64,000 bases of DNA from Yuukianura sp. NJ FZ-2021 (Eukaryota), in assembly GCA_046563655.1 (NCBI GenBank), contig CM102284.1, positions 7,564,001-7,628,000 on the forward strand, read 5' to 3'. Position numbers and translations under genes: made by a program. The notes below the pieces were generated by a model. The model saw nothing but the letters and a program-made list of their open reading frames with translations, ran no database searches and had not been told where the DNA came from. Positions 1 to 64,000 of this stretch are shown piece by piece (position 1 is the stretch's first letter; each line of letters opens with the position of its first letter).

Positions 1-12817: not shown

Positions 12818-13997
12818 CAGTGATAGTTTTATGTTCTGTTCATGCAAATGAGCCTAATCTAAGCCACTCCTCCATCTCTCCAAGTAACTTCCCCTCGATC
12901 TTTTTTTCCCGCCGAAAGTTTGTTTCGGTTAAGAATTTTGCGCGGCAAATAAAATTCAACCGACACTTTTTCTTTGCTTCTTCGCTATCAGTTTGCTGTG
13001 CTCTTTTCTAGTAAAATTTCACTAGTTAAACTAACTAAACTAACTAACTACTTTAACTAACTTGCTACCAGTGTTGACGGACGCTTAAACGTCCAGTGGT
13101 TTAATTGCCCCTGCCACTGGATATCCAGTGGAAAAAATGTACCCAAAATGGACAAAACTATTAGTGGACAGAAGAAATCAAAAAGTTCTTTCGTCGTTAA
13201 AGTTAATTTAAATTTAAAATTTATTTAAAAACGATATTTACTTCGTTGTTGTACGGTATTTTCATTTGTTTAAGCTTTTTGTGTTCAATTAATTCTAACC
13301 CCGAGGGCAAAGCTCCGCCCCTTTGGATTCATCCATTTTGTACATTTCTTCCACTGCATATCCAGCCGTGGACGAAATGCCGAATAATAAGAGATCCACC
13401 AAAACTGCTGCTACACCTCCATATTCTGTATATTTTTTTTTCATTTCCATGCGCCTCTTGCTCAAATGTCTATGTAAAGCCAATTACTAATTAACATACT
13501 CACTTTGTTATAATTAAGGCAATAAATTCACCTTTACACTACCCGTAAAGCTTAATTACTAATTAATATTTCAAAACTAATTTTTTAATACAACTCTGGG
13601 AGGCGCAACACTCCACTAAATCAAACTTTCCGACAGAATGAACGAGTATTTGGGTTGGGGTAAGCTATAGTGGCCGTCATTGTATCCGCACACTCGTGCT
13701 TCCGTAAGCATCCGTGATTTTTAGTGGCTACAAGTACAACGGGTGGTGGCTACTCGACGCCAGCTTACGTTGCCACTTTATGTTAGGTAAAAGTCGTAAA
13801 ATTTCAGTTGCCACTCAGCTGTAGCCCTTATTGTATGTAGTGACTAAAATAGCGGGAGTCTACACTGTGGGGCTACAATGACGGTCGTTAATCCTTAGGG
13901 CGACCGTATTTCGGAACCGAGAGGGGAAGTTACTTGGAGAGATGGAGGAGTGGCTTAGATTAGGCTCATTTGCATGAACAGAACATAAAACTATCAC
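12818..13997. mobile_element. MITE / internally deleted Tc1-mariner-like DNA transposon with 77-bp perfect TIRs
   Basis: 12820-12896 is the exact reverse complement of 13921-13997. The left end reads TA-CAGTG as in Tc1-type termini; the right end lacks the final TG-TA. No transposase ORF. Confidence 0.85.
13652..13897. mobile_element. Small MITE nested in the Tc1-like element; same family as 49711-49908
   Basis: Imperfect TIRs TAAGCTATAGTGGCCGTCATTGTATCC / GGCTACAATGACGGTCGTTAATCCTTA. Both ends match the 49.7-kb copy in inverted orientation. Confidence 0.7.
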
Positions 13998-14211
13998 AAG
14001 TTCAAATAAATTAAGCTTCAATTACTTAAGTCAGCTGATTTTTCAGCTGACGATCAAGAGTGAATATCTAATGTGTATTCTGTAATATTGAATTCGCAGA
14101 TTTCCGTATTAAGAGGAAGGCGACGACGCTACTAATTAGGGGTGTGGCCAACACCAACCGGTTTGCGGTTACTCCAAAGAAAAGAAATCACAGAGCTGAC
14201 CTTGCTTGACC

Positions 14212-14424
14212 ATGAAGATGGTGCCTTTGACCTTAGTCTCCACAGCGGTGATGATGCTGATGATGATGCTTCCTGGAATTACTATTGTTCATGCAAAGGC
14301 CGACACGGAAGGACATCCATTTGATTTCGGAGATTTCGTGGCCGTGGTCATCCTGATTATCCTTACAATTGGCGGAGTTTTCGCATGTATTGGACACTAT
14401 GCCAGGAGCCTAACTGGGCGATGA
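14212..14424 (+). CDS. SMIM30: Small integral membrane protein 30-like microprotein (DUF4730), 70 aa
   Basis: Signal peptide ending ...IVHA, then FDFGDFVAVVILIILTIGGVFACIGHYARSLTGR, which matches the SMIM30 pattern GD(A/F)xAxx...GxxAC(L/I)GxYAR. AATAAA at 14605-14610. Confidence 0.8.
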   Translation: MKMVPLTLVSTAVMMLMMMLPGITIVHAKADTEGHPFDFGDFVAVVILIILTIGGVFACIGHYARSLTGR

Positions 14425-14665
14425 AGTATTGTGATTGTCTTGTCGTGATTTCAAACGTGTCAGAGCTTATGGCATCCAGAACCGGCCGAACAACCTGCCT
14501 TCAATGAAAATCAAACGTTTCGGACTGTTTAGTGCCTTCATGTAAATACTCAGAGTTATAATTTTGTAAGTCAATTTCTTATTATTATAATACTTTACAA
14601 TAACAATAAAATTCGACATCAATTAAAAACTTAAAGGTAAAGAATAATTCAGTGAAAAGCATAGT

Positions 14666-15939
14666 TTATGAAGACATGGATGTCACGAGTCGTGGCTCTT
14701 GGAAGTGTACCTCGGCAGGATCATGACACCGGTCAACGTCCTGTTCCAAGTCAGGTACAGGTAAATCCAAATCGAACTTTTCGTTCAACATTGTCACAAC
14801 TGCTGTCTTGGTTTTTAAATCATTAAAACGTCGTCTCTCTTCCTTAGTAAAGCGGGACTCTGTCATGAAGATCAAGTGACGATGGAATATCGTAAAGTGC
14901 GTATGGAGTTCGGAGTTGATTTCGACAAATCTTCGTATTACTTCATCCGGAGTGACTTCATGTCCAGCAAATATTCCAGGATTTTCTAATATTTTTCTAG
15001 CACTCATCACGCCTCTAACTCCAGTCAATTCTTGAACTCTGTAGGCGATTTCCAGGGAGTCGATGTCTCCATTTGCTATAACTGGAATGTCAAGGGAGTC
15101 CACTATCGTTTTCAGTGTGTCAAGACGGACCGGTTGACTCCTCTCTGCTCTCGTCCTCGCATGAACTGTTAGCCAGCTAATACCAGCGGCTTCAAGTTGT
15201 CGAGCCAAATCAACTGTTCTTTCAACACTGTCGAATACTCTGATTTTGGCTGAAACGGTGAACGAAGGATCCGAAATTCGGTTTCTTGTTTGTCGAAGGA
15301 TGTCGGCTGCAAGTTCTGGAGATCTCATAACGCCACATCCAAGTCCATCTTTGATAGCCCAGCTTTGTGGACATCCGCAGTTGAGGTCAATCCCATTACT
15401 GTGCCTAAGATAGAAGGTCAAATTAAAAGTTAGCATAGCAAGATTTACAAGTTACCGTCAATTGACAGCTTGTACTTACTCATAGACCATTTCCGCTGCT
15501 TCTGCTAAATAAACTGGATCTTTGGCCGCCATTTGCACAATTACAGGTTCGTCCCCTACATTTATTCATAAAATCAGCACTGCTGCTTCGTTAGTTAAGG
15601 CTTACTTCGGTACTAAACTTACTTTCATTAGTTATAAACTCGGCTAGTCGACATTTCTCCGACTTGACATAAGATTCGGCAATAATCATTGGTGTAAAGG
15701 CCAAATCACAGCCATACTCCCTTACCAGGAGACGGAACGGCAATCTAATAGTAATATGAAAATCGTAAAAATCAAAATGTATCAATCTTATTTCAATTAC
15801 TAATTCGATTGTCTAAGTCAAAATCGTTTGTTTACCCTTACTTTGAATACCTCACCATTGGAGCACACATTTTAACCAGGTTCGTTTTGTCTTCAAACAG
15901 TTCCATGATCCCCATGTCTTTATATCTTCCTTCCTTCAT
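14666..15939 (-). CDS. DUS4L: tRNA-dihydrouridine(20a/20b) synthase 4-like, 344 aa; exons 15939-15842, 15744-15623, 15555-15480, 15404-14666
   Basis: Motifs CAPMVRYSKLPFR, FTPMI, GIDLNCGCPQ, SAKIR, LTVHART, IANGDI, GVMSAR. All introns are GT-AG and the phases sum to 1035 nt. Confidence 0.95.
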
Positions 15940-16180
15940 TGTAGAAGTGTCCGTTTATAATCAAAATTAACTAATTAACTGAAAACTTATCAATTGCAAA
16001 CTGTAAGCACTGTAAAATGTGACAGATGAGAATGACGTAAACACATGTGAACGAAACTTATGCCATTTTAGTAAATAGCCTGCGGGAACTTCATTAAAGC
16101 CACATGGATAAAATCAGCTGTTTGACAATCAGGTGATGTCATAAACAAATCAAATCCCATGTGTTGTTTGTGGGTCTTGC

Positions 16181-16208
16181 TATCGATTTCAGTTTATCGC
16201 TATCGATA
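16181..16208. promoter_or_regulatory. DRE (DREF-type) elements in the divergent DUS4L/NADSYN1 promoter
   Basis: Perfect TATCGATA at 16201-16208 and TATCGATT at 16181-16188, in the 626-bp gap between two head-to-head housekeeping genes. Confidence 0.5.
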
Positions 16209-16565
16209 ATACGTTTAGATATCTTGTATCTATTAGTTTTCAAGTGGACCATACGTCCGCTCCAAGTCGTCCAAGTCAAATCGTAACTTGCTAAAAGCAT
16301 TCTGCATCGGTTTCAGGTTGACGTTAAGCTACTAGAGGTAAGCTTCTGTGACATGCTTTAATTCTATGTGAGTTTTGATTTGGATTCACGTCGAATGTCG
16401 ATCGACCAAACAAAAGTATTGATATAATTTTATGGTTTATGGGTGGGGTTGTGGATAGTGCAGTAGACTGGAGAATGGTATGTAGAGTTTGCTTTTACTT
16501 GAGTATAAGTAATTAAACGCTGGTTTTACAGTTACAAGAGTCCACGACAATCAGAGAGATCCATA

Positions 16566-19383
16566 ATGGAACTGGCAACAGTTTCATGTACGACATTGAA
16601 TCAATTTGCCCTGGACTTTGATGGAAACTGCCAGAGAATACTCAAGAGTATCGAGATTGCCAAGAATCAGGGCTCTCAATTTCGATGTGGTCCAGAACTG
16701 GAGATTACTGGCTATTCATGTGAAGATCACTTTCATGAATCAGACACGTTGACGCATTCCTGGGAAGTACTGGCCAAAATCATGACACATCAAACTTCGC
16801 AAGGAATTCTGGTGGATATTGGAATGCCGATTATGCATCGTTGCGTGACCTACAACTGTCGTGTCGTTTTCCTAAACCGGTAAACTACTAACTATGCTTC
16901 CCAAACTAATACTTTTAGGAATGCTTGTGCTTGATCTGGTGACTTTGTTTTGTTGTTTAGAAAAATCCTCCTGATCCGTCCGAAGATATTCCTGTGCGAT
17001 GACGGTAACTATCGAGAGTCGAGATGGTTCACTGCTTGGTCAAACGTAAGTCTCGTCCAGCATTTAGCTCACGCTGCAGGTTCCTTATGATAGTATTTTA
17101 TTTCAGCGTCGACAAATCGAAGATTTCCAGTTGCCTCCAATCATCCAGAAAATAACTGGACAAAAAACTGTTCCCTTCGGGGATGCTCTTCTTCAACTGA
17201 ATCAGACAGTAGTTGGATTTGAAATCTGCGAAGAATTGTGGTCTCCGCGGAGTACACACATTGATCAGAGTCTAGCCGGAGCTGAAATTATTGTCAACGG
17301 ATCCGGATCTCATGCTGAAATACGAAAAGCTTCTTATGCTCTTACGTTAATCAAATCAGCAACATCCAAGTGCGGTGGCCTCTACGTTTTCAGCAATCTT
17401 CGAGGATGTGACGGTCAGCGAGTTTACCTCAACGGAAGTTCCAGCATTGTGCTCAATGGAAATTCGCTCGTCTTAGGAGAGCAGTATTCTCCTATCGACG
17501 TTGTAAGTTTTCGTAAAAAGTTTAATCACATTCCTGAATTTTCAATGTTGTCAATTGGTTTATCGTAGGAGGTTCACACCGTCGCAGTCGACCTGTCAGA
17601 GATACGAAACTATCGAAACTGGATCCGCAGCAGATGTAGTCAGTCGGACGCTTCTCCATCTTATCCGATGATTTCAGTGGATTGGTCGCTCTCGTCCAAG
17701 GGCATGACCTTGACACTTCCTTTGGCAAAGGAGGAATTCTGCAGTCCAGAAGAAGAAATTGCACGAGGACCTGCACTTTGGCTTTGGGATTACTTGAGAC
17801 GCTCCTCTGCTTCTGGATTTTTTCTGCCGTTGAGTGGTGGTGTGGACTCGGCAAGTGTAGCGCTCATTGTGTATTCCATGTGCCATCTTGTTGTGAATCA
17901 TGTGCTGGACAAGTATCCCGGTGCTCATGAAGTTTTGAAGGACATGAGAAAGGTGTGTCCATTTTAGAATTAAATTATTTTCAAAAACAATTTTTCAAAA
18001 TTCATTGAAATTTTCTCAGATTCTTAGAGATGAGGCCTTTGTTCCGACGACTGCAAAGGACCTGTGTGGACTTCTGTTTACGACGTGCTACATGGGCAGT
18101 GAGAACACTTCGGTGGGAACGCGCCGACGTGCTACGGAATTGGCAGCAGCTATTGGCAGGTCAGACCTGATAGGTTACGGTTCTAGATTTCTCCGTAAAT
18201 TTTGAAAACTACCACCCACCCTGTACTACATTTCTGAAATTCTGATTTTTTTCGTATTTAGTCGCCATCTGAACATTGACATCTCACCAGTTGTCACTGC
18301 TTTCGTGGATCAAGTCACAACTTCAGCTTTAAATAACAACCGTCCAGTGTTTGGTGCAACGCAAGCAGAAAACTTGGCACTCCAGAATGTCCAAGCAAGA
18401 AGTCGTATGGTCTATGCCTACCTGTTGGCGCAGTTATGTCCGTGGTCAGTCGGGAAAAATGGGTAAGACCTTACCAAATATGTCAAAGGTCAAACATTTT
18501 GCCAGAAAATGCTTAAATTTTGAAAGTTTCCTGGTGTTTACCAACAATTTTGTGTCCAGATTTCTTTTAGTCTTGGGTTCGGCCAATGTCGACGAAGCCA
18601 TTCGTGGATACTTTACAAAGTACGACTGCTCTGCTGCCGACTTGAATCCAATCGGTGGTATTTCTAAAACGGACCTCAACAGCTTCATTCTGCATGCCAG
18701 TGAAAAGTAAAAAGTCAAGTATTTAGACATACTGACAATATTTATATAGTTGGATATTTTCTGCAGATTCTCGTTCCCCACCGTTAAAGAAATTGTGGCA
18801 GCTCCACCTACCGCAGAACTTGCTCCGCTCACGATGAATCAAACGGATGAAGAAGACATGGGAATGACCTATGCTGAATTGTCTGATTTTGGAAAGTTAC
18901 GTCTGCCTGGATCGTGTGGTCCGTTTTCAATGGTCGCTCGGTTGTTGCATTTGTGGAAAGATCGACATTCACCTGACGAAATTTCAAGAAAAGTCAAACA
19001 CTTTTACGTTTCTTACGCTTCAAATCGGTATGTTACCCACCATGATACAGAAAAAAAGAACACAGAATTTAGCCTCTTTTTCTCAAAATATGATTGAATT
19101 TTGGTTTTTAGTCACAAGATGTCCACTCTGACTCCAGCATGTCACATGGAATCCTACGGTCCGGAAGATCATCGCTATGACTTGCGTCCCATGTTCTACC
19201 CGAATTTCAAATGGCAATTTCAAAAAATTGATGAAATGGTGAGCAATGGAACAAATTCGGACTTTCTCTGGAATGTTAAGGCTAACGTTGAATTCATCAA
19301 AAATTATACAACTTTTTATTTCGTTTTCCTTACAGGTTGAGTCACACAAATTAGAAAAGAAGCAAGAGTCAGAAGTGGATTGA
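16566..19383 (+). CDS. NADSYN1: Glutamine-dependent NAD+ synthetase, copy A (10 coding exons)
   Basis: Nitrilase-fold triad motifs GPELEI, IRPK and EICEELW. Synthetase motifs [52 protein letters not shown] introns in phase; ends [18 protein letters not shown]. Confidence 0.97.
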
Positions 19384-20109
19384 AACAAAAAACTTAGAAG
19401 TGGATGAGTCATGGTTTAACTCTGAGAATAATTTCTTAGACTACTTGATAACGACTAAACTAATTACAGTTTTTAGCCACATGCGACATGTCATTGTCAT
19501 TGCAAATTGATTTCGTCGACACCGTATTAGAAGCAGTTTACTATTCAAATTCAAAGTTCAGCGATTTTCCCTTTTTGTTTTACTCAAAAAAAGTAGTAAT
19601 TTCATTTTAGTTTGTAAATATTTAGATCAAGTTTTCCACAGAAGCAAAGTTAAAGCAACCACTTACTTTTAGTTAAAATTTTATACCTTTAAAAATTGCC
19701 GAAATTTTGGAAAGAATAATTTAGAGTTTCGGCAATTTTCCAAATTTTGGAAAGGAATGTTGCGTTTTTCGTATTCTATGCTCAGTTAACGCAGTTATAA
19801 TAATTTGCCCTTATTCTTTTTGTTAAGAGTATGTTTGCCTGCAATTGCAATTAAGCTCACACATAAATATTTTTTGCTTCTAAACTTCTAAAGTGGTCCA
19901 CTATCAATCCGATGATCAGTCTACTTTTTTATGCATTTTGTGCATGTGGTATAGAGATCGTGCTGGACATGTAGCTTCAAACCAGCCGCGGTCTTTCATT
20001 TTCAAGGTTACTTTTACAAGGTTACCGTACGTTCGTTTAAGTTTTAGAGCTGGTCGAAATTCACACTTTTCAACAGTGTTTATCGTAACAAAAATTTAGG
20101 AGATCCATA

Positions 20110-22911
20110 ATGGAACTGGCAACAGTTTCGTGTACAACGTTGAATCAATTTGCCCTGGACTTTGATGGAAACTGCCAGCGAATACTCAAGAGTATTGAAA
20201 TAGCCAAGGGTCAAGGTTCTCGGTTTCGTTGTGGTCCGGAACTGGAGATTACTGGCTATTCATGTGAAGATCACTTTCATGAATCAGATACGTTGGCGCA
20301 TTCCTGGGAAGTACTGGCTGAAATCATGACACATCAAACTTCTCAAGGAATTCTGGTGGACATTGGAATGCCGATTATGCATCATTGCGTGACCTACAAC
20401 TGTCGTGTCGTTTTCCTAAACCGGTAAACTACTAACTATACTTCCCAACCTAATACTTTTAGGAATGCTTATGCTTGATCTGGTGACCTTGTTTTCGTTT
20501 CTCAGAAAAATCTTGCTGATCCGTCCGAAATTATTGTTGTGTGACGACGGTAATTACCGGGAATCGAGATGGTTCACTGCTTGGCCAAAAGTAAGTTTTG
20601 TCCTGCATCTGAGAAATGAAAGTAAACATTCATTTTGGTGATTTTTTTTCCTATTTCAGCGTCGACAAATCGAAGATTTCCAGTTGCCTCCAATTATCCA
20701 GAAAATAACTGGACAAAAAACTGTTCCCTTCGGGGATGCTCTTCTACAACTGAATCAGACAGTAGTTGGATTTGAAATCTGCGAAGAATTGTGGTCTCCG
20801 CGGAGTACGCACATTGATCAGAGTCTAGCCGGAGCTGAAATTATCGTCAACGGATCTGGATCTTATGCTGAAATACCAAAAGCTTCTTATGCCCTTATGT
20901 TAATCAAGTCAGCAACATCCAAGTGCGGTGGCCTCTACGTTTTCAGCAATCTTCGAGGATGTGACGGTCAGCGAGTTTACCTTAACGGAAGTTCCAGCAT
21001 TGTGCTCAATGGAAATTCGCTCGTCTTAGGAGAGCAGTATTCTCCTATCGACGTTGTAAGTTCGTAATCCTAAACATTATCATCACATTCCTGAATTTTC
21101 AATGTTGTCAATTGGTTTATCGTAGGAGGTTCATACCGTCGCAGTCGACCTGTCAGAGATACGAAATTATCGAAACTGGATCCGCAGTAGATGTAGTCAG
21201 TCTGATGCCTCTCCATCTTATCCGATGATTTCGGTGGATTGGTCACTTGCTTCCAAGGGCATGACCTTGACACTGCCTTTGGCAAAGGAGGAATTTTGCA
21301 GTCCAGAAGAAGAAATTGCACGAGGACCTGCACTTTGGCTTTGGGATTACTTAAGGCGCTCGTCTGCTTCTGGATTTTTTCTGCCGTTGAGTGGTGGTGT
21401 GGACTCGGCAAGTGTAGCGCTCATTGTGTATTCCATGTGCCATCTTGTGGTTCAGCATGTGCTGGACAAGTATCCCGGTGCCGATGAAGTTTTGCAGGAC
21501 CTAAGGAAAGTGTGAATTTTAAAATTTAGTTGTTTGTCAAAAACGATTTTTCAAAAATTTGGACTGAAATTGTTCCAGATCCTGCAAGATGAGTCATTTG
21601 TTCCGACGACTGCAAAGGAACTGTGCGGACTACTGTTTACGACATGCTACATGGGCAGTGAGAACTCTTCGGTGGGAACGCGCCGACGTGCTACGGAATT
21701 GGCAGCATCAATTGACAGGTCCGCTTGCTGAATTTACTTAAAAAATTTTTTATAAAGAAACCTACCACGCGATTTCTAAAATTTTAACTTCTTGTTCCAG
21801 CAATCATCTGAACATTGACATCTCACCAGTTGTCACTGCTTGCCTAGATCAAGTGACAACGTCAGCTTTTGACAAGAAACGTCCAGTGTTTGGTGCAACG
21901 CGAGCACAAAACTTGGCACTCCAGAATGTCCAAACAAGAAGTCGTATGGTCTATGCTTATCTGTTGGCGCAGTTATGTCCATGGTCAGTTGGAAAAAATG
22001 GGTAAAAACAGTTTGGTCAAGGTCAAATTATATTTGGTTAATTTCAAAACGTTGAATTTTGTCGAACTTTTTTTCAGATTTCTTTTGGTTTTGGCTTCTT
22101 CTAACGTTAACGAAGCAATTTTTGGTTACTTAACGAAGTACGACTGTTCTGCTGCCGATTTGAATCCAATCGGTGGCATATCCAAAACGGATCTCAAAAG
22201 CTTCGTTCTACATGCCAGTCAAAAGTAAAGTCAACTACATTTTCTGAGATACTGGCAGCATTTATACAGTTCAATCCCTCCTTCAGGTTCGACTTCCCCA
22301 GCATTAAAGAAATTGTGGCAGCTCCACCTACAGCAGAACTTGCTCCGCTCGAGACGAATCAAAATGACGAAGAAGACATGGGGATGACCCATGCTGAATT
22401 GTCCGATTTTGGAAAGCTACGTCTGCCAGAATGCTGTGGTCCGTTTTCAATGGTCGCTCGGTTGTTGCATTTGTGGAAAGATCGACATTCTCCTGACGAA
22501 ATTTCAAGAAAAGTGAAACACTTTTACGTTTCTTACGCCTCAAATCGGTAAGTCACCTATCATGATAAAAAAAAGAGCAAAAAACAAAGAATTTAGCTTC
22601 TTCTTTTGTCAAAATGTGATTGAATTTATGTTTTTAGCCACAAAATGTCCACTCTGACTCCAGCTTGTCACATGGAATCCTACGGTCTGGAAGATCATCG
22701 TTACGACTTGCGTCCCATGTTCTACCCGAGTTTCAAATGGCAATTTCAAAAAATTGATGAAATGGTGAGCAATGGAACAAATTCGGAGTGATTCTCTGGA
22801 ATGTTAACGCTAAAGTTTGATTCATCAAAAATTAGACAACTTTTTATTTCGTTTTCCCTACAGGTTGAGTCACACAAATTAGAAAAGAAGCAAGAGTCAG
22901 AAGTAGATTGA
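20110..22911 (+). CDS. NADSYN1: Glutamine-dependent NAD+ synthetase, tandem copy B (intact frame, divergent)
   Basis: Same 10-exon structure with no stop or frameshift found. Several substitutions at conserved motifs (see findings). Confidence 0.92.
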
Positions 22912-23889
22912 ATGAAACAAAAAACTTGAAGTGAAGCGAAGGAAGGAGTAATTGTTTGATCGTGAGAATAATTTCTTTGACTAATTGATAACGACTAAAT
23001 TAATTACACTTTCTACAGCAACATGCGACATGCCATTGTCATTGCAAATTGAGTTAGTCACGTCATAAGCAGCGATTACTATGCAATGTTCAGCGTTTTT
23101 TTTTCTGTTTTAGTGAAAATGATGCTACTTGCTTTAATTTGAAAATATTTAGATATTCAAAACCGAAAGTAAAGAAGCCATTTCTCAGTTAAGACTTTAA
23201 ACATGTAAAAATGGTCGAAATTTTGGAAAAAGTTCATAATTTCGGCAATTTTTCAAATTTTGGATTCAAACGTTACGATGTTCGTATTTTATGAGAGATG
23301 TAAACATGTTATTATGCAATTCTAAACACAGGAAGTGCTGGTATAGTTGTTGGGCTTGACCTTGAGTGATTGTTTTTAGTTGGTTTGCGGTTAAACCGGA
23401 ACAAGGCGATATAATTTAAAAGGTCACATGCTCGCAGTTAATTCAGTTATAATAATTTGACCTTACTCTTTTTGTTAAGAGGATGTTTGCCAGCAATTGG
23501 CACACACATAAATATTTTTTGCTTCTAAAGTGTTAAGTGGTCCACTCTTACTCTATGAAGAGTCTACTTTTTATGAATTTGTGCATAAGTGATATAGCGA
23601 TCCTGCTGGACATGTTGCGTCAAGTGTAGCCTCTGACTCTCGACAATTTTCATTTTCAAGGCTTCGTTCATTGTAGTTTTAGAGCTGGTCGAAACTCATA
23701 CTTTTCAAGTGTGTTTATCGTAGCAAACATTTAGCAAAGTGCCAAAACTGTAGATTATTATTCTGGACTCAACATAAGTACAAACAAAGGCATTTGAATC
23801 CCAATTTTATTTTTTCATAATTGAAAACTTTGAGAGTTTAGTGACAAATTTAGTGAAAGTTCAATCTATTGAAAGTAACTTAAAACAAC

Positions 23890-25955
23890 ATGCGAACTTT
23901 GACAGAAAAGGAATCTGTGGCAGTGAAACAGGTTCAAAAAACATGTTTCTTTACGTTTTGAAATTTTGATTTTGAATTTTATTTTGAAAATGGAGTTTGT
24001 TTTGGATTATAGCTTCGGGAGAAAGTTGGGGATTTGGATTTGAATGAAGAGCAACAAACAGATGACTTTCTAGTGAGATTCATCCGAGCTCGAGAAGGAA
24101 ATTTACGAAAAGCGGAAGAGATGCTGCGAAATGTAAGAAAATTTGTAAAATTACATACTACCGGTGAAGAGAAAACGACATTTTTTGTCGGACTTTTTTG
24201 TTTTCAACTAAAGTTTTTAGTGATTATGCGCATTTTTCGAAAACTTAAGTGCTAATTAGTTGTAAGCTTAATTAGTTAATTTTTACTTTGGTTATGCAGA
24301 TGATCAAATGGAGAGCTGACAATAATATTGAATCGGTTTTGGACTGGACACCTCCAGAAATCTATCACAAAATGTACCCAATGGAAATTTGTGGCTACAC
24401 TGCCGACGGAATACCTGGTGAGTTAATTAGTTTTACTTCTTTAATAATTAATTAGTTAATCAAGTTCATTTAAAATTTAGTTTCTTTGGTTTGTAGTTGT
24501 AGTGATTCCTTCAAGATTTGTGGATATGGATATGTTCTGGGAAATGGATTTAGATGAATACACGAAATACTCGTTCCGAAATTTAGAAGTAGTGATTGAT
24601 GCTGGTCGAAAGAAGAGTAAATCTGGACTTTCTTCGTATGAATTCATTGGAATCTATGACCTAGAAGGACTCAACATTCGCGGCATGATGAACCGAAAAT
24701 GTACAAACCTAATGCAAAAGATTTTAATTCGTGTTTTTAACACTGTTTTTTGATTATTTACTTTTTAGATTTGAATTTTGTCGGTTCAGTTACTAAAATA
24801 TTTGACGAAAACTACCCAGGTAAAACATCAACATTTTTGGTTTCACTTTCACTTGCATAACTTTCACTTTTCATTTGATTTTTGACGTTTCAGAGCTTGT
24901 CCGGAGAGCTTACTTTGCGTACCGTGAGAATCAATTCTTTCAAGTAAAAAGTATTTTGTGAAAGTATTTTTGAGAAAGTTGTTTTCTCCAGCTCCATCAA
25001 TTTTCAATGTGTTGCTTGCTATGGTCAAGCCTTTTATACCGAAACGTACCGCTGCCAAATTTGTGATGTGTGGATCCGATCCAGAAAAAATTCGGGATTT
25101 ACTCACAGCTTCAAAAATTCCACTCGAAATTATTCCTCCAAGTAAGCTTTCTGTAATCCCTCCTTTTCGAAATTACTTTTTGAAAATTCTAACTTTTTTT
25201 AGGATTTGGCGGCCTGAATCAAGAATTTGAAGATGTGAGTTAACTTTTTTTTTCTGTTCCGTTGGCCCTTATGAGCAGTTTAGTTTGTGTTACTACAAAA
25301 ATTTGGAAATTTCGAAATCCAATGAGTAATCGCATTTTGATTTTCAGACGGCTTTCAAAAACTGTGGAAAACAATCGATTACGAGAAGAGTGAGTATAAA
25401 AGGAGAAGTGGAAACGGATGGATTTGTGGAATCAATTGTTCCAGCGGGACATAAGATGGATTTTCCACTGGAAATTGATGAGCCAGGCACAACTATTCAG
25501 TAAAAACCAAAAACAGAATTCCAAAAAAGCGAATTTTAAAAATTTTAGACTCTGTCTCTTGTAATTTTAGTTGGTGCTTCAAAACTGAAAATTATGATAT
25601 TGGTTTCTCTGTGAACTACGTCGAGGTCAAAGGTCACGAAATCCATGACCACAGGAGTGAAAGTCATGAGGGTGGTTCTGATTCAGAACCAGAAGCAGAA
25701 GTTATCAAACCATTCCAAAGAATCGACGCTCAAGATAAAAAGCAGCGTGGATCTCATGTTTGCCAAAAACCCGGAAAATGTAAAAAGTTTTACATAAAAT
25801 TTCGAAAAATTAAAAATCTACTCAAATTGGATTTTTGTTTTTTCAAAAATTTGCTTTCAGATATCCTACTCTTTGACAATTCCTACAGCAGATTCCGCTC
25901 CAAAACGCTCCATCTCAAAGTTGACGTTACCAAACCAGGACAAGACAAAAACTGA
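23890..25955 (+). CDS. SEC14-like lipid-transfer protein (CRAL-TRIO N + CRAL-TRIO + GOLD), 11 exons
   Basis: DDFLVRFIRAREGNLRKAEEML, IYDLEGL, DENYPE, PSIFNVLLAMVKPFI, WCFKTENYDIGFSV, PGKYILLFDNSYSRFRSKTL. Exon phases are consistent. Confidence 0.9.
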
Positions 25956-26294
25956 TAGAGTTTCAAATTTTATAAATTTTTGATTTCGTATTTTGAAAAA
26001 AATTCCTCTACACAAAAATTGTAAACAGTATTTTTTACAGTTATATTTTGACTTTCACTCCTTGATGCAACTCGTCATTTTCTAACCTTGACACAAATTG
26101 TAAATTTTAACAAAGTGAAACTGAAATGGAAAGCTCTTTTGTCTAAAGTGTTCAAATTTTGATTTCCAATTGTTAGCTCTAATTGTTATGTTAGTCATGT
26201 AATAAAATATACTCGTCTTCAGTTCAACTTGTTTCAACCTAGACACATTATCTTTAATGTTAAATTTTTAACCATTTTATTTATACAGTTAAAC

Positions 26295-27414
26295 ATGACC
26301 AGCTTCGTTTTTGTTCCGGGAATTTTTAACATCCTTGCACTAACAAATGCCGCTCCAACATCCGAAGTTCGTAAGAGAGAAAATCTGTTTTCCTTTTTTT
26401 TCAAAAATGGTTAGTTTACTATTTTTAGTGTTGAATTTGTGAAATTTTGAACTTTTGCGTTTCAGTCACGATGAATGGACAATGCAAATGTCCTCAAATA
26501 ACTTTCAAAGTGTGTGGAACTGATGGTACGAATTCCAATACTTCCATTCCTTGCAAACAATGCATGTTTAAAAAATTCCAAAGACTTTTAAATTTTTTGA
26601 ATTTTAAATTTTGAACTTTTTAAATTGCAGGTGAAACGTATAAAAACCTTTGCGAACTTGAGTGCCGCCTAAAAAGACCTCCCTACTACAACGGTGAGAA
26701 AATGATTGTAGAAATTTTAGTTCACTCTGGTAGCTACATATGGATAGAATTACTCGAGCTTTAAGTTTGTCTTCTTTTTTTAGTGAAATTTTACAGATAC
26801 GGACCATGTACAGGAGATGAAGGTATTTTTAAAACATAGTTTTTGAAATCGGCCAATTTAAAACTCTCCTCTAAAATTTTTGATTAGCCCCTGAATGTGA
26901 CTGTCCAGCGGAATGGAAACCAATTTGTGCCAGCAATGGAATTACTTACGGTACGCAATACGCAAAAATCATCAAAATTTTGTTTTTTTTTTAAATCAAG
27001 AAAATAATGAGTTTTTAAGATCATGTTAATTCAATTTCAAAATTTCAGGGAGCAAATGCATTTTTGACTGCGAACGGAAACTGAATAAGGGGTGTAAGCA
27101 GCTTTTTTTTTATTTTTTTAAAAAAAAATACTTTTTCGAAACGATAGTTTGATTTTTTTTTTTTTCAAAAGAAAAAAAAATTTTTATGGTCGCGAACTGT
27201 GATGAATTTTACAACTTACACCTGCCATTGACAGGTTGAGAGATTTAAGAAATGTCGTTAATTTTTAATTTGATGTTAGTTTGATTTTCTCTTCTTTTCA
27301 GTGAAAATTGTGAAAGGAACGGCATGCGTGTTGCCGTACTTCATCCACTGGATGCGACTTGGAAACATTCATCAAATGAAGAAGGCCAATAGGATGAAAG
27401 CAAGGGGCACTTAA
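26295..27414 (+). CDS. Secreted two-domain Kazal-type serine protease inhibitor (7 small exons; missed by the ORF track)
   Basis: Signal peptide MTSFVFVPGIFNILALTNA. Domain 1: CKCPQITFKVCGTDGETYKNLCELEC...GPC. Domain 2: CDCPAEWKPICASNGITYGSKCIFDC...TAC. TAA at 27412-27414. Confidence 0.85.
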
Positions 27415-27848
27415 GGGCCTCAACACTTTAACTTCTGGATTAAAATTAAAATCAAAATTTTCAAAATTTTACTAAACTTATTTTCAAATCCGGTGTTAGT
27501 TTTTGGCCCTCAAGGAGTGACGACGCTCTTGCTGACCTTGATATTTTGGTTGCAATTTGGTGAACCCCGAAGCAAAAACCAGTTTGTTTTTTCAACCAGT
27601 TTTACTTAATTTAAAATTCTACACACTTAGTCATCATCTTCATCTGTTTTTCCACGTACTTCTTTTTTCGAAATTGCTTTGTAAGAACAGCAAAGTGACA
27701 AACACCAAAACTGCGTTCAATGCTCTCAAAATTTATTCAGTTCTAAAAAAGAAGTTAAAGTTCGGAAAAGTTTGACAGTTTTGCTTTCTCCCTAGGGCTT
27801 GACTGGGGTTTTTAATCAAAATTTCGAACTTTTGAAAGTGTTTTCAAA

Positions 27849-30374
27849 ATGGCTGAAACTTATGCCAAAATAGTTACATTAGTTATAGTTATAATTTTAA
27901 TTTCCTCCTATGTTTTGGAAATGATTGGAGCAGCATCTACTTCTGGCACTGCTGGATTCAATGTCAAAAAACCAATTTCACTTGGCCCAGAAATTGAAAT
28001 TTCTTCAGGAAAATTACGACCGAGGGAACTTCTAGCTCGAAATGGACAAAAATACTTCGGATTTATGGGAATTCCTTATGCTTCACCTCCAATTCAAAAC
28101 TTACGATACGCTGTAAGTCAAAAATTTTCAAAAACATGAAATTTTTAATACTTATTTTCAAAATTTTGATATTCTATAGGCACCACATGTAGCTTCCCCT
28201 TGGCATGACGTGCTGGATGCGACACAGTATCGGCCGAAGTGCATCCAGTACAATGTTAAGTCTGGAAATGTCGAAGGATCCGAAGATTGTTTGTACCTGA
28301 ACGTTTTTACACCTAAAGTAAGCAGAAATGAAAAATTTGAAACCAAAATTTGAAAATTTCGAACTTTCTTTTTCAAATTTCAGCTTCCGAACAAAACGAA
28401 AAGCGATGACGATGAAGCTGAACTTTATCCGGTCATGGTGTACTTCCACGGTGGTGCTTTCATGTACGGTTCTGCTTCGACCTACGACGCTCGGTATTTC
28501 ATGGACGAAGAAGTCGTTTTCGTTACCGTCAGCTACCGACTAGGATCCTTCGGTACACTTTTTACCGGAAACTGAGCGTACCGTTTCAATTTTACACTTT
28601 TACCGGTTTGATTGTTCCAGGATTTCTGAATACTGAAGACGACACGGTTCCGGGAAACATGGGCCTCAAGGATCAAGTAATGGCGCTGAAATGGGTGAAC
28701 GAAAACATACATCACTTCAACGGTGACAAAGACGTTGTGACCTTGATCGGTGAAAATGCTGGTGGAGCTTCTGCGCACTACCACATGCTGTCACCTATGA
28801 GCAAAGGTAACACGAAGTTCAAAATTTTCAAAATTTTGAAACATTGAGTTCTGCAAATTTTGACAGTTCTGTTCTTTTATAGGCCTGTTTCACCGTTCGA
28901 TTTCAATGGTAAAACAAGTTTTGAAAAAACTTTTGAACAAAATTAAGCAAAACTGTGTAAAAATCTAGATAAAATTTTGAAATTTCGTTTTTTCAAAATT
29001 CCAGAGTGGAACTGCTCTGTGCCCGTGGGCGTTCCGGAGAGATCCGAAGAAGCAAGCCAAGCGACTTGCAGCCATGATGAACTGCCCATCAAACGATATG
29101 CAGGAAATGGTGTTCTGTCTTCAAGCACAAAATGCTTCGGCGCTAGCTTTGAAACACAAAAAACTATTTGTAAGATTCAAATTTCAAAATTTTCAAAAAA
29201 AAAAAGTAAAGAAAAGAAAAAAAGAACATTATAATTCAATTAATTTCATTTTTTCATTTCAAGCTTTCCATTCAAAATTAAGTTCCCCAGCCGGATCTGT
29301 GACGGAAGATTTTGACGGATCTGTCTTGTTTTTCTCGAAATTTTGATTCTTTGTTTTTTAATTCTAAAGGAATGGAACACGGATCCAATCAGTCCATTTG
29401 CTCCGTCAATCGAGCATTCTCTGAATGAAAACGAAGTTTTTCTCAAAGATTCGCCTTATATGCTCATCCAGAAAGGTCAGGTCAACCAAGTACCCTGGAT
29501 TGTTGGCCTCACTGACCAAGTCTGCCTGGAGAATTCATACCGTAAGTTACTCGAAAACTAAAATTTTGAAATTTTTGACAAATTTTAAATTTTGAACAGG
29601 TATTTTGAAAAGTCCGAAGTTACTAGCCGAAATGAACCAAGATTGGTACAGAATTGCCCCACTAACATTCGATTACCGTGACACTGCTCTTCTAACCGAT
29701 TCGGTATCGAATCAAATTCGGTCTTTCTACTTCGGAAGCAAGCCGATTGGTCCGAAATCAGAATCGAATCTGACTAATCTCTATAGTGACAGATACTTCG
29801 GTCACTGCACTCGTGTAGCCGCCTTGTTGCATAAGAAAATCAACGAAGGGTCCCCCGTATTCCTGTATAACTTTGCATTCAGGGTCCCTGGACGCTCACA
29901 TCTTGGCTTGCTAGGGGTCAGCCCTGCCCCGGGCGTGTCCGAAGGTGACGAACTTTCATTCCTGTTTCACATGGACGGAAATGCATACAAGCAGATTTTT
30001 CCAGAAATCAGGAGACTTACAAAGTATCACGACTTTTCCAGAAGATTTGTTGCTCTCTGGGTCTCTTTTGTCAAAAACGGGTAAAATTTCAATCAATTTT
30101 TAAAGAAAATTACCAAATTTTGTTTTTGAAATAACTTTGCAGAGTGCCGCAGGAGACTTGGGGCCCTGCTAAGGAGTGGATGTCAATTCAGCCTGACGAG
30201 GTCAAGGGTGACGTGGCCCTTAAGTACTACCGAATTGACAACATGACCTCTGTGGTTGACGAACCGAATGGATCACGCATGACATTCTGGGACAATCTGC
30301 CTCTAAATGAATACGAAGACCAAATGTCAGTGTACAGTCGGAGGGATGATTTATCCGACGATGACGAGGAATAG
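27849..30374 (+). CDS. Type-B carboxylesterase-fold protein, predicted catalytically inactive
   Basis: GIPYASPP, GSEDCLYLNVFTP, YFHGGAF, YRLGSFGFL, GNMGLKDQVMALKWV, GLFHRSISMSG. The nucleophile motif is GENAG instead of GESAG. Confidence 0.9.
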
Positions 30375-30399
30375 TGACACCACTGTTGACATTTTCCAT

Positions 30400-30637
30400 G
30401 CCATTGCTTCGAATAGAAATGTTTCGAATTGAATTGTTTCTAAAAATAATTGTTTCGAAAAGCTCATTTGTCTGTCTAAACTTAACTTAAGTCTCAAAGT
30501 AAAATAACCAACATAATAGAAGCCTAAATTAATCCAAATTAAGCTAATCTAAGCCGTAAACCCTAAACAATTTGTGTTCCGAAACAATTATTTTTCGAAA
30601 CAATTCGCAATCGAAACAATCTTTTCGAAAGAATGGC
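30400..30637. mobile_element. Foldback/MITE-like element just downstream of the esterase stop
   Basis: Ends GCCATTGCTTCGAA / TTCGAAAGAATGGC. TGTTTCGAA subrepeats on the left are mirrored by CGAAACA repeats on the right. Confidence 0.55.
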
Positions 30638-31018
30638 TTCCTTGTTGTGGACAAAGCTCCGTACAACTTGAAATACAAGTTGACCTATGACCTTTTTTGA
30701 AACTTTTTTTTAAAGAAATTTTGAAGAGCGTGGCATACTTAATTTGATTTTAAATCCAGGAATGTCAAAAACACAGTTGGTGGAATTTTGATAATAAAGT
30801 TAGAAAATTCGTTTTAAAAAATTCAGAACGACTCTGGTAAGGCTACGTAAATTCAATAAGTTAAGCAAAACGTTTAATTAATTCTCATCTGTTTTTACTA
30901 AACGTCAAAAATATTTGTCATATAAATAAGTAACCCTCCGAATCAAAATTTCATCAGCTCATCTTCTCCTGAAAACCGAAATAACAGCGAGCCCAAGAAA
31001 CCAAAAACCAAATTCATC

Positions 31019-31866
31019 ATGCAAGTTCGGCTTGTCTTGGCAGCGACTGTTGCACTTTTTTTGATGAAGGTGGTTTCAGTTCGAAGTGACACTCTGGACT
31101 CGGCTTCAGTCGCCCAAACGAACTTCACTGCAGCAGATTACGCCAAAATCAAAAGTACTCCAGCACTTCCGACTGCTTGGGTAAGTTTATGATTCTAAAA
31201 AGTTTAAAAATTCAAGGCTAAAAGTGTAATTTCGTGCCGAAACTTTCCTTTTTAACAGTTTTTCCTGTACCCGCTTACTTATTTTTACGTTTCGATGGCA
31301 AGTGAGCATGTTTATCGTTCGTACTATGAAATCATGGTTGGTCGTCCAGCTCAATCCGAAGATGATCTGATCAATATGAACCTCAGAATTAAGTTCACCT
31401 TGGCACTTCCTAGTTACAAGGCAGACACACGAGCTGATTCGGTGGACTACGACCAAACGCAAATGGTGGAACATGTCTTTAAGCAGAATTGTACACCGCA
31501 ATTGCATCTACTGCCGCTCGATCTGACTCTTTCTGGACTGTCTAAGGCTATGTGCACACCTAGTCTTTTTGGCAACAGTGCTGGTGTACGGACTGACTTG
31601 ATTCGTAAGTTCATGTTTTTTTTTAATCGCGGAATAACTCGGAAAAAACAAAAATTATGCATAACTTGACTCTATTTTTGTCCTTTGTAGCAACATCTTA
31701 CGATAAAATTGTTTGGGAAAGTTCGGAGGAGCGGGCTGTACTCATCACACGCTATGTCAACAATGCAATTGTTGACTGGAAAGTGCTGTCTTATGACCCA
31801 ATACTTACCGAAAAGGCGAAGACTGAGATTTTTGACGTTGTGGAGTCACTGGGCCTCATTCTCTAA
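31019..31866 (+). CDS. Secreted protein of 227 aa, possibly a divergent lipocalin/calycin; exons 31019-31180, 31259-31604, 31691-31866
   Basis: Signal peptide MQVRLVLAATVALFLMKVVSVRS and in-phase GT-AG introns. The C-terminal WKVLSYDPILTEKAKTEIFDVVESLGL resembles lipocalin SCR3 plus helix; the family call is inference. Confidence 0.7.
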
Positions 31867-32248
31867 ATCTTCGTCGATTCTACATTCCGCGTATTTTTTT
31901 CTACGTGATGTGTTACGTGGGAAGATTTTCAAAGCCACCAATCTGGAATTCTGGAATTTTAAACATTTTTTTCCATAAATATGATGATTTCGAAAATAAA
32001 TTTGAAAAAATTATGCTCGTATTCGCCTCGCACACTTTTTTTCTCTGCAAAATTCCTTATCGTGCTTACTGGGTTTCCATGCAACCTGTTTTCTAATTTT
32101 AGAAAACATTACATATTTAACAGGCTATGAAACTTCAAAATATTGTTGCAAAACTTGAAAGAAGAAGAACAAGTTACTTTTCAAAACAGATTTTCAGGGA
32201 CTGTTTTTTTTTCAAAATTTGGAATTCGAGGATTCCTAAAATTACATC

Positions 32249-35200
32249 ATGGCGCAATGTGGAACTAGGAAGTTCAACAGTTGTTTTCCAGCGATCCGAA
32301 ATTTGAACAATCCCGTTGAAAGTCAATTTAATAAATGCTGGCCCACACCAGACAAGAATTCGGTTTGTCGTGAATTGGAGAGATGCATGAAAGAACAAGA
32401 AGAGAACTGCCCAGCATCCCAGCATCAGCGTCCCCGCTCCGCCCCACCATGCTTGCCTCAGGGCAAAGTCAAGGAACAAAGATACAAAGATGCTTGCTGC
32501 AGTACAGACCCCTGTGATTCGTATCCTTCTCCGTGCGGTCAGCATGCTGCCACCAGTACATATCCAGCATCCTGCGGTCAACATGTTGGCACCAGTACAT
32601 ATCCAGCCTCTTGCGGTCATCCTGCTGCCACTTGTGCCACCAGTGGAGGACCAGTGCCACAAAGTTCGAAAATTTTCAAAATTTCGAAATTTTTAAACTT
32701 TAAAAAATTCGAAATTTGAAAAATTCTAAACTTTTTGATAAATATTTACCTTTGACCTTTAGGATGCCTGGACCTGACCGTGCATGGGCGTGGTATGTCA
32801 CCACCGAATTGCAGAAAAATGTGGCTGCAACAATGTCAACGTCCACCGGAAACGCCTTCGTCTTCTTCCTGCTCATCTTCGGAACATTCCGAGTCGTCAG
32901 AATGTGACGATGAGGAAGATGTGCCGCCGACAAAACCAAAACCGAAACCAAAAATGCCGTTACCGGAAGCCCTCAAACCAACCGGCAGTGAAAACTTACG
33001 CAGAACTGAAGAAATAACGGAACTTCCACCACCCCGAAGTTTGCCTCCACCTCTGCCGCCCAAACCGGTACGACCACCACCGCCGAAACTAGAACCGGTA
33101 CCAAGTCAAGAGTTTACGGTTACTGAACCGGATGAACCGATTGAAGCAGTTCCGGAAATAACAGAGTCTAATTTGACGATTATCATTGAAGACGAGACGC
33201 CAGAAGGAATCGAGGACATTGACATCGAAGTTGAAACGACACTTGAAAATCCCGATACGGTTCATAATATTGTAGTTGAAAAACCTCCAGAAACTACAGT
33301 CGAAGTTTCGACTCCCACTCCTGGAACTTCCAAAGTCACGGCATCAATTCCACTACCACCTCCTCCTCCTCCGCCGGAGGAGGAAGAGGAGGAGGAGGAG
33401 GAACCTCCGACCGAAAGCGAAGTTCCAGCGATTGAGGATGAACCGGAAGTTGAAGAAGAAGAGCCGGAAGTTGAAGAAGAGGAAGAGATTCCGCCTCCAG
33501 CCCTTCCAGCTCCAGAGATTCCTCCAGTGACTCTCCCTCCTGAGCCTCCTCCTCCAGTGATTCCTCCTCCGGTGATCCCTCCTCCGCCAAATCCACTTCC
33601 TCTGATGCCTCCTCCGCCGATTCTGCCTCAGGCAATTCCGCTTCCACCAATTCCTCCTCCCATGATGCTGCCTCAAGCGATTCCGCTTCCAGCGCTTCCA
33701 GCTCCAGTGATTCCCGAAATTGCCAACATTTCACCTCCGACCACTCCGCCCCCAACGCCCAGTGAACATCCAGATCCCTGTCCACGACCAGAAATGGACG
33801 ATGTGGGAACTGAAACTGTCCCAATTAGAAGCAATAACGTCACCACTGCTACAGCAGAAGAACCTTGTTCCGAAGAAGACGAACGAATCATGAAACAACT
33901 TCGGAAAAAGCACACTTGCTTTCTCTGCAAAGAAATTTTGTTTCATGTAAAGAAAATTTTCGACAAAAAAAATTCTAGCAATTTGGAAAAAAAAAGTCCA
34001 AAAAAGTTTCTGTTTTAAATTTTAGACTGTACGCATGGACGGATGTCGCCATTATTTCTGTCGCTACTGTCTCCTCAAGTACATTCAATATAAACAGAAC
34101 TGTCCAGTGTGTGGCAAGAAGTATAAGGGGTACGTGGATTCCAGTAATTTCAGTAGCGTTTACCTTTTGACCTCTGTTGACATTTGTCTTATGACATTGT
34201 GACCTTTGACTTTTGTTGACCTTTGACCTTTGACTTCCAGATTCACTCTGAAACCAGAAGTTGACGCCTGTCTGGATTGCAAATTTGCTCAGCTTTGCCA
34301 AAAGTATCAAAAGCAACGTGAGAATCTGATTGCCTCTCGGTATTTTGCGGAACGTGAACTTTGGCGTGCCCATGCGGAAGCAAATGGAATCAAACAAAAT
34401 GATTTTGACTGCAACCCGGACAGGTCAAAGGTCAATGACCCTGAGACTGCAGTCCAACCTTACGACTGTGGCCTTAAATACAGTAAGTACAGATTTCATT
34501 TTCATATTTCAGATTTCAAAATTGTATATTTTTAATAATTAAAAATATATTATAATAAAATATATCTAAAATATAATAATTAAAAATATAATTTTGAAAT
34601 CTGAAATACAACAATAATTATTATTGTTGGAGTTATGAATTTTTACATTTTAGACAAAATGCAGTATCTAACTTTCGGCGCAGAAGCAAAGTCAAAGGGT
34701 GGCCCATTTTATAAAATGCCGAACCAATGTCAGGCGAAATCCAATTCCGGACGGTACGGAGGAAATTGTTTCACCTGTGGAAAACCGGCTTTCTACGTTC
34801 CGTTTGGCTCCACTGCGCCGCGTTTCGATGACATGGACTGTACGTTTCAGTTTTTCAAAATTCTAAAATTTGAAAATTTCGAAAACTCAAAATTTTGAAC
34901 AGACCAGCAGCAGCAGCAGCCTAATTTAATGTACCCGCCGAACCCCTATCCATACCCCCCTGAAATCAAGACTTCAAAGCGTCGACCTAAGGCTGGACTA
35001 AATTCAAAATTCAAAAACTTTGTGTCGGATGGAACCGAATTTTCGGATTTTCCGGGCTCTGACAAGTTTAAAATGAAATCCAAAGTTAAAAAGAGACCGA
35101 CAACTGATTGTTTTGCAAGTACTTCTTCCTTTAGTACTCGTCCTTTTCCACCAATGGCTACTCAGATGACGTTTGACCAGTATGATCCACTCATACCGTC

Positions 35201-36001
35201 TTGTGGTTACTATCAACCGAAACCGAAGCCTCAAAAAACCAAAACACCCGTAAAATTTCCAAAAACTAACACAAAATCATTTCGTTTTTTGAAATTCCAT
35301 TTTCATTCTAAACTTTCTCTGGTAGAGAAAAACTGGTGAAAACTGCCGACCGTGTCCAGAACCTCCACCAAGAAATACTTGCGAATCGCCGCATCGTCCA
35401 CCAACTTGTCTCCCGCAATGTCAACCACCGCCAACGCGAGGTCAAACATCGCAATTGGGATGTTTACCTCCGACGCGAGGTCAAACGCGAGGTCAAACAC
35501 CGACGCGAGGTCAAACTGCTCAGTTGGGATGTCAACCTCCTCCGATTGGATGTTACCCACCACAGCAGCTTAGTTCTGATTTTTGTCGCTGTCCATGGGG
35601 TCCAACTACTACTGCCAAAAAAGCCCCTCGGGGCATGACTGTCGGACAGTATAGACATGCGCCGACGCAGTATTTGCCCATGGCCTACTCCCCCTTCCAC
35701 CATCATCCAATGATCCAAAAGTACGATCCACACAAGTATGCATTCAAACCCAACGCCCCTGGTCCACTTCACTTGCATATGCACTATTCGTAAGAAAACT
35801 TGGAACTTTTGAAAATCAAAATTTGGAAATTTTTAATTCTTCCAAAAATTTTTGAAATATGGAATTCGTTTCAGGTCGGACCGTGTTGGTGGTGGTCTAT
35901 GTCAAAGACCAAGAAAAGTGCGACCAATATGCAGAGAAAAGCCGAAAGTTTATGGAGCTGCAGCATTTGAACAGTATGACCTCAACTACCAGTTGCGTTG
36001 A
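32249..36001 (+). CDS. 1022-aa Cys-rich / Pro-Glu-rich protein with a C3HC4 RING finger (putative E3 ligase); exons 32249-32663, 32763-33946, 34026-34129, 34241-34482, 34654-34839, 34903-35249, 35326-35789, 35875-36001
   Basis: Eight exons joined by GT-AG introns give 3069 nt in one frame. Spliced RING: CFLCKEILFHTVRMDGCRHYFCRYCLLKYIQYKQNCPVC. Confidence 0.8.
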
Positions 36002-36704
36002 AGCATTGTTGCCCAAGTTTTTTCCATTTCGTAATTTCGTGTTATTCAAAAAGCTTGAAATTCTGAAAAGTTTTCAAAAACTTACCAACTTTCAAATGAG
36101 CTTGAAATACATTCGGATTTCGAACAAAAACAAAAAGGCTTCAAGTTTTGTGTGAATTTCAGACTTTAGTTTCATAAAAAATGTTTACCCAATTGGAAAT
36201 TAGAGCGGAAATAGTTAGATTTGAGGTTTGTTTACTCAAGGAACAGAAGGTATCCGGTAAAAGTGTTGGGTTATTGCGGTACCACTTCTGGAATTGTGTA
36301 ACACTTTAGTCTTCCGCCTTCTTTCCAGTTGATCATTGGACACTCAAGTCCTTTTAAGTTATAATTGTTACTCCAATGTAGCTCCAAAGTGTCAAAATGT
36401 TCCATTTTTTATAACGTGAGCGTGAGGTCACGAGGTCAGCGCTAAGTCGTTATGAAAACAGACACTGCGAGGGCGTTGAAAGTTTGTTTTGTTTGGACAA
36501 TCACAACAAATCAACGTCAATCAACAAAAGTTTTTAGCAGTTTCGGAAAGAACGCTGACCAAAGTAGGTCAGAGGGTCAGATTGGCATCAATACAAAACA
36601 GCATTGTCGACAAATTCTGTGAATTTTGAAATTTTCCAGTCGCAGCATTTCGATTTTCGTTTCCTTCAAGTTGTACATTGACTTTGTGTGAGTGACATTG
36701 CAAA

Positions 36705-37420
36705 ATGGACAGGGAAATGCAAACTTTTCGGGGTCACAGCCCCAGACCCTCTCCTGGGGGGCAAGAAACGCCCAAGGCTGTTCCGGGCGTAACAAATATT
36801 CAGCGGGAAGTGGAAGAGGTAGCTAAGTTTTGGCTAAAAATTCAACTTTTGCTGAAACAAAAGTTTAAAAGCTTAATTTTCATCATAAAAAGCTTTCTTT
36901 TGCAAAGTTTTTTGTCAACTTTTGAACAGATTACTGAGATTATGCGAATCAACATGCAGAATATTGTGGAAAGAGAAGCCAAACTTTCAGAATTGGATGG
37001 AAGAGCAGGTTTGTTAATTAGTTTTCGTGATAGATTTAATACAATAGTCAAAGTTAAACTTTTACAATGTTTTTGTTTAAATTTGCAGAAAATTTGAGTG
37101 AGCGGTCTAAAATATTTGAAAAGACTACAAAAACGTTAAAAAGGAAACAGTGGTGGAAAAATATGAAGGTTGACGTTATAATAATTTGTTTATAGTAATA
37201 AAAGATTATTTTTACTTCACTGTTTATAGTATTTTAAAACTTCTTGTTTTCAACAGTGGATCATTATTCTGGGAATTGCTGGATTGATACTGCTGTTGAT
37301 CATTGCTCGTAATAACATCTTGTTTCGAAAAATTTCAAAAAAAAAATCAGAAAACTTAAAAAAATTGTACTAACTTTCATTTGTGTTTTTTTAGTTTGCA
37401 TCTACTTTGCCTTTCCGTAG
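36705..37420 (+). CDS. Synaptobrevin/VAMP-family R-SNARE, paralog 1 (5 exons)
   Basis: IQREVEEITEIMRINMQNIVEREAKLSELDGRAENLSERSKIFEKTTKTLKRKQWWKNMK followed by a C-terminal TM WIIILGIAGLILLLIIALCIYFAFP. Confidence 0.9.
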
Positions 37421-38227
37421 AAAATTCAATACTACGCCAATTCAATTGATTCCAACATGTTACCTGACTTAATTAATTATTAATTAGCACAATATTTAAC
37501 ATTGATTAAAACATAAACAAACACTTTTTAGTAAAAGTAAAATAAATGAGATTGTAAATTCTCAAAACATAGAGTTTATTTCGCAAAAAAAATTAATTTT
37601 TGTTGTTAGAAAGCGCCGTATAAAAAATTATTACCTTCGTTCGTATGAAAAAGAAAAATTGGAATGCCGTGATAAGTGACGTCACAAAGTTGTAGTGAGT
37701 GACGTCACGAAAAAAATTTGAAAAAAAGGGTGAACCTTTTTGCTCCGCATAATATCCGCATAGCATCCCGCCAAAATCGATGGTCCACTTTTTAGATAGC
37801 AGTCTGCACGACACGCAAAAATCAACACAAATCACACTGCGACTTTTTACCAACCGACACTCACTGTTCTCTTAAATTCATAAAGTTTAATTTAAAATGC
37901 ATTAAATTATCATTTACATGAATAATTCTATTTTTTACAACATAATTACTAAATTAGAAGTTAAAGTGTAAAGTGCTACTCAAAAAACGAAGCCGGAAAT
38001 TGTGGCAATGAAATGTCAGGCAAAGAAAAGACGTACCATTTGCAGCCGCAAGTTTCCTTAAGTGTAGTATGTCTAATAATAATACGACGGTTCCTGAACA
38101 ATCTTAACTGTTCAATTTCAATTTCATTGAATTACTCTGAATTACTTTAGTCATTAATTATCAAAAGTAATTACACTTTCTCATGTTAATTACTTTGAAT
38201 ACCTTTCCAAAGTGAACTGCTTTCGTA

Positions 38228-38909
38228 ATGAGTAGGATCGGAGGTCACAGCGACAAAGAATCACTGACCAAGGGGCAGAATCAAAAAATAGCAAAACTGC
38301 AAGGAGAAGTCGAAGATGTAAAACATTCGGTTTTTTGACTTTTCATTTTTTTTTTTCAAAATTTCCAATAAAAGTTTTTTTTTCAAAATTTTGAGGAAAA
38401 GTTTTTTGCAAAGGTACAAGGTGTGCTAAAAGATAACATAAATAAACTGCTGGACAGAGATCGAGATCTTAAGCGACTGGAAGACATTTCAGGTGAACAA
38501 AATTCAAAAAGTGATCAGTAGGTACGCTTAGTTTTTAGTTTGAATTTGTAAAATCGAAAATATGTGAATTTCAGCGGGATTGAAAGATGGTGCAGATCAC
38601 TTCGGGAATGTGACTGCAGCACTTAGGCGAAAACAGCAACAAAAGAATAGAAAAGTAAGAAAAACAATATTTTTTCAAAAAATTTTGAAATTTTATTTTT
38701 TGTTAGGATGTGACTGTGTTTGTGTTTTCAAACTGGATTTCCAATTTGTTCTGATTTTGACAGTTAAATTTCATTATAATTGCCGTCTGCGTTGGAGTAA
38801 TTGTCACTATTATCATCATTCTTACAAGTATTTCTTTGAATTTCGCCTTTTTTGTTAAGTTATGTTGAATTTCTAAGTTTGTTTTGTTTATTCAGTAGTG
38901 CTGACATGA
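38228..38909 (+). CDS. Synaptobrevin/VAMP-family R-SNARE, paralog 2 (5 exons, divergent)
   Basis: LQGEVEDVQGVLKDNINKLLDRDRDLKRLEDISAGLKDGADHFGNVTAALRRKQQQKNRK followed by TM LNFIIIAVCVGVIVTIIIILTIVLT. Same intron positions as paralog 1. Confidence 0.85.
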
Positions 38910-39977
38910 ATTTTTTGACACAATTTTCAAAATCCTGCCATATTTCGCGTGTTTCATTTACATCCAAATCCAACCCAGCTTTCTAAATTGATCTAAAAAC
39001 TTCTCACAGTGTTTGTTCAAATAAAATCCGATTAATGGAGTAGAGTTTGAGTCAATATTTGCTCAACTGTAATTTTTTCCAGTGTTTTTTATTTTTCAAT
39101 AAAATCTGCCTCTGTATAAGCGCATCTCTTCAAATATCGCGTCAAATAAGCACTTCAAACTCTTTTCTCATTTCTGAATTGAATAGTGATAGATCATTTA
39201 ATATTTCATTTTTGAAGTTGAAATTGTTCGTGCTGCTGCCACACTTCAGTGACTTTTGAGTTATCGCTGCATACAAATGTCAGTAAAGGTCGTCTCTGAG
39301 GTCAACTGGAACAAATGAACAGAAGTTAGTTTGGTTTTTGATAAGATGAACGTTTGGATAAAATTTAAAACTGGGCTAAAATCCCTGCAATTACACACGC
39401 CATAACTTTTTTTCATTTGAATTCATATTTAGTCTTCTGTAAGTTTTGATTCAACTAGCGTCTAAACTTAGCAGAAATGTTACTAAAATTTTATTTTTTG
39501 GTGACCTTGACTTTGGTGCTTTTGAGTGACCTTGGAGCACTTTCGTACCAGTTTAAACAAAGACGCGGAGGTAAAACATTTTTTTTGGATTTCTTTTTTT
39601 TAGTACTAAAAACAGTCAAAAACAAAGAAGCTTAACAAAAGTGTTTCACACCATGTTCAAAATTTTTCGGTAATTTCAAAAAGATTGTAAGAATATTAAA
39701 AAGTTGAGCTCTGTTTCGTTTAAGGAATTGATGTGAATCCACAGCACGTTCCCATAATCCGTTACACCAGCGAACGGCACACGGTGGTATTTACACCGTT
39801 TTAAGCTTAATTTTTACAGCTTTACTTCACTTGTGACATGCAAACATTATTGACTAAATGTCACTCCCACCTTCTGCGAAAGTGGAACACTTTTTGTCCA
39901 AATTTGTGCACTTCCAATTCATTATATTTTTATAGTCACAACTCTCATGTGTTCACATTTCATACCTTAACCTAACT

Positions 39978-40346
39978 TAACCGTATGGGTGCCACTGGTG
40001 TCACAATTTGTGACACACGTCGGAGTAGTGCCAAATTTTTGAAAGAAATTGTGACGTAGAAGGTGGGGGATTTTATATGTCACGGGAAATATTTTTGGCT
40101 GCACAAACGGACCCCAAACAACACCCTACACGCCTCCATATGCAGAGGCGGATTTTTTAAAATAAAAGCGTCAAAATTTTGCCATACATTCCCCCGTGTC
40201 ACAATTTGTGGCACCCATGGTCAACACGCGTTGTCAGCTGTGTCACAATTTGTGACAACTTTTTCTATGAAGACTAGCCTATGGTACTTTTTGTGCCTCG
40301 ACTAGTAGCACCGACCGTGACAAAACCGATGGTAGCCGTACGGTTA
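39978..40346. mobile_element. Degenerate MITE-like element upstream of the GH125 gene
   Basis: Imperfect TIRs TAACCGTATGGGTGCCA / TGGTAGCCGTACGGTTA. Three internal copies of the near-palindrome GTCACAATTTGTG(A/G)C. Confidence 0.5.
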
Positions 40347-40594
40347 AAGTTAGCCTAACCCAATTTAAAGTTAATTTATACTCGCCAAACTTTAAACACA
40401 ATTGAATTGTTCCAGAGAACAATAAAACTAAAACAATAGATTTTTAGTGCCTTCCTGAATCCCGAATCCGTCGCATTACTTGTGATTTTTCTGAACATTA
40501 AAAGTTAGTTCGAAAAAAGAATTCAGTGAAAGTCATTATTTAGTTCATACTTTTCGAAAAATGAGTTTTGTGTGTTGTGTACTGAAAACTGAAA

Positions 40595-42721
40595 ATGGTT
40601 AATCGTAGTTTGACGAAAAGTCAAGTCAAACTTTTTCGGAGTGTCGGAGGTCAACTGTGGTCAACTAAAATTTGGACCAAGTCATTCTTCCTTGTTCTGC
40701 TAACTGTTACACTCACTTCATTTGTATTCATTGTTACTTTAAGGGGAACCGAAAAAAGCGAAATTGCACAAGTTCAAAGCAAGTTTACAACAAAAAAGTT
40801 AAAAATTTCGGGTCTTTAGACATCTAGAATTTGAAAGCTTTGAATCATTTTTGATTTTCATTTTGATCTTTCAGGTAATTCTGTTACTAAAACAAGAGGT
40901 CACGTGAGACACTCTTCGACTTATAAGAATGTTGGCCCTGGAAATCAAAAAGTTCGTGGCCCGTACCGTGGATCCGGAAAAACCGGTACGAGTTCGACCG
41001 TACCGGATGCTAGACCGGCACCAAGTAAACGGCTCTTCGTGAGTCCAACGGTAGAAGGAGTGATTGATCGCGTTGCGGCCAAAATCACTGATGAAACGCT
41101 TAGACAAATTTTCAAAAATTGCCTTCCAAGTACCTTAGGTGAGAAGACGCTTCTTTTTTTCAAAATCTAAGAAAATGTTCAAAATTTTGAATTTTGATTT
41201 TTTTCTAGACACAACTGTACTGTACCACCACAAGGAAAACGAAACATTCCCTTACACCTATATCATCACTGGCGGTAATTCAGCATTCTAAAATTCCTAA
41301 AATGCTTTTTCAAAATCAAAATTTCGCCCAAAAATTAAACTGAAAATCAGTCCTATTAAGTGCAGTTTTTGTCTAATTTATCGAAATTTTCCATTTTTTT
41401 GCAGATATTGCTGCAATGTGGTTAAGAGATTCTGCGGTAAGTAGCAAAAATGCCAAGAAAAATGAAAATTCTTCAAAAATCAAAATATTTTTTCTTTCAA
41501 TTTTTAAAAAATTTTCTGTTTTCTGTTTCTCGGCTTTCTCATTTTTACTTTTCTCTTTTCTGATTTCAGTACCAAGTGAATCCTTATGTCAAACTGGCCC
41601 GGAATGACAGTGACCTGCGTGACCTCGTCCTCGGGGTCATCAACACCCAAGCAGAAATGATCAATCTCTATCCCTATGGAAACGCTTTTTACCCCCTCAA
41701 GCACTGGAACACCACTTTTCGTCACTCCAAATCATTCTCCAGTGATGACATTGTCCACCCCACGTACAATCCACAAGAAGTATTCGAAGCCAAGTATGAA
41801 CTGGACAGTCTAGCCTCTTTTCTGTATTTGTCCAAGCACTTCTGGGAAGAAACCGGTGACGTTCGATTTCTGTCCAACCCTAACTGGCTATCAGCTGTTA
41901 ACTTAGTCTTAACTACAATGAGAGACCAACAAGCTGGAACAATTGAGATATCACGTCAACCTCCTTATACGTTTACCCGACCAACCAGAACTCAATCTGA
42001 GACACAAAATCTCTACGGTATTGGAAATCCCGTCCAACGGTGCGGACTAATCCGAAGTTTTTTTCGTCCATCCGACGATTCAACGATTTTCCAATTCCTG
42101 ATTCCGTCCAACGCCATGGCCGTCGTGGGCCTGGAAGGAGTTTCGTCCATTCTGGATTCGGAATCCGTCCATCCAGAACTATCTGAGTCACTTAAGTCAT
42201 TGGCCACCGAAGTTCGGACAGCAATTGAAGCTTATGGAATCGTTAACCACCCTACATTAGGACGAGTTTATGCCTACGAAGTTGACTGTTACGGTGGACA
42301 TGTCTTCATGGACGACGGAAATTTTCCGTCTCTGCTGTCACTTCCGTTTTATAAGTTTGTGGCTCGGGATGATCCGGTTTATACTGCTACGCGCCAGTAC
42401 ATCTTGTCTGCCTCTGGAAATCCTTATTTTGCCAGTGGATTGTTTCCTGGAGTCGGCAGTCCACATACAGGACTACAAAAAACTTGGCACTTGGCTCAAG
42501 CCATGCAAGCATTTACTGCTACTGATGAACAGGAAATTGTAAGAATGCTGGCACTACTGCGCGATTCGACAGCAGGAACAGGTCTTATGCATGAGTCGTA
42601 CGATGTTGATAATCCGTCATCCTTTACCCGCTCATGGTTTGCATGGGCGAATACGTTTTTTGGAGATTTGATTCTGTACATTGAAGAAAATTATCCGCAT
42701 CTCCTAGAAACTGAATTTTGA
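40595..42721 (+). CDS. Glycoside hydrolase family 125 (exo-alpha-1,6-mannosidase / Mug157-like) with an N-terminal membrane anchor, 565 aa; exons 40595-40778, 40875-41138, 41209-41274, 41405-41436, 41570-42721
   Basis: GH125 motifs NCLPSTLDTT, IITGDIAAMWLRDS, PYGNAF, KYELDSL, FRPSDD, AYEVD, MDDGNFPSLLSLP, GSPHT, MHES, FTRSWFAWAN. Spliced length 1698 nt, assuming a GC-AG first intron. Confidence 0.93.
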
Positions 42722-42851
42722 GGAACCTTTTTGATACTTGCAGGTCAAAGGTCAAGGTCAAAGTCTTCAAGTACGAAACTTTTTGTTAAAGTGCTAAAAA
42801 ATAAAAATGTATAAACTGTATGCTTATTTGAGTTGTCCTGTTGTGAATATG

Positions 42852-45600
42852 TTAAGTGGGCTTGCAGTAACAGAGTCTTTCTAGGAAGGCGTCTCGAACA
42901 CAGCTGACGTCTGTCGAAATTTTGTTCAAACGTAGAACGTCGGAGTAGATTCGGTAAGTTCCCCAGCCCTCGGGATCTCCTTTCCTTCCAAAGAACATAA
43001 CAGTAGCCTCGAACATGAACTGGCCAGGGTCAGCGTAAAACGCCACAACAAACGTTTTAACAAGGTTCGTTTCTTCGCCAGTTTCGATTTGGGCTCCTGC
43101 GTCCACGTTGAGCAGTTTGAATTCAGCACATTGAGTGGGTACAATAGAATTAATTTCAGTGATTGCTGTTTCAGCGGCTTTCCGTAGATGGGTATCATTG
43201 ACATGGAGACGTCTGGGCACAAAGCAAGCGCAGTAGGCAGCAATAATTCCAGCTTGTGAGCACTTCCGATCCAATGGTACTTGAGTGAAAAGTGACTGGC
43301 CATAGCGTCGATGCATTTCTTCCTTCGTTATTCTGTTTCGAAGGGGCGTAGTTTGTGGTACTACTGTAAATTCATCCAAGATTTGATTCAGCGTCCAGAA
43401 TAGATCGTAAGGTGAGGTCAATCTCCTATACACATAAAACAAGAGAAAGTTAGAGATTCCTTGCATCTACATGATTTTCTTGTCTTGCCAATAAAAACTA
43501 AAGTATATGTTGTCTCCTTACTGAGAATTTACTCGAATTGAGTTTAGCCAGTGCGGATGTGATTTCCGAATGGACGGAGGCAGGTAGATCCAGAGATTTG
43601 GCAGTTTATCTTCGTACCATCCAGCGAATGTTTGTCGAATTGAACCATAGTGGTAGCCGTGATCGGACATGAACAGCATGATAGTATTGGTGAGGTTGAC
43701 ATTACGCAAAAATTCAGCATGCGTTTCATCACCGTATTTCGCACTCATCAGGTTTCCGTGTGCAAGATTCGTCTCCCAAGAGAACGCAAAGTACGGCACG
43801 GTTGTCTTCTGGCTACCTCTGCTGGTGGTGATAACATCGTCGACGTAGCGCAGCATAACTTGTTCGACTGTGTTAGGCCCGAGGCACGGAATCTCGGGGT
43901 GCTGAAAATTCACAACAGTCAGTTACTTTAATTAACGTAATTCAGCATTCAGCTGACTATTTTCTCCAAATTAGTGTCCATTGTGTATAAAAAAAAAGTG
44001 TATATTGTTATGGTGTCAGTTCTTAGTCTTACCTTACTACGTATGTGCTCGTGGACAGAAACCATAAATGGGCTGAAATATTCCCAACACATTCAGATTC
44101 AGCATTTACCTCACTACTTTACAACAAGTTTAACATTTAATTTTTGCATTGGACTATACAGGAAGTTGTACTTACCGTAAGTAAAAATCCGTTGGTTCCA
44201 TAACAAATCCCGTTTTGGCGGAACTGAGCGCTGCTAGTCTTGGTGAATCTTCGATTAAGGCCGTGAGGTATTTAGCCTCGGAAAATCTGGTCCATACATA
44301 GTAAGGATTACATTCGTCTTGGCTTTGTTCGGTACTCAAAAGGCAAGAACGCCCTATCTCATCTTCGGAGTAACCAGAAAGCAATACAAACAAATTTGGA
44401 AGTGTGTTCTGACCGACTACACAAAAGCAGATTAGAAATTAAACTCGCTTGGCTACATGGTGTCGATTAAAGTTCCAACCTTTTGTGTATCCAAGCATTT
44501 CCACTGCTCCGAGGTCTCTGAGGACTTTGCGGGTCCGAGGCATCGTACGATGAAAACTATTTCGTGCCATGGAATCTGCAAATGTAACCAAAGATTTTAT
44601 GTCGGAATAAATCTTAATTCCACGCTATCTTACCAATTCCAATGATGAGGACATTTGGTGGCCTAACTTGAGGGGATGTTCTCCAATGCTTCACCTTTTG
44701 TGTAACTTTGGGTGTTTCTGGGAGTAGAGCCAGGGCGTGAAAACGGCGATAAAGAATATCCGATGTCAAGAGCCAATACTTTGCCTTGCAATGAACTCGG
44801 ATAAACGGTGCTTTCACTGCTGTAATTCTCTCTGTGATCGCTGTACATTCCGAAGAGTACCTAAGATGAATACAGGAAAGTACTACCGATAACACAATAC
44901 AAGCATCATTACCAGGTACTACAGCTCGTCGACATGATTTGGTATTTTTGACTGGCTGGACGTTGCTTACCTTACTCTCCTGTCTGCGTATTTGTCATAC
45001 TTATCAATGGCTTGAGTTATGCGGTGAATTGTATAGTAGCAGCAGGAGACGGACGAAGGGGAGTAACCCGACTGTAGCATTGCAGTTTCGTTGATGAATA
45101 GAAGCTGAAACAAAGGAAATCATGTTAACAACTTACAACTTGATTCGCCAATCCCAACAAAATTAGAGTTCTTACCGTATTATTTGTATATGTCCATAAC
45201 CGAGGTTCTATGGCCGAACAGTCAGGAGGAACAATGTCTTCTTGCATGAGTATTGGCAATACAGATTCATCCCAGGCAGTCAAGTTGAGAATTGAGCAAG
45301 AAGGTGTGCGAATAAGGTATCCTAAGCCAGCTATGTCCTCCGAACTCAGGAAATCTAAGGTCAAAAGTAGTGATAAATGATGATCAAGAGGCTCTTCGAT
45401 TTAAAACGCATTTAAGTGTGACAAGAATTACAGTTATGGCTGAACACGGTGGGCGGGGGTGGTGGATTGTAGTATCGATAGAGTTGAATGGAGTAGAGCC
45501 CGAGACTAAGCAAAAAGATGATGAAGCAGAATGAAAAACAGAACTTCCGGTTGCGTATACTTCTCAAAGGCAGGTGAATGATGTCTGCCATTTGAGTCAT
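42852..45600 (-). CDS. DUF229 family protein (alkaline-phosphatase/sulfatase-like fold, type II membrane), copy 1
   Basis: N-terminal TM; TPSCSI; PNVLIIGIDSMARNSFHRTMPRT; GYTKVGQNTLPN; LAH; MSDHG; RLTSPYDL; RKCSQAGIIAAYCAC; CYC terminus. Introns in phase. Confidence 0.9.
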
Positions 45601-45712
45601 TCTGGAAGGAATAAAGAAAAAAGTTAATAGTCTTTCGCTGTAGTGAATATTTAACAAGTGCCCGCGACTCGCGAAGTTTTTTTTTCTTTTTGCAAAATTA
45701 CCTTCAAGGACC

Positions 45713-45970
45713 GGAACTCCTACCGAAAACTCGCGAAGCTCGTTTAATTGAGATAAAAATCTCAATTAACTCAGTTTTTTACGCTGATTACGAATCTGTA
45801 ATTAGTTTTGGGCGGTCACTACCCTAACTTAACCTAACCTAACTTTAACTAAATTGTGCCCCCACGTATGAGATAGGGAGAACTAGGATGCCCACATCTG
45901 GTACTCTGGGTGAAAGTGCAATTTCCTATCTCTCCCATAGAACCGTTCGCGAGTTTGCGGTAGATAAGCG
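45713..45970. mobile_element. 258-bp MITE with an 8-bp target-site duplication (hAT/P-type size)
   Basis: CAAGGACC at 45705-45712 and 45971-45978. Subterminal IR CTACCGAAAACTCGCGAA / TTCGCGAGTTTGCGGTAG (17/18). Absent from the paralogous region near 49320. Confidence 0.75.
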
Positions 45971-46194
45971 CAAGGACCAATGATAGACTTAAGATGCCAT
46001 CTTGGAACTTTTATCCTTTCACTTCTAAGAGTCGATACTGTTCATAAATTCTGTTTCCTCCTATTTTAGTTTTACATTGTTGTCTGTCAATCGTATTGAG
46101 TTCATTGCGGAATTATATCCTGGTCAAAGATTTTAAGTTATAAATATAAAGTTACATAACTTATAATGTGAGGTTCCTTGACAACCAAATTGTA

Positions 46195-46325
46195 GTCAAC
46201 GTTGATGATACGTCAGCTTATATTACCCGCTTGTACTTTCTGTGGGCAAATAACGCTTCTTTGGCGATTTGATTCTGTACATTGAAGAAAATTACCCGCA
46301 TTTCTGGAAAGTGAATTTTGAGGAA
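46195..46325 (+). pseudogene. Frameshifted remnant of the GH125 3' end
   Basis: Aligns with 42605-42725 (e.g. GATTTGATTCTGTACATTGAAGAAAATTA...GAATTTTGAGGA) with indels. Confidence 0.85.
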
Positions 46326-46448
46326 TCTATTGATACTTAAAGGTCAAAGGTCAACGTCAAAGTCTTGTCAAATACGAAACTTTTTGTTAAAGTGCTAAAG
46401 ATAAAAATGTAAACTGTGTCTATTTGAGCTGTCTTGTCGTGAATAATG

Positions 46449-49217
46449 TTAAGTGGGCTTGCAGTAACAGAGTCTTTCTAGGAAGGCGTCTCGAACACAG
46501 CTGACGTCGGTCGAAATTTTGTTCAAACGTAGAATGTCGGAGTAGATTCGGTAAGTTCCCCAGCCCTCGGGATCTCCTTTCCTTCCAAAGAACATAACAG
46601 TAGCCTCGAACATGAACTCGCCAGGGTCAGTGTAAAACGCCACAACAAACGTTTTAACAAGGTTCGTTTCTTCGCCAGTTTCGATTTGAGCTCCTGCGTC
46701 CACGTTGAGCAGTTTCAATTGAGCACATTGAGTGGGTACATTAGAATTAATTTCAGTGATTGCAGTTTCTGCGGCTTTCCGTAGATGGGTATCATTGACA
46801 TGGAGCCGTCTGGGCACAAAGCAAGCGCAGTAGGCTGCAATAATTCCAGCTTGTGAGCACTTCCGATCCAATGGTACTTGAGTGAAAAGTGACTGGCCAT
46901 ATCGTCGATGCATTTCTTTCTTCGTTATTCTGTTTCGAAGGGGCGCAGTTTGTGGTACTACAGTAAATTCATCCAAGATTTGACTCAGCGTCCAGAATAG
47001 ATCGTAAGGTGAGGTCAATCTCCTGTACACATAAAACAAGAGTTGTAACGTTAGAGGTTCCTTGCATCAACATGATTTTCTTGTCTTGCCAATAAAAACT
47101 AAAGCATATGTTGTCTCCTTACTGAGAATTTACTCGAATTGAGTTTAGCCAGTGCGGATGTGATTTCCGAATGGACGGAGGTAGGTAGATCCAGAGATTT
47201 GGCAGTTTATCTTCGTACCATCCAGCGAATGTTTGTCGAATTGAACCATAGTGGTAGCCGTGATCGGACATGAACAGCATGATAGTATTGGTGAGGTTGA
47301 CATTACGCAAAAATTCAGCATGCGTTTCATCACCGTATTTCGCACTCATCAGGTTTCCGTGTGCAAGATTTGTCTCCCAAGAGAACGCAAAGTACGGCAC
47401 GGTTGTCTTCTGGCTACTTCTGCTGGTGGTGATAACATCGTCGACGTAGCGCAGCATAACTTGGTCGACTGTGTTAGGCCCGAGGCACGGAATCTCGGCG
47501 TGCTGAAAATTCACAACGGTTAGTTTAATTAACGTATTAATTCAGCATTCAGCTGACTATGTTCTCCAAATTAGTGTTCATTGTATAAAAAAGTGTGTAT
47601 TGTTGTGGTATTAGGTATCAGTTCTTATTAGTCTTACCTCACTATGTGTGTGCTCGTGGACAGAAATCATAAATGGGCTGAAATATTCCCAACAAATTCA
47701 GCATTTACCTCACTCCTTTACAAGTTCAACTTCTAATTTTTGCATTGGACTATACAGCAAGTTGTACTTACCGGAAGAAAAAATCCGTTGGTTCCATAAC
47801 AAATCCCGTTTTGATGTAATTGAACGTTGCTAGTCTTGGTGAATCCTCGACTAAGGCCGTGAGGTATTTAGCCTCGGAAAATCTGCTCCATACGTAGTTA
47901 GGATTACATTCGTCCTGGCTTTGATCATTACTCAAAAGGCAAGACCGCCGTATCTCATCTTCGGAGTAACCAGAAAGCAATACCAGCACATTCGGAAATG
48001 TGTTCTGACCGACTACACAAAAGTAGGAGTAATATTAGAAATTAAACTCGCTTTGATACACCGTGTCGAATAAAGTTCACAAACCTTTTGTATGTCCCAA
48101 CATTTCGACTGCTCCGAGGTCTCTGAGAGCTTTGCGGGTCCGAGGCATCGTACGATGAAAACTATTTCGTGCCATGGAATCTGCAAATGTTTAACCAAAG
48201 TTTTTATACTGGGACAAACTTTAACTCACGGCTATCTTTACCAATTCCAATGATGAGGACATTTGGTGGCCTCACTTGAGGGGATGTTTTCCAATGCTTC
48301 ACCTTTTGTGTAACTTTGGGTGTTTGTGGGAGTAGAACCAGAGCGTGAAAACGGCGATAAAGAATATCCGATGTCAAGAGCCAATACTTTGCCTTGCAAT
48401 GAACTCGGATAAACGGTGCTTTCACTGCTGTAATTCTCTCTGTGATCGCTGTACATTCCGAAGAGTACCTAAGGATGAATACAGGAAAGTACTACCGATA
48501 ACACAATACAAGCATCATTACCAGGTACAGCTCGTCGGCGCTACAAGATTTAGTATTTTTGACTGGCTGGACGTTGCTTACCTTACTCTCCTGTCAGCGA
48601 ATTTGTCATACTTATCAATGGTTTGAGTTATGCGGTGAATTGTATAGTAGCAGCAGGAGATGGACGAAGGGGAGTAACCCGACTGTAACATTGCAGTTTC
48701 GTTGATGAATAGAAGCTGAAACAAAGGAAATCATGTTAACAACTTGCAACTTGATTCGCCAATCCCAACAAAATTAGAGTTACCGCATTATTTGTATATG
48801 TCCATAACCGAGGTTCTATGGCCAAACAGTCAGGAGGAACAATGTCTTCTTGCATGAGTATTGGCAATACAGATTCATCCCAGGCAGTCAAGTTGAGAAT
48901 TGAGCAAGAAGGTGTGCGAATAAGGTATCCTAGGCCAGCTATGTCCTCCGAACTCAGGAAATCTAAGGTCAAAAGTAGTGATAAATGATGATCAAGAGGC
49001 TCTTCGATTTAAAACGCATTTAAGTGTGACATGAATTACAGTTATGGCTGAACACGGTGGGCGGGGGTGGTGGATTGTAGTATCGATAGAGTTGAATGGA
49101 GTAGAGCCCGAGACTAAGCAAAAAGAAGATGAAGCAAAATGAAAAACAGAACTTCCGGTTGCGTGTTTTTTTCCATAAAGGCAAGTGAATGATGTATTCC
49201 ATTTCCATTTGATCCAT
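46449..49217 (-). CDS. DUF229 family protein, tandem copy 2
   Basis: Near-identical exon set to copy 1 (GHTKVGQNTFPN, MSDHG, CYCKPT), with splice sites retained. Confidence 0.9.
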
Positions 49218-49594
49218 TCTGGAAGGAAGAAAAGTTACTTATCGCCAATTTATCGACTTTTACTCGGTATGGTGAATTATTTAACAAGTGCTCGCGAAGT
49301 TTTTTATGCAAAATTACCTTCAATTTTCTATGGGCCGACGTTAGACTTGAGCCGAGGGCGAGATGCCATCTTGTAAGTTGTTAAACAATATCCTTTCTCT
49401 TCTAGCAATTGACCCCACGGTACTACTGTTCACAAATTCTGTTTCCTCCGATTTTAGCGTCACGTTTACGAAAAATAAGCCGCTGCTGTTTGTTGTCATT
49501 CGTATTGAGTTCATTTCGGAATTATTTCATGGTCTAAGATCTAAGTTTTAAATATAAAGTTAACTTAAATGTGAGGTTCCTTGACAACCGATTT

Positions 49595-49952
49595 GTACTC
49601 AACGTCAACGGTGATGTTCCGTCAGCTTTTACCCGCTTGTACTTTGCTTTTTATTAACGTTTTTTTTATTGGCGATTTGATTCTTACATCGCAGAAAATT
49701 TTTCGGTCGAGGTAAGGATTAACGAGCGTCATTTTAACCGCACAGTGTAGCCGCTCCGCCATTTTTTGTGGCTACAATGGGTGGCTACACCCATGGAGCG
49801 GCAACTTAAGTGTTAAGTCGCCACTTTAACCTAACCTACAATGACTACGTGCGGCTACAATGCGGCTATGTGCGGCTACAATGACGGTCGTTAAAGCTTA
49901 CCCCAACCAATTTTTCTCCACACCCGCTGGAAAACTAGAATTCTGAGGAACC
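49595..49952 (+). pseudogene. Second, more decayed GH125 3' remnant, interrupted by a MITE
   Basis: CGTCAGCTTTTACCCGCT...TTGGCGATTTGATTCTTACATCGCAGAAAATT, then the MITE, then ...GAAAACTAGAATTCTGAGGAACC matching the GH125 stop region. Confidence 0.7.
49711..49908. mobile_element. Small MITE, same family as 13652-13897
   Basis: TIRs GGTAAGGATTAACGAGCGTCATT / AATGACGGTCGTTAAAGCTTACC, with internal GCGGCTACAAT subrepeats. Confidence 0.8.
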
Positions 49953-50502
49953 TTACTGTGAAGTATAAAAATTTTTAAATATAACAATCTGTTTTTAAAT
50001 ATTCGGTGACGTAGAAAAGTATTTAGGTGGATGGATTGTAACATTTCATTTTCGGGAGTTTATGATTCATGCTTATTCCCAAAATTTTGAAAATGAAGTA
50101 AAATGTTAGTTTATATAAACTTATTTTATTCGTTTTTGACAAATTTTCAACAAGAATAATAAAGTTTTCATGAAGTTGGAGTTCAAAGGTCATAACAGGA
50201 TTAACGCTTTTGGCTTACGCAGGTAGTTAACAACGAGCATTTAATAGAAAAAGTTAACTAAACAGTAATTCATAATAAATAATTTCATAAAGTTTGTTTT
50301 ATAGATAAAGAAGATGAGGTGAAATTTGGAAAGTGTTGAAATTTTGGATGAATTTGTAAGTTCAAATGTATCGTGTAAATAGGCATGCTCATGCAGATAA
50401 TTTGGAAAGTTTCGAAATTTTGAAGGTTTTTGATATTTTTTGGATACAGTTTAGAAAATTGAAGATGCGGTGTTTTGAAAAACTTGAATTTCAGATCTTT
50501 CG

Positions 50503-53500
50503 TCACCAAAATTTGTGTTTCTTTTTTGGATGAACTGGTTTATTCGGTGGACTTCGATTGGAACGCTGAGCAGCGTCTGGAATATGTTGTACCCTCAGGG
50601 GTTTGTAGGTAATCTAAAACCAGAAAATTTTTTCAAAATAATCTTTTTTCAAAAAAAACTTTCACTTTTTTTGAAAAACTGACCAATTCTTGATTGTCTG
50701 GAACGCGTATGAGGAGGTTGAGAACTTCATCGGTTGGTTTGACATTTGGACGCAGAATTGGTCTGAGGAAGCGATGAAGTCCCCAGGCCATGCAGAGGTA
50801 TCGAACTGGAATGAAGTACAGAACTACTGTGGCCAGAAACAGGCCAATCACTGACAACCACGATATGAACGGAATCGTAAACCGGAACATGCTGAAATTC
50901 AAAATTTTGAAAAATTTTGTCAAAAAAATTTAGAATTTTGACACCTCAAGTTCCTTTGACTTTGAGTTTTAAGTGAAAGTCGTGAGATTTTGGAAAAACT
51001 TACTTTCTCGTGCTTTCACAAAAAGAAGCGACGCTGCCGAGAGCATTTTGGAGAGTACCTTAAACATTAGCACAGGAATTAAATGTATTACATTTGAATA
51101 TAATATTTAAATAACATATTATATTAATATTAATATAAAAATATTGTTAGTACATGTTGCATCTTGGACCGCCAGCAGCTTCTGTCTAAGGCTCATCTTT
51201 TTTTCTTCTCCGTCCGCCTGGGCATCGGCGTCATCTTCATCCAGCACAAGCGGATCCCCGTCTTCTGGATACTCTTCTGGAAATGGCGTACCGCTAAGCG
51301 TACACACCTTTTTTTAAAAAAAATTCGAAAAAAAATTTTTTATCAAAATTTGAGTTTTCAAAATTTCATAAATTTTGATTTCGGACGTACAAACCACGTT
51401 CGGAGAATGAGGAGCATGAGCAGTAGTGGAAGAAAGTAAGGCTGGAATGTGTAACAAATGATTTGGTAGAGCAGTAAGGCAATTATACTTCGAACAGGAC
51501 TCTCCCATTCCATGCAACTCTGGAGAAAACCAAGTTTTGAAACTTTTTTGAAAAAACTTTTCGAAAAAACTTCGAAGGCAATCTTGATTTGAAAAAGTTT
51601 GAGTTGTTACCTGGACATACTGCATCACATCATAGATTCCCATACAAATTGTTCGGAGTCTATCAATGTTCAGAAGAAACGTTTCACGGTTGAGGCGTTG
51701 GTCTGGAACGAGAAATTTCTGCTCAGGCGGATCCATTACACGCAAACCTGCACGAATCTAGAAAAATAGGAAAAGTTAGGTTAAGATTAGGTTAGGCAGG
51801 TTATGTTAGGCTAACATTTGGTTAGAATGGCATACAGGATTCCAAACCAAGTCCATCTCCAGCAGGATTTGCGGTGACATGCCGGAGTTTCCTTTGGCTT
51901 GACGCAGCAGCTTCCGATCTTTCAAAACGTGCCACTTTTTCTCTCCATTTGTAATTTTCCAAAGCGGAATGAGCAGTTTTCCTAAAAATTCTGTTTTGTG
52001 ATTTGTGTCTTCATCGTACACCGTAATTTCCAGAATGGACGTAATATCTTTGACGGCAAAAGTGAAGATCTTGTTCCAACATGGGGTCAGTGTTCGATAC
52101 TCGGTCTGGGTCTACAAAAAAAAATTAATTAGAGGTCAATGACCTGTTTTTATTTTGAGGTCAAAGGTCACGCTTACCTGCAGTCTGGCATTGACCAATT
52201 CCAAAACTACAAAGGGATCCGACTTCCCTCCGATGTCTGCTGCAACGAGCCCTTGAGCCTCGTAAACTTTTACGGTCAAGTGACCAATGTCTTTTAGGTT
52301 GTGGAAGCTGCGACTAAGTTCCTAGAAATACAAAAAATTCAAAATTTCAAAAAAAAAGCAACAACTTTCACTTTTCATAAAAAGACACTGAACAAGTATC
52401 ACTTGTCAGCGATGTGGGTCCCTGGAGTCCCACCGGACAAAATCTCAACTGCGTTTGACATAAAATCTCTCCAGGATTTCAAAATTTTGAAAAATTTCTC
52501 ACATGGGAAATCGCCAACTTTCTCTCGTGTGACTTGTCACTCGTCCAGAACTTTCACTTTTGAAAACTTTTTTCTTTCTTTTTTGAAAACATGAGTTTTT
52601 TTTTTTCAAAATTTCTGTTTTGAGTGTGACTTACATATCGACTATGGATTTGTTCCATTTCCTCCGTGGATGGATTGTAGTTGGCCAGATCAGAGATTGT
52701 TTCAGTGCCGGAAGTGCCAGAAATTGTAAGCAAAAGTGAAATCTGTCCAGGACCTTCCTGGAGCGGAATGGTCAAATTGTGCGTTGTTTCTTTTTCCAGC
52801 AGCCCAATGTCCACTGAACACCTTCCGATGTAATCTCGACTAAAGGCCTCATCAAACACTTGAATTTCAAGAACTTGTGGTTGACCTTCGTACAAATACA
52901 GGTCAAACTGCTCCAACCACTTTGGCGCAGCAGAGCGACTCACAGTTTTCGTTTTGTATTTTTGGCTTCCTAATCTTAAGTAGGAAAGACAAAACAGAAA
53001 GCACTCCATCAACGTCAGTTTTTTCATTAAAGTGATCATGGTTGGCTAAATTTTGGATGACCTTTGACCTCTGACTTACCTAAATTTAACAAAAGCGTCC
53101 ATCAGTAGTTTTTCGTCTGCCGAAGGAGAGAGATTCGTTGCGTCCAGAAGAAGCACCGTCAGAACGCTACTCCAGATTTGACTTTTCAGCCTCCGTTGAG
53201 AGTCTACGAGTCTTCCAGAAGATTGAGTATCTAACCACTACAAATTTCAAAGAAGTAGTTAAAATTTTGAAAAAATTTCAAAGTTTTGAACATGCTAAGT
53301 TTTTAGACAGTTAGAGACAGGTTTACGGCAGGACAACTTTTGTGCGTACTTCGGACAAGCAAAAAAGCAACAAATTACAAAAAAAAAAAAAGTTGGCTAC
53401 GGAGAAAGTGAGGTGAAAGTTGAAGAAAACGAAAAAGGTCTCGCAGAAATTTTGATTTAGAAAAAAAACGAAAAACATAAATTTTGATTTTGTTAGAAAA

Positions 53501-56500
53501 TGGAAGAGGTCACGTGAGTCTCACTTTGATTGATTGATCAAATTTGGTATTGATTGCACTCCGAATGGATTGTGGCTTGGGTGGTATGCAATAATTTAGC
53601 TAAATAAAAATAATTAAAACCAAAATTATAAAAATAAAATAAGTATAAAAAGGTTCCTCCAAATCATAAAAGTTTCAACTTGTGCACAAAAGTGGTTAGG
53701 TGCTTGTTGTTAGTAGAACAGAGGCATATTAAGAGAGAAGTGGCAGAGGTCAAAGGTCAATGTGTGAACTTACAACATCTTTTTCCTCGGAGGTGCGAGG
53801 GACAAGGGTAACATGTAAAATGATTTCCCCCATGGGGGTCTCACTGGCTAAGTTATTTTCTGTCAAGGTCAAGGTCATTTCCTGTGACTTGTGCAGGGGG
53901 AGGTACGTCAGGTCAAGAGAGGTCATGCCCATGAAGTCATCTTGAAAGCCCCAGTCGTAGTCAAATACCTGAAAATCAAATTTTGAAAAGTGCTAAAATT
54001 TCAAATTTTACGAAAATTTTAATACAAAATACTGCTTTTTCGAAAATTTTGAACTCACTCTGAAAACAACTGGCTGTGAAATGTCGTTGATTGGAAGAAC
54101 GAAGGACTCATCCCAAAATGGATTCAAATCTCTGTAAATCGTTTTGGTTTTGTGGTAAAGTTTATCACCAATTTTGACCTTTACGTAGGGGTCACTGCTT
54201 CCTAAAAACCAAAAAAAAGTTTCGAAATTTTGAAGAATAGTGAATTAAGTTTTAAAATTTTGAAAAAAAAAAAGTGAAGTAAGTTTCAAAATTTTGAAGA
54301 AAAGTGGAGTGAAAAGCAACTTGGATTTTTTATATATCGCAAAACTGATCCCAGAATGGAGAATTTTTGAGTAGCGTCTAACTTAAAATCTAAAAAAGTG
54401 AAAGTAAAGTGAAAGTAAAACTCACCACAAGCGTCTCTAGCTACCAAATTCTTGCCCCTGAGTAGATAGACGTTGAGTGTGTAAAAGGCATTGGGGTTGT
54501 TTGGGGTGATTGCAGTAGAAGAAGCCATGTCCTCCGCCTTTGACCTTGACCCCTCCCCACCCCCTGATCCACTGCCCCCCACCAAATCAAAGTCCAAACT
54601 CTCAGCTCCTCCAACACGGGAACTCACATTCACAGAAATCGAACCAGAAATGTTTCCAGATGGAGAGGAAGTAGTTGCTCCGCCTGAGTTTTCTTGATGA
54701 CTTCCTGCATTTCCTGCACAAAAAACAACTCCAGATGAACTCAAAGTACGAATTACGTTGGTAATTGACCTAATTCTGCTATTGTTAACGTCAATCATGG
54801 CTAATTTTGAAAAATCAAAATTTTGAGCACTACTAATTTCAAAATTTGTGATCTAACGAACCTTAATATTTCTATTTTATGCCTGACGGAAGCCATAACG
54901 CAACTAATTTTCAATCAGTTTAGAAATCACTGCTGTGATAACTTTTTAAAAGCCAAATCCTGTTTTGAAGGACAAACTTCCTTCACTGTACCGCAATTTC
55001 TGCTCATTCATTCACACTTTCTAAAGTTAGACTTTTCACTATTTCTAAACGGTTTTACCAGTTTCGCAATTTTCAAAAAGTCCAGAAATTTTTCAAAATT
55101 GGACTACTTTTGGGTAGAGAAAGTCCAATCATGCTTAAAAGCCTTTGAGTGAGAATTACTTTGGACTATTATGTGAAAATCCATTTGGGAAGTTTGTCTG
55201 AAAAACAGGAGATCAATCAATAAGCCTTTAAGCATCTCCCACTGACATACGGAAACCTAATTTATTTTTTAACAAAGTCCTGGCGTGACCAAATTCCTCT
55301 GAGACGCGCTTCCCTACTTTTCTCTACTCAATACACGTCACTGCTAGCTTTCTACTTTTCTAGATTTCTAGAAAACAACATTTTTAGAAGAAAACTAGGA
55401 GTTGAAAGGTCCAAAGAGATTCTCTTGGCTGCATCTTCCTAGTGACGCCCAATTTCCAAAAATTGATCTCAGACTACAGATTTTCAGAAAAACCGAAATT
55501 GAAAAGAAGATGACAAGACTCCCGAATAAGTCAACTCAATTTTCAGCAAAAGTTAGGCTAACCTCAGCCTAGCTGCAAATCTCAAGCTAACCTAATCAAA
55601 ATCTTACTAGTGTCTTTGTGGCTTGATTTCTAAAGAAGATGTGATCTGGAAATTAATTTGAAGGAACAACAGAAAATCAAGGAATTACTCAACCTCGGAA
55701 AAACCGGTTTTGGGGTAATCTGAAATTCTGGAGAAAAAAAGAACAGAGAAAGCAACATGTTTTGTGTCTTTTCTCTTTTCACATTTTTTTTATCCTTTCT
55801 CAAAATTTTGTCAAAGCATATGCTTAGCAGGGGGCCTTTGAAATTCTGTCACATTTTGTGTCCAAGTCCACCAAACCATAAGTAACTCTCTTCTCTTTGG
55901 AATACAAACTAAACCGCTCCACTTTCTTGTTCAAAAAGTTTTTGAAAATGGAAAAAAGGTGAACCCACAAGTAAAGAAAATTTTACAAAGAAAAAAGAAA
56001 AAACTTCAAACGTACCGCTTAAGAGAGAAAGCCGATTCTCATCGTTCGCCATTCTGCTCTATTTTAAACACAATTTTAGAACAACATTGTTTCCGTTTGT
56101 TCAAAATTTCAATTTAGACGATGCCTTTCACGGAGAATTTTAGATATGTAACTGCGCACATAAGCACGAACACTGTTTTTTCGAAAGTTAGATTGGAGAA
56201 AGCTAAAGTAAGAAAATTGCGCCAATTTTAATGTCACATTTTTTCAAATTCGTAATTGTACTAAAAACGAACTGTTTTCACTACACAAGGTCAACACTAT
56301 CTGAATGTGTCAAATTTAGGAAATTTCCAAAATGTAATTTTCGTGAAATTACTAGTAACTTTTTAGCTGAAAAGGAAATTTTAGTGTAGTAGTAGTGTCA
56401 CTAACTATCGTAATTGACGCACTGCATGCAATGGGAGGAGGATTATAGTAGTCCAGAATGTAATTGTGTAAAATGAGTTATGAGGTTTTGTCTTTTTTTG

Positions 56501-59500
56501 ATAAATTTTTGAAAACCGACTTTTCGTAAGCTAACTAACTAAACTAGGCTTGCGGTTAATCATCTTCCCGTTTTCTATGCTTTTTGTTTATTGCATTTTT
56601 TTCTACTGGAATTGGGAAAATGATGCCACAACACAAGGGAATTGCGGGTTCGCGCGGCTATGTTCGCATAAAGTTCCTCCTGCCACGTATTATTTATTAC
56701 GAAAGATGGATATACATAGGTAGAACATTAGTTTACTTCCATCGTTTACCAAAATTAAAAAACTTCGTGTTCCAGTTGGGTCTAAATTAACATTTAATGC
56801 TAACTTTCACTATGCCGCATGCTGTTCCGTTCTTAAAGTCTGCCGCGTGACCTGTTGCAGGAAAACTGACATTGAGAAACAGCAAAAGTTGAAAAAGAAA
56901 TCAATTTTCATTTCATTTCACTTTCAAGTCAAAAGTCACCTTGCACGTATTTCTTGCTTGGCCTAATACTAGTCACAGTAAAATCAATTTTTCAAAGTTT
57001 CACCGCAAATTGTGGTCCCCAATTCACTTTGATACTTCAATTCTGAAAAAGTGAAGAGAATTTGACCAAAGTTGACCAAACGGTACTCAGGAGTCACGTT
57101 TCAAATCAAAGCAGTTCACATAAAACCGTAAATTTTTAGAGTGAAAGTCCAAATTTCCTTTTGGACCGTTCCCAATTTGTGGGAAAAAAAATAGTTGTTG
57201 GCAGGATAAAAAAAAAGCAAGAGAAAGTTTGATTTATTTTCAAAGAACCCACGGAAAAACAAATTTCATGAACCATTTTTTCTTTGAGGACCAAAATTTC
57301 TTTAGAGAAAGTACTTTTCCCACTTCCAACAGCTTTCAAAAGTGTAATTTGTCGCTCAAAAAGTTGTTTCATGTCCCACTGCTTCCTTAACCTAATATGA
57401 ATGCGAATGCATACCAATGTTACTTTGTCTTTCAGAAACTTATGACTCCGTGACACGAAAATAACATGAAATTCGCGAACAAAATGTTACGCGACTCCAA
57501 AATATGCCAAATTATTCTCTTTCTCCACAAACTATTTACACTTTCATGCTCCAACGTCACTAAAAAGTGAAAGCCTAGGAACTGAAAGTGCCACTTTTTG
57601 AAAAAAAAAAGTCAAACCGCAAGTACGTCTTCATAAAAAAGTGAAAGTCAAGGTTCCTCATTTTCAAAGAATTAAACGACTATTTTCGAAAAAAAAATTC
57701 AAACTCAAGGCGATATTTTCTGAAAAAGTGAATGTCTAGGCACAAATTTCGGAAAAACTGAGTATACCCTGACGTTTTCTGAAAAACTTTTTAGTTTTTC
57801 TAGTTTTTTTTTAACTACTTTTTTGAAAAACTGAAAGACTATCGCAACGTTTCTGAAAAAGTGAAAGTCTAGACTCAATTTTCTGAAAAAGTGATAGTAA
57901 ACGGTAACTTTTTCTGAAAAACTGAAGGTCTAGACACAATTTTTTGAAAAACTGAAAGTCTATCGCAGCGTTTTCTGAGAAAGTGAAAGTTTGGCAATCA
58001 AGCTATGAAAAAATTCGTGACTATGTTAGGTGTTGGCACTTAGCGGAAGAGTATTTTTTGAAGAGTCCTTACCTGGATGAGCTCCAAGTGCTGCTAGTGC
58101 ATCCGAAGAGTCAACTTCCCTTGCATGTCCACAGCACGAACTAAAAGAAGAGCCCTGTGCTCCCGAATGGCTGGGGAGAAAGTGGTGATGAGCTGGCGAC
58201 GTCGTCCTGCTGCCTCCGTCTCTCTCCTTCGACTTATCTCGGTGCTTTGCCAGTCGGGACTATGACACAAATGATTTCAAAAGTCAATTTTCAAAAAAAC
58301 GAAAAAATCTTCAAAAAGCGATTCAGAGAAAGTTCCCGTCAATTTCAGACTCTTGATACAACAAACAAGCACTTGTACATACAGGAAAGTTGGTTCTAAA
58401 TCGACACGGAGCCACCACCCAGAGAGACATTGTCTTCTTATTCCCAACACTTACATGAACTTTCACTTTCAACTTTCCATTTCAACCTATCATAACATAA
58501 CCTTAACCATAATCTAAAAAAGTTAGTGTTTGGAAGACCGCATGACAGCAAACATAGCGGAAGATTGGGTTTCGCACCCAAGAAACTTAATCTTTTCCCT
58601 TAGGACCAATGAGATTAGGTTTTCAGTTTCAATGTTATGTTTGGATTAGGTTATGCTAGTGGATTAGGCTATCAACGTCTGAGCAACTTTTTCTCTCCAG
58701 GAACTTCCATTTTTTGGAGAGAGTTTGGGCGTGGAGAAATGGAATCATTTGTTTTGAGTAGAAAGTGAAAGGTGAAAGCTCTGACAAAGCCTCTACTTTA
58801 ATTGTATACCATCGTAACATTCTAGCGGAAACTTAGGTTTTACTGGTTAGGTTACTTAGGCTAACTATACTTAGGTTTCACTCGTTAGGTTACTTAGGCT
58901 AACTATACTAGCCTAACTTATGTTATGTTCGTTCTCTTTTCACAAGGTTTTACTCGTTAGGTTAGTTACTGTTGGCCTTTTGAGGCCAAATGACCCATTT
59001 ACATTCTGTGATTGCTGAACAGAGTTACTTTCACTTTCACCAGGAGTCAACTACTATGTTTTCTTTTCAAAAATAGCCTTTGGGTGAAATAAAGTCAAGA
59101 GAGGAAGCAATTTGAGGAAGAGAAAGTTGTATTTTTTGAAAATGTTTTTTAATGTTTATATTCTTCTCATTTGTGAGTAAAAAAGTAAAGTTTGCCAATT
59201 TTATTGCCCCTGGAGAAAGATTTTTTTTGCTCAAAGTGAAAGCAAAGTTGGTCTTAAAACAACAAGGAAAAAGAGATAGCAGAATCGCAGCGGCAGATGC
59301 GAACTTTCCGCCAGTATGAACTTTTTCCCGAAACGAAAATTTTTATGCAAAATTATTGCCAAGTTGAAACGTGACTGTATTGGCAAAATTTAACAACGAG
59401 GGAGATAAAGCAAAGGAAGATCAAATAAACATAAACTATGCTAAATTGGAGAAAACATTGCGAAAGATGAATTTTTTTTGCAATTTTTTTTGTTTGAATT

Positions 59501-60243
59501 TTTGCATTTTGCAACAAAATTTTACCTTGAGGTGGCTCATGTAGCCAGTTGCTTTGGAGAGAAAGCCTTTCGATGGACTTCCGGTGATGCTGCTGCCACT
59601 GCCGTCTTCTCCTGACCCCGCCGTGACCTCTCCACGGTAGGTCACCAGCTCTGATTGGTTGTCTCCGGAGTAATTACGTAACCTTTTGGCCTTGTGACAC
59701 AAAAAATTAATATCAAAACATTATTTAAACTAAAAACTAATCCTAAAATGTATTCAAATCACACGAGAAAACTAAAAAGCAGGCAACGTGTGGAAATTTC
59801 AAAGTGAAAAAATTTCGAGTGGCGTTTGAACGTAGAAAAAAGAAAATATTCTTTTAGAAATGAAGAGAGAGAGCGTTCTATTGTTAAATTTCTAAAGACC
59901 TTTCAACTATGGGCTTTCGAACGAACAAAAGCTTTCAAATTCGAAGGTTTTCAAAAAAAAATGCGAAGATTTTTTTTTCAAATTTTGTGCCAATTTATCT
60001 CACCCGGACATTCTCCAAGTTGGCATCGGAGCGGGAGATGAGTTTTGACACCTTTCCTAATCTGGATCTGGAGAAACTGGGTGAGCCTGGAGTGGATTGA
60101 GGAGCTGAACCAGCAGAGTCATCGGCCCCACCAGCCCCACCGCCACTCGAACCTTTACTCTTCACTGACCCACCATCTCCTCCGCCTGCCCCACCACCAT
60201 GAGCAAAAGTTCTGGGAGACTTGGATGGTGGTGGATCCATCAT
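50503..60243 (-). CDS. MCTP: Multiple C2 and transmembrane domain-containing protein
   Basis: Three C2 domains (RGKNLVARDACGSSDPYVKVK; KSQIWSSV...PKWLEQFDL; GLVAADIGGKSDPFV...YDED...EFLGK), then a PRT_C-like TM region (FTIPFISWL...YFIPVRYL...RVPDNQEL). Gly/Ser-rich N-terminal exons near 60.0-60.2, 59.5-59.7 and 58.1-58.3 kb. Stop at 50503-50505. Confidence 0.93.
56016..56052 (-). CDS. MCTP: Candidate alternative first coding exon of MCTP (MANDENRLSLLSG)
   Basis: ATG at 56052, 37 nt, donor G|GTACGT. Phase 1, matching the acceptor of the C2A-containing exon near 54715. Confidence 0.5.
57590..57990. repeat. Degenerate ~30-bp minisatellite (TTTTCTGAAAAA(G/C)TGAAAGTC...) in an MCTP intron
   Basis: About 10 visible repeats of the TTTCTGAAAAAGTGAAAG core. 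Confidence 0.8.
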
Positions 60244-60566
60244 TTTCTACAGTCCTTGAGCCACCCTGAGAACAAACCATCAAAAGAAATTACAAAACCT
60301 AAACTGTACTAAAGGAATGGAAATTTATGATAACTACGCCAATCTCACATAACGCAAGTGAAATCCTGGAAAATTGGCTTCCAGCGATTCCAGGTTTCTC
60401 CAGCATCCACCTTTCTCCAGCGATTCAGCGATTGTTCTCCCCTTTCACTTTCATTCCCTTAACTCTAATTGCATTTCAACTTAACTTTTCCCTTCAGGCC
60501 ACTTAATTATTCACTAACACACGAAAACCACTTTACTCCTCACATCTCTCACAGCATCTTTACTTT

Positions 60567-60632
60567 AAGGTTAGGTTTAGATTAGGTTTACGTTAGGTTT
60601 ACTTTAGGGTTTGCATTAGGTTAGGTTAGGTT
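60567..60632 (+). repeat. Interstitial degenerate (TTAGG)n tract
   Basis: aaggttaggtttagattaggtttacgttaggtttactttagggtttgcattaggttaggttaggtt. Similar short tracts near 45825 (CCTAA), 51775 and 58830-58960. Confidence 0.7.
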
Positions 60633-61985
60633 GAAACTTACAGCAGAAGCACCATTCCGCACCACCACCGATTTGGCCAAAAGCAGTTTCGAGATTATTC
60701 GGCTTAGGTTCCTTCCAACTTTGAATTTTCTGCATTTGGGGATTCACTTTCACTTCAACTTTCTCCTGCCAAACATTTCCAACAAATCAATTAAAAATTC
60801 ACAAAAACATGAAAATTTTATGAAAACGGTGGCGTGTCAATGTGTCTCTTCTCTCTTTCCGTGAATTTATAACTCGAAATTTCAAACATGAAAGTTCCTT
60901 TTAGACTAATCAGGTCGCCATATTGTGTCCTGTTTTAAACCAACTTTCACTTTCACTGTGCAAATACACAACGCAAACACTTTTCAAAATATTTACATAA
61001 GATTTCAATTTGTTAACGGACAACGTCAACTGAAGTGTGTTGGTAAACTTTGACCTAACCTGAAACTTGTAGTTTTAGTGTAACGTATTTGAAATTTGCA
61101 GAGTTTTAGTCTTTTTTGCACATTTGCGAAAAAACCGGACAATATGTTGCAAAATTGATAAACACGATACGGAACTCCGTGATAATGGAAAAGTTTCTCT
61201 TTTTTTGTAGAGATCAAACGGGTCAATTTGGATTTCAGATGTACAACAACTGGAAAAAGTTTGCAAAAAACTAAAAGTTTGCAAAAAAGTTTTAGTTTTG
61301 TGAAACTTGGAGCAAAAGAAAGAAGACACTTAATTTTATCTAAACTTCACTCCACTTTTTCCTTACTTTTGTTGACACTCTTAAGTCCTCAGTCGCACAT
61401 CTCATTGTGTGTGAGTAACTTTGTGAAAAAACTAAAAGTTAAAGAATTTAAAAGTAAAAGTAAACAATAGTAGAAGTCCTTGTGTGTCTCCAGACGTCAA
61501 CCTTTCCCTTGTCCTATTATGTCAAGTCACGAAAATCAACTGACTGTGGAAGTCGCGACTCACAGAATTTGGTTTTTGCAAATTTTGGTTGTGGTGCCAG
61601 TGCCAAATTGCAAAAACACTCGTGGTTTGCTTTTCCACAGAGTTCCAGCCCCCTCCTAGCACTAAAAAGAAAACAATAGCCGAAAAACTGCACACGACTC
61701 GTGCAGAATAAAGCAGCGACAACTGTATTGAGAGAGAGATTTATTTTTTGCACAGATTTTGCAACTTTTTGCAACTTACTTTACTGCAGAGAGCTTTTTA
61801 CTTCCACTCAAGGACATAAAGCATAGCTAATGGCACTAAAAATTGGCAAGCTTTTGCAATTGAACTCTATTACTACTTTAAATGGAATCAAAAATTGAAG
61901 CCGACGCTTTTTAACCAACTCTGCATCATGCTTTAGGATTTCATCGTTGATAAGGAACAAACACACTCACTGTTTGCAAAACTTA

Positions 61986-62191
61986 GATTTGGCAAATTGT
62001 AAAGTTTGCGAATTTTGCCAATTTCGCAAATCAGGTGCGTCAGCTCTTCTTTCGCACTTTGCAAATTTGTCTAACAAGAACTCGACAAGATTCTCGTGTT
62101 TCAGTTGACATCTTCTTCTTTGTCGGCAGAAGAAGATGATCAGCTAATTTGCAAAAAAAAATTTTTTTGCAAACTTTACAATTTGCAAATC
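61986..62191. repeat. ~205-bp foldback (possible MITE remnant)
   Basis: GATTTGGCAAATTGTAAAGTTTGCG pairs with TGCAAACTTTACAATTTGCAAATC. Inner perfect hairpin CATCTTCTTCT / AGAAGAAGATG at 62109-62138. Confidence 0.6.
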
Positions 62192-64000
62192 ACTTCCCTC
62201 GTGCGTAAGTTCTTATCACCGTCATCGATTTTTTTCACTTTTGAACAAAAAGTATCACCATAACTGTCTAGTTTGAAACCTTTTAGGTGTTAAGTTTAAT
62301 AGAGATTGATTGACTTGGTGCGTGGAGGTTTAGAAATTGATATTTTGGCACGTTGTCTTTTTTGCACAAGAAGGGTGGGCCCTCAATTTGCAAATTCTGA
62401 TAAGTTCATGCATTTTTGATGACCCCAGAACCCTCAAATTCCCAAGAGAATTTTGGTTCTAGAACAGAAGCTTCTAGGTTTTCAATATTTAACAGGACAG
62501 GGGACAGAAACGAAGATAACGCCAAATACCCGGGTGACAAAAAATTCGCCAAAATACCCGGGTAAAAATGGCAACATTTTTGCACATAAGGATAAGTACC
62601 AAAACAGACATCCGATTCTTCATTGTCTGTCACACCCACTTTTACAGTTCTCTCTTTTTCCTATAGTTTATGTAGCGAAAGACTTTTACTTTTTTCATGA
62701 TGTGCGAAAAAAAAAACTGTGCCAATCCGATTACAAGATCTTCGAGATGTGGCAAAAATTTCAGAAAAGGCGAATTTTTTTCTCCAAGACTTTTTTAAGA
62801 ACTTACCGCCCGCCCCGTTCCCATAAAAACTTTTTATGCCCATAACACATTTCTTTGAAATTGAAAAGAAAGTTACATTCATTTTTTGAAATTTCAAAAA
62901 AGTGAGAAATTTTAAAGATGAAGTCATCTTCTCCTCTTCCTTTGATCTTTTTTAAACCTTGTCTTAACATGTCCAAGTCAATTTCAAGAACTAAATTGAA
63001 ATGGAAGTTTCCAAATGGAATTGGAAGGTCATGGGCAAGGTCAAAGATAAAAACGAGTGACCTCCTAAGCGTCAATCTTGTGTGACCTTTGACCTCTAAA
63101 AGAAGGAAGTGAGTGAAAAGCTGTATTTGTTGAAGTGTTGCTGTATCTTAAGCCTTAAGACATTTGTAAGTAAGTAACTCCCTGGATAATTGCCGTTCTC
63201 TGGTACATAAATCATCATTCTTCTGCCAGTTGAGCAGGCAGACGGACAGACGCTTTATGTCTTGATCTTCCGCATGCAGTCAGCAACGTCCTTGGAGATT
63301 AATTTTTTAGTAAAAAAAATTCAAAATTTCAGCTTTAAAAAAAAACAACAAAAAACAGAAACTGCTCAAACTGAAAACTGAATTAGTAAATAGTCAATGC
63401 TAAAGAAACTGTGACAGAATTACAATTAGACTGAATTTTAAAGAATCAATTTCAAATGGCAGGAAATTAATTTCTGAAAATTTTGAAACTGTCTGACATG
63501 TAAGAGAAGATTCATTTCGTAATCCTTTTTAATTTTCCTTTTAATGTGCAACACTTCATAAAATCTGAACTTTGATGTCTACAATATTGCAAAACTACCC
63601 AAAATTTTCGAAATTTCACATTCAACACATCAGAATTGAAATTAGACAAGTTCTGTTTTCGTTACCTGAAAAAGACTAAAATAAAAAAATTAACGTCTTA
63701 CTCTCACATTCTTCGGCACAGATTTTCCAGAACGTGCCTTTTCACAGTTTTCGAAGCACAAATTTTATTACAGCGACTTTATTACGTTGAGGTCACAGAG
63801 GTCAACTGAATCCAAAGACCTCAGGCAGATGAACTATGCACTGGAATGATTGTGTGAAATTTGGAAAATTGGTTTCAAAATGAATGTAATTGCTGTATGA
63901 AACATTGAATTTCGTTTGATTCCTGTTCTTTTGAACCACAGTGTATAATTACCACTTTTTACAACAGCACTTACAGCACACAATGTTGACACTTGAGGAA

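What the first reader, a model, noticed from the sequence alone, without database searches (positions are those of the whole stretch)
40595..42721. GH125 alpha-mannosidase in an animal genome: domesticated horizontal-transfer candidate
Seen: a full GH125 domain with both catalytic motifs intact (RPSDD acid, MHE base), four spliceosomal introns confined to the 5' part, one 1152-bp uninterrupted exon, and ordinary animal genes on both sides (VAMPs, DUF229, MCTP). Known: GH125 is a bacterial/fungal family (S. pombe Mug157, clostridial and streptococcal exo-alpha-1,6-mannosidases) and is not part of the usual animal gene set. Inference: segments such as DIVHPTYNPQEVFEAKYELDSL and ETQNLYGIGNPV look fungal-type to me, which suggests fungus-to-animal transfer followed by intron gain, perhaps to digest fungal mannan.
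Basis: partly seen in the sequence, partly recalled or inferred. Interest (0 to 1): 0.8.

Follow-up and report, generated by a model that had tools for sequence, protein, structure and literature searches.

The report
Fungal-type mannosidase gene in springtail genome
An intact, intron-bearing gene for a fungal-type sugar-trimming enzyme (GH125 alpha-mannosidase) sits among ordinary animal genes in what is most likely a springtail genome, adding one more example to the many fungal and bacterial carbohydrate genes these soil animals are known to have taken up.

Summary
Window 40595-42721 (+) carries a five-exon, four-intron GH125 gene: PF06824 E 4e-137, catalytic Asp, Glu and Arg in place, 1152-bp last exon. 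Animal genes flank it.

The host is probably a springtail. A flanking Dus gene is 62-63% identical to springtail proteins and 51% to the next arthropod.

In an 88-row ML tree the window lies in a 31-row clade (100/100) with three named springtails, two sciarid fungus gnats and unnamed sequences. That clade is sister to the fungus Calcarisporiella (100/95) and nested among fungi. An AU test rejects fungi as a clade excluding the animals (p 0.012).

The transfer is old. A 77%-identical metagenome relative has the same four introns, the same membrane anchor and the same VAMP neighbour. Composition matches the neighbours, and non-synonymous change is low against saturated synonymous change.

Sciarid copies nest among springtail copies (AU p 0.017, post hoc), which hints at a second, arthropod-to-arthropod hop.

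Intron gain, expression and mannan digestion are untested. Verdict: a real horizontal transfer and a new member of a known kind. Interest is moderate.

The parts
40595..40811 (+). Exon 1: start codon, 30-residue basic N-terminal tail and hydrophobic anchor. The 3' border is uncertain.
   Evidence: 11 open solutions for intron 1. L001 has the homologous exon with the same phase-1 end.
40685..40741 (+). Codons of residues 31-49, the predicted signal-anchor (type II membrane) segment.
   Evidence: the best 19-residue Kyte-Doolittle window has mean 2.52. Six K/R and no D/E precede it. L001 has the same feature at residues 34-52 (2.64).
40812..40874 (+). Intron 1 (63 nt, GT..AG, phase 1). Preferred model, not verified by RNA.
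   Evidence: L001 has a phase-1 intron at the matching place.
40875..41138 (+). Exon 2: stem region and the first conserved block, ending ...PSTL.
41139..41208 (+). Intron 2 (70 nt, phase 1).
   Evidence: Same position and phase in L001. Read through at the same site in P0008 and in the sciarid-clade protein P0017.
41209..41274 (+). Exon 3 (66 nt).
41275..41404 (+). Intron 3 (130 nt, phase 1).
   Evidence: Same position in L001. Read through at the same site in P0008.
41405..41436 (+). Exon 4 (32 nt).
41437..41569 (+). Intron 4 (133 nt, phase 0). Seen only in the window and L001.
   Evidence: The ORFs of P0001, P0004, P0005, P0008, P0011, P0013, P0018, P0019 and P0025 run uninterrupted across this site.
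41570..42721 (+). Exon 5 (1152 bp including the stop): most of the GH125 catalytic domain.
   Evidence: PF06824 E 4.3e-137. PDB GH125 chains match at E 1.7e-89 to 1.1e-56. The model's 10 best fold matches are all GH125.
42074..42076 (+). Codon GAC of Asp362, the predicted catalytic general acid (first D of RPSDD).
   Evidence: Aligned with D266 of 2p0v and D220 of 2nvp. Roles from PMC9425025 passages.
42593..42595 (+). Codon GAG of Glu535, the predicted general base (MHE).
   Evidence: Aligned with E393 of 2nvp. Role.
42629..42631 (+). Codon CGC of Arg547 (FTR), which helps hold the nucleophilic water and the substrate.
   Evidence: Aligned with R405 of 2nvp. Role.
42800..42805 (+). AATAAA, a candidate polyadenylation signal 79 nt after the stop.
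   Evidence: Read from the sequence only. Not verified.
36696..37370 (+). Upstream neighbour: a VAMP/synaptobrevin gene, a host gene whose linkage to GH125 is conserved.
   Evidence: Pfam Synaptobrevin at 20.1 bits, below the cut-off. The same gene lies upstream of GH125 in L001, with the SNARE motif 89% identical.
42852..43922 (-). Downstream neighbour: a DUF229 gene, convergent, whose stop lies 130 bp from the GH125 stop. Its intron is about 50 nt.
   Evidence: PF02995 E 5e-18 and 2.5e-22. Splice sites read. Short DNA contigs of two runs span 42563-42878 (table 8).

Best explanation
This is a genuine, intact host gene for a GH125 exo-alpha-1,6-mannosidase. It descends from a fungal gene taken up long ago by an ancestor of the host lineage and has been inherited vertically since. 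The host is most likely a springtail.

Shown:
- family membership;
- conservation of the acid Asp362, the base Glu535 and Arg547;
- a position in the tree nested within fungi;
- linkage to animal genes;
- introns and microsynteny shared with a diverged relative;
- host-like base composition;
- purifying selection.

Inferred mechanism: the protein enters the secretory pathway through an N-terminal signal-anchor (residues 31-49). The catalytic (alpha/alpha)6 domain therefore faces the lumen or the outside. By the metal-independent, inverting mechanism of the family, it removes terminal alpha-1,6-linked mannose. The substrate would be either debranched fungal mannan or mannoprotein fragments in the gut, or the cores of N-glycans.

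A further inference is that the sciarid fungus-gnat copies derive from a springtail-type, already intron-bearing copy through a second transfer between arthropods.
For: Family and active site:
- PF06824 E 4.3e-137.
- Seven distinct PDB GH125 sequences match at E 1.7e-89 to 1.1e-56.
- D362, E535 and R547 align with the published catalytic residues.
- The window keeps 76 of 78 columns that are at least 95% conserved among 57 fungal, bacterial and unnamed non-clade rows.
- The 10 best fold matches are all GH125, TM 0.72-0.76.

Host context:
- Animal-type domains lie on both sides.
- The Dus neighbour's best named hits are Allacma fusca 62% and Folsomia candida 63%, then Hyalella 51%.

Origin:
- Careful ML tree of 88 rows and 479 columns. 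The window's 31-row clade has support 100/100, its sister relation to Calcarisporiella 100/95, and it is nested among fungi with chytrids and Rhizophagus branching outside.
- The AU test rejects fungi held together, p 0.012.

Age and vertical descent:
- L001 is 77% identical over exon 5 and has the same 4 introns and phases, the same anchor, and VAMP upstream.
- In the catalytic domain pN is 0.144 and pS is 0.83, which is saturated.
- GC 0.459 and GC3 0.428 lie within the neighbours' ranges. RSCU correlates with the neighbours at r 0.59, against 0.26-0.55 for each neighbour versus the rest.

Independent DNA: contigs of four runs from two studies cover the gene including intron-exon borders.

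Sciarid link:
- The sciarid clade (100/99) lies inside an 18-row clade (97/99) with Folsomia.
- The AU test rejects springtails plus window as a clade excluding sciarids, p 0.017.
- The sciarid-clade protein P0017 reads through an intron at the window's intron-2 site.
Against: - No RNA run holds the gene, so neither splicing nor expression has been observed.
- The host is inferred from one neighbouring gene only.
- 24 of the 31 clade rows are unnamed. 'Springtail-wide' and 'sciarids nested in springtails' therefore rest on three named springtails plus the window.
- Allacma fusca, whose Dus protein is in the database, is not among the named GH125 hits.
- Both AU groups were defined after I had seen a tree, and p 0.012-0.017 is moderate.
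- Only the 120 best of 7738 hits were listed, so more distant animal GH125 genes elsewhere are not excluded.
- The AlphaFold model is of middling quality: mean pLDDT 72.6, with the RPSDD loop below 50.
- A signal-anchor fits a Golgi or cell-surface enzyme at least as well as a secreted digestive one.
Confidence: 0.8

Rival explanations
1. Vertical descent. GH125 was present in the common ancestor of fungi and animals and was lost in nearly all animals except springtails and sciarids.
For: Fungi and animals are sister kingdoms. The gene has introns, host-like composition and old microsynteny. Those features are what an ancestral gene would also show.
Against: The animal clade is not sister to all fungi. 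It lies inside them: chytrids and Rhizophagus branch off first, and Calcarisporiella is its sister (100/95). The AU test rejects fungal monophyly excluding the animals (delta lnL 44.5, p 0.012). Among the 48 named hits of the top 120, the only animals are 2 sciarids and 3 springtails. Sciarids and springtails are not sister taxa among hexapods (lineages).
Confidence: 0.05
2. Contamination or misassembly. A fungal gene was stitched into an animal contig.
For: Springtails eat fungi, so fungal DNA is expected in their sequencing libraries. Only short DNA contigs were available to check linkage.
Against: - The window has no N and runs continuously through animal genes on both sides.
- The introns are short and AT-rich like the neighbour's.
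- Composition and codon usage match the neighbours.
- An independent metagenome contig has the same VAMP-GH125 arrangement.
- Runs from two studies hold the gene.
- Contigs span 42563-42878, from GH125 into the DUF229 ORF.
- The closest fungus is only 59% identical.
Confidence: 0.02
3. Bacterial donor. The gene came from bacteria, as many springtail CAZyme genes did.
For: Identity to the best bacterial sequences (40-46%) is about the same as to most fungi (42-47%). The solved bacterial enzymes match at E 1e-89.
Against: In the tree all named bacterial rows and the prokaryote-type metagenome ORFs lie outside a 68-row clade (100/98) that holds the fungi and the animal clade. The N-terminal extension block is shared with fungi.
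Confidence: 0.02
4. Separate fungal transfers. Springtails and sciarids each acquired GH125 independently from closely related fungi. There was no arthropod-to-arthropod hop.
For: Both groups feed on fungi in soil. Only one close fungal relative is sampled, so unsampled fungi could lie inside the clade. The basal row P0016 and 23 others are unnamed.
Against: The sciarids are nested among springtail and unnamed rows at 64-67% identity to the window, with no named fungus inside the 31-row clade. AU p is 0.017 against springtail monophyly. A sciarid-clade sequence has an intron at the same site and apparent phase as the window's intron 2. There is published precedent of 17 springtail-derived P450 genes in a sciarid, as cited in PMC12051294.
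Confidence: 0.2
5. Decaying relic. The gene is present but no longer functional.
For: No RNA evidence is available. The donor site of intron 1 is weak (GTCTTT).
Against: The reading frame is open over 576 codons. 76 of 78 family-conserved columns and all three catalytic residues are kept. Non-synonymous change is far below synonymous change in comparison with L001.
Confidence: 0.05

Closest known systems
Bacterial GH125 exo-alpha-1,6-mannosidases with solved structures (BT3781 2p0v, Bacteroides ovatus 3on6 and 3p2c, Clostridium perfringens CpGH125 2nvp/3qt3/5m7i, Streptococcus pneumoniae SpGH125 3qpf)
   Same: Same Pfam family. The alignment runs end to end over exon 5 (E 1.7e-89 to 1.1e-56). 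The catalytic Asp, Glu and Arg are conserved, and the predicted fold is the same.
   Different: Identity is only 33-40%. The window's gene is eukaryotic, with four introns, a roughly 145-residue N-terminal tail, anchor and stem, and animal neighbours. Activity was not assayed.
Fungal GH125 proteins ('Mug157' of Schizosaccharomyces; closest is the Calcarisporiella thermophila protein P0024)
   Same: Sister group in the tree (100/95). P0024 is 59% identical. The N-terminal conserved block ahead of the Pfam core is shared.
   Different: A long stem branch (0.52) separates the animal clade. The two family-conserved columns that the window changes read the same way in most clade members I looked at (...EVDC..., W-H; read by eye, not counted). 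The host is an animal, and the window has a signal-anchor where P0024 appears (by eye) to have a short N-terminal signal peptide. As far as I recall, no fungal member has been characterised biochemically. I did not check this.
Horizontally acquired carbohydrate-active enzyme genes of springtails (809 HGT genes, 229 with CAZy domains, in Folsomia candida; GH43 arabinofuranosidase FcAraf43)
   Same: Same kind of event in the same animal group. About 30% of F. candida HGT genes are shared with Orchesella cincta. FcAraf43 also has Orchesella cincta, Allacma and Bradysia coprophila homologues (passages of PMC5490193 and PMC9460274).
   Different: GH125 and mannosidase are not mentioned in the main text of either paper. 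FcAraf43's closest microbial relative named in the passage I read is a bacterium; this gene's closest non-animal relative is a fungus.
'Alien' genes of sciarid fungus gnats (28 P450 genes, 17 attributed to springtails; terpene synthases attributed to mites)
   Same: An arthropod-type copy of a patchily distributed gene in Sciaridae, most similar to soil micro-arthropod genes (passages of PMC12051294 and PMC11665903).
   Different: A different gene family. Here the ultimate source is fungal, and the sciarid link rests on a tree in which many rows are unnamed.
Native animal alpha-mannosidases (GH38 and GH47 families, for example the lysosomal core-specific alpha-1,6-mannosidase). Recalled, not tested here.
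   Same: Possible functional overlap: trimming of mannose from N-glycans in the secretory or lysosomal pathway, often as type II membrane proteins.
   Different: Unrelated folds and mechanisms. GH125 is metal-independent and inverting (family description in the Pfam name and in PMC9425025).

Membership tests
GH125 (Pfam PF06824, metal-independent alpha-mannosidase) | Sequence match to the family profile above the curated cut-off | tested here: met
   457.8 bits against a cut-off of 23.4, E 4.3e-137, profile positions 47-414 of 414 from exon 5 alone. Exons 2-4 align with the N-terminal part of relatives.
GH125 (Pfam PF06824, metal-independent alpha-mannosidase) | Catalytic general acid Asp (D218 Sp, D220 Cp, D266 BT3781), general base Glu (E393) and the water/substrate-holding Arg (R405) | tested here: met
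   Asp362, Glu535 and Arg547 align with them in HMMER alignments to 2p0v and 2nvp. Roles are from passages of PMC9425025.
GH125 (Pfam PF06824, metal-independent alpha-mannosidase) | (alpha/alpha)6 barrel fold of the solved members | tested here: met
   AlphaFold2 model of exon 5: mean pLDDT 72.6, pTM 0.81, active-site loops of low confidence. The 10 best Foldseek PDB matches are all GH125 (E 1.9e-21 to 4.3e-17, TM 0.72-0.76), followed by other (alpha/alpha)6 glycosidases at about E 1e-4.
GH125 (Pfam PF06824, metal-independent alpha-mannosidase) | Exo-alpha-1,6-mannosidase activity that is metal-independent and inverting | not testable with these tools
   Needs an enzyme assay. 76 of 78 family-conserved columns are kept.
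Horizontally transferred gene resident in an animal genome | Gene tree nests the gene inside the donor group, against the species tree | tested here: met
   Sister to Calcarisporiella (100/95), inside a fungal clade. The AU test rejects fungal monophyly excluding the animals, p 0.012 (group defined after a tree was seen).
Horizontally transferred gene resident in an animal genome | Physical linkage to native host genes, not contamination | tested here: met
   A continuous 64-kb window without N, with animal genes on both sides. The VAMP-GH125 order is repeated on an independent metagenome contig. Short contigs reach from GH125 into the DUF229 ORF. No long-read test was possible.
Horizontally transferred gene resident in an animal genome | Absence from most other animals | tested here: inconclusive
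   Among the 48 organism-named proteins in the 120 best of 7738 hits, the animals are 3 springtails and 2 sciarids only. Lower-ranked hits were not listed, and no animal genome collection could be scanned.
Horizontally transferred gene resident in an animal genome | Expression and correct splicing in the host | not testable with these tools
   No RNA holder was listed for the gene. Two full-length relatives (P0002, P0003) are uninterrupted on contigs of 1674 and 1826 nt, which fits transcripts but does not prove it.

The most novel reading that the evidence does not exclude
The most novel reading has two steps.

First, a zygomycete-grade fungus (a Calcarisporiella-like lineage) gave GH125 to an early springtail. 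The gene then acquired or kept spliceosomal introns.

Second, an already intron-bearing springtail copy moved on into the ancestor of sciarid fungus gnats. GH125 would then join the P450 'aliens' as evidence for a recurrent springtail-to-sciarid gene route.

In the window's own lineage the enzyme was also re-targeted from a secreted form to a type II membrane-anchored form. That would give this animal a non-animal alpha-1,6-mannosidase acting in the Golgi or on the gut brush border.
Probability: 0.3. Interest if true: 0.6.

Novelty: new member of a known kind. Interest (0 to 1): 0.42.

Why it matters
Springtails are a leading animal example of large-scale gene uptake from microbes, and carbohydrate enzymes dominate those genes. 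This locus adds a family (GH125) that I found in no paper on arthropods.

It is also an unusually clean case. It has a clear fungal sister, conserved introns, conserved microsynteny and intact catalytic residues. That makes it a good test bed for three questions:
- how a foreign gene gains introns and host targeting signals;
- whether fungus-feeding soil animals digest the alpha-1,6-mannan backbone of fungal walls with their own enzymes;
- whether genes move between soil arthropods (springtails to fungus gnats).

It does not overturn anything. It fits an established pattern.

Tried and rejected
- RNA support: no RNA holder was listed for the gene. Splicing and expression could not be examined. 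Reads were laid on DNA contigs.
I therefore could not look for paralogues or for partner mannan-degrading genes (GH76, GH92, GH99) elsewhere in the genome.
- My first Dus search used lengths 'longer' by mistake and returned 1 weak hit. The repeat with 'near' gave the host signal.
- The genome-contig scan returned only 4 bacterial loci, because the patterns chosen from my alignment were clade-specific. The bacterial side of the tree therefore rests on these 4, one named protein and unnamed metagenome ORFs.
- Donor gene structure: no collection with fungal DNA was available. One Ascomycota-type metagenome contig (L004) has an ORF uninterrupted at the three conserved intron sites, but it is neither the donor lineage nor surely genomic DNA.
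- The AlphaFold model was used for fold only. The active-site loops are below pLDDT 50, so I made no statement about geometry.
- Contamination, a bacterial donor and vertical descent were considered and set aside. The reasons are given under the rivals.
- I did not try to name the unnamed clade members or the coded runs.
- Supplementary tables of the Folsomia and Orchesella genome papers, which list their HGT genes, were closed. They may already contain the GH125 orthologues.
Full report
THE OBSERVATION

An ATG at 40595 opens a frame that reaches a TGA at 42719-42721 through five exons: 40595-40811, 40875-41138, 41209-41274, 41405-41436 and 41570-42721. The four GT..AG introns measure 63, 70, 130 and 133 nt. 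The introns are AT-rich (GC 0.24-0.27) and the exons are not (0.36-0.47). The last exon is exactly 1152 bp.

Intron 1 has 11 open GT..AG solutions. I prefer 40812-40874 because its acceptor is TCTTTCAG and exon 2 then begins as it does in the closest relative. Every solution leaves the anchor and the catalytic domain untouched.

FAMILY AND ACTIVE SITE

Exon 5 alone matches Pfam PF06824 (GH125, metal-independent alpha-mannosidase) at E 4.3e-137 over profile positions 47-414 of 414. Exons 2-4 supply the rest. Seven distinct PDB sequences, all GH125, match at E 1.7e-89 to 1.1e-56.

Passages of PMC9425025 name three residues. The general acid is D218 (SpGH125), D220 (CpGH125) or D266 (BT3781). E393 is the base that activates the water, and R405 is its partner. 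In the HMMER alignments to 2p0v and 2nvp these fall on the first D of the window's RPSDD, the E of MHE and the R of FTR. In the full-length protein they are Asp362, Glu535 and Arg547.

The window keeps 76 of the 78 alignment columns that are at least 95% conserved among the 57 rows outside its own clade.

An AlphaFold2 model of exon 5 is of middling confidence (mean pLDDT 72.6, pTM 0.81, active-site loops below 50). Its ten best PDB matches are all GH125 structures (TM 0.72-0.76). Membership in GH125 is therefore established as far as sequence can take it. Activity is not.

CONTEXT AND HOST

The window has no N. Around the gene it carries Dus, two CN-hydrolase/NAD-synthase copies, GOLD, carboxylesterase, a VAMP, two DUF229 copies and a C2-domain gene.

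The Dus exon's best named relatives are two springtails, Allacma fusca (62%) and Folsomia candida (63%). Next come the amphipod Hyalella azteca (51%) and insects at about 46% (lineages). The host is thus most likely a springtail or a close relative that is not itself in the protein database. This rests on one gene.

The DUF229 neighbour has a roughly 50-nt GT..AG intron, like the short introns of GH125.

RELATIVES

7738 of 8000 scored candidates matched at E <= 1e-10, and the best 120 were listed. Forty-eight of those carry an organism name: 42 fungi, 1 bacterium and 5 animals.

- The animals are Pseudolycoriella hygida and Bradysia odoriphaga (Sciaridae, 64-65% identity) and Folsomia candida, Orchesella dallaii and O. 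cincta (springtails, 59-67%).
- The closest fungus is Calcarisporiella thermophila (59%).
- All other fungi and the bacterium are at 42-47%.

A metagenome scan added L001 (77% identity over exon 5) and L002 (69%, partial), plus 78 distant loci at 40-46% identity, many on long contigs. A scan of prokaryote genomes added 4 bacterial loci.

THE TREE

I built an 88-row set from these parts:
- the window;
- L001, spliced;
- P0001-P0030;
- 27 further named proteins;
- 29 representatives of a pool of 145 other proteins and locus ORFs. The remaining 116 were dropped because they were at least 62% identical to a kept row. Fourteen named fungi were among those dropped. L002 was left out as partial.

The careful IQ-TREE search (LG+C20+F+G4 PMSF, 479 columns) was rooted on bacteria and gave the following:
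- the bacterial and prokaryote-type rows fall outside;
- a 68-row clade (100/98) holds all fungi and the animal-type sequences;
- within it, chytrids branch first, then Rhizophagus;
- next come two sister groups, Calcarisporiella plus a 31-row animal-type clade (100/95, the clade itself 100/100) and Zoopagomycota plus Ascomycota (100/99).

An AU test rejects the best tree in which the 28 named fungi are held together against the 7 animal and 4 bacterial rows (delta lnL 44.5, p 0.012). I defined this group after seeing a tree, although it is the natural expectation under vertical descent. A fungal origin by horizontal transfer is therefore the best-supported reading.

The direction is fungus to animal. 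Calcarisporiella is sister to the animal clade, not inside it, and the next outgroups are fungi.

HOW OLD, AND IS IT REALLY RESIDENT?

L001 is an independent metagenome contig. It has the same five exons, with introns at the same four positions and phases (116, 95, 74 and 65 nt). It has the same basic tail followed by a strongly hydrophobic 19-residue stretch. It also has the same upstream neighbour, a VAMP gene whose SNARE motif is 89% identical to the window's.

Between the two, the catalytic domain shows pN 0.144 against pS 0.83. The synonymous value is saturated, so selection has been strongly purifying.

Exon 5's GC (0.459), GC3 (0.428) and codon usage (RSCU r 0.59 with the pooled neighbours) are indistinguishable from 11 neighbouring host ORFs.

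Short DNA contigs from four runs of two studies cover the gene, including exon-intron borders. They also reach from its 3' end into the DUF229 ORF. These points argue against contamination and for long residence.

INTRONS

- Introns 2 and 3 are older than the window's lineage. The predicted proteins P0008 and P0017 contain read-through inserts exactly at the window's intron-2 site, and P0008 also at intron 3.
- P0017 lies in the sciarid clade.
- Intron 4 is seen only in the window and L001. Nine other clade ORFs run straight across its site.

Introns have therefore turned over since the transfer.

THE SCIARID LINK

The sciarid clade (10 rows, 100/99) sits inside an 18-row clade (97/99) with Folsomia. 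Orchesella and then the window plus L001 branch outside it. Holding the window and the three named springtails together against sciarids, fungi and bacteria costs 27.8 log-likelihood units (p-AU 0.017, a post hoc group).

This repeats a published pattern:
- 28 'alien' P450 genes of Bradysia coprophila, 17 of them attributed to springtails (as cited in PMC12051294, passages);
- terpene synthases attributed to mites (PMC11665903, passages);
- a springtail GH43 with a B. coprophila homologue (PMC9460274, passages).

The caveat is that 24 of the 31 clade rows are unnamed.

LIKELY FUNCTION

By homology the enzyme removes terminal alpha-1,6-linked mannose by an inverting, metal-independent mechanism, using Asp362 and Glu535.

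The N-terminus has 30 residues with six K/R and no acidic residue, followed by a 19-residue segment of mean hydropathy 2.52. It looks like a signal-anchor. Springtail, sciarid and Calcarisporiella relatives appear, by eye, to have short N-terminal signal peptides instead.

The catalytic domain should therefore face the lumen or the exterior. I cannot tell whether it works on dietary fungal mannan at the gut surface or on N-glycans in the Golgi. I lean to the dietary role (about 60:40) because of the host group's fungal diet and the known enrichment of acquired carbohydrate enzymes in springtails (PMC5490193, passages).

NOVELTY

Horizontal acquisition of carbohydrate-active enzymes by springtails is well documented. 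Folsomia candida has 809 HGT genes, 229 of them with CAZy domains. About 30% are shared with O. cincta, and Rhizophagus is named as the likely source in 87 cases.

I ran four full-text searches:
- GH125 with horizontal gene transfer and Collembola;
- GH125 with springtail and sciarid names;
- GH125 with horizontal gene transfer (34 papers, 25 listed);
- Bradysia with HGT, springtails and alpha-mannosidase.

None of the listed papers concerned GH125 in an arthropod.

I therefore rate this a new member of a known kind. It is real and clean, and moderately interesting mainly for the possible springtail-to-sciarid hop and the change of targeting signal.

Noticed in passing
window 39977-40343: A 367-bp insertion lies about 250 bp upstream of the GH125 start and is absent from DNA contigs of three runs. 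The joint is 39976->40344, with 4 letters fitting both sides. The insertion has 23-nt terminal inverted repeats that begin with TTAA, and three copies of a 19-nt palindrome-like motif. It looks like a polymorphic MITE with a TTAA target duplication. The piggyBac-like label is recalled, not tested.
   Followed up: partly
window 39493-41487 (run X5): In the run from the second study, a 1657-nt contig is circularly permuted over 39493-39976 plus 40344-41487 (joint 41487->39493). Its depth is about 65, against about 5 in the flanks and 1-5 over exon 5. This could be a tandem amplification or a circle of the promoter plus exons 1-4 in that sample, or an assembly quirk.
   Followed up: no
window 36696-37370 and L001 944-1823: The VAMP/synaptobrevin gene lies directly upstream of GH125 in both the window and the 77%-identical metagenome relative. 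The foreign gene has therefore kept its chromosomal neighbour through considerable divergence.
   Followed up: yes
window 17068-17967 and 20642-21515; 42852-43922 and 46449-47541: There are two tandem duplications of host genes: a CN-hydrolase/NAD-synthase pair on the + strand and a DUF229 pair on the - strand. The DUF229 copies are nearly identical around their intron.
   Followed up: partly
proteins P0006, P0009, P0016: The two named sciarid GH125 proteins and the basal unnamed clade member end in a hydrophobic C-terminal tail that looks like a GPI-anchor signal. The window's protein instead has an N-terminal anchor. Membrane attachment may have been solved differently in different lineages.
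   Followed up: no
Allacma fusca proteins are in the database (its Dus is a top hit). No Allacma GH125 appears among the named top hits, so the gene may be missing or unannotated in that springtail order.
   Followed up: no
window 32756-34018 (+) and 550-1343 (both strands): A 420-codon open frame with no Pfam match lies in a locally GC-rich stretch (0.46). At the window's start, overlapping long open frames occur on both strands in another GC-rich stretch (0.47). I did not examine their nature.
   Followed up: no
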